Shown: positions 1-64,000 of the stretch, one piece after another | Layout: each line of letters begins with the position of its first letter | Position numbering within the stretch: the stretch's first letter is position 1 | From: Tubulanus polymorphus | Lineage: Eukaryota; Animalia; Nemertea | Assembly: GCF_964204645.1 (NCBI RefSeq) | Contig: NC_134031.1 | Coordinates: 17,925,910 to 17,989,909 of the forward strand | Reading direction: 5' to 3' | DNA: 64,000 nt | Notes under the pieces: generated by a model | What the model was told of the DNA's origin: nothing | The model's database searches: none | Seen by the model: only the letters and a program-made list of their open reading frames with translations | Translations under genes and position numbers: made by a program

Positions 1-50
1 GAGGGTGCACCCCTGTATCTTACCCTTGGTGATGATTTTACATTTCATAG

Positions 51-3000
51 GCGTGGAAGAAATACTCCTTCAATTAGGGCCCGAACTTCACATGATGGTA
101 GGACCGTACGCACCAGTGGCCATAGCGGCCGCGCAGTTTCGCAATATACCATACTTTATAATCACACCTATGGAGGATACGCGCGCTGAAATCAGACGCA
201 TGAAAAACGATAGCGAATTCCACGCAGGAATGATCATCAACTTACAACCTTTATCGATACAAGCAATCGATCGAGCGCTGGTCGAATATACGAGAGCGTT
301 CAAATCGAGGAGAGTACTAATACTGGCAGACACGGAACATTTCCACGGTAAAACCAACGGTCGATTCATTTCATTCAGAGACAATATCGAGCAAGAAATA
401 CTAGACTTCATAAATGATTATTGACTTTAAATCAAAATATCCGTGATGCGGTAATAAAACGTAAAATCCAATGATTATTATTGAAATTTAGTTTATTAAC
501 CCTTTATGTGCGTTTTCACCGCAATGCGGTGTATTAATCAGTGATGGACTTTGCTAGTACACTGTATCGCAGTGTATAGATGTTATCAGCAATTAGTTCT
601 TGATTGAAATATGTCGGCATCTATCAAATAGTTGAATATTAGCAATTAACGATACGCCGCACCGCAGTGTAAATGCACTATAGCGGCATGCCTGTCATTC
701 AACACACTGTGGTGGAATTCTTTCAAATTCTCAGATTATCACCACTACTTTTGGCACTGAAAGGGTTAAAAATCATCAGAAATATTCGAAGTCGTTACTA
801 CCATCCTTATACATATTTGTGGGATTTTACGTCTTCGTAAATGATTATTTCATAACACTTTCAGAGATAACTAACTTCATAGAAGATTTGTTAAACTTGT
901 CAAACATCGACACAGTCGTACAAGCGATCATGTATAACAATATAATCAAAGTGAACAACTACAAAAACCACAAGACGACCGGCATGTTCATGGTGCAAAA
1001 AATATACACTTTCCTCGTCGAAAAACAGATCGACACGGTCGTCTTCTTTTTCACTCGTTGGAGGCTGAACATCGGCAGAGGCAAAAATCACGTTTCGCGC
1101 TGGGAGAATATCGATAAGGTGAATCGTATGGGGAAATTTCGAAAAAGCGCCGAAAATCAATGCAATCAACGCGTTTCGATTCCATTTTGCAGGTGATCCG
1201 ATACGCAGAAAGTGCAGATGCAACGTACACGTGGCTCTGCGGCAGTATGGTTAGTAAAAACTGGACGACGTATTAGCCAATATTCATGGCAGCCGATTGG
1301 GGACCGGTGAAAAAAGAATTTTCTTAATTGAAAGACAAAAAGGCCGCAATAAAAGCGAAAAACCTTGTTTTATTGCAATAAAAGAAATTTTCGAGGTTCT
1401 ATTCCAGTAACTGTTAAAAAGTCAAAACTTTTAAGTAGAAAAAACCTGTATTAAATCTGTATTTAATGATCCAACATGGCGGCTGATTCAAGCCATGTAA
1501 AAAATTGTAAAAGACTGGGAGATTTTGAGGTACGTACTTTTTGAATACCCCCTAAAACCTTTAAATAAATTCTTTTTCGAAAGGTAGGTCAGAAAATTAT
1601 ATATATCTACAGTCTTAATGCCAACTGTCTATTGAGGAGTTCATCCTCACCAGAAGTCGTAATTAAAATTTGGTCTACTACGGTACCGGATCTTTTTGCA
1701 GATAGCGACCACGCCAAGCATGGGATTATTGAACGGTCGTAAAATAGTTCTGTCACCGGTTGTGGTAGCGTATGATCGTAGCGTTTACGACCACATCGAA
1801 GACATCGATGTTTACACGACACAATTTACGTATCTTCTTCGAGCTGCTCTTCGAAAAATAGATGCCACAAAAATCACTCCGCAGCTTGTATATCGTACTG
1901 TGATCGAGGTTAGTGAAGAAACCTGAAATACGTACGTGTCCTAATTGTCACTGATCAAAATTTCAGTCAATAGGGGTCTTATCATAACTACTAAACGTCA
2001 TCCTTATCATTTCTGTCTGAAATGAACTGACAACAATATCTTAAACGAACAACAGCATCAACTGAAATAGTTCTGTCAGTGGGTGTGGAAGTGTATGAAG
2101 GTAGCTTCAATGGATCTTTACCATCCAAAACGGACTGATTTTCGATCCAGAATTAATATTCTTAATAATGAACCACATCAACTGCTAAAGAACTGTGCCC
2201 AGAATAAAAATATTCAACTCGCTAATCTAAAAAGTACTTAATAAAATAAGTCTATCATTTCTGTATGAAATGAACTGACAACAATATCTTAAATGAACAA
2301 CAGCATTGACTGAAATAGTTCTGTCACTGGGTGTGGAAGTGTATGAACGTAGCTTCAATGGATCTTTTCCATCCAAAATGAACTGATTTTCGATCCAGAA
2401 TTAATATTCTTAATAATGAATAACATCAACTGCTAAAGAACTGTGCCCAGAATAGAAATATTCAACTCGCTTATCTAAAAAGTACTTACGTAAAATGCTT
2501 CTATGTAAAACAGATACTTCAATTATTTCTAAATATAGCATGACTGGACTTATGTGATGGACGACCTGATCACTTCTCTAGCATACGATTACAGTAGCTT
2601 TGAATTTTATGACCCGTTCAGAGCACGCGCGAGAATTTCGCTGAAATTCGACAACAACGGATTAAGAACAGCGCCGATCACATTGTCAGTGTTGAAGCAA
2701 GTCGATCAAGATACAGCTCATGAAGTAAGCACCATTTTAACTAAATATTCATAATGCAGTAATACTTGCGTAGGAACTGGTCGATTCATGATTGACTCAT
2801 TTCAGTTAACATCATGGACGACGGGAGAAATAATGATACCTACGCACTTGGAAGAAAGTGACGAAAAATTCAAAGTCCTAGTTATCATTGCAAGTATAGA
2901 CTGGCCTTGTTTCAACAATGCTTTTGTCAACAATCTCCGATGAAAGACAAAACATTGCGAAAAGAAGGCCTCCCATTTGCCCGGGTATCCTGTTCTATTT

Positions 3001-6000
3001 TCTTTAAAGAGTGCCTTGATATCCTTTCACTAAAATGCCTCCACTGGGGACCAGTTTTTCAGTAGTTCCCTTACTCCTTGCCTGGTTATGAAACCTCCTA
3101 ACCATTGATGAAACACTCCGTGCCATGACAATATTTAGAGAATTCCACACTAAGTATAATGAGAAAGATAAAGCTCTTCGGCAATGAAGATGACTTTTAA
3201 GCCTAGCGTACATGGACAAAGTAACTGGCGACAATTAAGGCAGTTTTTGGCATATGAGAGAAACTGGCTGGATACAATCGGTTGTTTAAGTGTCGATGTG
3301 AGCTGGTAAACAACTGGTAAACAACTGATAAACGACGATCTCCGGTTTCAGCCAGTTGCCCATGATCTTCTTTTGAGTAACTGGTTATACTCAGTAAAGG
3401 TGATATCCGCCTGTGTCCTCTCTCTCTCTCTATTTAAAACAGGAGTATCCGTACGTAATGAATGTGAACGATTCAACCGGGAACCTGAAAGGTAACGATC
3501 TTTACACGGGACTGTGCATCGAACTTTTACGTACGACGTTCGAACTGATGAAAGACAAGTACAAACAGAAATACGAGTACGATATCGAGACCGAAGAACA
3601 ATACGGAAAACGTGACCCCGAAACGAATAACTTCAACGGGCTGATCGGGCGTGTCATCGATGAAAAAAACGTACCGGTAAAAACTGTTTCTGCGGGTCCT
3701 TTTGTAAATTTGTGTCCTATAATACACTTTTTAGACTCAGTTTTTTTAAACTCAGTTACCGCCTAATTGGTACGAATCCTTAAAAAAATCCTGGTCCACA
3801 CTTACGATTTTAGGCGTAGTATACTGTATAACTACAAACTAGACAAAAACATCTAATTTCCTATTTCGCAAAATTGAAAGAGTTTCGGGCATTTTGCTTA
3901 AATTAAAGGAGTTCGATGCACCTTTAAATGTATTTTCCATTTGGAAGGAGTGTTTAAGGAATCAAGGAGTCGTAGGGACCCTGTATATAAAATAAGGTTT
4001 GTATGAATTGAATTCTATTCTATTGTTTCAGCTCGGAATCGCTGCGCTAACGCTAACGTACGACCGACAACGCGACGTCAATTTCGTCAACGGATTCGTT
4101 TTCGATCGAATTTCGTTCGTCTACCAGAAAATCGAAGACGACGGATACTTCATACAATTCATACGACCGTTGTCGGACAGTGCGTGGCTAGGACTGTTCG
4201 GCGCCATCGTATTCAGCGCCGCGTGGATCGCCGGCGTGTTCCGATTGAATCCGACCCGCGCGCGCCGCCAACCGGACAAACGTTACACGGTTAAGGAATC
4301 GACGTGGTACGGTTTCGGAACGCTGCTAAAAACCGGCGCGCCGTTCGAACCGCGGACGTTCGAGCTGCGCGTGTTCACCGTGTGCGCTATGTTCGCCGGG
4401 ATCATCGCTATAGCCAGCTACACGGGCAACATGGCCAGCTACATGACCGCCGTCGTCTTCAAAGATCGCCAAACCAGTCTGCAGAAGTTAGCCGAGCGCG
4501 ATAACATAAAATTCTGCGTGATTGAATCGAGTTTCTTCGATCAGATGATCAGGGATTCGACCAATCCGACGTTTACGAAGATACGCCGCAAAATGGAGAA
4601 AGCGGGCAAAAACGAATGCCTCGTAGAAAACACGGCAGCTGGATTCGCCGAGGTTTTCAAAGACCCGAACGTCGTCTTCATAAATTCCTTCGCAGTACTA
4701 CAAGCACGAATAAGTACGTTATCATATAAAATATCAACCATTAAATCGGTCTCTACTTTATAAACTATAAACGGAGATAGTGAGAAGGACGTTTTGAAAA
4801 CAAAATCGTGAAAATATGTTGAGTAGTGAAGTTATCAAACGAGCCATAGGTGATAACAGGCTCAGACTTGAACTCAAAAATAACCATGCTTTATTTAGCT
4901 CCCATTGCGAGAACCGATGAGACCCCCATACTAACATTGTATCCAAGTTTCATCAAGATCAACTCGCTAGTTACGAAGCTAAGTTATAAAACATGGGTCT
5001 CACTGAAGCCCAATAGTTGTTTTCATTCACTGCACTTAACCCTTTCAGTGCGTCTACACCGCAGTGCGGTGTATAAATCAGTGATGGATTTTGCTAGTAC
5101 ACCGCACTGCGGTGTATTGATGTAATTTGTAATTATCTCTATTGAAAAATGGCAGCAAGTGTCAAACATAGTGAAATACTAGTAACTAACGATACACCGC
5201 ACTGCGGTGTAGACACACTATAGTGGTATTCCCATTGTTCAACACACTAGGGTGGAATTTTTTAGAATTTTCAAATTTTCTCCAGCACTATAGGGTGTTA
5301 ATTAGTCAGCACTGAAAGGGTTAATAGAAAAACTTAAAATCCATCATTTATAGAACTATCCATCATTCTATAGCCTGAATATGTTGATAACACAAATGAA
5401 ATGTTCGGCTTTCATCCATTTATGTTTCCTGTCATTCAGTCAAGAACAAATGGTGCGAATTGTATCTGGGAGAAGAGATGATATATTTCAATGAACTAGC
5501 TTTCATCTACAAGCGAGGCAGTACGATCGGTGACCAGTTCAACAAAGTGTTTTTCGAATACTATACTACGCACATGCTGCCGATAATCCGCAAGTAAGTG
5601 TTCTTTAAATTGCTAAAACATGGCCATCTAACGAACTTCTTCTATAACGTGAATCCATCTTCGTTCCTAAGGTGGCAAAAAGGCAGTCAAGCGTGTACCG
5701 GCAAGGAAAACACGAAGACAAAACCAGTGACGGTCAGGGAATTCGCCGGTTTAACCATGCTGTTACTCATCGGTACCGGTCTCGCATTCGTAGTCGTAAC
5801 AGTTAAACTGATTTACAATAAATATTGCATAAAACGTCGCATTTCTCTGCATGGTAAGAAATGAATGTATGAACTAGTAACGACAAACTATAATGAAAGT
5901 GAATGCTATATAAAAAGTCTATCCATATTTGCTAATTAGCAGAGGATAATCCATCGAATGAAGTGGGACCTAGTGCTCATGAAACTGAATTCCAGAATAC

Positions 6001-6189
6001 ATTGGAGCCTATCTTCCTGATCAATACAAATATCGAGCAAAAAGGTACAATCATCTTTAATCTCAGATTAACTGAAACCACTTGAAATAAAACAGATGAA
6101 TTCAAAAATTCGAAAATCATACATCGTATGTACGGTAACCATTTCTACTTTCAACAGCAAAATATGATGTCGAAGTCACCAAGATCTGA
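51..6189 (+). CDS. Divergent ionotropic glutamate receptor (iGluR/IR family), multi-exon, 5' end lies upstream of the window
   Basis: Spliced exons give an ATD-like region (MVGP...NIPYFII; RRVLILAD; YTWLCG), S1 start KFKVLVII|EYPYVM, FNGLIGRV, LTLTYDRQRDVNF, pre-M1 FIRPLSDSAW, pore WYGFGTLLKTG, gate SYTGNMASY, M4 EFAGLTMLLLIG and terminal exon AKYDVEVTKI* (TGA 6187-6189). Confidence 0.9.
496..769. mobile_element. piggyBac-type MITE (copy 1, diverged)
   Basis: TTAA|CCCTTT...GCACTGAAAGGG|TTAA termini; homologous to the copies at 5036, 9016 and 29077. Confidence 0.85.
2005..2488. repeat. Intronic tandem duplication, ~248-bp unit x2
   Basis: TATCATTTCTGT(C/A)TGAAATGAACTGACAAC...AAAAGTACTTA begins at ~2005 and again at ~2253, with high identity. 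Confidence 0.9.
4836..4975. mobile_element. Possible Helentron/HINE-like repeat fragment
   Basis: GAGCC...GGCTC small inverted repeat followed by CCAAGTTTCATCAAGATC, a motif I recall from invertebrate Helentron-associated elements; termini not established. Confidence 0.3.
5036..5324. mobile_element. piggyBac-type MITE (copy 2)
   Basis: TTAA|CCCTTTCAGTGC...GCACTGAAAGGG|TTAA; internal TACACCGCAGTGCGGTGTA palindromes. Confidence 0.9.
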
Positions 6190-6524
6190 TTGTTCGTACC
6201 GGATGAAAGCAGACACTCACGCCAAACTAAAAATTGACAGAAGTTTGCAACACAAGAAAGAACAGACTGTGAAGATTTAACTTTTGTTTGAAGAAATATT
6301 CCAAGACCTCTACTTTGGAAAAATCTGTAAAAACCCCCGAGAACTGCTGAACAACCAAAGCATAATTATTCAATATTCATATTTTTTGGAATAAAAATGA
6401 GACAAGTTGTACTTCATAGGTTAACTGAAGCATGAGCTTTCGCCACAGAGGATAGTAGCTTCAACAGGTGAATGAGTATTTTTGGGTACATTTACTTGAT
6501 TACAAAGTTACATTTCTTTCATAC

Positions 6525-9500
6525 CTTTCTTTTGCCGGTTTGGCGAGATTTGCGTCAATCTTTATATCGTAGAGAATCATGTCATACAGGAATTTACCAA
6601 CAGCTCGTACAACACCAGGACTCCACTGTTTTTCACCTACATCCTATAAACATTTAACGAAATATGTTAACACTTTCTGCCAATTTACAAATTTCCTGAG
6701 TTTTCCCTGATTTTTCTGAGTGAATCAGAGAAATTTATAGGTTTAAAATCTAACAATTCATTCGTTTTTCATTGAATCGAGTATTAATAAAGAAATTGTC
6801 AATAACATTATCCAAATTCCCTACGTTTTCCAGGGTCTTGGTAAAATTTGTCAAAATTCCTCAAGCTTCCCTGATATTTTTCTCGATTTTTTGATTCATT
6901 GAGTTTTCCAGGTTTGCCACATCAGTAACTACCCTGTTTGAACAAGAAATGAATGCCAACTGCTTTGAAAAGAATCTGTGCTTACCAAATCTGGCCCGTC
7001 GGTGGATCTGTTATAAAGGTGGGTCCACATCTCGCGATGGTTTTTGAACAGCATTTTATCAGACGAATACAAATCGATGTATTCACCGTACAATTTCATG
7101 ATCTGTGAAACAACGACCAAAACCAAATTCAGATTAAAAGCTCAATACATGAAATTTTCATAAATTTTCAAATCAATATCCAAAAACTTGCAAAAGTTAG
7201 TTAGAGTTAACCAGTGGATAGTTGACATAATGATAGTTAAAGGTTTATTGTTATCATTGTATTCACCTGCTGGTTATCTTTTATCAACTATTCAGCAACT
7301 GCAGCCCAGGGCCCAGTTTCACAAAAAGGATTAACGCCTAAATCGATTTATGATAAACTGAATCAATGAAGAAATTAAATCGATTTAAGACTTAAACCTT
7401 TTTGTGAAACTGGGCCCAGGTCTATCATACCTTTTTAGTGTGTTTATTTCTGACTTTATCCTGTATGATAAACCGATCGAGCACTTTCAAACCCAAAGCC
7501 GTCCACAGATAACCGATTGTAGGACTATAAGTTTCAGACTCGGTAGAACGAAGGTTGATTTCCTAACGCGATAAAAAGAGAAATTCAGTCAATTAGGTTT
7601 CATTTGAATAAACAGCAAAATTATATTCGCTGTTTCAGGCACTGACCTTCATCATCAGATCGATATACTGAACCGGTTCAAGCGCTTTTAAGTAGGGGTA
7701 AATCGACAAGCTGTTGTTGGCTGAAAGAAGAAATATTCCCTTAAAATATTCAGAACAATGACCCGTTCAACCATCCTTCCTCGGCAGGGATTTGAACCTG
7801 ATGGCATCGCCTAACTCAGGGTCCATGTTTACGAAAAAATCTTAAGCTAAAAACAGTTAAGATCAGTTTTGACAACATAGAAAACAATAAATAACCAAAA
7901 GCAACTAAACCAAAGTTCGAAATTAACTTTTTTGAGAAACCATGACTTACAATCAGCTTTCTGTTTGAGAAATTTCAAATTCCGGTCGAACGCCTTCGTC
8001 AATTGTATTTTCCATTCTTTTTTCCACAAACCTAAAACGTCCTTCTAAAAACGTGTAATAATTTGAGATTATATTCTGATCTTCGATTGAAGTGATTACG
8101 ACGCACGATCAGCCCACACACGAAACGTACCATTTCTTTCATATATAGAGAATACTGAGGTAGCTTCTCGATGGATTCGACCACCACACCATCGGACATT
8201 TCAATATCCATTTGAGCTTTCGCTTGATGATGCAAAACATCTTTAGGTACGACACCGCCGTATGGATTCTCTTCAACGACCTGACAACGAAAATGAAATA
8301 TCAACAGACTCCCTACAGATCAGTCATTTCTGGATATAAGGAGTTTTCAAGGAGAATATTTCAAGTTAGCGTCTGCATCACTATCGTTTCCCAGTAGGAA
8401 AGACCAGAGGGTTCATCTCTCGATAGATCAAAGTAATAAGCTAGCCCAATAAATATTCTGACTTTCAACTAATAAATTTTTATAGGAATTCTTACATTTA
8501 CCGGGTAACAATACAAAACAAGATTGTAAAGTTCTGTTAACAGGCATGGAGACTATTAAAACAAAATTCTGGAGGAAAATGCACCAGCGCATCCCGGTGT
8601 TTTCCAAGACTTGGTTCCACAGTTGTGAGTTAACTCTGAGTTAAAATTAGTTCATTTTCAATTAGTGATCTCCGAGTCAAATCTTAACACGGAACTGCGG
8701 AACTGGGTCCAGGGCTTTATCAAACTCCTTGTTTTTTTCTCTGACAGTTTTCCACAATCACGGTCACCGTGTTCGCGCGAGGATTATCATTAAACTTACT
8801 AGTTCAGCAGGAAGCGGATGATGGTACTGTTCTAGGAGTATCGAAGCGGTGTATGTTTTCGGATCGAGCGGAGGATGAGGTATAAATTCCGGTATCACAG
8901 TCTGAATGGCTTTCAAAACCAAGGTTTTCTCGGTGCCGTTAAAACAACACGAGTTTAGCATATCTCTCACGTCGTAGCCCTTAAACAACAACGGTGGCAA
9001 AATAAAGATTTTCATTTAACCCTTTCAGTGTGTCTACACCGCAGTGCGGTGTATAAATCGGTGATGGATTATGGTAGAGTACACCGCACTGCGGTGTATT
9101 GATGTAATTATCTCTCTTGAAAAATGGCAGCACCTGTCAAACAAAGTGAACTATTCGAAACTAACGATACACCGCACCACGGTGTATGCGCACTATAGTG
9201 GTATTCCCATTATTCAACACACCAGGGAGGAATCTTCCAAAATCTTTAGATTATCTCCAGCACCATAGGGTATTGATTAGTCAGCACTGAAAGGGTTAAT
9301 TATCCTAAAATAGGGATTGTCCCTGTTATCTATTTGGTTGGTAAATTTCGTTTGATTTTTGATTAAGTTTCCCTTACAGACCCACCACACCCGCCGGGAG
9401 CGAAACAGGGGGTTTGATTTTTAAATAGATTTTAACGGTTCTTTAGTTTCCCCGACTTATTTCAACGGCTTACGTACGTCTCTTTCGATATCGGCTAGAA

Positions 9501-11964
9501 TCGTTTTTGCGATGTCCTTCCTGAAGAGTTTACGCCGCGCGAGACATTCGAAGCACGCGGCGTACGACTGCAACGTCGCTTTAATCCCCGTATCTTTCAT
9601 GTCTTTGAACAATTGCTGAAGAACGTCCAATCGACCCTGAAAAGTGTCACGAAATTAAGAAATCCTACGAGCAAATGAGAACTGATGTCAAATTCTTCGT
9701 GAAGTAATGGAAATTGATTGATCGAATATTACCATTTTGGCATACGCATGCATCAGTTGATTATAAATGCTGACGTCTTCTATTTGATGAGTGGCGTGTG
9801 ATTTCAGGTGTTTCGTCATGTTGTAATAACGTACGACAGACCTCGCTTTCGACAACTGGTAACAAATTAGATTACAGTACTATAGATGAATAATAACAGT
9901 TTGAATACGATTACTCAATTCACAAATTGCAGTTTACAAAGCTTAGATTCAAAAGCAATCTTAGTTGGTAACCCATCAAGAAATTTAGACCTGGGGCCAG
10001 TTGCATAGTCACAGCTTAGACTTAAGACCAACTTAGTTCTATAGCCAATAATCTAACAACTTTGACCAGCCTCTTGATAAAGGACCCCAACTATGCAACC
10101 AGCCTCTGGACTTATGATTCAAGACTACTGTTGGTCTTTTGTCTCACAACTGCCCCCCCTCCGGTCTTAAGATCTCATCTCATTCGCTTAATCAACGGAA
10201 TTGTTTAACTTGAATAATCTTACCATCTTAGCGTGTATACAGGCATCCACGTAAGTTTTCAAATCTTTGTTGAACAACGCCCTCTTCAGATACAGTTCAT
10301 ATTCGTTCGGATCCATTTTCAGCAGTCGTTGTTTCTCGTCGCGTGTAACTTTCTGCACTTTATTCAACACGCTGGTGATCGCGCCCTGTTGCTCCTTCTC
10401 GAGCATCAACACGACTTTCTCTTTGAGATCCTCGTCGCTCATGACTTTCTCGACGAATGCGCCGCTGAGTCCGTCGTCCACAATCTGATCCGATATGTCA
10501 TCATCAATCACGGAATTAACGCGAACTGTTTCCGACGATTTGCTTATCGGATTTTTAACCTTCGTCGCGGTTTTGTTTTTCTTACGGGTGGTCGCCGATT
10601 TATCGGTTTTTAAACCTGGACTAGAATCGATGAGTGGAGTTGAAGGCTTCGAATGTTTCGCGATCGACCGCGGTTCGTAGCTACTTCTCGCAAACGTGTT
10701 CGTTTTTATAAACCAATCGGTCGGTGTTTCGTTTATGCCGAAAGTGTATTCAGATCCAGTCGATCGACTCGAGTTCTTGTGACTGTTCTGAAGCTGTTTC
10801 AGCTGCATTTTAAACGTGTCCAAACCGGTGCTGTAATCGTATTCACCGTCGGTCGACGTCGAGGCTTTCAGCGTTTCGGTGCTGCGAGATTTCGTAAACA
10901 ATTTACTCAAAATGTCGTAGCTTTTCTGACGCGAATATCGGTGGTCGATGAAATCGCGGTCGAAATGCAGAACGTTTTCGAACGCTCGGTGACCGCCGCG
11001 GTGACCGTACGGTCCGTCCACGTCGCTGGAAAATGTCGACGTCGATGACAGGACTAAATTCCCAACCGGTATCGTCACTTCATCGATCGTTTCATTAGTC
11101 AGAACTTTTAGTCGGGCATCCATGACTGGAAGGGATAAAAATATAGCATTCATTCAGAGTTTCAAGTTCTACACTGAGCTGAGATCTTATGAATGACTGA
11201 AATTAATTTGCATGACTTTTAACAGGGTTTTCATAGATGAGGGGACTGTCCCCAAATTTCCTGAGGTGACCGTTGACCAAAAACTACCCGATTAAATTAT
11301 AAGATATCTTCAGGGCTGTTTCTCATCAAGAGGTTTCTTGCACCTCTCATCTCCAGCAAGAACCACAATACACCAACCAACGAATAAATTCAACTGCCTG
11401 CCTCATCCCTGATTTTCAAGAAAAGAGCAAAAATCCCCTGATTTATTTTTCCCTGCAGGAAAAATAGAGGGAAAAATAGAAATGAAACAGGAATTCCCTG
11501 ATTTTTCCGTGAACTGTAAGAACCCTTAGATTAATATTGAACAATTGATCCGTCTTTGAAGTGACTTAACGCTAGCTAGGCGCAACTTATTTCATACTTG
11601 AAGTCTCTATCATGGAAATGCCAGACTTTTGGGTTACATAGTTGAAACGAGGAAATAGCGTAATCATCGGGAATAAGAATACCTTTGATGAGTTCAGAAT
11701 GTTGAGCTTGTAATTCATCTTTGTCGGCGAGATCCTTCGGTTTCGTAGAATACGATCTGTTGCAGTCTGAAATCATTATAAGAAAACGTTCAGTTGATTT
11801 AGGCAGCAGTAAACGTAAGTTCCAAAAGGAGAATAGAAATTTCTCAGAAAAAACTCACATGAATTATGGCCTGTAGTTGATAGTGTCCTATGACACACAG
11901 CCGAGCGCACGTCCAATAGAATCACTGCTTGGCGAATACATGACAATCTCAACACTTGAGACAT
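6525..11964 (-). CDS. POLRMT: Mitochondrial DNA-directed RNA polymerase, N-terminal half only (presequence, N-terminal extension, PPR region, start of NTD)
   Basis: ATG 11964 starts an Arg/Leu/Ser-rich presequence. Spliced HSELIK|VMDARLKVL matches human HVELLEVLQARVRQL. PPR motif YNQLMHAYAKMGRLDVLQQLFKDMKDTGIKATLQSYAACFECL, then LKAIQTVIPEF, QMDIEM..VVVESIEK, LSIYPYLKAL, REMWTHL and QWSPGVVRAVGKFLYDMI, in the same order as human POLRMT as I recall it. The last recognisable exon ends at a GT donor at 6524. Confidence 0.88.
7310..7416. mobile_element. PIF/Harbinger-type MITE
   Basis: TIR GGCCCAGTTTCACAAAAAGG / CCTTTTTGTGAAACTGGGCC with CAG on both flanks (CWG target duplication). Confidence 0.8.
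7768..7812 (-). repeat. tRNA-derived SINE-like fragment (B box)
   Basis: Minus strand ATCAGGTTCAAATCCCTGC; near-identical ATCAGGTTCGAATCCCTGC at ~47012 (+). Confidence 0.35.
8608..8712. mobile_element. Harbinger-like MITE, degenerate
   Basis: Imperfect TIR GACTTGGTTCCACAGTT / AACTGCGGAACTGGGTC followed by CAG; related relic at ~20396-20490. Confidence 0.5.
9016..9299. mobile_element. piggyBac-type MITE (copy 3)
   Basis: TTAA|CCCTTTCAGTG...CACTGAAAGGG|TTAA. Confidence 0.9.
9994..10105. mobile_element. PIF/Harbinger-type MITE
   Basis: TIR GGGCCAGTTGCATAG / CTATGCAACCAGCCT flanked by CTG on both sides. Confidence 0.65.
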
Positions 11965-12099
11965 CTCAATCACTTATATATTCATTCTGAAACAGGTATA
12001 CTAAAATTCAGCACACCAGCAGGCAGCTCGTTCACTACCATCACAGATCACCAGCTGAAAAATAACAAAAATCTGAAATTAAGAACATACAATCGGAAG

Positions 12100-12728
12100 C
12101 ACAATATTCAAGCAGGGAAACATTTTTCTAAATGGACCCTAGTGCCATCTAGTGCAATCATAAATTGTCCATGTCAGTGAATACTTGAAGTGTAGTAGTG
12201 TAGCCAGGCCTACCTACATAATAAAAAGGCAAAAAACTGTTTGATGACATTAAATACACTTTCAACACACACCTGCTGAAAACACACATTAGTTATGATA
12301 AGGTTTTTGTATATAAAGGGTAATATAAGGTCTGGTACCTGTGTTACAAATTATGTAAGGATACCAGTTTGTCCACATCGGTAATTAGTGCAACACTGGA
12401 TACTTTCACACGATGAATAAAGCGATGTTTCTAAACGTATTTAACGCTGAATCTGATAAATCTGTGAATTCAATCAAATATTGATGTATTCAGCTTCTAT
12501 TAAACACAACGAATACTCGCGATCTAGATGAGAATTAACGGAAATATCACATTGAATCGGAAAACCATCGAAAGCATGACCGAGTAACGGGTTAATATTC
12601 GTTCTCAAACCCCTGAGACTGAATCGATAATCGATGACGTCAGAAGTAAACAATAATAGCCATGTGCTTTTTTATGTAGCCGTCTAGTGGCGCCACCGCA
12701 CGCCATGATTTGAATCGAACCAGGAAGT
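12100..12728. promoter_or_regulatory. Bidirectional promoter region POLRMT/NUP188
   Basis: Divergent start codons ~765 bp apart. CRE palindrome TGACGTCA (~12635), ETS-like CAGGAAGT (12721) and CTCF-like GCCRTCTAGTG at ~12144 and ~12679. Confidence 0.6.
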
Positions 12729-15700
12729 ATGGCAGCATTTGAGGGGTAAGAAAACTGAAGAAAACATCGAATAAAGTCGTCGTTCTTTCATAGTTAGCTT
12801 CGCAGACATCCTTTTTCTGATAAAATAAAGGCTATTTTACACCCTGAATTAAGAAATAAAAGTTCTTTTCGTGCCATTGTAGAATAATCGAGGTTTTAAT
12901 AGCAACAAATTCGATACATATCTTTAGTCTGTGTTTCATACTTTCAATCATTCAAGTCTCTGGTTTTCTCTTGAATTATGAGCGTTACAATTTGAAATAT
13001 TTTACCTTTTTCTCCTTAGGCCTAATAATAATACCTGCAAATAATACTCGTCCCACGAGGTCGAAGGTTTTGCAGTAAACGAAGATATTCTTATACAGGC
13101 TTGCGCCTTCCATCTTTTCTATTAGCCTAATTTACCCAGCATTATTCAACAAAAACTTTTATTTGAATTTTGCAGATCCAATAAAGCTCTCTGGCAGTTC
13201 ATAACTGGTGGTTCAATACTTCGTCCTCAGGTAAATCAAATATTGTTATAACGGAATTAATTCATCGAGGTCTTAGATATATAGACCACCTGGCTCTGCT
13301 GGATATAAGTTCATGTAATATCTTACATATTTTTAGGAACTAGTTCAAGCTGAAATTACTCGAAGTAAAGATAAACTTCTTCAGGGATTACTCGGCTTGA
13401 AAAAATGCAGGTACGTAAGTGAAGACGGATTAAAAATCAAAATCAGGAAGCTGTTAGTTAAATTGTTACTCTATCCATTTAGTGGCACTCCTGGTTCAGC
13501 ATTGAAAGCTCAAAAGAAAATCGACAAAGGTCCGACTTACGAATTTGTTTTGAAATTTAGCAAATTTCTGGTAAGGCCTGAGCTTATAGAATTTATCGAT
13601 GAACTACTGAAGATATTATTTGCAGCATCGAGGAATTTTCTTTTTTTCGTCGCAGGATTTGGATGAAGTTCTCGCTTACGACTTATTTTCGAATTATCTG
13701 GAACACGATTATCGAGGCACTGACGAAGAGTTGGAAAACGCGTTGAAAGATGATCGCTACGGTTACGCATTGTTGCTGAAGCTGCGCGATTACTACTTCA
13801 CGGAACGTCTGTATTTGTTGCTGTGCATTAAACATATACTTAGTCACTGGCAGGACGAGGATCACTATTACAAGGTATCAATTCTTTTTTGCGTAAAAAG
13901 AAACTCTAAAACCTAATGAGCGAAACCTGTGGAGACGAAGTTTAGTCAGTACTTTGAAACTGTCAGAAAATGAATTGTTAAATTATCAACTTTGGGTTTT
14001 GCTCATTAACTCTTGAAATATGGAGAGTAATATAAGTAACTACCAGTCATCTCTAAAACTCGATTAAGTTTTTACCTAAAATCTGTTTCTTTACTATTTT
14101 GATGAATGGTTTATTTAATATTTTAGGCACAATATGTGAAATTTGTTGAATCGGTCACTGAAAATGATGAACTTATTGAAAAGGTAAAGATTTTTTTTGA
14201 GATTAGGTTTTCATAAGTGAATAGCTTTCTAGTACTTATCTATATTTTTCAACGGATTTCAGATAATTGAACAATATACAAATTTTTCCGCTGCCCAGGC
14301 CCCTACTTGGGAAACACATGGACAGGCTATGGTGAGTGCCATATTCATATATTTGGACAACCCCTTTACCCTTCTGTCTAGGGCTTTTGTCTAAAATAAA
14401 GTGTTATATCTTCTTCTTTTGTCTAGTCGGTTCACCAATCAAAGATCTGGATGGTTCAGAATCTTAAAGAACAGGTATTGTTGAGCCCCTGATAAGCAGC
14501 GTTACAAACTCTCTTGGAATTGTCAAATATCTTCATTCATTACGTATTTCAGTGTGAATTGTTAGAGATACTTTTACTGTATTACAAAGATATTCAACAC
14601 GCACCCAAGGATTTATTGAAGATTCTTAAACTGTTCAAGGTTAGGAAATGCACTGATTTTTACTTGTTTTTGATAATATTCATATCAGTACCAGTTATGC
14701 TGATAATAACTCAACGTTTCTGAAAAATTTCAGGCAAATGGTTTTGGAAAACATCAAACAAATAGACATTTAATAGATGAAAATGTGCAGCATTTAGTAA
14801 AACGTGTCGGGTAGGTATTTTATGTAAAACTATGAAGTGTATTGTCGTCAGGATCGAATATTCAAACTATGATTTCTAATTCAGATATTTACAAGTTATG
14901 GTTATCATCGAAGGGTTAGATTTAGAATATCTGTACCAACTCAGCGCTAAAAACAGGTTAGTTATCCTTCGAAATCGATAACCCAATGTCTATGATAGCT
15001 GTCATTGATGCATCTAGAGCTGCCAGCTGTTCCTGATTTTCAGTATTTGTTCGATACAAAATTAATAGAATTATGAAAGATGTTATTGCTTAATTTGAAC
15101 ATTTTCTTTCATATTTCAATGAAATGATACTGAATAAAATTCAATTTGTTACTGATGGTACTTCAGAGGTTGGCAGCCCTAGAAATAGGATGGAATAGGA
15201 TCAAATTTATTTTATGTATTTCAGCGTAAAAGATCATCATATTTTAAAAGCGACGACTGAGTTCCCTGAATTGAACAGCGTGTTCTGTAGCCTCGGTGAC
15301 CAGTCGACTCACGCTCCGTTGTTGTTGGCCTGGACAACAATACGCCACCTGGTGTACGATACAGAAGATGCGTTAGTTACTCGTAAACTGGGTAACACGT
15401 CGTTGCATTTGCGGGTGTTCGACTTTCTACTGAATCTGTTGAAGAGCGAACCATTTTGTGGAAAAGCGGTATGCTAGCCTTTCAAATATTAGCAGGGTCC
15501 CTACAATTCCTTGATTCCTTAAAAACTCCTTTTCTAAACCAAAAATTGTTATAAAGGTGCTTCAAACTCTTTTAATTTGAGTGAAATACTCGAAACTCCT
15601 TCAATTTTGAGAAAAAGGCAATTAGAAATTTTTGTCTATTTTGTAGTTGTACAGTAGACTAAGCTTAAATCGGTAAAGTTGGGAGCAGAATCTTTTTTAC

Positions 15701-18700
15701 CCGATTAGAGAAGATTTTCAAATAAGAAACTGAGTTCAAGGTCGTGTACAGGTTATTGGATTTGCTTACAGCACCACTAAATGAGATAAGCAGTACCTAT
15801 TAAGGAGGAGTCTACTACTGTAATTTGGATATGAAAGTGATGCAGACATTTATTTGAAATTTGAAATTTTCTCCTTTAAAACTCATCGAAAGCTCCTTAT
15901 TTCCAGGAATGACCTGTAGGAACCCTGATTATAGTGAAATTATAGATGTTTACGTGAAAGTTAGTTTTTACACAGTGTAGATTTGATCAAATTGTAGGTG
16001 GTCGCCAGTGTATGTCAGTATATAGTGTATGGTTTGTTGAGCGTAGTACTTACTGTATTTCATGAAGATACATTGGGCGATTCTGAGGTAACGCAGCAAC
16101 TGTTGAAATTGCTTTTGAATTTAGAACTCAAATTCGACGTACTTACTTCAGACCCTGTGTAAATGTGCGCGAATGTTTCAATGACCTCTTATACTGTAGG
16201 GTTTGTATGCTGTTGCTGAAATGGTTCTTAAACGTCCGTTCATCAGTGAAGATATTTGGGAGAAAGTATGTAATAACCCATCTGTACGATATTATCAGTG
16301 CTCGTCTATTATTTTCCATTGAAATGTTTGAACGCCGTTTTCAGGGTTTTGATAAAGGAGTTGGAATGTTGGTGCAGTCGGCGTCGTCTTTGTTTCCTTT
16401 AGAATTTCATAATTTTGTTAATCTATGCACATCGTTAGCCACTAGTGACAAAGAAGGAGCAAATAAGGTAACGATTGAGAAAAGCCACGATATCGATTTG
16501 AACAACTGCTAGTGTATTTTTCACATTTCAGGTGGAATCTTTCCACCCATTTTCAGAGTTTATTTGAAAAGTAAGAAAAAACAATAACAGCTGTTTGATA
16601 ATAAATTGATATTGTGCGTTTCTCTAAACGATATTCAAGACTGGAAACGGTCTCAACTATTAACAATTCTGGTTTTGTTTAACCGATATGGTGTTATCTG
16701 TTCAAGGTTATGAAAATGCTGCGTAAATTGCCGACGTACACGGAATATCTGGAACAGAATAGCGCGCGAGATGTGGAGAATGTAGCGATGGATGATAGCA
16801 CGTGGCAACTGATCAACTCGAAGCGTCTTTACGGTACTAATAAGATAGTCATACCGAAGGGTACATATGGAACAGTCATTTCACACCCAGGTACGACGCG
16901 GATTTTCGAAAATGAAATTTTTTCAATTCGATTTAGTTGTTCTTCACGAGGGTGGCCGCTGACCTGGAAAAGTCGGGGAATTTGACCAATTTTACCAAAA
17001 ACCTGGAAATTCTTTATAATCAATACATGATTCAATGAAAAATCAATGAATTGTATCATTTTAAACCTAGAAATTTATCTAATATCGAATTTTGTGTAAG
17101 CACATGGCAAAATCTGGGTAATCTCGGGGATTTATAAATGGGCGGAAAGTGGTCACCCTGTTCACTGGTACAGTCCTGTAGTTTGAAATAATGAATTTAT
17201 GCAGATCGAGCTCCAGCCATTCAATGGGAATATTCATACGATTGTTTTCAACTGTTACATTGTGAGTGTGAATTACTGTTAGATCAAGTTGCACAAGGGG
17301 CAGGTATGTATTTGTGCGCAGAACTCAAATTACACAATTATCATAGCTGTTTATAAGCGGAGTTAGAGTATAGAAAGTAGTATTCGATGACTCGATGATT
17401 TTTTTTTCAAGGAATGGTTCATGAGAGTTCTGTAATGAAGGTTTTAGACATAGTGAAATTGTTGCACACGTTACTGCAAGCTGACACTTCATTGTTGAAT
17501 GATCTACAGCCATTAACGAGCCTCATTTTTCCTCTAATTCATCGGTAGTACAGAATCTTGAATTTTATGTTAAGTCCTTTTTATGATTGATAAGCCTACC
17601 TGCTTACAATGTCATGGCTTAATTACAGATTTTCATCCCTTGCATCACCACCGTTGGAACTGATCGCAGCTTGTCTTGACGTTCTTGCCAGCTTAGCTAA
17701 TGTCAATCCGAAGAAGGTATTAAAACTACATACATTTCATACCGGTAGTTCTATTACAACATAGACTTGCATCACATATGAAATATCCTATGATATTAGC
17801 TTTGATCTTTCTTTGTCTATATGAGACATTTTCTTACGCTTAGATCTATCATCTTGGATTTCAGATATGGCATAACTTACAACATACAGGATTTCTACCA
17901 TTCCTTACTGAAAATTTCACGAATGTCATGGATGTGGCTAGGTCTGTATCATTCATTATATAAATCTCATTTCATCTTTTTCGTAATCCTTGATATCGGT
18001 ACTAAAAACAGACACTCTTTCAATACAGCGGGAGTGGACTAAATCCTGGCACTTTTGGGCGTCTGCTTTCGAGCTATGAGATCCCGTTAGGAACCTACCC
18101 GGTTACGCTGTCATTTCTCGATTTGGTAGCAAATCTCGTGCAGGTATTCGACAACTTAGTTCCGTAGAGAATTCTTCTTATAATAACTACTGTGAACTTC
18201 ATTCGATCGACGTTATATTGCAGCCGTTGGCTAAAGAGAATATGGGTAATACATTACTGAGCAGTGCTCTGTTTATCGTACGCGAGATCTTCCCGGTTTT
18301 CCAGAAATGGCGATACTATCATATTGGCCGTCGTGAAACTCTAGGTAGGCAATACCGGTTAGATATCCAGGGCTGGGTTTAAACTCAAACGCGAATGAAC
18401 CCAATAGTGTCATTCAGTATATCTGAAAAAAAATAGTTTATATGGTATGACATGTGAAATTATGAATGATTAGATCAATTCTTTAATTCATTGTTGATTC
18501 ATATTTCAGGTCAAAAATGTCTCGATATTTTCCATAAGATTCTCAATATCGGTGGAGAAGACGCTGACAATGAAAACGATAATGGACTCAGCTTGAGAGG
18601 TCTTTGCGTTCACTGTTTGCTGTATACAGAATCGGGGCGAGCACTCTTAGATATTGTAGCTATCGGTGTCGATACCGTAGAGCTCGCGTTATCGCAACAA

Positions 18701-21700
18701 GGAAGGTAATTATCATTCAGAAAAAAATTGAAAATTATATATACATGTTATTAGAAACTGATGCTTAATCGATCTTAATAGATGTAGGACCCAGCTCCAC
18801 CACAGTTGATGGTTAGGTTTGAGTTAAGAGTTGAATTGATAAATTGGAAATGAACTCATTTGGACCTCCCTGCATCAACTCTTGGGGCTAATTCTGTTAA
18901 TGGCTTATCAGTCCAAGACCATCTTAGTTCTTTAGTCAATCTAACAATGACAATTTCTTACCATTAAGGACCACCTGTCTAACAAGTCTCGGCTATGGAT
19001 GCACCCATGATGATAAAGTTTAAACAGCAACTGATGACCAACCGGATTCTGACCCATATCTGACGAAAGACCTGTGATCGTTTTATGACTAATTCATAAT
19101 TCTCTTCCAGTGCTAATGAAGGAATCGGAGTCGATCTGATTCAACAGATACGATTCGGATTCTCGGTGTTGAATCGTCTGCTGTTGCTGCGATCGTCGAG
19201 TTTACCCCCGTCGCCCGTCGAGCAGGCGTTATCGACTCAACCGGCTAACAGATCTCAACCGCACGTTATAGCTACGATCGCTCAATATATCTACCATCGA
19301 CACGATCCACGTCTGCCTGTCCTCTCTACTCTATTATTAAATAGATTAGCTATGGTTAGTTTATTATTTCTCTCAAATATAATTCCATTGGGTTCAACTT
19401 TTCGCTTAGAAAATAGAAATGCCTAGGATTATCGACCAATAACCATTTCCACGTTGAGTAAAGGTAAAAGTTTTGATTCAAACTTATTTGATTGAACTAA
19501 TTTTTACCTCGAGGGTCAATTTCAACCAAGAATTGGGCTAAAACTAGCCTATGAAACTGGTTCTAGGGTTATTCAATTGTGTCACAGATTCTTGCTATCA
19601 AGCAGTTGCGATGCGCTATGAATCTAGTATACGATACAAAATTAGCTGTTTTATTTAGGTTTCACCGATGTCGTTGATGGCGTGTCTCGGAAATGACGCT
19701 TCGAGCATACGCGACATATTTCTATCACGGTTACAGTCGTATACAGAAGTGAGTATCGCCGTATCATTGCTTATGAATGAATCTATCGAATAATCACGTG
19801 TACTGGCACATTTAATTTATGATTTTAGGATATTCGACTGAAGGTCGTGATTTTAGAATTACTGTCGATCTGTGTGGAAACGCAGCCTGGTTTAACGGAA
19901 ATGTTTCTCAATATCAAACTCACCGATAAATCCGACCAGGATAAGATCAGCAAAGATAAAAAACTGTCGGAAACAAAGAGAAAGGTTTGTTTCGTTAATA
20001 ATACGGCATCGGATGTTTTGTGCATCGAAAATCATGGAATCTTTTGTCAGTTTGATAGAATTATGAATAACCTTTTACAGGAGCTCGAACTTGGAAAAGT
20101 TAGTTGTTTAAACGCCGTTCTCGGTTTACTGAAAGAAAATCAGTCTTTGCTGAAAGAAGATGAACAGGTATGGAGAGATTGTGAATGAAATATTAAACCG
20201 AAAAATAATGAAGGACTCATTGCTTTATCCTGCTCTTAAATGACTGTCTTGTTTTAAAGATTGTTGGCCATTGTCCACCGGATCTACTGTGCGCTGTGAT
20301 GGAGTTTATTCACGCTCTTTGGTTCGGTAGAAGAGAGACTGCGATGGCTGTACTCAGAAACAAGTACGTTTTGAATAATACTTACCTTAATTAACACAGT
20401 TCCCCAGTTGTGAGTTAGAATGGGCCTCAGTTAAGATAACTTCATTTTCATAAGTGAGAGTCATGTTAAACCAGAATGACTGAGCTGGGTCACTCATGCT
20501 TTGTTATCTACCAACAATGATGTATTGAATTCGGATTGAAATGTGGTTTTGTTTTTTTGCTGATAGGAATGATTTTTGGGAACACGTTTGCGCGCCTTTG
20601 AGATCGAATTTGCCAGTTCCTGCTGATGTAAGTATCGGTACCAAATGTTTTTTATTTCGAATAATTTTACGAATTTACGAAAATATCCCTAAATCTGTAT
20701 GATCGTTGATTGCAGAATGTTGCCCTAGCCAGTGATGTAAAGACAGCCTCGTACGTTATTCAAATATTAGCTCTTGAACTGTATGGTTTAGGCAGGTAAG
20801 ATACTTCTCTCTTCAAATCCTTCTTCAACAAGCAAAATCTATTCGATCCATTGCTACAAATTTTAACATCTCCTGATGATATTTCAATTCTAGCACGAAA
20901 CTCGATGCCAGTTTGGAGAAGGTCCTGTCGACGATACTTAACGAAAAAAGAATCATGTACTGGTCAGAAGTAAGTTATATATAGAGAAATTGATGTTTTG
21001 CCACATTTATATCGATTGAGATAGTAAATTAATTCCTCGATGAGACTGATTTATGTTTGTTTAAAAACCCAAACTATTAATCCCTCTTCCAGCCAAACTG
21101 GAAGACTGAAGTTAATATTGATATGTTCATTAACCACACTGTGTTAATTTATGCATTGATGCTATGTTTTAATATGTTCGCAGTATATTCGGGACATGTT
21201 GATACTGGAAGGAAAAGTGCAAGAACCGAGAGAGATCGAAACCTCTGAAAGTAGCGTACTTCATTTACTGTACGGATGGCGATGCTTCCTCGTTGTAATG
21301 GCCACATACAAGGTAAAACATTGTTACATCCGTTCAGATTTAATTCTGACTGATTTTGCTTGTTACGGTTTGATCGTATTGTTTTGTAGGGTAACGCCAT
21401 GAAACTTGATGATCTCACAAAGTGTGCTCTGCTGACGCATGTCCTTAAAGGTTTATGCAGCCAGTTCACTCATACCCTCGACAAATTGAAGATGAAAATC
21501 GCGACTGTTGCCAGCAACCTCTACTTCACTTTACTGAGACATTGGATCGGGTATGTTCAATTATGAATACATTAAACAGGCCACTGACCTGGAGAACCTG
21601 GAAACCTCAGGGAATTGGGATAGATTCCTCAGGGAATTTTGTGTTATAACATGAAAATTCAGGGAAAACTCAGGGGTTTTCTAAATGGGTGGAAAGTAGC

Positions 21701-24700
21701 CACCCTGTTAAAACAAATGAATTTTGATATTTTGGCTCTATGACCTTTTCCTTTCTGCAGTTGCTTGAAAGCGTATGATCCTACGGTGGTATTGTTGACT
21801 AATGTTCTTCACGAAATGTCGTCGGACAGTCAGTTGAATCTACCGTCAGTTCAAATCGGAGTACCCGGTTCATTGTTACTCATTCTACAAGATAAAAGCA
21901 CTACAGGAAATAAAGGTAAGTTGTTAGAGATGTCTATTGAAAACAATTGCTGTAAAGGCTTACGATTCTACGCTATAGATTACATGAATGAGTTGAAAAC
22001 TTTCCATGTACAGTCTACCTTTCTTACCAGATGAATAACTGCTTATTTTTATTGGCAGACGTAAGTCGTCAGTGTTTGGATGATGTATTGAATATCATTT
22101 GTCCGATGATTGTCAACGGTGTTCATCAGCTGTATAAAGTTTTGAATTCTCTGAAAAAAGAGAACGAAGGGACTACGGACATGGATTTGCAAATCAAAGT
22201 ATGTGCTGTGAAAAATAGTGCACATCAGTTGTTGAATTTTCAGAATCAAGACTTGGTCATTTTCACATTTCAGCCTCAAGTTCTATTATTGAATGTTTTG
22301 CACGAACTGATTCAAAGCTATGACAATCCACATTCGTGGTTACCCGTTCTACAAAGTACGATGGTGCTGCCAACTTTAGTATCGGCTCTTCAATACTGCA
22401 TTCAGGTATATAAAGTACAATTCACTTTTAAGTAAAAACTACAGTAAATCTAAAGATTGTAGAAATAATTTTGAATGTTAAAAGCCTCAGTCTCTCTTCC
22501 GAGGTTGTTTAGAATTACATTTACCCTTTTTGTGAGATAAAACAAGAAATTGACCATACAAGTCATGCATTATCTATGCTTGCGCAACATATTCTTGTTT
22601 TAGCCTTAGTCTTATCATTTTACCATATAAGAAAAGTTCTGGTTAGATTTTCTATTTCTTGTATCTTCAGGTTAAACAGGGAATTCATTACGTGCAAGGG
22701 ATAGTTACTCTGTTTCACTCTTTGGCAAAAATTCCTCAGGTAAATCTTGAATCGATATCCACCAAACGATTTGATACAATTATTAAGGAGTATCTGTTTG
22801 AGACTCTAATGTTTTATATTTCAGGCAGCTGAAGCTTTAGCCAGTAACAATTTAAGTCAACATCTATGTTTGTGTGTGACACAGTTATACACTAGAGAAC
22901 GTTACCCTTCTGATGACACGACAACAAAGGTAATATTGACAAGTTTATTGATATTCATTTATTACCAAAAATCGATATAAAACAAGATTAAGATTCTTTA
23001 GGTTTAGCTCTCTTGCCGTTTCGAGATACTGATCCCCTGCTGTCAATGATAAGCTTTTGCCGCTCATGTTTCTTATGAGAATCACTTCATCTTTTTCAGA
23101 GTAAACTGGAATCCGATGGTCCTGTATATAACAATCCAACGTGGTTAGGAATCTATCGTTTGATAATCAACCTCGTTTCGCATTTATTAGCAACGTTACG
23201 TTACACTTTCCTACAAGATGCTCTAGACTTCGTCGGGGTTCATCAAGACCGACTATTGCAGGTAAGATTTCTTGAAATCCATAATTTTCTAAGTACCGGT
23301 ATTTAAGGGCCCAGTTTCGTGAAAAAGGAGAAGTTTTGAAATACTTCCAGTCCATTTTGAGCTTTAACTTAGTGGTATTGGTGAAAGTCAGTATCTGTAA
23401 TCGGCATTTTTTTTTGTAAAAGAGTTTAGCTACAGTACAGATGTCACTGGCAGTTCCTCAGTTAATGGAAGCTGAAACTACCTGTCATCTTCTCTATGAA
23501 CTGGCTCATTTCCCTCGCGAATGGCGTCTGCATCTTCCGCATGTATGGGAACCTATGATGGTAAGACTAAAATCGTTGCCAATCTTCTCTGACTGCCTCA
23601 AACTCCCAAACCTTCGGATGAGGATTACTATATATATATATATTCATAATTACAGATTGGAGTGTGTGAACTGATGCAAATGTGTATATCATTGTTCATC
23701 CGGCCTCATTTATTACAACATGTTTTAGAGGTTAGTTTCCTACTCTTACAATTTATTAAATGCTGCTTAGATTGGGCAACTTGAAATTTAGAGAAATGCA
23801 TTGTTTTTCTCCAAGTCAATTTCTTTTGCATTTCATTTTAGAAACATGTAAGCCATGACAGTATTGTCGAGCGCAGCTCGCCGTCTAAATTATCGATGAG
23901 TCAGTTGAGTAGTCGAATACAAACTCAGTCGTCCACCGAGGATATTGATCAACCGTCTAAACAGCTTATCAATGGACAGTATTATCTGCTGCGTATTTTA
24001 TCTCAGGGTTTCTCTTTCCTGCGCAAGTTCTCACCGGATTTATGCGAAATCATCATAGACCAGGTTTGTGTAACTACAGCGGAACCTCGTTTTAATGATT
24101 TAGTTGTTATAACAAACCTAGGATTTCGTCCCAAAGACGACAACATCAATTATTTGCATACTGGATATAAGGAACTATCGGTTACAACGAACAAATTTTC
24201 TGGTCCCCTGCAGTTCGTTGCAACGAGGTTCCACTGTACTTTGCATGCTTAGTTGAATTTGTTAAGGCTGTTTTATCCTGGTACCTTACTTCATACCAGA
24301 ATTAAGATCATCTTACTTGTGTTGTAGAGTATGGATGTTAGTGAATATGAAGCATTGTTAGCGGTGATATTCAGCACGCCGTCGATGGATAAAGGAATAC
24401 CTCTATCGTTTGGTACAGTACTCGCTTGTGTCAATCAAGTTCTCAGATTTTTGACAAAGGTATAAGATAATGAAACGTAACAAATGAATAATGGCTCCCG
24501 AGAAATTTATCGCGTGACTTTAATGTTTCCAGATCGATCAAAAGGCTTCGTCTCCTTCGAGAACAGGCAATAACAATCACGACCTGTCCCCTATTACTAG
24601 GTAAATTTTTGTTCCTTTTATTAGAATTCAATCAATTTTTAATTAATATTTTCATTGAATATATATACAAATACATTGTAGATTGTTTTCAACAAATGAT

Positions 24701-25119
24701 GATTGTTTCCATATGTTTTCAGGACATTACTAATGTTCGTATTAGAGAATGCGTTGGTTGTTATAATGTCGCAGGCGATTAAATATTTGAAAGACGGTAC
24801 GCAATCGCCGAGAGAAAAACAATTTCTGAAACGAGAATTAGGAACTGAATTGGTAAGTTCGAATATGGACTTGATTGTTTTCTGATTGGAAATAACTATT
24901 CAAAACTTGTTTCGCTCTAAAATGTTATCTTTTCTTTTCCACTTTCAGAACTCGTTTTTGCAAAGTTTCATACGATACGTACGGCGTAGTGGTCCTCCGT
25001 CACCAGGTGGCACTGTATTGCTGAACCGATCAATCAGTCAGACCGGTGCGATCGGTTTGAGCGCTGATCAGACATTCTTGAAGTTAGTGGACGCATTTGT
25101 GCAGCAAGTTCTCCGGTGA
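12729..25119 (+). CDS. NUP188: Nucleoporin NUP188, dozens of short exons
   Basis: ATG GCA GCA TTT GAG GG|gt start. Exons give SNKALWQFITGGSILRPQE, YLEHDYRGT, LLKLRDYYFTER, APTWETHG, GFGKHQTNRHL, IYHRHDPRLP, CVETQPGL, LRYTFLQDALDFVGVHQDR and FLKRELGTEL, all matching vertebrate NUP188 motifs in order. Stop at 25119. Confidence 0.95.
13914..14008. mobile_element. Small TIR element (MITE relic)
   Basis: TAATGAGCGAAACC ... GGTTTTGCTCATTA inverted ends inside a NUP188 intron. Confidence 0.45.
15493..15927. mobile_element. hAT-like MITE family A (CAGGGTCCCTAC termini)
   Basis: CAGGGTCCCTAC ... GTAGGAACCCTG. Inverted homolog at 25586-25838 and partial copies at ~3700-3983 and ~8304-8400. No clean TSD. 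Confidence 0.7.
16948..17160. mobile_element. hAT-like MITE family B (CAGGGTGGCCAC termini)
   Basis: GAGGGTGGCCGC ... AAGTGGTCACCCTG. Related pieces at ~6660-6935, 21577-21706, 28991 and 29455-29524. Confidence 0.6.
24077..24236. mobile_element. Tc1/mariner (Tigger-like) MITE
   Basis: TA|CAGCGGAACCTCGTT ... AACGAGGTTCCACTG|TA, with TA duplication. Confidence 0.85.
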
Positions 25120-25585
25120 TCGTGATATTTCTGTGATGATCACAGCATTTCTCGAGTGATCGCAATGATTCACCGATGATCAGACATTCTCTAGTGATTG
25201 TAGTGTCTTCTCAGTGATCAGAGAGATTATTTAGTGATCGCAGTGTCTCATCGGTGATTAAAGAAGATCAGATTGTGAATATTGAAGAACAGTTATTTGT
25301 TTAAACACATGCATTTATGTACAGTACATGCATTTATTGGGTGTGACGATAACTGATCACTTCTTCATAGTAACGTTATGATCAGGTTAAATCATGAGTA
25401 ATGTCAATAATTGTTATCAATAAGCCTGGGGCTACTTTGTATCCTTTAATTTCATACCATTCTTCAAGTGTTTAATACAATAAATAGTTTTGTACATTAT
25501 ATTATCCAATGAGTGTTGTATATTTATCTACAAATGGGTAGCCAGTTTATAACTTAGCATTAAATTAGGTATTTATTTATTATAT

Positions 25586-25838
25586 CAGAGTCCCTACAGA
25601 TCAGTCATTCCTGAATATAAGGAGTTTGAATGGAAAACGTTTCGAATTTCCAGGAATTGTTGCATTGCATGCACATCCCATAAAGTAGACTCCTACAGTA
25701 AATCATTGATTTGATGGTTCCGTAAGCAAACTTATTTTTAAGGCATTTTGCTCAAATTAAAGGAGTTTTCAAGCACCTTTAAATGAATTTTTGGTTTAGA
25801 AGACGTTTTCAAGGAATCAAGGAGTTGTAGGGACCCTG
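25586..25838. mobile_element. hAT-like MITE family A copy
   Basis: CAGAGTCCCTAC ... GTAGGGACCCTG, between the 3' ends of NUP188 and the GPCR. Confidence 0.7.
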
Positions 25839-25851
25839 TGAAATAAGCTTT

Positions 25852-27531
25852 TTATACGGATGTTGGTTCAGGGTAAACCATCTCGCTGCACGCTTTGACA
25901 TCGACCGGTGGCGCGATTATTCTCGCTTCTTTGTTGTTCGGAGTCGCGCGCGAGGATGAACTCGTACCCGTGGACTGCACGTCTCCGCGTTCCATCAACG
26001 TGAATATTCGCCGATTACGCGGTTTCTTCTCGCAGCAAATGAACGCCATGCGAAAACACTTGCGGAAATTCTCGCTGAGAAACGAGTAAACCAGCGGATT
26101 GACGGCGCTGTTCGCGTACGACATGCAATGAGCGAATATCTTAAACACGTAATCGATGATTTGAACTCCGCCGTCAGCTCCCGTCATACCGAAATCATTG
26201 CGTATGTGAACGATATGAATCGGCAACCAGCAAAGACCGAAAATTATAACGACTACAAGGACCATCTTGGCTACCCGTCGCCTCGCTTGGAAAGCTTTCA
26301 ACGCCGCGTGGTTCGACTCTTGAAATGCTGGACTGATGCTCATCCATAAATTCTTTGCCATCAACAGATAGCAGACGACTATGATCGACAGCGGCAGGCA
26401 GTATAGAAGTACAAACACGATGATGGTATACGCTCTGCGTTGAGCCTCGACCGGCCAGTACTCGTGACAGAAATTCTTCTGCCCGCCGTGATCGAATAAG
26501 GCTTTTATTCGCGTGATAATCGCTATCGGCAGAAGTAGCATGAACGCGGCAACCCAAATGATACCGATCACAACTACAGCGCGTTCAAACGTTCTAGAAA
26601 TTAGAAAATCGACCATTTTAACCCGGTTTGGTTTCGATATGTATTTTTAAAAGATTGATATATTCATATGTAAGTTTTGTACCTATAAACTCTTGATCTT
26701 ACTGGAAACACGACCGCATGGTATCGATCTACACCCATTACTGTTAGTGTCATTACACTGACTGCCATTGTCACAACCATCAAATAATTCACAAATTTAC
26801 CTACAAAATTTACTAACATTAACCCCTGTAAATCTAGTATTCCCCTTTCGATTGTTAGAAACTTTGACATTTTAATTCTAAGTAAAGTTAACAATAACCC
26901 CTCATATAGCGCCCAGATCGCTGATTTAGGATCTTAGTGGTGTGGATGGAGTGTATGGCAGTATACCAGGGGTTAATTTTAACTACTTCTAATAAGATGT
27001 AAAAGATGTTCCATTCTCAGAAAAAGCCTTAAGGCAAGGCTGGTGGTTTATCAGAGTTGACTGGTATCCAAAATATTCTATATCTTATAATGATTGACAT
27101 TTGTCAATTGAAACAAATGATTATTCATTGAATTCTATACTGTTTACTAATAACCTGTAGTACTTACACATTTCTTCCCCGAACATCCAGTTCGGGTAGA
27201 TGTACATCCACGTCGTGAATGGTACACAAAACACGAGAAACATCAGATCGGCTATGGCTAAATTCACCAGGTAAAGATTCGTGACGGTCTTCATCGCTCC
27301 GTTTCTGATCACGACGTAAACTACCAGCGTGTTACCGGTCAACCCGACGATGAATATCAATCCGTTTATCAGAGGAACGATAATCGCTTCGGGAAGAACT
27401 GCTCTCTCCGAATATTCGTAATAGTACATGTAAAACTGAGATAAATTCATCAGCTCGCTGCAGTTCGGATCGTAGAACCCGCTGCAGTTAAAATCACTCC
27501 AAAAGTCATCGTCGTAGAGTTCCTCCCCCAT
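25852..27531 (-). CDS. Class A neuropeptide GPCR, kisspeptin/galanin/allatostatin-A receptor family (exons 27531-27168, 26800-26683, 26593-25852)
   Basis: GLTGNTLVVYVV, MKTVTNLYLVNLAIADL, CVPFT, WMFGEEMCKFVNY, VDRYHAVVFP, CWLP, AHCMSYANSAVNPLVY; seven hydrophobic segments; splice phases consistent. Confidence 0.92.
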
Positions 27532-28168
27532 TGAGAAAGAAAGATTCCGTATATTTGGGATTTTTCTTGAACCAAATTTACCAGTTTCGACTCAACGCGT
27601 TATCGATGAAATTTCAACACAAAAAGAAAACAAAACGTATTTCGTCGGTAGTTCGAGAGAAAAGGCTGATCAGAGGTATCGTCGTGATTCGCAAACAAAA
27701 CAATCAGAATTCATCCACGATTTGAAACTACGCAGGTCTATGAAAACTCGTTCCACGCATAATCTCATTTCAATTTCTATGGCAACATTAATCAAATTCA
27801 TACCCGTGGTTTGATTATAATTATTATCACTAGGCTCGAGTTCTTAATACGGACTTAACCTACTAGTACCAGTTAATCCCGATAGCTGCCAGCAGGGGAT
27901 CTTGAGGTCCAATTACACCGCAGAATGACGTCCAAATCAGGTTATCGCGTCACATTGGATGAATATAGTTTTTTGAGACGATAACAATGAATAAGTATAT
28001 TTATATATGTGTGTTTTCCTAAATAAAAAAAAAATTAACGTATGTTACAATAGACTTCGGAGACAAGATTTAGAACACATGATTTTTACACATCACTTCT
28101 TACTGAAATGAATTGAGGAAGTCGATACCACAGATTTACATCAATGCCTAGCTTCCAATTGTCCGAGA

Positions 28169-30052
28169 CTAATTCAACTTCATATTATATAAGGACGTTA
28201 AAGTTTTTTGGCTTTTCTTCAATGTAATCGTCGATTTCGCTGATTTTGCTTTCGGTTTAACACCGCCGCCGATTACGGCAGTATTTCTCCGTATAAACGA
28301 TGAATGTCCGCCGAGTCCGTCGTATCCGACGCGTTTTTTCGACTCGTATCTATTCGAATTCGCCGGTTTCAAAATGTTATAACTGTAAATATCCGGTAAC
28401 GAGACTTCGTCGTCGTCGTCGGCGCGTGGACGTTTTCTCGGAGCCGCCGCGGTACTACGTTCCGAGTCGGGAGAAAACATATCCGCGCTCGACGAGTCCA
28501 AGTCGATCGTCAATTTCGGAGCCGATTTCGTCGTTCGTAAAGTTTTCGGCGTATCGTCCAAGCAAATGACCGAATCGTCGAGTTTCAGCGCGGAAAACGC
28601 GACGCTACGAGTCGACATCGATGATTTATCGGCGACTTTTTCCTGAGTGGGAGTCGATTTCATGAGGTAGAATTTCATACGCTGCTCAAGGTCGGCGATC
28701 TTATCATCGCGATCTTTAAGTTTCTGCTTGCAGTTGAGCAATCTGAGATTGTAATCCTTCAGAGTTCGTTTTTGTCCGTCGCGCAGTTCCTTGAATTTCA
28801 CGAGTTCTCGTTTCAACGCGACGACGTACGTGCACATTTGTTTCATTTTCGAATCGCCGTTCGCGTTTTTTTCGCTCAACAGTTCTTGAATTTCGGTCTC
28901 GCAACCTGGAACGGAAGACAAAACATTTTGGATCAGCGTTGAAAAATGCAGCTTCAGCTTCATCAGAACTTTTAATTGCGTAACCTTCATCAGGGTGGTC
29001 ACTTTTATTGACTTTTTCGATCTGACAAAACAATCTAATCAATTAAGGGCTTCGTTCGTCCAGGCTGACCAAGCCCTTAACCCTTTCAGTGCGTCAACAC
29101 CGCAGTGCAGTGTATGAATCTCAGTGCGTCAACACCGCAGTGCAGTGTATGAATCGGTGATGGATTTTGCTAGTACACTGCGGTGTATTGATGTAATTAG
29201 TTTTATCTCTATTGAAAGATGGCAGCACCTGTCAAACATAGTGAAATATTAGTAACTAACGATACACCGCGCCGTGGTGTAGAGGCACTATTATAGTGGT
29301 ATTCCCGTTATTCAACACACTAGGGTGGAATTTTTCAAAATTTTCAAATCATCTCCAGCACTGTAGGGTATTGATTAGTCAGCACTGAAAGGGTTAATTC
29401 AGTCAACATAAATAGGCGTACAAAGACTGTTTGATTTCACGCCCCATCTAGCTGTCTCGACAAATTTCCCTGATTTTTGTAAAGGAAAGTAAATTCCCCG
29501 ATTTCCAGGTAAGTGGCCACCCTGTTCATCTGCGTGAGCTAAGTCTCTACCTGTTAGAATAGTTCTGACATCTTTCAATTCTTGCATCGTCTGTTTCGCT
29601 TGATGAGCTTCTTGTTTCGCGACGTCCACGAGTTTCTGCTGCTCTTTCAGGAACCGCACCTGCCCGCGCAACGTTTTACTGACGGCCATTTCGTCGTTCA
29701 AAGACGCCGTCAATTGCAGCTTCTTCTGAGTCAACTCGACGACCTGCGCGCGCACGCCGCTCAGATCTTTTTCTTTCATACTCAACGACGCTTGCACCGA
29801 ATTGAGTTCGTTTCTCAACCGTCCGACGTCGCCGTCGCCGTTCGAACCGACGATCGAGTCGTCGTGATTATCGAAATATAGTTTTTTGATGAGTTCGTTC
29901 GTGCGAAACGGTTTACGACATTGCGGACATGTTTTTGATTGATTCACCCATTGATTCAGGCACCGTTGATGGAACGTATGTCCGCAGATGATCGCCGATA
30001 CTTCGGCGTTGTCCTCGTACGCTTCGCAGCATATGCTACAACCGATCTTCAT
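28169..30052 (-). CDS. TRAIP: E3 ubiquitin ligase TRAIP (exons 30052-29551, 28905-28169)
   Basis: N-terminal RING CSIC...CGHTFHQRCLNQW...KTCPQCR...KKLYFD, coiled coil, conserved GYDGLGG, and C-terminal PIP-like QKTLTSLY. Confidence 0.9.
29077..29397. mobile_element. piggyBac-type MITE (copy 4, internal ~35-bp tandem duplication)
   Basis: TTAA|CCCTTTCAGTGC...GCACTGAAAGGG|TTAA in the TRAIP intron. Confidence 0.9.
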
Positions 30053-30792
30053 CACGACGACGATTTCAGATCTGAAAATAACAAAAACATTCAATATTAA
30101 CAAAGCATATCAATCCAAAATGACGTAGATCGAGAAAGGGATTGATTAAGAAGCGAGGAAAGTAGCTGCAACAAGTAGGCCACCAGATAGGAAATGTGCC
30201 CACCGCCATCATTGCTCATATGGCCGGCAATAAATTTATAAGCACTTTACACGTTAATACTCAATCCAGCGATTAAGCAACACCAAATGATAGGCCTACA
30301 TCATATGCTTATACGCACACACAGAGCAAATTCTACACTAATATATTAGTAGCAGGTAAAAAAAATCCAGCTTTTGATGTTATGACATTTTCGACAGTGA
30401 GAAGTTTTTAAATTGAGTGCTATTCAATATGTCGTCACCGGTCGTCGCAAATCTATATATTATGCAGAATTATTAAGAAGGTTTTAGGGAGGGGTACGAC
30501 TACAGTACTACTCTACGAGTGAGTTTATGAATGGTGAAGTCTAAGAAGTCGAAGATTGAAATTCACTATTTTTTGTTCTAAAATTGCAACTTAACGTCCT
30601 TTGCCTATTTTGATTATTTCGATAATATGGTAGTGCTACTATTGACAATAACAGCAGAACTGCAAGTGACAACTTTGTCATCCAACATTTCTCTGTGTGT
30701 CTGTAAGAACTTTTTTGAAGGAGGTTTTTGTACAAAGTGGCTTGCGGGTTGGTCCCAGCTATGCCCCCTCCCCCCACCGCGACCAATTTCTG

Positions 30793-30834
30793 TACTACCA
30801 AAAATTAGCGAGCTAGGCCACCCGGAATGCTCTC
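30793..30834 (+). repeat. 42-bp direct repeat, left copy
   Basis: TACTACCAAAAATTAGCGAGCTAGGCCACCCGGAATGCTCTC; 41/42 identical to 56257-56298. Confidence 0.9.
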
Positions 30835-30849
30835 AAGTCAGGTCGAAAT

Positions 30850-31060
30850 CACGGGGGTTTGGCGATGGGCTTGGATTTTATTTCCGGGTTGTTGATAATC
30901 TCGCGAGAATGGCGCTAAATATGAACTGCGAATAAATTCAAAATATCACGGAACTAAATTGTGTTTATATTGTTTATTTATCCGCTATAAAGTTTCGATA
31001 AACAATTGGTCATTAAGAATCATTTGATTATCAGACGGTCGTCATCGCCAAACCCCTGTG
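30850..31060. mobile_element. MITE with CAC...GTG TIR and 8-bp TSD
   Basis: CACGGGGGTTTGGCGATG / CATCGCCAAACCCCTGTG, flanked by GTCGAAAT / GTTGAAAT. The empty site is seen at ~56302. Confidence 0.85.
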
Positions 31061-31119
31061 GTTGAAATAGAAAATTAGTGTTACTGCAGTAACAGTCCCT
31101 TCTCTGATACACAAGCTGT

Positions 31120-31360
31120 ACAATAATCTGTTAATCCAGTGTCTATGATATATGTCAATAGATCCACATAGGATTAACGGATTATCAATTGTTTTTTACA
31201 GTGCCTACAACTCTGATACGGGTCGGGTCGCTGTGCTCTCTCTCGATAATCTGTTAATTCAGTGTCTATGATATATGTCAATAGGTCGACATAGGATTTA
31301 CGGATTATCGATTGTTTTTTACAGTGCCTACAACTCTACTACGGGCCGCTGTGCTCTCTC
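31120..31360. repeat. Tandem duplication, ~125-bp unit x2
   Basis: ATAATCTGTTAAT(C/T)CAGTGTCTATGATATATGTCAATAG...GCTGTGCTCTCTC repeated. Confidence 0.85.
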
Positions 31361-32185
31361 ATTCACTGTTGACTGTGTTGTGTGTGGATGAAGTGAATTT
31401 AGCCTAATTAATTAGTATTGATTCGAAAAAGGGAAATGTAAAAAAATGATCGTGACATTTGTCACAATTCCAGATTGCGAATCGGTTTTAAAGCGCCGAT
31501 GGATTGCTTATATGATTCTATTCAATGACAATGATTTCGATATCTCAGATTCACTCACCGGCTTCGATTCAGTTCTGATTTGGAATGATGTCTGTCTGCA
31601 GAGTTTCCAGAACCTGTCATGTCAGGTATCAAGACCTGTCATGTCAGGTCCCGAAAAAACCAAAACTCGCAACAATATTTGACGAAACGGCGAAATATCT
31701 AGGCATGTGCTAGACGAATGGAAGAACATTTTGAGTTGAATGAATATTCTGATCCGTCGTAAATATCGAAAATGATTCAACAATAACGATAAGGAAAATG
31801 TTCTGGCTAAATTCATTTGAAAGGTTGATTTATAAGAAGAAAATATTTATGTGTAAAATGATTTATTTCTGTATTAAAGGAAAAAAATAAGTTTCAGGCA
31901 TAGATGAATTAATTAATGTAGAAGTAAGGGAATATTTTCGATAGCTGAATCGAGGTCTTGATATTTCGTTTCCGCAATAAGACACTGAAAAATATCTGCT
32001 CACTATCACAGACACAGTTCGCCGGCATCACTCCTCACTGTCCTGAAGTCTCACTATTTATATTCATTGTTTTTATGATGTACATATAAAAAAGAGCCGA
32101 ATGCAATATAGAGACTGATTTTATTGAGACTGATTTTAAATCAACTCATCAATTTAAAGGTTTTTTTTCTATTTATATCAGTTTT

Positions 32186-32483
32186 AATGCAGACCTGTCA
32201 CCACAGCCACAGGTCGCGAGAAATTCTGCAAAATGGCGCGAGCTGCCGTGTGGAGGTCTCGCTTCAAAATTATTGTTTTATAGTAACTTAAGATTTAATC
32301 TATCTATGGTAAGCAATTGATATTATACTCATTACTACAATGAGACCAAAAGAATTCAAGTTTTCCTTCATTTCATCACTCAGTTTTATAATGCAGACCT
32401 GTCACCACAGGTCTCGAGAAGCTCTGAAAAATGGCGCGAGCTGCCGTGTGAGGTCTCGCTTCAAAATTATTGTTCTATAGTTA
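32186..32483. repeat. Direct duplication of a ~100-bp GC-rich segment
   Basis: TAATGCAGACCTGTCACCACAG...AAAATGGCGCGAGCTGCCGTGTG...GGTCTCGCTTCAAAATTATTG at ~32186 and ~32389. Confidence 0.85.
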
Positions 32484-32491
32484 CTTGGGAT

Positions 32492-33144
32492 TTCACCCAG
32501 TCCTGAGAATGGCCGGTTCGCGAAGCTCCGTATACTGCCTATACTAAAGAGCTCGCGTGAACCACCCACCCAGTCACGTAGTCGTTATTTTACTTCGAAA
32601 TTGCCGACTGGCGCTCAGTCGGCACTTTAACCACTCGGTCCTCGGCAACTACTCATCCGATTTCAATAAATAAACTACCTACACTGACCTTATGTTGTTA
32701 TCTTTTCATTGTTTACACCCCAAAGAATATATTTGAAGTTCAAGTGGCTGGAAATTGCCTCTATAAATATTTTAGTACCGCTTTTGTTTTACTAAAAACG
32801 GGTTCCTCGCGAGACTCACCCGCATGAAAAAATCAATATCTTAGCAACACAACAATAGATACCGCTTTGCGCGACTCGTGGATATTTGACAAGTCATGAA
32901 AAATCGTTTCATACACAAAATACGATGACAAAATGACTAAATAAACACAACAGTAAGAACAAGAAAGATCAGAGGTTTGCAATGATGGTTTATTTTTTGA
33001 AATCGGATGAATGAGAGCTGAGTAGTGATGATGTAATTAGAGTTGAATTAAAAAGAATTTAAAATCGCCGCGTATATGGCTTCCGCGACTTAGTGTCAGG
33101 GGTCGCGTTAGCGATATACCACTGGCACTAAGGTTCTCAGTGAA
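32492..33144. mobile_element. Non-autonomous DNA transposon with 8-10-bp TSD (long form)
   Basis: TTCACCCAG ... CTCAGTGAA with CTTGGGAT duplicated on both sides. A 121-bp form with the same ends lies at 44394-44514. Confidence 0.8.
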
Positions 33145-33642
33145 CTTGGGATTAACTATATCCATGGTTAGAAATTTATTTTTATGGCCTTAAAGTTCCA
33201 CGATATTGTTCAGCTGGCTACTGGCGTGTATTCAACCCGGCAGAAGTAGAACCTTTTCATTCAACTTCTATAAGCTCTCAAATGTAAATCCATTCATTCT
33301 TCAACAATAGAGACACAAATTGCGGCTTTTCAGGGTTGTTGATATCATTCATACGCGCTATTGAGTACGTCACGCTATTGAATACGTCACCGGCTGGCCA
33401 CGGTGTACACAAGCATAGGCCATTCACCTCTGCACACTCACACTGTGAACATGCTACCGTGGATTCTCCTCCTGGCGATTTTCGCTGCGCTCCCGCTCCT
33501 GCTCCTGTTCCTGCTTCCTGAGGAACGACGTCTTTATGTTTTATGTGTTACTGTTTGTCTCTGTGCTGTCCTGTACTGTTCCGTGTTTATTAATCCGTTC
33601 TTTTTTTCAGGGCCGATTTCTCTGTCGAATTTCAACGTTTGC

Positions 33643-34419
33643 TGGAACAAAACTAATGTCCAAAAGCGTCAGCTCTCCTTCGCTGGTCATGTGTCGAGGA
33701 TGTCAGACAAAGAGTTGGTCAGGAAATTCTGCCCTCTACACGCCCTCATACGGAACACGAAAACTAGGATGACGAGGCCTCACTGCCCCCACCTATCTAC
33801 AAAGTGTGCTGAGTGATGTCAATGACGGGCATATCTGTGGGATTGCGCGGGATACAAATGGAGTGGTTATACTGGATTGTCACGCTACTAGCATTCATTG
33901 TGTCCTTGTGACCGCCCGGATGAGGGATGATTCTACTGTCACGCTCTTTGTTTCTGGTATTCTGAGTCGGCTGAGGGATGATTCTACTGTCACGCTCTTT
34001 GATTTCTAGTTTGAGTGCTAGTTTTCATTGTGTCCTTGTGACAACCTCGGTCAGTGGATGAAGTCTCTCGTCAGCTTGTGAGTGCTAGTTTCATTGTGTC
34101 CTTGTGACAACCTCGGTCAGTGGATGAAGTCTCTTGTCACGCTTTTGGGTGCTAGTTGAGATCCTGAATCTCAACCCGGTCAAGCTGGTTGTACTGCGCC
34201 ATTTGTGTTTCGTGCAATTTTACAGGTGTGTCAGTTACTGACGTCGCCCAGTACATCCTGCAGTTAGATGGGGAATGTGAGGCGTCGTCATCCTGGTTTT
34301 CGCGTTCTGTGTGAGGGCGTGTAGAGGGCAGTATATTCCTGGCTGGCTCTTTGTCTGGTGTTCTGGGCATGTGACCGGCGACGGAGAGCTGTAAAGCTTT
34401 TGAACATTAGTTTTGTTCC
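33643..34419 (+). ncRNA. Candidate long hairpin RNA: inverted pair of RTE-like LINE 3'-end fragments with a structured loop
   Basis: 33643-33897 is the imperfect reverse complement of 34146-34419. The arms encode degenerate RQLSFAGH..RM.DKEPAR..ALYTPSHGTRKPG (non-LTR ORF2 C-terminus). Hand count of transition differences: ~32 G.U-compatible vs ~9 A.C-type on the + strand. Confidence 0.6.
33885..34156 (+). repeat. Tandem ~65-70-bp repeats in the hairpin loop
   Basis: CATTGTGTCCTTGTGAC x3, GAGGGATGATTCTACTGTCACGCTCTTTG x2, GACAACCTCGGTCAGTGGATGAAGTCTCT x2. Confidence 0.85.
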
Positions 34420-34932
34420 GTACCAGGTTTTCATCGCTCTTCTCTTTTTTTTCATTTCAGGACTCCCAAGATGAAGAAGAAGATGCTGAAGGCGACTACA
34501 GAAGATGCCGAAAAAAGAACACTGAACTCAGCAATATTGAAAGTTAAGTTGAAACACATGTAAATTACGATGTATGATACAGAAAGGATTGTGTAACTAC
34601 AGAATATCATTCTTTTGCTCATTTCAGCTAAACGTAATCTGGAAAGGCCCAGCTTGATATCAACCTAAAATCTACCCACCAGAAGTGACCACAAAAGACT
34701 CCACCTTGAATAAAGCAACCACCGAAAAACCTGCTGCAACCGAACCTGGCAGTCTTGACCTCATTCTGCATAAGCAACAGGAATGCATGCATAGCGGGAC
34801 ACAAAGCTAAGTTGATTTTTCGACTTGAATTAGGCCTACATTATTTTATTATATTATCTTGTTGTAATTTTCTAGTGTAATTTAATTCGTGAATAAAGAA
34901 TAATAATAAATAATACCTGGAGCAAAATGCAT

Positions 34933-35143
<211 letters not shown>

Positions 35144-35194
35144 TAAATATAAATAGATAATTAAGATGAAGATTGGTCAGTTATTAATTCAGAT

Positions 35195-37930
35195 TTTTGT
35201 AAGTACGTACAATTAAGATAAATTCATTATCTTATGTGACATTTGAAATTTTTCGAATGTACCGTAGATATTTCAGGCCTCATATGACTATTGTTTAACT
35301 GACAATCAAGATATAGAGATAGGACAATTTACTAATCAACCAATCGCTTAGATATTAGCAATCATTCAATATCTTATAATGTTTGATGAGAAATTTTTCT
35401 GGTGTAGATATTTTAGGGCCCCGTAAACATTTAGGCTGGCTTTACTCGTAAAGATATATATCAATTAAACTTTATCGTCGGTTAATAGATTTTTTTATGA
35501 ATAGTATATTGATACATTTATAAACATTCAGGCACTTTACAGTATATATTATGTACTGCTTTACCCATTGCGTTAATGAATTTCTCCGCAGAAAGATGTA
35601 TGAAATAGTGTCTAGGGCTCTATCGAGATCTGGTGTAATATGGGGAAAACTATGGACTGTGGATCTTTTAGAAACTATGATTACGTCTCGGCACTTCGAC
35701 AAATCTAGAATGAAACAAAGCTTAAATTGATCCAAATCATTCCCCAGAGCCATACTCTGTGCCTTGTTTTACGCTATGATTATTGATTAACTGACAATTA
35801 TCATATATATAGCTAGGACAAATTGCTCATTAACAAATGGCTTAGATATCCATAATTAAGATTCCACAATCAATATTTCATGTAAGATTAAAAACTATAT
35901 GTAATACAGGTCCATAATATATGTCGTTAAACTGACAATTTAAATATAGCTGATATATGTATGAGCACATCTGAATTAGTCTCATCGACTGATCAGTACT
36001 TGCATCTTAAACTGCCGTACTTACGGCGACTGGTCATGCTCTTCAATATTGCCAAAATTTACCGAAATCTAACTGATTCAAATAATATCTAAAAGCATTA
36101 CTGTGTGTCAAGTGACGCATAGTAGATATCGTTTAACTGACAATTAGAATATAGCTTGAATTACCCATTAACGTATTACTTAGATATCTACAATTAAGGT
36201 AAATTCATTTGTTATGTGAAAATATTTTTAATTCAGGTCCATGGACATTTAAAGCTGATACATGTGTATCTGAGCACATTTATTTGTATCTAGTGAACCT
36301 ATTGTGTCTTCATACAGCTGTATTAGTTTTGACACATATTGCCAAAATCATTTATCGCAGATTTACTTCCGATCGGAGGGAGATAAAACAAATCTGTGCA
36401 CAAATACATTCCTGAATTTGGAGGGGAGAATATTTCAATTTCACTGTGTATGTCAGATTGAGAGCCTTATTCTGACAGGATATCCTAAACTTATCTTATT
36501 CCTCTTGCTAATAGCTATCTTTTACTAACCCCTCTCCTTCAATCTATATTCCAGCATCATGACTCGCACCGCACTAGGGAGGTCCAGTCATAACAAGGTC
36601 TTTCGATCCTTATACACAGTGTACTGTAAAAGGGAAATAAAGATTATATAGCCATTCGGCTAAGGGAATTTCTAATTTACCACTAAAAATATGCTTTTTT
36701 ATCTTTAATTTCTGATGAATTCAAATAGTGACGAATTCACCACATCTGAAATTCTACTCATGTAGATTTTCAGGCTCCATATAAATATTGTTCAACTGAC
36801 AATTAAAATATAGCTAGTATGTAACTAATTAATGGTTCGCTTAGATACCTAGAATTTAATTAAAATTAATTCAATGTAATGAATATAAGTGAAACTTATT
36901 CAAAATTGCACAGTGGATGAGACGACTGTATCGCGCAATGTCATCTGCGTCTAACTGGGCCACGTGTGTGTGTGGGATCTGTTGAATCAGTTAGGTTTTG
37001 GGGGATTCTGGGTTAATTAAGCTAGGTATCAAAAGCTCTGATGCAAAATTAGCAGTTCAAATAGTGATTAATTCAAATTCGTACCGGATCTGAAATTCTT
37101 CTCGTGTAGAAATATCAAGCCCCATTTAAGATATTGTCCGAGACAATTTCAATTATAGCTAGGACATTATCAATTAACTTATTGATTAGGTATCTAATTC
37201 AGCATCTTCATATAAGGTAAAAGTGCTCAAATCTAAACCATAGGGGTTGATTAGACAACTGTATAATTTAATATTGATTGATAATATTGATTGATAGATA
37301 AAGAATACTGGGTATATTTTAACTCTGTCTCTTGTGCGTGGGATTTAATGAATCTTTAAGGCTTTGCAGAATTCTGGATTTGTCGAGTTGTGGGAATGAT
37401 TCGAGGTTTCTTAAATCTGTAGAACCATGTTACTTATAGGATCAGTGTGCTCAATGCTGGCAGCGCACTCACTCTTCAGTTAGTTACATTATCATAATTA
37501 CAAAATCATTGTATATATTAGGAGCAATATTTAGAATTAATGAAATGGATTAGAATACCATTCCCTGGGTACAGATGTCACCATCTGTGGGTAGAAAACA
37601 TCTCTTAAGTTTATTAACTGATGATGAAGTAAATTTGATAATACGAACATGGTTTAGCTGACAATCGGAATATATATAGGCCAATATTACTAGCAGGTTT
37701 GCACTGTATGATGGGCCTGGGTTTCAATAAAAGACACATCAAGAATTTCAAGAAGATAGAAGAGAAAACAGTTGAAAAACGATTTGATAAGATTGATTAT
37801 GAATTACTAAATTTGTTGTAACTCTGGTATTCCTAGAGATGTCTATAGATGCTTTAGTTGAATTGCTGTTAAACTATAATAATCAACCATTGCTTAGATA
37901 TTTAGAATATAGATGAATTACTATATGAGT
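35195..37930 (+). repeat. Degenerate ~150-bp module repeated ~7-9 times, with unique spacers between copies
   Basis: AACTGACAAT at 35297, 35789, 35930, 36135, 36794 (degenerate 37140, 37656). GTAGATATTTCAGGC-like at 35265, 35404, 36762, 37106, 39386. CTTAGATA at 35347, 35841, 36179, 36840, 37893. Confidence 0.75.
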
Positions 37931-38199
37931 TGAATTTCATAAATATCATTTATGACTATTATAAAAATCTACGTATCGATCCACATTGCTGATCTTATAT
38001 ATGAATTGACATGATAATTATGATCAGTGATATTCGAAAGGATTTTCTGCTCAAAAGGTTTTGCTCTTTTCTTCAGCTTGCCGTTTCAGACTGATTGGAA
38101 GATAGTTTGAATGAACCGGAATCGAATTTCCCAATTATGTAATTCGATTTAAGACATACTCGAGAAAAACTACAATAAACTTTAAAAAATTAGACAAAT

Positions 38200-38890
38200 T
38201 TAAACGGTGAAAATAACAAAAAAATTAAAGTTAGACAAAATTCTCCCACCTTGTAAACTTTCGGACTAGTTACATGAAAAAAAGACAAAATATTGTAAAA
38301 TATAGTTATTTCCAAAATCTCGATGTATTGAATTAGGCAGAAAAAAAAATAGATAAAATTATTCAACCTTGTAAACTTTCGGACTAGTTACATGAAAAAA
38401 AAAACCAAATATTGTAAAATATAGTTATTTCCAAAATCTCGATGTATTAAATTAGGCAGAAAAAAAATAGATAAAATTATTCAACCTTGTAAACTTTCGG
38501 ACTAGTTACATAGAAAAAAAGACCAAATATTGTAAAATATAGTTATTTCCAAAATCTCGATGTATTAAATTAGGCAGAAAAAAATAGATAAAATTATTCA
38601 ACCTTGTAAACTTTAGGACTAGTTACATGAAAAAAAACCAAATATTGTAAAATATAATTATTTCCCAAATCTCGATGTATTGAATTAGGCAGAAAAAAAG
38701 TTAACCCCAATCAGTCACTTAATATGTGCTTCGACTATTTAAACGGTGAAAACGACCAAATAAATTGAAGTTAGACAAAATTATTAAACATTGTAAACTT
38801 TCGGACTATTTACATTAAAAAAAGACCAAATATTGTAAATTTATCTTCAACAATAATATAGTTATTTCCAAAATCAGAATTAGGCAGAAT
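38200..38890. repeat. Minisatellite, ~118-bp unit x~5
   Basis: ACCTTGTAAACTTTCGGACTAGTTACAT at ~38248, 38367, 38484, 38601 and, degenerate, 38790. Confidence 0.92.
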
Positions 38891-39924
38891 AAAAGATTGT
38901 TTGAATGAACCGGAACCGAAATACCAATTATGTTCTTGGACTTAAAGAAAAAAGATCTGTAAAAACGACCGCCGATCACGCAACTATATCTGTACTTCGA
39001 TTTCCGATTTTGAAAAAAACCGCCGTATCGCTGCCGGCAGGTGTGGTAGGTTTGTAAGGGACACCAACTCGAAAAGTCAAACGAGAGCTTGAGGTCAACA
39101 ACTCATCAAAAATCTGCCAATTAGAGAAAACAGTGCACAGAAACCAACCGACTTAGGAGATCCTCGTCGATGATGAAACCGGCAATCATAAAAGGTAACT
39201 TGATATACATGGAGTTATAACGATGATTTCTAAATGTCGTGATTACAGGATATATTTATTTACTCATTGCAGCTAAGTTTCAACTATAAGAAAGAGACCA
39301 GCATAAAATCAACTACTCATCTGAAATCTACGGATTTGAACAACCCACAGAAGAATCAAACTCATTAGATGGAAATTACCGGTATATAGAAATTTCAGGC
39401 CTCATGAATATCATTTGATAAGTGATTATCATCGAAATCTATTTACCTGTCCACATGGCTGATCTTAGAACTTTTATCTTTACTAATCTTACACCTTGGA
39501 GTAATAAATTTTTCAAATGATTACTACAAGCTTAAACATTGATGAACTAGTCCTACTACTGTAATTATTTATTGGGGTTTAATTCGGCAATTGACGTCAA
39601 TGAACCTAATTCTGATTTTGGAAATAACTATGTTAACTAAGTAAAAAACACGGTGGCTTGTAATTTGAAATGACATGTAAGTTATGATAAATCTGTCTAA
39701 AATGTTTTGCTTTCTTCACTTTGTTTCAGTCAAACTACATCCCGGAAATAATGGCCTGAAGAAGACACAAGTAGACAAATACCCATTGACCCATTTGCTG
39801 ATGAAAACTGCAGAAGCCCAGATGAGAAGTTTAGGAGCCAGCGACAGATTAATCACTCAACGATGGAATCTTCTTCAATCGGTGGTTGATTTCTATAAAA
39901 CATTTTATCAGGAGCAGCAGAGAT

Positions 39925-40062
39925 GATAGTGTATCTTATGAAAACTGATTCGCGCAGCAAAGACAATGGATTATCTTATAAAATCTGATTCAGGATAAAC
40001 ACCGAAGCAGCAAAGACAATGGTTTATCTCATGAACACTGAGATCTAGCAGCGGCAAAGACC
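39925..40062. repeat. Short degenerate tandem repeat (~40-55 bp x3)
   Basis: TATCTTATGAAAACTGATTC...GCAGCAAAGACAATGG repeated. Confidence 0.6.
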
Positions 40063-41274
40063 TCTGTAGTAAAGTATTGATTTTTTTTACTAATATCACC
40101 CTTTTTCAGACCAGTCTGATAGGTAACATAGTTTAAAAAATTTACCTGATTGCGTGGAATAGAGTATGAAAATAGTTGTTGAGTCGAATATTGAAAATAG
40201 TTGGATAATTAGGTTCCTTTGGCCTGAGAAAGGAACTCTACGTTTGAATATTTCAATATAGAGAAAACTATTTTATAATGAGTTTGTAAAAAGATGTGTC
40301 ATGTGTTTTGCAATGTGACAGAAATATCCTTCTTAGAGTCTAATAAAAGCTAAGCTCCATTAATTCACGATATTGGTCTTCGATCTTAGGTTGATAGATA
40401 AGTTGAGTTGGTTAGTCACTAGGAGTATGGTCACGTCGAGCGCCTAGTTTTGCGTCGTAGGTCTGTTGAGTTAACGCCTAAACTGAGATATAGTTTCAAC
40501 ATGATATTGTAAGTTTTATTGTGCTTACCATAGTTAAACAGAGTCAATACAGTGGCTTTGCCCTGTAGATATCACACGGTTAGGAAACATAGAACATAAC
40601 GTTCTATGCACAAATAATAAGTATTTGCAGAATTGTAGATGTACTAATTTGATGGCATTGATATTTTCGAAGGCCCGTGTAACCAATTTGAGAAATGAAT
40701 TATATATTTCGATTTTCACATGGAGTTTTAACTTTGAGCCTCCATCAATCTGTTCGATGCTACGTATTTGAAAGCAAAAGTTTTATCTAAAAGGAGACCA
40801 TTATTTATATTTGAGAGGTAAAGCTAAAGTTATAGCTAGGACTAATTTTGAACGTTTTAACATTGTTTATAGCTGTTTGAACTTCTTTTATTGTAATGGG
40901 TAAATCCATATCACGAGATGGCTCTCGTGAATAATCACTTAGCTTCAAATCGGGTGTATAATGATTATTAAGGAGTGCCAGTGAATCAGTAGCGCTTTTT
41001 TAAAATGGGCCCAGAACTTTACAGTGAAAAAATGCCTGCAGTTGTAAATAGAGGAGTATAAATAATACATAACTACAAACTACAAGTACATAAATTAATT
41101 CTAAAAAATAAAAAAACCAATAAATAATAAATAGAATAAACAACAATACAAACAAACAACAAATTTATATTCTATTTACATGAAAAGGCATTTTTTCAAA
41201 TATTTATCAACAAGGTTCTTCATTTATCGAACAACCTTCCCTAAGTATAGCGAAAACCCGAGATCTTTTCTGTT

Positions 41275-41392
41275 GTTATTCAAAGCATTCTATCAACTCA
41301 GTTATTGTAATGAACAAAACAAATAACCATAAACCTTTACTAAATCGAAAACATTTAAAATAATAACTGATATGATAGAATGCTTTGAATAA
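41275..41392. mobile_element. Inverted-repeat element (MITE-like)
   Basis: GTTATTCAAAGCATTCTATCA ... TGATAGAATGCTTTGAATAAC, 21-bp inverted repeat. Confidence 0.65.
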
Positions 41393-41654
41393 CTGTGATG
41401 AAAGATCGACCCGTCCTTTCAACTAGCCGCGCTCAATCACTGCTGTGACTGTTTATTGTTATACATGGGTAAACTTACTATACATGGGTAAACTTACTAT
41501 CTAAAATCTGGTAAAAACAATTTTACTTTTTAGAAAGAATTCAAAACAGCTATAAACTTAAGTTATTGATGTTATTGATTAGTTACCGATTGTATAATTA
41601 TGTTGAAGCTGCCAGGAAAAACGTCAGAATACTTAGTATGTAATGTCAAGGTGT

Positions 41655-43450
41655 TTGGAAATCTTTAAGACAAGGCAAAGTTGGCAAAATTCTAGTTCTC
41701 TAGAGAAAGTAATGATTAATTGATACAAAGAGTTCCAGAGTGAATCTGAGTTTCTCATCTCTAGTTTTAATGCTTTTATGTTGGAGACTGTTATTGTAAC
41801 ACAGTTCGTGGGATAAAAGCTTCGAGACATAGAATTACACAAGCCCGGTGGATGAGTGATTATGATAACCTTCATGCCCTAATGAAAATATACTTGTCCC
41901 GCGCAGTTGGACTAGTGCTTAGATCAGACCCTGCTTTGTTTCAAATGTAGAATTTTTGAAAAAAGTAGTTGATAATGTTTGAAGAAATCTCTTAAAGACG
42001 AGGAAAATTTGGCAATATTTTTAGTTTTTTAGTAATAATTAAGATTAATTAGTTAACCTTGCGCTTTCCAGAGTGAGTGAATTTGTAGGTTTAATGTTTT
42101 TATTTTGAACTGTTTTAAAATAACTCATTAAGCCACCAGGGTATAATTGTTGTGCAAGAATAAAACGACAGACATGTTCGTCATTCATGTTAGAACTGTT
42201 CAATTGTTTAGTTACGTGTATTGCAACTGTTTTCCTGTGGTGCTCATCAATGGTTCATAAAATACTATTTTCATTAAGGCCCTTATGGAAAATAGAGGAG
42301 CAAAATAGAGGAGCAAAATAGAGGAGCAGTCTCTTGATAAATGAGGATATATGAACAGTGTTAATTAGCAGATTGTGCCAGCAATATATGGACTCTTAAA
42401 GACAAGGCAAAGGTGGCAAAACTCTTAGTTACCTTAAATTATATTAATTATCGTAAAATAATGTTGATGAAAATAAAATCAAAGACTGTTTAGTTAATCA
42501 TAAGCTTTCCAGTTTGAATTTGTGTTTTTATCTCTGGTTTTTATATTTTATGTTGGAGACTTTTTTGAAATACAGGTCATGTTGAAATGTCAAAATACAG
42601 GTCATGTCAAATGACTGGGGCACTTCCTCAAGTATATAAATACCTGTCATTTAGGTATGATTGTTGTTGCGGGGATAAAATGACACGTTCATGTCAATTG
42701 TTCATAAAACACTGATTTATTAAGGTCCTATCGAATAAAGTTGAGCTTTTTCTTGACAACTGAGATGTCCTCAATCTCGATGTCATTTGAAAAGTTGACG
42801 ATGATAGATTCATATTTCATGAAATATAACAAAGTGTCAGTTATATTGACCTCATGAATTGTCAAATTCATAATCTTAGACTTTAGGACCAGTCCTTTTT
42901 TTGGTGTTTTATGGATCAAAGTTTACAACTCTTTGTGTATTTTTGTTATTTTCCCATTGATGCAAATTGTATGAATCAGCTGTAGTGGAAATATATCATA
43001 TATACAGACTTATAAATACCTTACATGTAACTTTTGTGATTTTAAAGTTAGTACAATTTCATACATATAATAGAAATAAAATTGCTATTAAAATTTGAGA
43101 AAATAAGCTAAAAGTTAATAATTTGATATGTGAAAATAAAATGATGTAAAGAATTTAAATTATATTGATTATTCCTACGCTTTCCAGAGTATTTGGCCAG
43201 GTTTATCTCTGTTTTTAGTGCGGGGGCCATTGACAATTGAGTCCATGGTTGGGCCATAGACTTTTTTGTTTTAGAGTCTTATGTTTGGACCTAGGGGCGT
43301 ATAAACACTCATTTATAGTTTATACGCCTATGGTGGTTGGACTAGTTTTTGAAAGTCCACGTGTTTGAGGAGCTTACGTTATAATTCCTCGAGCAATCCT
43401 GGCATTTTGTATAATTGTTGTATGAGAATAAATATGATTTTGAAATTTGT
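41655..43450. repeat. Old tandem duplication, ~350-400-bp unit x~4
   Basis: Recurrent TAAAGACAAGGCAAAG.TGGCAAAA, TTCCAGAGT, TTTATGTTGGAGACT and GTATAATTGTTG in the same order at ~41660, 41990, 42393 and 43180. Confidence 0.6.
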
Positions 43451-43769
43451 CATTCGTTGAGTTAAGCAACAAGTGTTACTAAAACGAAGCACTACTAAAT
43501 AAAAAGACTATATGCACCAGAGAAAACCGACCAATTTACGTTTCACATGCATTTGTTTATATCAGGTATTGCCTACACTTATTAGCAGAGGTGGTTGAAT
43601 ACACAGATAGCACCCCTAGTGATGATTTCTAATGAGTGCAATAGCTCATCGGACTTCGTTTTAGTCATGCATAGTTCTTCTGTTAGTATTTTTTCCACTC
43701 AACACGCGCGGCCCGCCCTAATTGATATTAATCAGTAAACCACGGCACTCCCCAATCCGCCGTCACTGG

Positions 43770-43926
43770 GCCAAATTCGGTTTTCGTATCTAGTCGACTA
43801 GTGGTCTGAACTAATAACCGAATGCGCTTGACTTTCGAACTATTTCCGGAATATAGTTCCGACTAACGGAGATTCGGTTTCGTTTAGTTCGACTGTAGTC
43901 GACTTACTCCGATAACCGAAGGTGGC
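43770..43926. other. ~157-bp imperfect foldback (palindromic element)
   Basis: Nested pairs GCCA/TGGC, TTCGGTT/AACCGAA, AGTCGACTA/TAGTCGACT, GAACTAA/TTAGTTC, AACCGAAT/ATTCGGTT, GAACTAT/ATAGTTC. Confidence 0.75.
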
Positions 43927-44102
43927 GAAACGAAGCATGATTGACGCACCGTATCCACCGTCCTCGGCGTCGTAGTAGCGCTACGATCATGTACCCAACC
44001 ACGGTAACCCCAGATACTACGTTCTTGTAGTAAGTGGTTAAAGTTTAGTCGCGCGATCGGCGGATCCACAAACATACTAAGCCAAATATTCAAGCCCATC
44101 TC

Positions 44103-44161
44103 TAGTCTGAATACAACCAGTCGTTGTTACGGTTGGAACGACGGCTAGGTACACTAGACTA
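44103..44161. mobile_element. 59-bp hairpin MITE with 9-bp TSD (Academ-like TAG...CTA termini)
   Basis: GCCCATCTC|TAGTCT...AGACTA|GCCCATCTC; right-end relic at ~46333-46354. Confidence 0.75.
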
Positions 44162-44393
44162 GCCCATCTCCGATTCAAAAACACTTTGCCACCAACGACA
44201 AAATTTAGGTGACAACTACGTGTGTTCTTGGTGAATAAACCTGTCAGATATTTTCAAGCCCAACGATTTGGTAACTACGTAACTAAATCCCTTAACTAGT
44301 AGAGTTCAGTTCACTAGTCAGTACCGGGTAGCGAAAGTGAAACTACCTCGCCGACAGTACTGTGTGTACCGGTACCATGAAACTGGTATTTCC

Positions 44394-44514
44394 TTCACCC
44401 AGTCATGCGAGTGGCCGGTTCGCGGCGCTCCGTATACTGCGTATACTAAAGAGCTCGCGTGAACCACCCCTGACACGATAGCGATATACCACTGACACTA
44501 AGGTTCTCAGTGAA
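44394..44514. mobile_element. Short form of the 32492-33144 element
   Basis: Same left ~75 bp and right ~36 bp, joined almost directly. Confidence 0.8.
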
Positions 44515-44864
44515 GTTTTCCCATTACCGCGAAAAAAAACGAAACCACAACGTAACTAAAATTCGAATTGTGGAACTTCTTCGATTATCTGAGTCAGAGT
44601 GCATATCAAAACATTACAGGTTTACGCACATATTCATTAAGGGGCCCAAGAGGAAATTTCACAGGCTGGCAAGGCTTGAAAATGAAAATCGTAAAGAACA
44701 AACAATGGAGAATACAGTCTAAGTGTCGAAAAATTCGGTTCATAGAATTTGATAAGATACGGGCCAAAGTTCCCGTATGGAGATGGGTATGACGATAAAC
44801 AGCTGTCATATTCTGTGTATTTTCAGAGACAATTTATCGTTTTAGAGAAAATTGCAATATAAAA

Positions 44865-45463
44865 ATGTCAAGAAAAAAAGATAAGGCATTATTCGAGGTT
44901 TTTGTTAGGGGATTACCACAATTAGTTAAAGAATAACAGCTGCGAGACTTCCTTTGGAATTCAGGTGGCGTGATGGTTACTGTCCTTATGATTTTTCCAA
45001 ATTATTTTCTTGAATTTCTAGTGTAAAGACATTATCTATCTAGAGTTGACGCGGATTCAAACTATTCTAAGACTTTCAAAAAAGTTTAAGGGATAGAGCT
45101 ACCAAAAATCATCAGGGTAGAAATAAAGGCTTCGGTTTTATTCAGTTCGAAGACGAGAGATCATTTGAAAAGACCATTAATCTGAAAGAGGTGGTGTAAA
45201 AAATCGATAATTGTAGCTTTATGGACATAGTCCTTGCATCATAGGATATCATTGGTCTTTTTTTATATATTCAGAAATTCTTTGGCAAGCCGTTGGTTTT
45301 TGTAGAATCAAACAAAGGTAAACGTAATTCGTCATGTTACAACCGGGATTTAATCATATTTCAATTTTTTAGAGCTTTCACCAAAACATGATTTGATAGG
45401 GTCGAATTTCTCGATTTCTAACGAAACTGATATCGGTAAACGAGAGCGACAAAAAAGTTCAAA
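44865..45463 (+). pseudogene. Pseudogenised duplicate of the RRM exons of the downstream ZNFX1-like gene
   Basis: MSRKKDKALFEVFVRGLPQLVKE*QLRDFL with in-frame TAA at 44934. The RNP1 exon NKGFGFIQF is frame-disrupted. The KFFGKPLVFVESNK exon and intron positions match 48523-48981. Confidence 0.85.
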
Positions 45464-46928
45464 GGTTCAAATTGATTTTCTTTATTGAGTTTATTACTGT
45501 GCATATTCGACGACCAATGTCAAATCGAGTCACATGGGCGAGTGGGACATCGTCATTGCCAAACAATGTTGCTCTTATCATTCAAAATCCTCACTAGTCA
45601 GATTTCTGAATAACGTCCGTAAATCCAGACACGTTCATAAATGAAACAGGGAGGTCACTCCCACCTCCCTGATGAAACTAACTCAAATAAAAGACTGACG
45701 TTGACAAATCGGTTTGAAAGGCTGCCTGCAGCTGAATGCAAACTGACTTCACTTATCAAAAGAATCTCCATCTTTGCCAATCGAAGACCTAGGTTGTTAA
45801 TATTTATGGTTGGTCTTTGCAAGTCGGAACCAGTCAATGAATTCATTTACGATAATTTTTGGCAGGAATGGCAGTAAACCGGTTAGATCTGGAATGGTTA
45901 TTCTTGAACCGGAATAGAAACAAGGGAACATGGCAACTTGCTACCGGTTACATAAACACGGTCCTGCTACAATGTATTGGTTTTACGCACTTAGAACCAC
46001 GGATCAGCGTAGGTTTTCCCCGTTCGCATTATAATCGATACGCGGTAAGAGTTATTGCGAGGCCTACATGAAACTCTGCTGGTCTACGCAGTGATGTAAT
46101 CAATATAGGTTTCCCCCGATTGCGTACGCGGTACTCGGGTTTCTCCGTCAAACAGGTTCCACTATCACGAGAAAGAGGACATTTTAGTTGGGCGCGTCAT
46201 CCGCTGGTGGACAGCAAGACGATCACTCTCGAAATGAGGTGAGTATATAAATCACTGTAGTAGCTGAATTATCAATAGTTTGAATACCAGTCATTGTTAC
46301 CAGGTTACGGGTTCCCTACAACTGTTTGAGAAACAACGGCTAGGTACTAGACTAAATTATCAAGACATAGCCTTAGCAGAATACCCATCTTCGACCGGTA
46401 TGGAAGGGGCATGGTGCAGCCGCCAAAAACGCCGGGAGATTACATCAACGTAAGGTTGGGGTTTTAGGGGATTCCTAGGGAGTCCATCTTGACGTGCTAA
46501 AAATGAGAGAGCTGACCTCGCATCAAAATTTTGAGCCTTCCCCGCTTGGCTGTATTTATTCTGACGTGTTTAGCAGTTTAGGTCAACACATGGAGGGCCC
46601 TGACTACGGGCCTTTCCGAGGGGCAGCCCACTTCTATTTCAAGAATTTTCACCGCGAAAAGCACTTCGAACCCAATTGAAAAAGGACATCTTGAATATAT
46701 AGGCTATTTTTTCAGTGCCTTGAGAACGCGGGATTACTATTCATTTTGCCAGAAATGAAAATGGTAGCCAAATTTCGAAAAAATCTTGACCCGAATTTTT
46801 TGTTACTAACTTTTTGATTGGCACTTTGAAAACTGACGGGCCTGCCTATCAGATAGCCCGTTTAATTTTAGCGCGGGGTTTTTTCATTTATAGTTTTTCG
46901 CGAAATTTGCTTCAGCGGCAATCTGATT

Positions 46929-47037
46929 GACGCTGCACTGGCTTTTGTGCGGCAAACAATGTGCTTGTACCCGGCGATGTCAGGGTTTCGCGCCGAGGCT
47001 GTAGTGAATCTATCAGGTTCGAATCCCTGCAGTGTAA
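46929..47037 (+). repeat. tRNA-like / tRNA-derived SINE sequence
   Basis: B box GGTTCGAATCC and ACGCTG/CAGTGT terminal pairing, but no canonical D arm or anticodon arm. Confidence 0.3.
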
Positions 47038-48522
47038 GCGTGTCGAATGATAAAATCATTTTCTAGCACCCCCACTTCATCCCATCTCAAATCTAACTGG
47101 AATTGTGAATGCACTAAAATTGATATTAGATATTCTCACAAATATTATTAACTTCACTATCATAAATCATCTTCATAAAAATTTAGTTCTCTCAAAAAAT
47201 TGAAACGTTACTTTTTCTGTCAATCAAAAATAATTGTCTCGGTTAAAGCGAAACCGAGTAAGAAAATGTTTAGCACTATAAAACATGAAATATATGAGTA
47301 TTGCACGGGTAATTTACAGAATTGTTACAGTAACAAAAGATCAGTACCAGATTTTGATTTTTTCAGCAAAACAGGAAATCTATATTTATATAACATTACA
47401 TTATATTATATTATAGAAAATCTGTTTTTACTGATTTACATATTCTACGTACTAACAAAAGAATTAACCTTTGAAAATTTGCATTTATGCTATGCCTTCG
47501 ATACAGCCTTAGTTAAAATGTCAACTGATCTGTGGAGTAGTTAACATTTCCTGTAATTGATAAATTCCTGATAACCTTTTATTTCAGCCTGGCTGTAAAA
47601 TATCATCGCCAGTATATCTACACGATAACATAAAAATTCTACTTAGTCGAATCAGGGAAGTGTCACTGTTATTGGACGAATATACCACACATAATATCAC
47701 GTTTTATGCGGTGTAGCCTACAGAATATACAAAAACAACCACTCGCCAAAAATAAATGGCTTTAATTACTCTAATTTGTCACGTGTTGCTGGTTTCGTAA
47801 ATATATGAGCAATCATGACGTTCGTTTGGTGGTACATGATTTCTGTTTAACCTTTATTCAGTCTGATTACTCCGAGCCATTTACACAACCAGTAACACGC
47901 AGAGCGCGGTATGAGCGCGCGCGTCGACATGTAGAAACGACCGTAAGAATTCCGTTAATGATAAATGGGAAAATGTTCTTTAAAAAACCCGATGAAAACA
48001 TATGAGCCCTTAATTATGCATAAGAACTGTCGGTAGATCTATTCTTTTGATCCACAACAAGAAATGATAACAATTTTCCTGGCCCTCACCCTGTCCTAAA
48101 AAGTGGATGGTTGGCGGTGCTAAGCTGGTGTCAACCAGGTAGCGAATTATCACAGGCACAAAGATTCCCTCGGTGAAGATACAAAGTGAAGAAAAGTGTC
48201 CTTATTCATTTGATTGATCGATTGATCGATTGATTGATTAGGTGTAGACCTTACAAAAACCTGCTGAACAAACAGGAACTTCGATTTTAGTTGGATATAG
48301 TCGAATTAGTTTATAACATACGTAAACGTATCATAATAATTTTTTTTTAAAGTAAATTATATTGAGAGAAAGACACACTGTAGATACATTTGTGTAGAAA
48401 TTCGTTAACGAAATATAGACTGAAAGGTCGCATGGAGGGTAGGTGCGGCAGACAGTAGTCTGTCATGTTGTGTATATTTTCAGAAATCAATGATAAATGG
48501 TTCTTGAACAAAATACGAATAA

Positions 48523-51500
48523 AATGTCTGCAAAGCGAGATAAGCCGTTGTTCGAGGTTTTCGTCAGGGGGTTACCACCAGGTGTTCTAGAAGCACAACT
48601 TCAAGATTTCCTTAGGAATTCAGGCGGCGTGAGGGTAACTTTGAAATACGATTTACAAAATTTGTTCTCGTAAATTTCCAGTGCGAGAGCGTATGGGATG
48701 ACACAGATAAAAGTGTTTTTAACCAAAAGTGTTTGTTTTCAGACTCTTTCGATACAAATACCGAAATATCAGATGGGCGGAAATAAAGGTTTCGGTTTTA
48801 TTCGATTCGGGGACCAGAACTCATTTGAAACAGTTATTGCTCTGAATGGGAAGGTAAGATATTGATGAGTCTAGCTTTATAGACATGTTTTGCGTTTTAA
48901 GATGTAATCGGTTTGTTCGTTCTTTTTTTTTAATTCAGAAATTCTTTGGCAGGCCATTGTTATTTAAAGAGTCCAATAAAGGTATTCATAATTCCATAAG
49001 TTATAATCGAATTATTGTTTTTCATTTTAATCAGACGAGTCGAATGTTCTATAAATCAAATTCGATAGAACATTAATTAAGGAAATTGATTTGACAGGTG
49101 AAATTCCAGAAAGAAATTGCTCGATAAGTTTTGAAATAATTATGCGATATTTTTTGCCCGTTTCAATTTTAAATCTTTTTACAGTATGCCAAAAAACAAT
49201 TTAAAATCTATTTTTGGAAACAAAGCTTCTGTTTGTTCTAATGCAGCTAAACGTTCGCAACCAGTGAAGCAAAGTCGCATGATTCATGAAAACGCCATAC
49301 AGAGAATAGAGCATGGAGCGAGAAGAAATAAACAAAGAAATTTACGGTAATAAGTGATAATTACATTCTCAGCGAATACCGGTACGCTCTATATATTTTC
49401 TATGTTATTTTTCGTTTTTTCATATGTGAATATGTACATTTTTGCTTTCGCCAGGTTACTACGTAAGATCGATAAATTGCTGCATCCTTTGCTTGATGAG
49501 ATGACTGCACCAGAAATCTTCGTCTATTTGAAAGATAATCTGCCTTCATTAAAGGCCCTGATGGATGACAAGTTTATTTCTTCGGAAACGTTTGAAGTTC
49601 TCATTAAAGCTATACAATCAATTTGTGGTCAAAGCGAGGATTTGCCTATTTTACACGCTATTATCAACTCTACTATTTACAATCCAGCTGGCACAATAGA
49701 TAAATATTGTAATGATTGTAAGAAATTAGGACGCCTCGGTGATTTTCAAATCGGTACATTTCTGAATGTATTAAAATTGTCCAATGAAATTCTCAAGAGG
49801 CTTCCCAATCAGGCGCATCTTCGAATTATGTTCGTCATAAAAGGACTTGAGATCGCATTTGAGAAGATAGAAATGCAGAACACATATGTGCTAGGAGAAC
49901 TCGAACAATTGCAACAACTACATGATACCACAATTGTGAGGGTACTTCGACAAGAAGCACGTGATGAAGGGGCAGCGGAGAATGTTGATATATTACTTGG
50001 GTCTATACTACCTAAAGTTGAAGACCTTCGTATGAAACCACTGATTGATGAAAACATAGTTAATGGCTGTTACAAATCAACAACGCATTACCTTAGTACT
50101 CAATTTCAGCTGTTACGTGAGGATTTTATTCGCCCAATTCGTTCTGGAGTACAGCAGTATCTAGCCAGCTTCAGTGATAAAAAGAAAATTACTCGCCTCC
50201 AAGATGCCTTCATTTACCATGGTGTCAGGTTTGTTGAGACAGATTCGTTTGAAAAGACTCGTCTGCAGTTTGACTCGAGAAATCTACAGAGAGTTCGATG
50301 GCAGAATTGTAAACGGTTTATCTATGGTTCGCTTGTTTGTTTATCAGCCGATCGATTTGAATCGATGATTATTGCTACTGTGATGGATCGTGACCCAACA
50401 GAGTTGGCTCAAGGATACGTAGATGTGAAAATAATATCTGCGGTTTCATCATTGCCATTAAACTATGAAGAGAAACGTTATGTCCTCATCGAGGGACAGT
50501 CTTACTTCGAAGCATACCGTCATAATCTAAAACGACTTCAGTCTTTGAAAAGAGATTTTGATGCAGGCGTTGAGCTTCCATTCCGTGACTATTTTGTGAG
50601 TCCAAAGACTGTCACCGTCGCGCCACCTAAGTATCTGTCGATAAGGAAATCAGAGTCTATTGACAGTGTCACTGGCGAACCTCTTCTTGATGATATATTT
50701 TCTGATATAAATATGCATTGCTTAAGGTCTGATGACACAGAGATGCGATTGAAAGAATTTTTGGATTTTTCTAATTGGCCATCAGAGGAAAATTCATTTT
50801 TGGATACATCACAATTGGAAGCGTTACACCACGCATTAACACATGAGGTTGCAATTATCCAAGGTCCTCCAGGAACTGGCAAGACCTATCTCGGTCTAAA
50901 AGTAGTAGAATTCCTTCTTGACAATGAATCGGTCTGGGTAACCAAGGAGAAGAAGATATCGCTAGAGAATCCAAAAATGGCAACAAAATCTAGAACAAAA
51001 CAGTTTCAAGATAAAATCATGGTTGTCTGTTATACTAACCATGCGCTAGACCAGTTCCTTTCAGAGATATTGACGCTCTCTGAAATTAGATCAAAAGTGG
51101 TGGTTAGAATTGGGGGCAGATGCAAAGATGAAAAGTTGTTAAGCATAACACTCAAAAGTCATCGAAGAAATCATTATGGAAATAATGATAGAGATCTGTC
51201 AAAGATTGATAAAGGTTTGAGAGATGTGCAGGCAGAATCACAATACCTAAAATCACTGTTGAAAAATGTCGACGTGTTTAACATTACTGTGGGTGATTTG
51301 ATGCAACAAGTAGTTGCTGGACATAGACAACAATTTCTTGTTCCACGGTGCACCATTCAAGAAACAATTATTTATTGGATCTTGGATAAAGATATGGCTG
51401 TAGTCAACGCAAAGTTGAATGTGCAGAACGATGGTGAAGTGATTATTGAAGATATCCCAGATGAAGATATCCCATATGAAGAAAATATCCCAGATGAAGA

Positions 51501-54500
51501 TATCCCATATGTAGAAGTTATCCCAGACATTACAGATAAAGATATTGACAATGAACCGAAAGAAACGATGGAAATAGATGAACGGTCAACTGATGATGAA
51601 TCCATTGACGTCGTGGAAGAAGCGCAATTGATAGCCGATGAAAGGTTTATATATGATGATATACATAACGAGATATACGATAATCAGAATATTAAGAATG
51701 ATATAAGCCACTATGATAAAGAGCTATGGCGAAAGGAGATATATGATGCTCAGAATATTCAGAGTGATATAAGCCATTATTATGAAGAGTTATTGCGAGA
51801 TGCTAGGGCGCTAGCGAATACTTTTTGGCCAGCGAAAGATTTACTAAAAGAGCTCAATACGTTAGGATTACGGATCAAGGAGCAAAAACTGATAAATGCT
51901 GTCAATGATGGAAGCCCAAGGATGAACATGAACATTTGGTCTTTGAATATGGATGAACGTCTATCATTGTATTTGTCATGGTATAAGGCAACACGATCCA
52001 TCTGGCAAACCAAATTGGACTCGCTCGAGGTTATGGGTCTGTCGTTGCAAGACGAAAGGGAAAAAGCATATTCAGCTATGGACGAGTCTATTCTACAAAA
52101 TGCACATATCATTGCTATGACGACAACTGGTGCATCAAAATTCAGTCATCTGATAGAAGCAGTTTGTCCAAAGATCGTCATCGTAGAGGAAAGTGCTGAA
52201 GTGTTGGAAGCGCACATCGTCACGTCACTAACAGTCGGTTGTGAACACCTAATACTAATTGGTGACCATAAACAACTGCGACCAAAACCAACAGATTTCG
52301 AATTAGCTCGCGATTATAACCTCGATATATCGTTCTTCGAGAGGCTTCAGAAGAATGGCCAACCTATTAAAACTCTTCAATTACAGCATAGAATGCGTCC
52401 TGAAATCTCTCGTTTACTAGTACCACATATATATGAATCACTGATCGATCACGATTCTGTGAAAGATTTCGATGATATAAAAGGTTTTGACACAAATATG
52501 TTCTTCTTGAACCACAGTGAAAGTGAAAAAGCCGAAGTCGAAGGACGTAGTCATAGTAACGTTTTCGAAGCAGAAATGGTAAAAGCCTTGAGCAAATATA
52601 TTCTAATGCAGGGTTATCGACCAGACCAGATAACCATTCTAACGCCATACGTTGGTCAGATGTTTGCCTTAAAGAACATTTTGCCACCAAGGGAATTTGA
52701 AGGTATTCGAATTACTCCCATCGACAACTTCCAAGGCGAAGAAAATGATATCATAATTTTCAGTTTTGTGCGAAGCAACAAAATGGAGAATATAGGATTT
52801 CTGAATACGCAGAACAGAATATGTGTTGCATTAAGTAGAGCTAAAAAGGGCTTCTATTGCTTGGGAAACTTTAGACTCTACGCAAAGAAATGTCGAGTTT
52901 GGAGAGATATTCTTGCGGATCTCGAAGCAGCTGGAAAGATTGGAAGTCATTTGACGTTAATTTGTCAAAATCACCCAAATACAAAAACACGTGTGACGAC
53001 ACCAGAGGATTTTGATAAATGTCCATTTGGCGGCTGCCAAGAACGCTGTTCTACGATGACATGTGGCCATAAATGTCCATTTATTTGCCATATAGGCGAT
53101 CATGTGGACGAGTTTCGATGTAGAGAAAAATGTCTACGTAGTTGTGAAGCTGGCCATACTTGTAAAAAACTGTGTTTTGAAGAATGCTCTCCATGCCCAG
53201 AAGATTGCACTAAAGAAATAGAATGTGGCCATATATGTCAACGAAGATGTGGAGATGTTTGCACAACCCGCTGTATGATGGTATGTTCCAAAAGTCTACC
53301 TTGTTCCCATCAGTGTAAGGAGTTGTGCTATAAGCCTTGTAAATGTTCTGAGCCATGCGAGAAGGATTTAAAATGTGGTCATAGATGTGACAGACATTGC
53401 AGTGCTCCTTGTACGCCGCGTTGTACACGTCCATGTTTAAAGAGTCTACCATGCTCTCACCAGTGTAAGAAGTTGTGCTATGAGCCGTGTGAATGCTTTG
53501 AACCATGCGAGAAGCATTTAGAATGTGGTCATAGATGTGACAGACATTGCAGTGCTCCTTGTACGCCTCGTTGTACACGTCCATGTTTAAAGAGTCTACC
53601 TTGTTCTCACCAGTGTAAGAAGTTGTGCTATGAGCCGTGTGAATGTTTTGAACCATGTGAGAAGGATTTAGAATGCGGTCATGAATGTCGTAATCGTTGC
53701 AGTGTTCCTTGCACGACTCAATGCCGGATGCCATGTTCCAAGACTTTACTATGTGGACATCAGTGTACGAAATCGTGTTACGCTGCATGTGGCGAATGCT
53801 TGAAAGTCATTACAGTTGAACTAGAATGTAGCCATACTTTGGAAAAGGTTTGCCACAAAGAAGCAACACAGGCTGATTGTGAGGCGTTTATAAAAACAAC
53901 ATTGTCTTGTTCTCATGAGATGCGTGTAAAATGTTGCCAATTGCTCGATAAGGCATCTATCAAGTGCGATGAAATTGTTCCAAAAGCATTACCTTGCGAT
54001 CATCAAATGCAGGGGAAATGTGGTGAATCAACTGAACGCATAGATTGTCAAGTGAAAGTGAAATACGAATTGCAGTGCCGTCATGACAAATATATAGAAT
54101 GTTGGCGTTATACGAAATATGAAAATCAAACTAATGACCTTCATGGAGCCGACTTATACTGCAGTGTGATTTGTAAAAGAAAACTATTATGTGGCCATGA
54201 AATTATGGCTGAATGTTCACAAGATTTAACGAAACAATCACATTGCGAAAGAACGTGCGAGGCCAGTTGTTGGCACACAAGATGCCGGAAAAAGTGCAAT
54301 GAGCGATGCTGGGTTTGTCGTCGTCCTTGCGGTTGGGAATGCAGTCATCAAAGATGCTCTAAAGCCTGCTTTGAAGTATGCGACAGGAAGCCCTGCGACG
54401 AACCGTGTAATCAGAAGACTATATGCGGACATGACTGTATGGGTTACTGCGGTGAACCTTGTCCGTTGATGTGCGACAAATGCGGAACAGCAGCTGACCC

Positions 54501-55209
54501 ACCCAGTGAAAGAGATCGCTACGTGTCACTGTATCCTTGTGGTCACAGTTTCCTCAGGTCAGTCATTGACCAGCATATGAAAATCAAGCATCGAGGTGGA
54601 ATGAAAGTTGTGAATGTCCGTTGCTGTCCGTTTTCCAAATGCAGGAAACCTATTCTGTTTTGTCCGCGATATAGTCATGTAATCAAGGATTATTTCCATG
54701 CAAAATACTTCCTCCTTGGGAATGTACTCGACGGTGATTGGTTATGCTGCAAAAAATGTGGTAAGACATATTGAACAGTGCTTATTAATAATAACTATAC
54801 CATCTAGGTGAGGTTTCTACCATAGCAGTCGTGACCATGATTCTTTCATCTTTATTTCTGATGCATCGGCACGTCGTTGGGTCCATCGACATTTCATAGA
54901 AAATTGTTCATGTTTTACAGGTTTTTACATGGTTTCCGATCTTCAAGATCCTAAATGCGACCGTTGCGAGGGAGGATCACGCAGAAAGCAACCAAGACCG
55001 CTGAAGATTAGTAAGTAGACATGATAAGATTATTATATATCTTATAATAATTCTATCTCTATATATATATAATATAATTTCTTTCAGCACGCAACGAAAA
55101 TCCACCCCGTGGCCGTGGACGTGGACGTGGCCGTGGACGTGGCCGTGGACGTGGCCGTGGACGTGGCCGGGGATACGGGGGATACGCGAGGAACCCATTT
55201 CTCCGCTAG
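48523..55209 (+). CDS. ZNFX1: ZNFX1-family SF1 (UPF1-like) helicase with NF-X1 zinc fingers, N-terminal RRM and C-terminal RG tail (exons 48523-48634, 48743-48853, 48939-48981, 49247-49346, 49455-54760, 54921-55010, 55088-55209)
   Basis: QFQLLREDF, KRFIYGSLVCLSAD, YFEAYRHNL, QGPPGTGKT, VVCYTNHALDQF, IVEESAEV, LIGDHKQLRP, QHRMRPEI, DNFQGEENDII, RICVALSRAK and many L.CGH.C fingers. All six junctions are GT-AG and phase-consistent; the exon 4 acceptor is the least certain. Confidence 0.92.
53190..53800 (+). repeat. Coding tandem repeat, 132-bp (44-aa, two-finger) unit x~4.5
   Basis: PCEKDLECGHRCDRHCSAPCTPRCTRPCLKSLPCSHQCKKLCYEPCEC repeated; the central copies are nearly identical at DNA level. 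Confidence 0.9.
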
Positions 55210-55388
55210 TCGCTAGTACATAGATACATGTTGATGAATTTGTGAACATCTTTAAGTAGATACAATGCAATTTTGCTCGTTCGAGTGATGCTATTAACTT
55301 ATCTATCTAATTTTTAAATCAGTAATTCCATATGAGGCTGAATGTTGCCAAATTGATAATCGTGTTTTGCTTTACGGCTGGTTGCTAA

Positions 55389-55448
55389 AGGCCCGAACAC
55401 ACTATGCGATTTTATTCGCACCAGCGTTTCCATAGTGTGTTCGGGCCG
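55389..55448. mobile_element. Tiny Harbinger-like hairpin MITE
   Basis: GGCCCGAACACACTATG ... CATAGTGTGTTCGGGCC with TAA/TTA flanks. Confidence 0.7.
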
Positions 55449-56256
55449 TTAGGAAATAATACAAGGAAAAAAGCCAGCTTTGTACACCTGTACTTTGAAA
55501 ATGTAATACAGTAAAACTTGCGATCGTTTTGGACAAAGAAAAATCTTACGACTTTGAATAAGTTAAATTTCCACCCTTTTTGCCGAAAACTACCACTTGA
55601 GAATTAATTTCTTGAACATCTACAAGGAATGATTTAAAAACCTGAAATATTTCGGGTTTATTTTTCTATTCTCAAACATTAACCACAACTAAACTGTCAT
55701 TTTTCATGTTAGTTTTTTCTTGACGTCGTAACAACCTGTATAATAATGTTCATATACGTAGATGACTTCTATGCACTAAAGGGTTCTGTCTGGAGTTGAT
55801 GTGCACTACGTCATCAATATCATTGGCGTCTCAAATTAACAATAATAATTGTGAATTTCGGCATTTTGTTTATTTCAAGTTTTATTACCTTGTCTACATC
55901 CTCAGTATATATTGATTGGTAGCTGGTTAATTCAATTCAATCGTTGATACATAGATGTATATTCAAATTCAAAATAACTTGATTGATGTTTGATATCATA
56001 TTATTATATGAAATAATTATGACATCAAGCAATATTATGTGTGTTAGTAGTATTTAGAGGTTTTAGTAGTTCCCTTCGCAGACTTCAGTTGGTAGGCATG
56101 GAAACATATTGTTAAACTTTCAAATCATGGAGTCTATTTTCTCTCATGGACCCCTTTCAATAAAGACTTTTTGGATATCCTTCAATACAGTTTCAAATGG
56201 ATTAAAAAACGATGTTTAAGGTCGACTGCCAGTCCTTTCTGGTCCTACTAAGACCT

Positions 56257-56319
56257 TACTACCAAAAATGAGCGAGCTAGGCCACCCGGAATGCTCTCCA
56301 GGTTGAAATAGACATTAGT
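56257..56319 (+). repeat. 42-bp direct repeat, right copy, plus the empty MITE site
   Basis: TACTACCAAAAATGAGCGAGCTAGGCCACCCGGAATGCTCTC followed by CAGGTTGAAATAGACATTAGT. Confidence 0.9.
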
Positions 56320-59300
56320 AATGTTAATTCCTTGATTGTATTCTCCATATAGTTGCGACGATTGAGATCGATAGGCAACCGTGTTAGAACAAGTTAACGA
56401 CAGCTGTTTGGTGTAATGACCACTCTACCCCAGTTTATGTAGAATACTATGCCTTAATGAATTCATTTCCGAAAAACGCCTCAAATTAAATTCGTACAGA
56501 TTTCACCCTTGGACTGAATAGAATACTACTCGCATTATAAGATAACAATAACCAGTGGTGATTGTTTCAAGTAGTTTGCTAAACATCTCGCACAAACCTA
56601 TAAATGACGCACGGGTCGACCAGTTACGATACATCAAAAAACGTGTTTTCCTTAAAAACATTGTCAATTTGGAATTTAATATTTGTATCCAGATATTTCA
56701 GATATATATCGCAGTGTACAAGCAGGAAAAAAAATTGTCTATATGCGACTAATTTTTGCTTTTGTGTTAGAATTAGTTGCTATATCCGGGAATAAAATGT
56801 AAATGAAAATGCAAGCTGTGTCCTGATATGTATTCATAATGCAGCTATACGTATTTAGAAATTTCATATAGAATAGTGGCTGGCTGGAGTCTTCAATCGA
56901 TCGCGACGTCAATTACAAATGCATATTGATTTACATTAAAGGTGAGATAATTCTATCTAACAAACACCGTATACGCATACAAAATACCGAGCATAAAATC
57001 ATAAAAGCTTGGTAGCATTTTTTACTCGTATAACATCATATTATGCACTAGTCGATCGCCGCAGCTTCGGCATCGAAGAAATTTTGTCGCAGAAATCGTA
57101 GAGTACCGTGTATACATACAGCCATCAAGACACTCGTATACACATGTTCATGACCGACATTTTAATTTTATGATCGTACCAGATGGTCTAAGTTGGCTAG
57201 CTTGACAAATAGAACGCACACCTGAAAAGCAACACGAGTATTCCTGAAAAAAGTACCACAGGGAAATCAACTACAAAGTAGGCCCTACTACTAAATCAAT
57301 ACAATGCAAACTTTACAATATAGATTTAATGTTCAGTTGATTTACTGTACGTAGATCCAGTATTACAACTGGATGCAGTTGTCTTGGTCTATGTTTTTGA
57401 CACCGTAAAAGCCGTTACGATAATGTTTATTACAAAACTATTATTTGTTGTACATATAAGGGGTTCTGTGTGACTCGATGCGCACAACGTCATCAATATT
57501 GACAGTTCAAAATAACAATTACTATTGTGAATTTGTCTTTTATTATTATGTGATCAAATATATTTCGTGACTCATACTTTTTGATAAATTTTTATATCTT
57601 TTTGATAATGAATTTTAAGTGTATGCCATCAATATGCCATCAATATTTGGCTAGCCTGGTTATATTGGTTTCTGGTCAATACAATTTTCAAATTCAAAAT
57701 CACTTTATTGATCCTTAATAACAGATTACATTATCCATTGCTGATGATATTAGGCAATATGTGTCACCTTTCTTCAATAAACTTTCAAAATAGTTTTCGA
57801 GTTAAATAAGCAATTAAAAAGGAAATCGACCAATCACGCTAGAGCTAATCCGAAATTAGCCAACCTACGACACGCGTATTGCAATTGTCTTTGAAAAGAC
57901 CACTTCGCGAATTAAGAATCGTTATCAATTAACAACATACATAAATCATCATTAAACTCACGAAAATATGTCCGTTTATTTGTATAAAGGTTATTTATTC
58001 GTGCCATAGGTTGACTGGGCTTGACATGGTAAATAACATTGATCCATATAATATATTAATCTAATCGTAATTCACTGGAATTGAAATTTAGCTGTCTGGA
58101 ATTGATTGAAAATCGTCCGCAGAACCAGAAAAAGTATATTTCAAAGACTGATTAATTATTGTAGTTTGGTCAAATAAAATGTTTGGTATTACGATGTGTA
58201 TAGTATATTTACAAGGGATGGATCTATGTTTACTGAAACAAGTTAACCAAAATCATGACAGAGACTCAACTGTCTAAAATGGAAGCAGAGACTCACGAAA
58301 GACTAGCGTTTAGGAATTTTTGTGGGATATATTGCATTTCAGAAAGTAGGCTGGTTGGGATATATAATATAAAGTATTGTTTCCTTTCCGTGGAAAATTA
58401 GTCATTATACTTTCCCTACATAGTATCTATATCAGTCAGCTGATTTCATGAATAACCTCTTTTTTTTCTATTGATAAAACGAGCAAACATCGTTTATTTG
58501 ACGAGCTTTTACTTGCGATAATTAAATCTAGAACTCATTTTCTGGCAATGTAATAAATTCGCCCTTTTTTACGTCGCCTATTTCCTGCCATTGTCGTTAA
58601 GCACGATCCCCAAACACCGGCAAATATACGTGTATAGTCGATTTATATTCACATTTAGATTTTTCTCTGGCTATGACCAATTGACTTTGCTAATCAACTT
58701 ATACTTCGTAATATATGGCGATCGCTGCAGTATCGGACAAAGCCTTCGTAGAAAATTTAGCTTAAAAGCTAATGAATTGAATTCAAATTTGCAAAATTCC
58801 AATAATCGACATATTATCATGAGAAGTCGGAAAACTAGGCCCACTGCGTCGCTGATTTCAACGTTGCATGCTAACGAAACTACAATCAAATTTTTTCAGT
58901 ATTGTATTGTACTTCGTATTTACTTTCCGGGACCTTGGGTATTTAAAACAATGTGTATTTTAGAATTTGCGCAAGATAGCGTAACATAGAACAACGTGCT
59001 GTCAATATTATTTTTCGATTTATGAATGATAAAGGTTGAAGCCTTGAAATATTTAAAAACTTATAGCATGAATTTTGTTCTCTTTGAGCATACCCTTCCG
59101 AACGTCACATCACTGACTCCTGGATAATCTTTCGATTGAAAAATGATATTTTCTCTATATTCGATCTGTTTGTGTTTTATACGTTACGAAGCTTTTTCTC
59201 GGTGCAAATTTTACGACTGTGTACACCGCCCCCACTTTTAATCGGGTTTATCACTATCATAGAACGCCCAAAAACCAACTGATGACGAACAGTGTTTGAA

Positions 59301-61856
59301 AAAAAGATATGTGTGGTGGTTTAACCGACGCGTTTTAATTGCCCCTGAAGACTGATAACAGGGTCAGGTGACTTGACGCGTTTGGATATAAATCCAGATT
59401 ACCTCAGGTCCCCACTCGCAGTTTGTTGGAGAACAGCGAATAGAATATACGATCGACAATAGGTGCTTCTGCTGAAATTCCGAGCTCTCAAGGTGAAATA
59501 CTTTTTATCTATTTCATTTCAAACATTATCTATATATTATTGGGCATGTAAATTTGAGGTATTTTGAAGGTACATTTGGGAAGTAAGAACGAGTTTGCTT
59601 TTAAGCAAATTAGTGAGTTATTACCAATCAATTCTAAAGCATTTCGTCTTGATTCTCCGAAAATGTGTCCGTTTTTCAGTTTTGTATTTCATTTACTATA
59701 ATTCTATTCCACCTCCGCTTCAAGACGTTTTTGTGGGTTGAGACTTTTCAACTCGATTGCACTTGAAAAATCTTAACGACAGAACTTTATTCGGTCAGAA
59801 ATCATATACGACAAGGGAAATCTGTGTTAATTCATTTATTGCACTAATTTATATTTCGGTATAGTTCATAGAATTATCTTATCCTCGATCGTCGGATATG
59901 AATCGATATAACGTTGAACACTGACTGTCGTTACTTTTCGATTTGAGTATCGTATGGGGATGAGCTTGAATTCACCGCAATGGTAGAAAGCGTTTGTAAA
60001 TTTACTCTTTGACACCCAAACCACGGGCCTCGAGTGCAAAGCAAACTCGTCAGAAGTTTTTTTCGCTCACTTTTCGTAACCTATAAAAATAAAACTTCCT
60101 TCGTCGCGATCGTTTACTTGACCCCGATGAGAAAACAGCCTCCGCCCAAATGAATCGTGTCTATGCCCTTATGCCCTTGAAACATTTCAATCAACTTCAA
60201 ATTGTTTTCATGGTAATTTCTACCTATTTCTGCACTGTTTACTGTACTTTAATGACCATAATACCCTGAAGAGTCTTATCTTCAATATCTCTGCTGTCAA
60301 CCTGGATAATTATGCAGTAATATACTTCTATAATGACATAAGCACTAGGGAACTGTAACGCATTCTACTGGTCACACCTGTGCTCACAAATTACAACATT
60401 TTTCTTCAATTTTAATTCGTTGTTTCATTAGTGATTTTAACTCAATGCATCGACATTAATTCCTTCATTTTCAGATATGAATGGGCTTTTTGTACTACTT
60501 TGAATACATGCAAATGAATTAATTAACATTTGCATCCATATTTCCATTCATCTACAACGTTAAAAATCTAACGGCTAAAAAAAACTTTTCCATAATGCGA
60601 CAGAGTTTGTTATCATTGTACATAATCTAAATCAGATTTCGACCGAAGATGTGTAGCTCTTTTGGATTCAGGTTAAAGAATATCTGTCATTAGAACTCGC
60701 TTTAACGTCCCTGGTGCGCCCGTAAATGTCACCGAAAGGTCACAGAGACTTTAACAAAGTTATGACGCGTCACTCGCATGCTATGTACAGCATCTGGGCA
60801 GAATTATTGATGCGTTTCGCCATTGACGACGACATCGACAGTAGTTAGGCGTACACTCGGCTGTGCTGTCGTTGTGTATCTTCGCGCGTCTTTTGTTCCC
60901 AACTGCAAATTCTCGTCCTGCACAAATTTTACAAATTCTCGGATAATTTTCGGATTATCGATAGTGTAATATTTTCTACCTCAGTTTTAATACCGTTTTT
61001 GCTATTCCTGTCGCTTTAAATCAGGTAAGATATTACTATATATTCGTGTTGCGTATTTCATGAAAATATCATTTTCTATTCACAGTCTCTGTGATCTGTA
61101 ATATTTACGGGCACGCAGCGTTCGTCGATGGTTCTTTACAGTTGAAAGTAATTCTATCCAATTTCGTTGCAACCAACGAATTCTATAGTATTATTTCGGT
61201 TTGAATGCTTGTAACACTATAATGGGAACAAAAAACGGCAACATCAATCATGTAATTTTCTAATTTTCTAAATCATTTTAAAAACAAGCAGGTCGGATGA
61301 CTAATGATATTGAAAATGATTTATACAGTTTAATACAAATGTTTCTGTTTGGAGAGAATCCAAAATGAATGCAAATGAATAACAAACAGATACAGTCGGC
61401 ATTATAACTATACCCTGGACACAATACCCGCGAATGCATCCATGAATAATTCGATACATATATACATGCTGTGAGATGGACAGTGGTCAAGAATCGATTG
61501 TTCATCCTGATTTGACGTCGAGTTCAGTCGATTAAGGAGTGCTCTCATGGCCTACGATGGGCCTCGAATTTCACCCAGTCTATAGATTAGATTTCATGCG
61601 TCGTGATTTTTTCTCAGTGTTAGAACAATAAAACCGAAAAATGAAGCAAACAAAGTGTTTTGTCAACTTCCATGCTATTTATCTACTCACCTTCCTTTCT
61701 TTATACCTGATACACTCAAATATGGTGGAATCAGCAAATCAAATAATTTCTCCTCTCCTGTGTCTGCTGGATCCACTATTATTGAACTGCAATGATAATC
61801 AGTTTCCATAGAAACTCTTTCATAGCTTTCCCCGCACATTCTACATATTCTATTAC

Positions 61857-61867
61857 AACATATACAT

Positions 61868-61951
<84 letters not shown>
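61857..61951. repeat. (AT)n microsatellite with TACATA variants
   Basis: Direct inspection. Confidence 0.98.
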
Positions 61952-61954
<3 letters not shown>

Positions 61955-62679
61955 TGCAGAAATTTAGGAAATTTCAATTGAAAGATCAAATACGGATATA
62001 ATTAGAAACTAAATTGAACATTGGTCGTGTACCTGATAAACCGACAAGTATGCGTTTCAGATATATATTATTGCGTTGATTATTGATATAATTTATGTGT
62101 CTATAACATTTAATGCGTGATAAAGTCATTGTCCTATTATGTAATCATATATGTCGAGGAAAATTTTTTATGGTTGTAAGTTAGACTTTCGAAAAAAGGA
62201 TATAAAACATGCGAACGACCAGAATCTATAGGAAATTTCGAATCCATTCATTTCATCTATTGCATTTTCCCTCGTTATAGCTTGGACTCGTTTTATCCCG
62301 TTTATAGTTAGCTTATTACTGTAGCGATACTTCGATTATAGTTAGAAAAGTGATAATGTCATTGATAACGCTTCGGACGATGAGATCATTCGGGTAAATA
62401 AAGAGTCACCACATTATGAGAAACGTCAATTGAATATTCCCCACACATCTTTCAGAAGTGCGCGCGCAAATACCACCGGTATCTGTGGTCGAATCTTTGA
62501 TAAGAATTGAAAGTTTTAGGTCGGAACTTAATTCTAATTTCATTTTCGCTAAGGTTGTCGGTCTTAGTTCAACGAAACACTTTCTATAACATCTGAAAAC
62601 GCTTAAAAACATAAATGAATAATATTTGACATATAACACGGGATTGATGTCATCTATTACTTTTTCAGATTTAATCAAA

Positions 62680-63718
62680 ATGCCCGACAAAAAATTCATC
62701 GATGAGATGGTTAACGCCCATAACGAGTATCGTAAACGGCACCAGGTGGGCCCGATCAAACATAACAAAAAATTGTCGGATATCGCTCAGAAATGGGCGG
62801 ATCATTTGGCGTCGAAGAACACGTTAGGACACAGCGACTGTAAAATGTCGGATGGAACACGAATGGGGGAAAACATCGCGATGAAGGGTTCGTCAAATCC
62901 TACCTCTTATACCGGTGAGTTATCTTTGTCAATTTGATGCGATAAGTCGTTGTCAAATTATTTTCGACCAACATCGAGCCGTTGTATCTCATATTCACAT
63001 TTCTCAGGTCAAGATGCTACGGATCAATGGTACAGCGAAGTATCAATGTATGACTTCAAAGTCGGTGGATCAATGAATGCTGGTAATTTCTCGAGCTTTG
63101 GCCAATTTATTATTTCATTTTTCGAAAGAGAGTTAATCGTCACGTTTTCGTTCTCTTGTCGTTAGGGCATTTCTCACAGGTTGTGTGGAAATCGAGTACC
63201 GAAATCGGCGTCGGAAAAGCTACGTCGAAAGACGGCAAAAAGGTTTTCGTCGTGGCTAATTACCTCGAAGCTGGGAATATGATGGGCAAATACAAAGAAA
63301 ACGTTTTTCCAACGAAAGACGGAAAATTCGAGCTTCCAAAAAAGAAAGGTAAGTAGAAAGGAGCTTTCAGTAGATGCCGGTCAACACAGTTAAGGGGAAA
63401 AGCATAATTTCACCAAATCAAATCACTAAAGCGCTATGTAATATTCAAAAGTTGACCAAATCAGCTCAGTCTATCGATTCGATTGCAGAACCAGAACCGA
63501 TGAAGCTCGAAACAAAGAAATTCGGCGGTTTGAGCCTGGGCGACAAAGGTTCCGCGAAGGGAGACAGTAAAAGTTTCAGCAAAAGCGTCCAACGAGAAAC
63601 GATTACTCGCACCGGCCCAGACGGCAAACGTACCAAGGTCATTCGAGAAACGTACACGTACAGCGACGGTAGCAAGGAAACGATTGAACGCACAGAAACC
63701 TCCGATGTAAGGAAATAA
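62680..63718 (+). CDS. CAP/SCP-domain protein, GAPR-1/GLIPR2-like (exons 62680-62914, 63008-63082, 63166-63348, 63489-63718)
   Basis: AHNEYRKRHQV, AQKWADHL, GENIA, WYSEV..YDF, GHFSQVVWKSSTEIGVG, FVVANY..AGN; no signal peptide; phases consistent. Confidence 0.9.
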
Positions 63719-64000
63719 TCATTGTCGTGTGTGTTACCTGGACTGGTTCCCGATTTTACAGAACCGCGGATACCAGTCTATTTGTCGTCTGTTTCGTATT
63801 GTTGTCCTTTGGTGGCTGTTTTCGATTCCAAGCGTATTTAGTGCTTTGACAATTCAAAAAGACCTGCTTTTACTCTTTTACTCTTTATAAATAGCGCACA
63901 CGATGTTTTCAAACTTCGATGGTGGCGGAAATATCAAATATAATCTATACCCAAAGCAAGACAACCGTCCTAGAATCGGAAAAACAAATTACTGAATTTA

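Follow-up and report, generated by a model that had tools for sequence, protein, structure and literature searches.

A hairpin module with strand-specific wobble pairing in a dispersed 10-kb repeat of the ribbon worm Tubulanus polymorphus

Introduction

Is a long imperfect inverted repeat in a ribbon worm chromosome kept as a folded molecule by selection, and does it form a gene of its own? The question was raised by positions 33643-34419 of a 64,000 nt stretch of Tubulanus polymorphus (NC_134031.1:17,925,910-17,989,909), here called the window; all coordinates are window positions. An initial annotation had read this segment as the decayed end of a LINE, domesticated at this locus as a structured RNA and possibly making siRNAs against its source family. 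Selection for RNA-type pairing can seldom be demonstrated from one genome. For this hairpin, a multi-copy family and a diverged sister lineage supplied the comparison.

Results

Arms, pairing and fold energy

Through a repeat search, we found three inverted segments: 33726-33861/34199-34334 (136 nt, 76%), 33670-33725/34336-34391 and 33644-33667/34396-34419. They are collinear, and gapped local alignment joined them into 218 pairs between a left arm (33644-33861, + strand) and a right arm (34199-34419, + strand) that is its reverse complement, with a G+T content of 64%. Arms of about 250 nt had been proposed; the 218 aligned pairs are real, and the weaker extension to 33897/34146 appeared in the fold only and was absent from the local alignment. 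The hairpin 33644-34419 is thus a long inverted repeat able to give intramolecular double-stranded RNA, as in the hairpin RNA (hpRNA) genes with which it had been compared.

On the + strand the stem comprises 170 Watson-Crick pairs, 30 G·U pairs, nine A·C mismatches and nine other mismatches, and 92% of the 218 positions are pairable when G·U is included. The excess of G·U over A·C (30 vs 9) was significant (binomial p=0.0011) and confirmed the earlier hand count of about 32 against about nine; when neighbouring sites were merged into runs, it was 22 vs 8 (p=0.016). The fold energies differed in the same sense. For 33643-34419, the minimum free energy (MFE) as RNA was -435.9 kcal/mol for the + strand (z=-31) and -325.0 kcal/mol for the - strand (z=-16).

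Copy number and the 10-kb repeat unit

The 861 bases spanning the hairpin occurred at least 40 times in the genome with 97-98% identity, on all large contigs. A 29-mer present twice per copy gave 202 genome matches, and a 20-mer common to both arms gave 301, among them solo arms and hairpins whose loops differ in length; from these two counts we estimated about 100-150 copies of the hairpin module. Fifty of the 53 copies listed sit within 3.5 Mb of a contig end. A single-copy domesticated gene was ruled out by this copy number, and the idea of one domesticated retroelement locus gave way to that of a module in a dispersed 10-kb repeat. The hairpin in the window is one ordinary, slightly degenerate copy of this module of about 0.8 kb.

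The whole repeat unit in the window extends from 33170 to 43450 on the + strand (about 10.3 kb), with the hairpin near its left end and no long ORF. Other copies reach 265-465 bp further left, and the left ends vary. An AATAAA signal is located at 43427-43432, about 20 nt from the right end. The hairpin lies in a conserved 5' module (33400-34500, + strand) with an identity of at least 0.96.

Origin of the wobble bias

Changes among copies were polarised by the family-majority states. The majority sequence gave the same census as the window copy (170/30/9/9), and G·U exceeded A·C in 50 of 50 copies; therefore, the bias is older than the amplification. Stem transitions among copies were balanced, with 64 of the C>T and A>G types and 66 of the G>A and T>C types, and the flanks of the same repeat unit showed no G+T skew (0.50 and 0.48). 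The changes after amplification were mildly biased, with 53 from Watson-Crick to G·U and 33 from Watson-Crick to A·C, like the flank asymmetry of 79 vs 64.

Two mutational sources of the genomic G·U sites were rejected by their neighbouring bases. A 5' G precedes 11 of the 30 G·U guanines (37%), which is unlike the ADAR context, and an ADAR imprint misfits for this reason. CpG decay was rejected because TpG stood at the background frequency.

Compensation and the sister lineage

A sister lineage to the main family is represented by two diverged copies, L047 and L060. The stem of L047 is 9.9% off the majority and that of L060 13.9%, with Watson-Crick/G·U/A·C counts of 167/26/10 and 169/25/6, respectively, vs 170/30/9 in the majority reference. 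Double changes that preserve pairing numbered six in L047 (0.94 expected; reached in 1 of 5000 permutations) and nine in L060 (1.71 expected; 0 of 5000). They included C-G to A-T double transversions and a change from T·T to G-C. Among the one-sided differences between the sister lineage and the majority, 27 were between Watson-Crick and G·U and ten between Watson-Crick and A·C (p=0.008), so the wobble asymmetry recurs independently in this lineage.

Across the 50 copies, 13 double changes were counted in the true register vs one to six in 16 shifted registers. RNAalifold recovered the same stem for the main family with just two strictly compensated pairs and a covariation term of -2.5 kcal/mol; one compensated pair, 33662/34401 (G-C to A-U), is private to the window copy. 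Since covariation within the main family is thin, the compensation signal comes mainly from the two related diverged copies. The results support a stem maintained as a structure under selection. Of the proposed domesticated structured RNA, the selected and strand-specific structure stood, through compensation and G·U asymmetry, and the single gene did not.

The central region

The central region or "loop" (33862-34198, + strand) is composed of direct-repeat modules: motifs of the TGTCACGCT type four to five times, GTGTCCTTGTGAC three times and a 66-nt unit 2.2 times, all in direct orientation. It also contains the 8-bp mini-hairpin (34155-34175) that had been noticed in the one large bulge; this element is seen in the MFE fold and is invariant in 45 copies. 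The centre is the best-conserved sequence of the hairpin module, with 0.086 singletons per site vs 0.30 in the stem (about 0.30 for the left arm, 50 copies) and 0.34-0.46 in the flanks. At the border of arm and centre the singletons fall sharply, from 28 to six per 70 nt. In the sister lineage, the centre (337 nt) has diverged by 1.5-3.3% vs 11-23% for the flanks. As an independent structure the centre was rejected, its own fold being no better than shuffles (z=-1.7 for the + strand, +0.6 for the - strand). The centre is conserved as primary sequence and the arms as pairing.

History of the 5' module

Between copies, the hairpin distance stayed near 0.024 at all flank distances (Mantel r=0.15). 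Right-flank subfamilies could be told apart only beyond about 34500, where the between/within ratio was 2.3-3.3; to the left it was 1.0-1.3. The flat distance and this break indicate that the 5' module has a star-like history, independent of the repeat-body subfamilies, and is joined to diverged bodies. Either recent spread or homogenisation would account for it, and part of the uniformity of the hairpin may reflect one of these processes and not purifying selection. We also asked whether the hairpin had inserted recently into older units. This was rejected, as the break in history lies near 34500 and not at the arm ends, and the left edge is not sharp, which reflects an aberrant left side in the window copy itself.

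Gene-like signals around the hairpin

An exon-1-like segment (33451-33536, + strand) starts with ATG and gives a hydrophobic, signal-peptide-like reading; its length varies among copies by hexamer repeats. Pfam returned only weak transmembrane-type noise for this reading, and no conserved ORF runs on from it. An acceptor-like signal of polypyrimidine and CAG follows at 33599-33610 (+ strand), in tandem duplicate in most other copies. To the right of the hairpin there is a GTTCC|GTACCAGG junction at 34420, and GTACCAGG is retained in 47 of 50 copies. It opens a 41-nt GT...polypyrimidine...AG stretch (34420-34460, + strand) that adjoins the right arm, with the pyrimidine tract and AG conserved. 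Judged from these motifs, it may be a mini-intron, or a longer intron may have its 3' end here. Next comes an acidic exon-like segment (34461-34542, + strand; 75-89 nt across copies), then a conserved GTTAAGT donor, an 85-nt intron-like stretch and another acceptor.

The acceptor and donor proposed to flank the hairpin both exist and are kept in most copies. However, the whole block around these splice-like signals is conserved, and their own conservation is thus no proof of use. The length of exon 2 differs by non-multiples of three, its frame is not conserved and most copies contain stops. A secreted-protein gene carrying the hairpin within its first intron was ruled out by these frame-breaking lengths and stops. 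The repeat unit thus has the look of a gene but is non-coding or pseudogenic. An Rfam search of 32500-44000 returned nothing significant.

LINE origin and possible targets of the arms

The arms had been assigned to the ORF2 C-terminus of an RTE-like element, and this assignment was not supported. Each arm retains LINE-like stretches of just 20-25 codons or so per frame, in two frames, with the left arm running in the LINE-like sense; such stretches are too short for a significant database search. The arm translations had no match in Pfam. A tblastx search of the arms against 360 kb of retrieved DNA found no independent LINE, and all hits led back to the repeat family. A codon-degenerate motif pattern had no match in the genome, and patterns of recombinant states matched family copies alone. 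No LINE relative was found among the 301 matches of the shared arm 20-mer, a search that more diverged copies may have escaped.

The source family had been suggested as a possible siRNA target, with intact LINE targets to be sought in the genome. Neither the 301 matches of the 20-mer nor the 360 kb revealed such a target. Three unpaired arm matches were examined and all were repeat-family members. No trans target of the arms was found, as the examined arm matches were family hairpins or truncated family copies.

Contigs from sequencing runs

None of the sequencing runs on record as RNA contains the hairpin stretch, and no small-RNA run turned up in the search. Matching contigs came from runs of unspecified type and individual, designated X1, X2 and X4. 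The X4 contigs date from 2014, when transcriptomes of Tubulanus polymorphus were appearing, and cover only 33408-34700. Five stem positions that are A on the + strand read G in both X2 and X4: 33799, 34217, 34241, 34262 and 34266. Of 50 genomic copies, A is present in 46, 50, 50, 43 and 49, respectively. X1 showed no G at four of these sites, and at 34262 G made up about 4% of its depth. The remaining listed differences in the runs were ordinary copy variants. Sequence context at the five sites is uninformative for editing. The G readings may represent either A-to-I RNA editing or a lineage-wide fixed difference.

Discussion

Interpretation of the hairpin module

We lean, by a modest degree, towards the view that the hairpin is a selected structured RNA module on the sense strand of a gene-like, multi-copy repeat, with the stem kept for pairing and the centre as the payload. 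The stem of about 220 bp would be kept by selection for pairing in a single-stranded molecule of the + strand. Under such selection wobble pairs build up on the + strand and A·C mismatches do not. The molecule would most likely be a sense transcript, because it is the + strand that carries splice-like and poly(A) signals. The long stem would scaffold, protect or delimit the conserved centre, and the centre might bind proteins in a multivalent fashion or be a processed RNA. Copy number, structure, strand bias, compensation and conservation pattern were observed; we infer that the molecule is RNA, that it would have a binding partner and that its function would serve either the repeat family or the host.

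We might speculate further that about 100-150 dispersed, subtelomere-biased loci encode an undescribed structured ncRNA of about 0.8 kb, with a 220-bp G·U-rich stem and a conserved 340-nt motif array, expressed from the + strand and A-to-I edited in vivo. It would be a new class of host RNA or a cis-acting core for the spread and homogenisation of the repeat. This extended proposal is doubtful.

Several other explanations were weighed. The hairpin might be an hpRNA or endo-siRNA locus, with a + transcript that folds into long dsRNA and is processed by Dicer to 21-22-nt siRNAs silencing either a related retroelement or the very repeat family that holds it. Any long dsRNA could serve Dicer as a substrate, and an imperfect, G·U-rich stem of about 220 bp lies here on the strand with gene-like signals. 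Drosophila hpRNA loci such as hp-CG4068 and hp-ODox2 are long imperfect inverted repeats as well, and can be spliced, multi-copy and made from a Jockey LINE fragment (PMC10317233). In the fly as in the worm, the inverted repeat lies within one transcription-unit-like context. However, the defining features of the Drosophila loci are Dicer-2-dependent siRNAs and complementarity of the arms to a target; the worm hairpin is known from genomic sequence, and every arm match examined, the 360 kb included, belonged to the family. Its copies are dispersed on all large contigs and not clustered. Its arms drift by 10-14% and its centre is kept, a pattern contrary to the prediction for target-matching siRNA arms with a free loop. 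A role in siRNA production is unproven and not favoured, and we regard this explanation as improbable. A DNA-level element has also been considered, in which single-stranded DNA or a cruciform serves as a signal for recombination, gene conversion or replication. A single-stranded DNA hairpin tolerating G·T on the exposed strand would yield the same strand bias, the star-like history breaks from the flanks near 34500, and diversity is lowest at the symmetry centre, as it would be if breaks at the palindrome had induced homogenisation around it. Yet conversion between copies explains neither the strand-specific G·U excess nor the compensated pairs that end as G·U instead of as perfect complements. 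The diversity drop at the arm/centre border is abrupt and not a smooth gradient, and the gene-like signals of the + strand are left unaccounted for. We give this explanation little credence.

A neutral relic would be an inverted duplication of a retroelement fragment, its bias being produced by transcription-coupled asymmetry, CpG decay or reverse-transcribed A-to-I editing. The family does look like a young burst (about 2.4% pairwise distance, variable left ends), the flanks carry a mild asymmetry in the same direction and the stem holds possible A>G editing sites. Against this stand the compensated doubles, far above chance both among the 50 copies and in the sister lineage, the symmetric mutation input of the stem, the unskewed flanks, the frequent 5' G, the background level of TpG and the strongly conserved centre. 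The neutral reading is already disfavoured by these observations, and we consider it very unlikely.

Comparison with other repeat-derived and intronic RNAs

A selected sense-strand RNA module would differ in several ways from known systems. Compared with Drosophila hpRNAs, the worm module conserves the sequence of its centre rather than that of its arms.

Paired Alu elements in primate transcripts are inverted-repeat substrates of ADAR and represent chance juxtapositions without selection for pairing. The worm hairpin shares with them a long intramolecular duplex of repeat-derived arms, and there are five A>G stem differences on the + strand of X2 and X4. Its stem, however, is compensated, and its genomic G·U sites do not carry the ADAR neighbour signature.

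Host genes of snoRNAs and of stable intronic RNAs are non-coding hosts of intron-encoded RNAs. The repeat unit resembles them in its conserved splice signals, in exons without a conserved ORF and in having its best-conserved sequence between splice-like signals. In contrast, the worm element has neither an Rfam match nor the canonical C/D or H/ACA organisation, and is far larger than snoRNA-type RNAs (about 780 nt with a 220-bp stem).

Long inverted repeats in many copies are also characteristic of fold-back and MITE transposons. But the worm inverted repeat is internal, and homology extends past it to the left and right in every copy. The hairpin is bordered by neither terminal repeats nor target duplications in the copies compared.

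Significance

For this window the result is deflating, since the locus is an ordinary, partly decayed copy. If the RNA is real, it would be an abundant and unexplored structured RNA family in Spiralia, for which we know of hardly any functional annotation of non-coding RNA. It would also exemplify a repeat-borne hairpin retained because of its structure and loop, and not because of siRNA arms. The star-like history of the 5' module, uncoupled from that of the repeat body, is relevant to the way in which dispersed repeats become homogenised.

Other features of the repeat unit and its surroundings

Within the same 10-kb repeat unit, the region 35195-37930 is present in other copies with 71-96% identity to the window copy, depending on the subfamily. 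A (TA)n microsatellite of 229 bp occupies 34931-35159. Four tandem A/T-rich units of 118 bp, 94% alike, are found at 38232-38699 and also occur in copies L031 and L032. A 17-bp tandem duplication at 33356-33390, on the left side of the conserved module, is limited to the window copy.

To the left of the repeat unit, copies L014 and L024 regain homology to the window (31583-32492) about 50 nt beyond their equivalent of 33170, so that the window copy seems to hold about 640-700 extra bases (32475-33169). In the X1 and X2 contigs, joints from 32493-32618 to 33089-33340 leave out about 485-846 bases. The segment 32387-32473 is a separate repeat of very high copy number, with a summed X1 contig depth of 34555, far above its neighbours. 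Further upstream and outside the 10-kb repeat unit, a 234-aa ORF (29399-30103, - strand) has a coiled-coil-like region after its RING-type zinc finger and resembles an exon of a TRAIP-type E3 ligase.

Follow-up and report, generated by a model that had tools for sequence, protein, structure and literature searches.

The locus of the nemertean Tubulanus polymorphus analyzed here consists of seven predicted exons, all in phase, that together specify a 1,960-aa SF1 helicase of the ZNFX1 family. At its N terminus this protein carries an RRM, and the combination of an RRM with the ZNFX1 helicase appears to be a new one, seen only in this gene and in its sister gene in the same genome. The window, i.e., the whole stretch of DNA that was analyzed, comprises 64,000 nt, and the features discussed below occupy the following positions in it.

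44628–45415, plus strand: decayed RRM cassette, 90 to 91% identical to the 5′ end of the sister gene
44865–44975, ∼45091–45190, and 45275–45317, plus strand: exons E1′, E2′, and E3′ of this cassette
48524–48634, plus strand: exon 1, ATG start, RRM strand 1 with RNP2 (VFVRGL), helix 1
48743–48853, plus strand: exon 2, RRM strands 2 and 3 with RNP1 (KGFGFIRF), helix 2
48939–48981, plus strand: exon 3, final RRM strand (KFFGRPLLF), ending in phase 1
49247–49346, plus strand: exon 4, R/K-rich basic linker
49455–54760, plus strand: exon 5, a single 5.3-kb exon with the helicase and zinc-finger parts
50194–50493, plus strand: ZNFX1 domain (PF25396), 85.8 bits, residues 247 to 346 of exon 5, upstream of the helicase
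50800–52284, plus strand: AAA_11, 93.7 bits, containing an acidic repeat insert
52321–52869, plus strand: AAA_12, 140.9 bits
∼52963–54345, plus strand: Cys-rich NFX1-type array in exon 5, after the helicase
54346–54687, plus strand: Z-RING-like part, exon 5
54727–54760, plus strand: first half of the RZ relic, at the end of exon 5
54921–55010, plus strand: exon 6, second part of the RZ-like relic (C-x2-C at 54956–54967), then a basic stretch
55088–55209, plus strand: exon 7, tail with (RG)11 at 55108–55173, stop codon TAG at 55207–55209

The coding parts of the seven exons add up to 5,883 nt, that is, 1,960 codons and a stop, and all six introns are of the GT..AG type, with pyrimidine tracts and compatible phases. 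Every sequence string and coordinate given in the initial annotation was found on direct reading of the DNA. Its assignment of the RRM to three short exons holds as well; the basic-linker exon 4 was not counted there, although its own list of junctions implied it. Upstream of the exon 1 start there is another in-frame ATG at position 48497, preceded by a TAA, whose use would add 9 residues.

The gene was handled exon by exon, and the RefSeq protein of the sister gene served as a naturally joined stand-in. Exon 1 matches positions 1 to 25 of the Pfam RRM_1 profile (16.9 bits) and exon 2 matches positions 27 to 62 (21.8 bits, which alone exceeds the cut-off of 20.7); the two matches are collinear, and the last strand comes from exon 3. 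The match of exons 1 and 2 lies far beyond chance, and a custom HMM built from 30 RRMs finds both pieces in the window. RNP2 and RNP1, with their RNA-stacking aromatic residues, can be read directly from the exons. In the sister protein, the full domain scores 41.1 bits against RRM_1, and the AlphaFold2 model, which covers the sister's domain only, has the β-α-β-β-α-β order with a pLDDT of 83; all 50 matches listed by Foldseek against the PDB are RRMs (TM 0.71 to 0.80). Between the two genes, the RRM exons differ by a dS of 0.68 and a dN of 0.25 (ω of 0.37; Fisher P = 6e-4) and carry no indels, whereas the introns have many. At the amino acid level, exon 1 is 72% and exon 3 is 86% identical to the sister's. 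The RRM exons of both genes are under purifying selection; the constraint is moderate, given that ω reaches 0.72 for exon 2 alone and is 0.42 for exon 5.

The view that the RRM is a genuine addition to the family was borne out by a survey of 119 other ZNFX1 homologues, none of which has an RNP1 motif or an RRM_1 listing, so that the fusion can be considered a new variant. When residues 1 to 90 of the sister were searched against full-length proteins, the matches were confined to the sister's own cluster. An exhaustive HMMER search with the RRM produced 3,676 matches, of which the best 150 are nearly all multi-RRM proteins and include no other helicase; a weak lone RRM in a distant ZNFX1 would rank lower, so that this result provides only partial evidence for the absence of other such fusions. 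The nearest ESM Atlas clusters include AAA_11, AAA_12, and AAA_19 and in no case an RRM, which is uninformative, as only three families are listed per cluster. A literature search found no description of an RRM-bearing ZNFX1. Likewise, tblastn and the custom HMM run on six-frame translations found no RRM exons near the other three Tubulanus ZNFX1 paralogues, within upstream spans of ∼7 kb for two of them and only ∼1.7 kb for the gene on C11.

The sister gene is located at 19.05 Mb of contig C7, 1.07 Mb from the gene in the window, and is represented in RefSeq by XP_074655168.1 and XP_074655169.1 (NFX1-type zinc finger-containing protein 1-like, isoforms X1 and X2), the former of which joins the RRM exons to the helicase. 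In both genes, three RRM exons and a linker precede a single large helicase exon, which is followed by two small exons at the 3′ end; the sister likewise retains the RRM (with KGFGFIQF as its RNP1) and the RZ relic, and the exon 5 products are 83 to 90% identical, depending on the measure. The sister differs in having two tandem linker exons instead of one, 3.7 copies of a 50-aa zinc-finger unit instead of 2.6, and an R/S/Y-rich tail. Exons 5 and 6 fall within a tract of high identity shared by the two genes, which is best read as a likely trace of gene conversion; the 3′ flank lies outside this tract and is highly diverged. The two genes are duplicates of an ancestor that already carried the RRM.

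A third RRM cassette, counting that of the sister, is found 3.6 kb upstream of the gene in the window. It has an in-frame TAA at 44934–44936, lacks 1 nt of the A-run at 45104–45108, and has lost the acceptor of its second exon. Because of these lesions, its use as a second RRM in tandem or as another coding 5′ end can be ruled out.

The assignment of the large exon to the ZNFX1 family is supported by the presence of the ZNFX1, AAA_11, and AAA_12 domains and by 47% identity of the core to a primate (Pongo) ZNFX1. The core is UPF1-like, with intact ATP-binding motifs (Walker A, GPPGTGKT), and contains the equivalents of Phe1210 and Arg1216, which human ZNFX1 needs for RNA binding. The following array is biased toward Cys in its composition and aligns in BLASTP with residues 1264 to 1637 of Pongo ZNFX1 (E value of 1e-31); a Pfam scan of this array at E values of up to 10 reported no family. 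In the Z-RING-like part, all four Zn ligands (Cys1591, His1593, Cys1619, and Cys1622) are aligned, the linchpin position Gln1623 is occupied by Arg, and the E2-binding Phe1575 is not covered by the pairwise alignment, which has a gap of 10 residues there.

The ubiquitin-ligase RZ finger of this protein is only a relic, devoid of the catalytic Cys and His residues. It keeps the Trp residue and the C...C-x2-C pattern, and the loop with Cys1860, as well as His1881, is absent; the roles of these residues (catalytic Cys1860 and His1881) have been described for the RZ domain (bioRxiv 10.1101/2025.09.05.674436). The family-invariant columns (W-x2-C...C-x2-C) are brought together only through splicing of exon 5 to exon 6. 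A genome-wide profile search for the RZ finger (PF20173) gave a single match, at C7:2852140, in the canonical paralogue, and the tail of the sister produced no RZ matches at E values of up to 10. A true RZ domain further downstream of the gene could be ruled out, as the sole match in the genome lies elsewhere.

Exon 7 reads T-RNENPP-(RG)11-YGGYARNPFLR-stop. In its acceptor context and over its first 25 nt, the exon is homologous to the annotated last exon of the sister. In contrast to what the initial annotation implied, RG tracts are nothing new in the ZNFX1 family: runs of (RG)3 or more occur in the N-terminal 250 aa of 14 of the 119 homologues, and 5 of the 119 have RG-rich C-terminal tails.

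Clustered RG dipeptides of the PRMT5/Tudor type are present here as the C-terminal (RG)11, and one could imagine that PRMT5 places symmetric dimethylation marks on this tail for Tudor proteins to bind. This would bring the helicase to the germline nuage and, together with the RRM, give it a small-RNA role similar to that of C. elegans ZNFX-1. That protein is a germ-granule (Z-granule) helicase involved in small-RNA inheritance (PMC9276528), uninterrupted C-terminal runs of RG dipeptides in the Sm proteins SmD1 and SmD3 are PRMT5 substrates (PMC2755859), and the tract in exon 7 is terminal and in frame. Nevertheless, such targeting seems unlikely: the sister has the same RRM and no RG run, which places the tract outside the conserved design; the tract is a hexamer microsatellite; and the RG tracts of the relatives are mostly N-terminal, so that a generic low-complexity module fits better than a specific targeting signal. 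A neutral expansion of this microsatellite in a disordered, fast-evolving tail, perhaps polymorphic in length and without a function of its own, is a much more serious contender, if somewhat short of being the probable explanation. The RG-coding DNA is a 6/12-nt tandem repeat at 55107–55173 (TRF, 85 to 92% matches) with the unit CGTGGM, the tails of the two genes can be aligned only at either end, and the 3′ flank, beyond the high-identity tract, is strongly diverged. However, GGC and GGA codons alternate in the repeat, so the array is not perfectly young, and RG/RGG-rich termini are kept by relatives in several phyla, which suggests that the family tolerates or favors such tracts.

The gene model itself could also be wrong, in that the gene might not be expressed or its transcripts might lack the RRM exons and/or exon 7 or begin in the decayed cassette, leaving the fusion to the sister only. 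When the final 200 aa of exon 5 were searched against transcript-derived protein fragments, a single candidate and no match came up, and the protein collection that contains both sister isoforms has no protein identical to that of this gene, so public annotation may omit it or treat it differently. In addition, a sister-like promoter and cassette lie upstream (44628–45415), and 5′ ends do vary, as sister isoform X2 begins downstream of RNP2. On the other hand, the seven exons all have open frames, compatible phases, and intact splice sites despite a dS of ∼0.7 in the RRM exons, whereas the unused cassette gained a stop codon and a frameshift at only ∼9 to 10% nucleotide divergence, and the exon 5-exon 6 splice is what completes the family motif of the RZ relic. 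An erroneous model is improbable, to about the same degree as PRMT5-dependent nuage targeting.

According to the preferred reading, which can be regarded as reasonably probable, the locus is an intact gene whose protein product is a derived SF1 RNA helicase of the ZNFX1-like type, working as outlined below. Judging from its domains, the helicase would still clamp or translocate on RNA in an ATP-dependent manner, and the RRM would provide additional affinity or selectivity for single-stranded RNA through the aromatic residues of RNP1 and RNP2. The transthiolating RZ route to ubiquitin that operates in vertebrate ZNFX1 has presumably been lost, with an allosteric RING-like activity retained at most. 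The RG tract would be a recent microsatellite expansion within a fast-evolving tail that was already rich in R, G, S, and Y; most likely, it serves as a generic element that binds RNA or promotes condensates, and it may be arginine-methylated, in line with the RG/RGG termini of the family. A bolder proposal, less likely still than the unlikely ones above, is that ZNFX1 of this lineage exchanged its ubiquitin-ligase output, with the loss of the catalytic RZ Cys and His, for RNA-binding and condensate modules (the N-terminal RRM and, in this copy, also a methylatable (RG)11 tail), turning into an E3-independent RNA clamp recruited to Tudor/PRMT5-dependent granules. If true, this would connect ZNFX1 in a new way with RNA sequestration of the small-RNA or antiviral kind.

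In a quick maximum-likelihood tree of 50 rows and 1,422 columns, to be read with the usual caveat about long branches, the gene, its sister, and another Tubulanus paralogue share a branch of 0.77 outside the 24-row canonical clade. The latter unites vertebrate, amphioxus, mollusc, and arthropod ZNFX1 and includes the Tubulanus genes at 2.85 Mb of C7 and on C11. This long branch agrees with the earlier suggestion of a divergent, lineage-specific paralogue. The neighbor of the Tubulanus pair in this tree is a Lingula group, with weak support (58% for the grouping).

In vertebrates, ZNFX1 connects the sensing of RNA with ubiquitin-driven RNA entrapment, and in nematodes with small-RNA memory; the Tubulanus gene pair bears on how this helicase selects RNA and gains access to condensates. 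The pair represents a natural variant in which the helicase core is combined with a classical RRM, the transthiolating RZ site is lost, and the two tails differ; it can thus be used in comparisons to separate ligase-dependent from RNA-binding-only functions. From the sequence findings alone, the impact on the field is modest. The locus also illustrates that a domain spread over small 5′ exons can escape ORF-based views, that gene conversion can obscure how old a duplication is, and that a decayed duplicate cassette adjoining a live one can confuse gene models.

Vertebrate ZNFX1 is a dsRNA-responsive SF1 helicase with Z-RING and RZ E3 activities (bioRxiv 10.1101/2025.09.05.674436). The Tubulanus protein shares with it the ZNFX1 domain, the helicase core with the Phe1210 and Arg1216 equivalents, the Cys-rich array, and the aligned distal Zn ligands of the Z-RING. 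It differs in having the N-terminal RRM and the C-terminal (RG)11, in lacking a spacer of ∼200 residues, in retaining the RZ only as a relic, and in the replacement of Gln1623 by Arg and the unalignable Phe1575. The tails of the Sm proteins likewise place an unbroken RG/GR run at the extreme C terminus of an RNA-associated protein, but their fold is unrelated. C. elegans ZNFX-1 belongs to the same SF1 helicase family with NFX1-type fingers and is a precedent for condensate localization; to our knowledge, it has no RRM. Finally, the ZNFX1-like paralogues from Lingula, Antedon, and Glandiceps (P0003, P0004, P0005, and P0051) differ in having neither the RNP1 motif nor an RRM and in tails of the RGG/GGG type rather than a pure RG run, and they resemble the Tubulanus protein in combining the lack of a Pfam RZ domain with Arg-Gly-rich C-terminal tails.

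The ZNFX1-like helicase gene is modelled as seven exons with a summed length of 5,883 nt (1,960 codons plus the stop). This model, proposed in the initial annotation, was matched base for base when segments 48300-49700 and 54600-55500 were read and each piece was translated. All introns are 77 to 265 nt long and AT-rich, with GT..AG borders and pyrimidine tracts.

Exons of the window gene (motifs from translation)
48524-48634, + strand: E1, with ATG at its start and VFVRGL inside
48743-48853, + strand: E2, with KGFGFIRF inside
48939-48981, + strand: E3, encoding KFFGRPLLFKESNK and ending in phase 1
49247-49346, + strand: E4, a basic linker of 33 codons
49455-54760, + strand: E5, the 5.3-kb exon within a 1,806-codon open frame
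54921-55010, + strand: E6, a small exon between E5 and E7
55088-55209, + strand: E7, RNENPP-(RG)11-YGGYARNPFLR-stop

A second in-frame ATG at 48497, directly 3' of a TAA, could add nine residues. Since the paralogous sister gene has no equivalent ATG, 48524 is the conserved start. A 5-codon upstream open reading frame at 48490 is found only in the window. The TGTATTTTCAGA block 5' of the start codon is kept in three cassettes (window 48470-48500, window 44815-44830, and L012 6290-6310 in the sister's DNA); its resemblance to a splice acceptor suggests that a noncoding 5' exon may sit further upstream.

The canonical RRM spread over E1 to E3, initially recognized by its VFVRGL and KGFGFIRF motifs, is real. 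The Pfam RRM_1 profile matches E1 at positions 1 to 25 (16.9 bits) and E2 at positions 27 to 62 (21.8 bits, by itself above the 20.7 cut-off); these matches are collinear, and E3 supplies the last strand. The searches were run on single exons, with the sister's RefSeq protein as the joined stand-in. That protein, from Tubulanus polymorphus itself, is the top homologue of E5, and its gene shares a 21.6-Mb contig with the window gene at a distance of 1.07 Mb; isoform X1 (XP_074655168.1) begins with the equivalent three-exon cassette, which scores 41.1 bits with RRM_1. AlphaFold2 folds the sister's RRM as beta-alpha-beta-beta-alpha-beta (pLDDT 83), and the Foldseek matches listed from the PDB are RRMs only. 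The closest solved structures are ordinary RRMs (Nop4, nucleolin, PABP, and hnRNPs), and searches with the RRM region identified no donor gene.

Comparison with the sister supports the assignment of these exons to one gene. The two genes share the entire exon plan, with aligned GT/AG splice sites in both; the sister's exon-2 donor sits 3 nt more upstream. Exons 1 to 3 align without gaps, whereas the introns contain many indels, and the 88 RRM codons show dS of 0.68, dN of 0.25, and omega of 0.37 (Fisher p 6e-4). At the 3' end, E6 and its splice sites are kept, and the acceptor context and first 25 nt of E7 are homologous, in identical phase, to the sister's annotated last exon. The family-wide W-x2-C ... 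C-x2-C motif does not vary among 11 aligned tails; in the window gene, only the E5-E6 splice completes it. A search for transcript-derived protein fragments of this gene gave no match, and the protein collection returned both sister isoforms (X1 and XP_074655169.1) but none identical to the product of the window gene, whose locus may have absent or different public annotation. The basic linker exon occurs as a tandem pair in the sister (L012 7568-7654), each copy ending in R-x-L-R before GTAA, and only once in the window gene. The sister's intron 1 also carries a ~140-nt insertion with a hairpin-like inverted repeat (L012 6545-6688), perhaps a MITE or SINE, that is absent from both window cassettes.

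The second of these cassettes, overlooked in the initial annotation like the uneven divergence, the phylogenetic position, and the reduced ligase end described below, lies 3.6 kb upstream of the live one.

Additional RRM cassette
44628-45415, + strand: decayed third RRM cassette

It shares 90-91% identity with the promoter, exons 1 to 3, and part of intron 3 of the sister, and it is dead: E1' has a TAA at codon 24 (44934-44936), and E2' has a one-base deletion at 45104-45108 and has lost its acceptor. By contrast, the live cassette matches the sister at only ~73% of positions and is nevertheless fully open, a difference that argues for selection on it. Divergence is uneven further downstream, too. 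The tract 49415-55025 (exons 5 and 6) is ~88-93% identical to the sister (L012 and L003), with an exon 5 dS of 0.13, whereas its flanks show ~73% identity and dS of 0.7-0.85; a block inside the tract (alignment codons 750 to 900) still has a dS of 0.8. The simplest reading of this pattern would be that the paralogues duplicated long ago and that exons 5 and 6 later underwent gene conversion between them.

Three further ZNFX1-family open frames, of 1,772 to 2,012 codons each, were found on contigs C7, C11, and C3 of the genome.

Other ZNFX1-family genes
C7:2847285-2852256: single open frame, with a Pfam-level RZ finger downstream
C11:4285117-4289799: single open frame
C3:24960113-24966149: single open frame

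The C7 gene is likely the canonical orthologue, as it alone of the three has a Pfam-level RZ finger downstream, the only true one that Pfam detects in the whole genome. In a quick maximum-likelihood tree, the C7 and C11 genes fall inside the canonical ZNFX1 clade, and the window gene, its sister, and a third Tubulanus paralogue share a 0.77 branch, weakly near RZ-poor Lingula proteins, both placements subject to a long-branch warning. This agrees with the proposed lineage-specific paralogue.

An RRM in a ZNFX1 protein is unusual, as had been suggested: neither PF00076 nor an RNP1 motif occurs in any of the 119 other homologues listed. No RRM exons were found by tblastn or a custom HMM near the other three paralogues (upstream ~7 kb for two, ~1.7 kb for C11), and no description of such a fusion was found in the literature. 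Within the reach of these searches, the combination is therefore new, and it is already present, unremarked, in the automatic RefSeq model of the sister. The (RG)11 tract in E7 was confirmed as well, as a CGTGGM hexamer array; the sister has no RG run. However, RG-rich ends are not alien to the family. Runs of (RG)3 or longer occur in 14 of the 119 homologues, all within the N-terminal 250 residues (fish, amphioxus, abalone, and others), and five have RG/RGG-rich C termini (Lingula, Antedon, Glandiceps, and Branchiostoma), so an Arg-Gly low-complexity end is a recurrent trait of the family. The initial observation stands, and its interpretation is supported in part.

By sequence comparison, the helicase motifs are intact and the RNA-contact residues conserved. 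The long, low-complexity insert that splits the AAA_11 match harbours acidic 15/33-nt repeats of the DIPDED type as well as a 66-nt duplication (51447-51527 and 51670-51798), and a 150-nt (50-residue) NFX1-type zinc-finger unit is repeated in tandem, with 2.6 copies at 53293-53682 and 3.7 in the sister (L003 1342-1893). The alignment of E5 with primate ZNFX1 stops at residue 1637. A preprint (10.1101/2025.09.05.674436) delimits in ZNFX1 a Z-RING (F1575; C1591/H1593/C1619/C1622; linchpin Q1623), plus an RZ finger in which C1860 is catalytic and H1881 serves as the base; this numbering was verified on P0117. In the window gene, the four Zn ligands of the Z-RING align, but an Arg stands at the linchpin position and a gap in the alignment covers F1575. 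Of the RZ finger only a relic remains, in which both the Cys loop and the His are missing. On these aligned residues, the ligase end is reduced.

The product would probably act as an ATP-dependent RNA-binding helicase in which the RRM would aid RNA capture; with the RZ catalytic residues lost, ubiquitin output would follow an allosteric RING-like route at most. The RG tail might raise nonspecific affinity for RNA or favour partitioning into condensates; it may also be methylated, as the tails of Sm proteins are (PMC2755859). Candidate settings may include antiviral defence or germline small-RNA pathways like those in which ZNFX-1 acts (PMC9276528).
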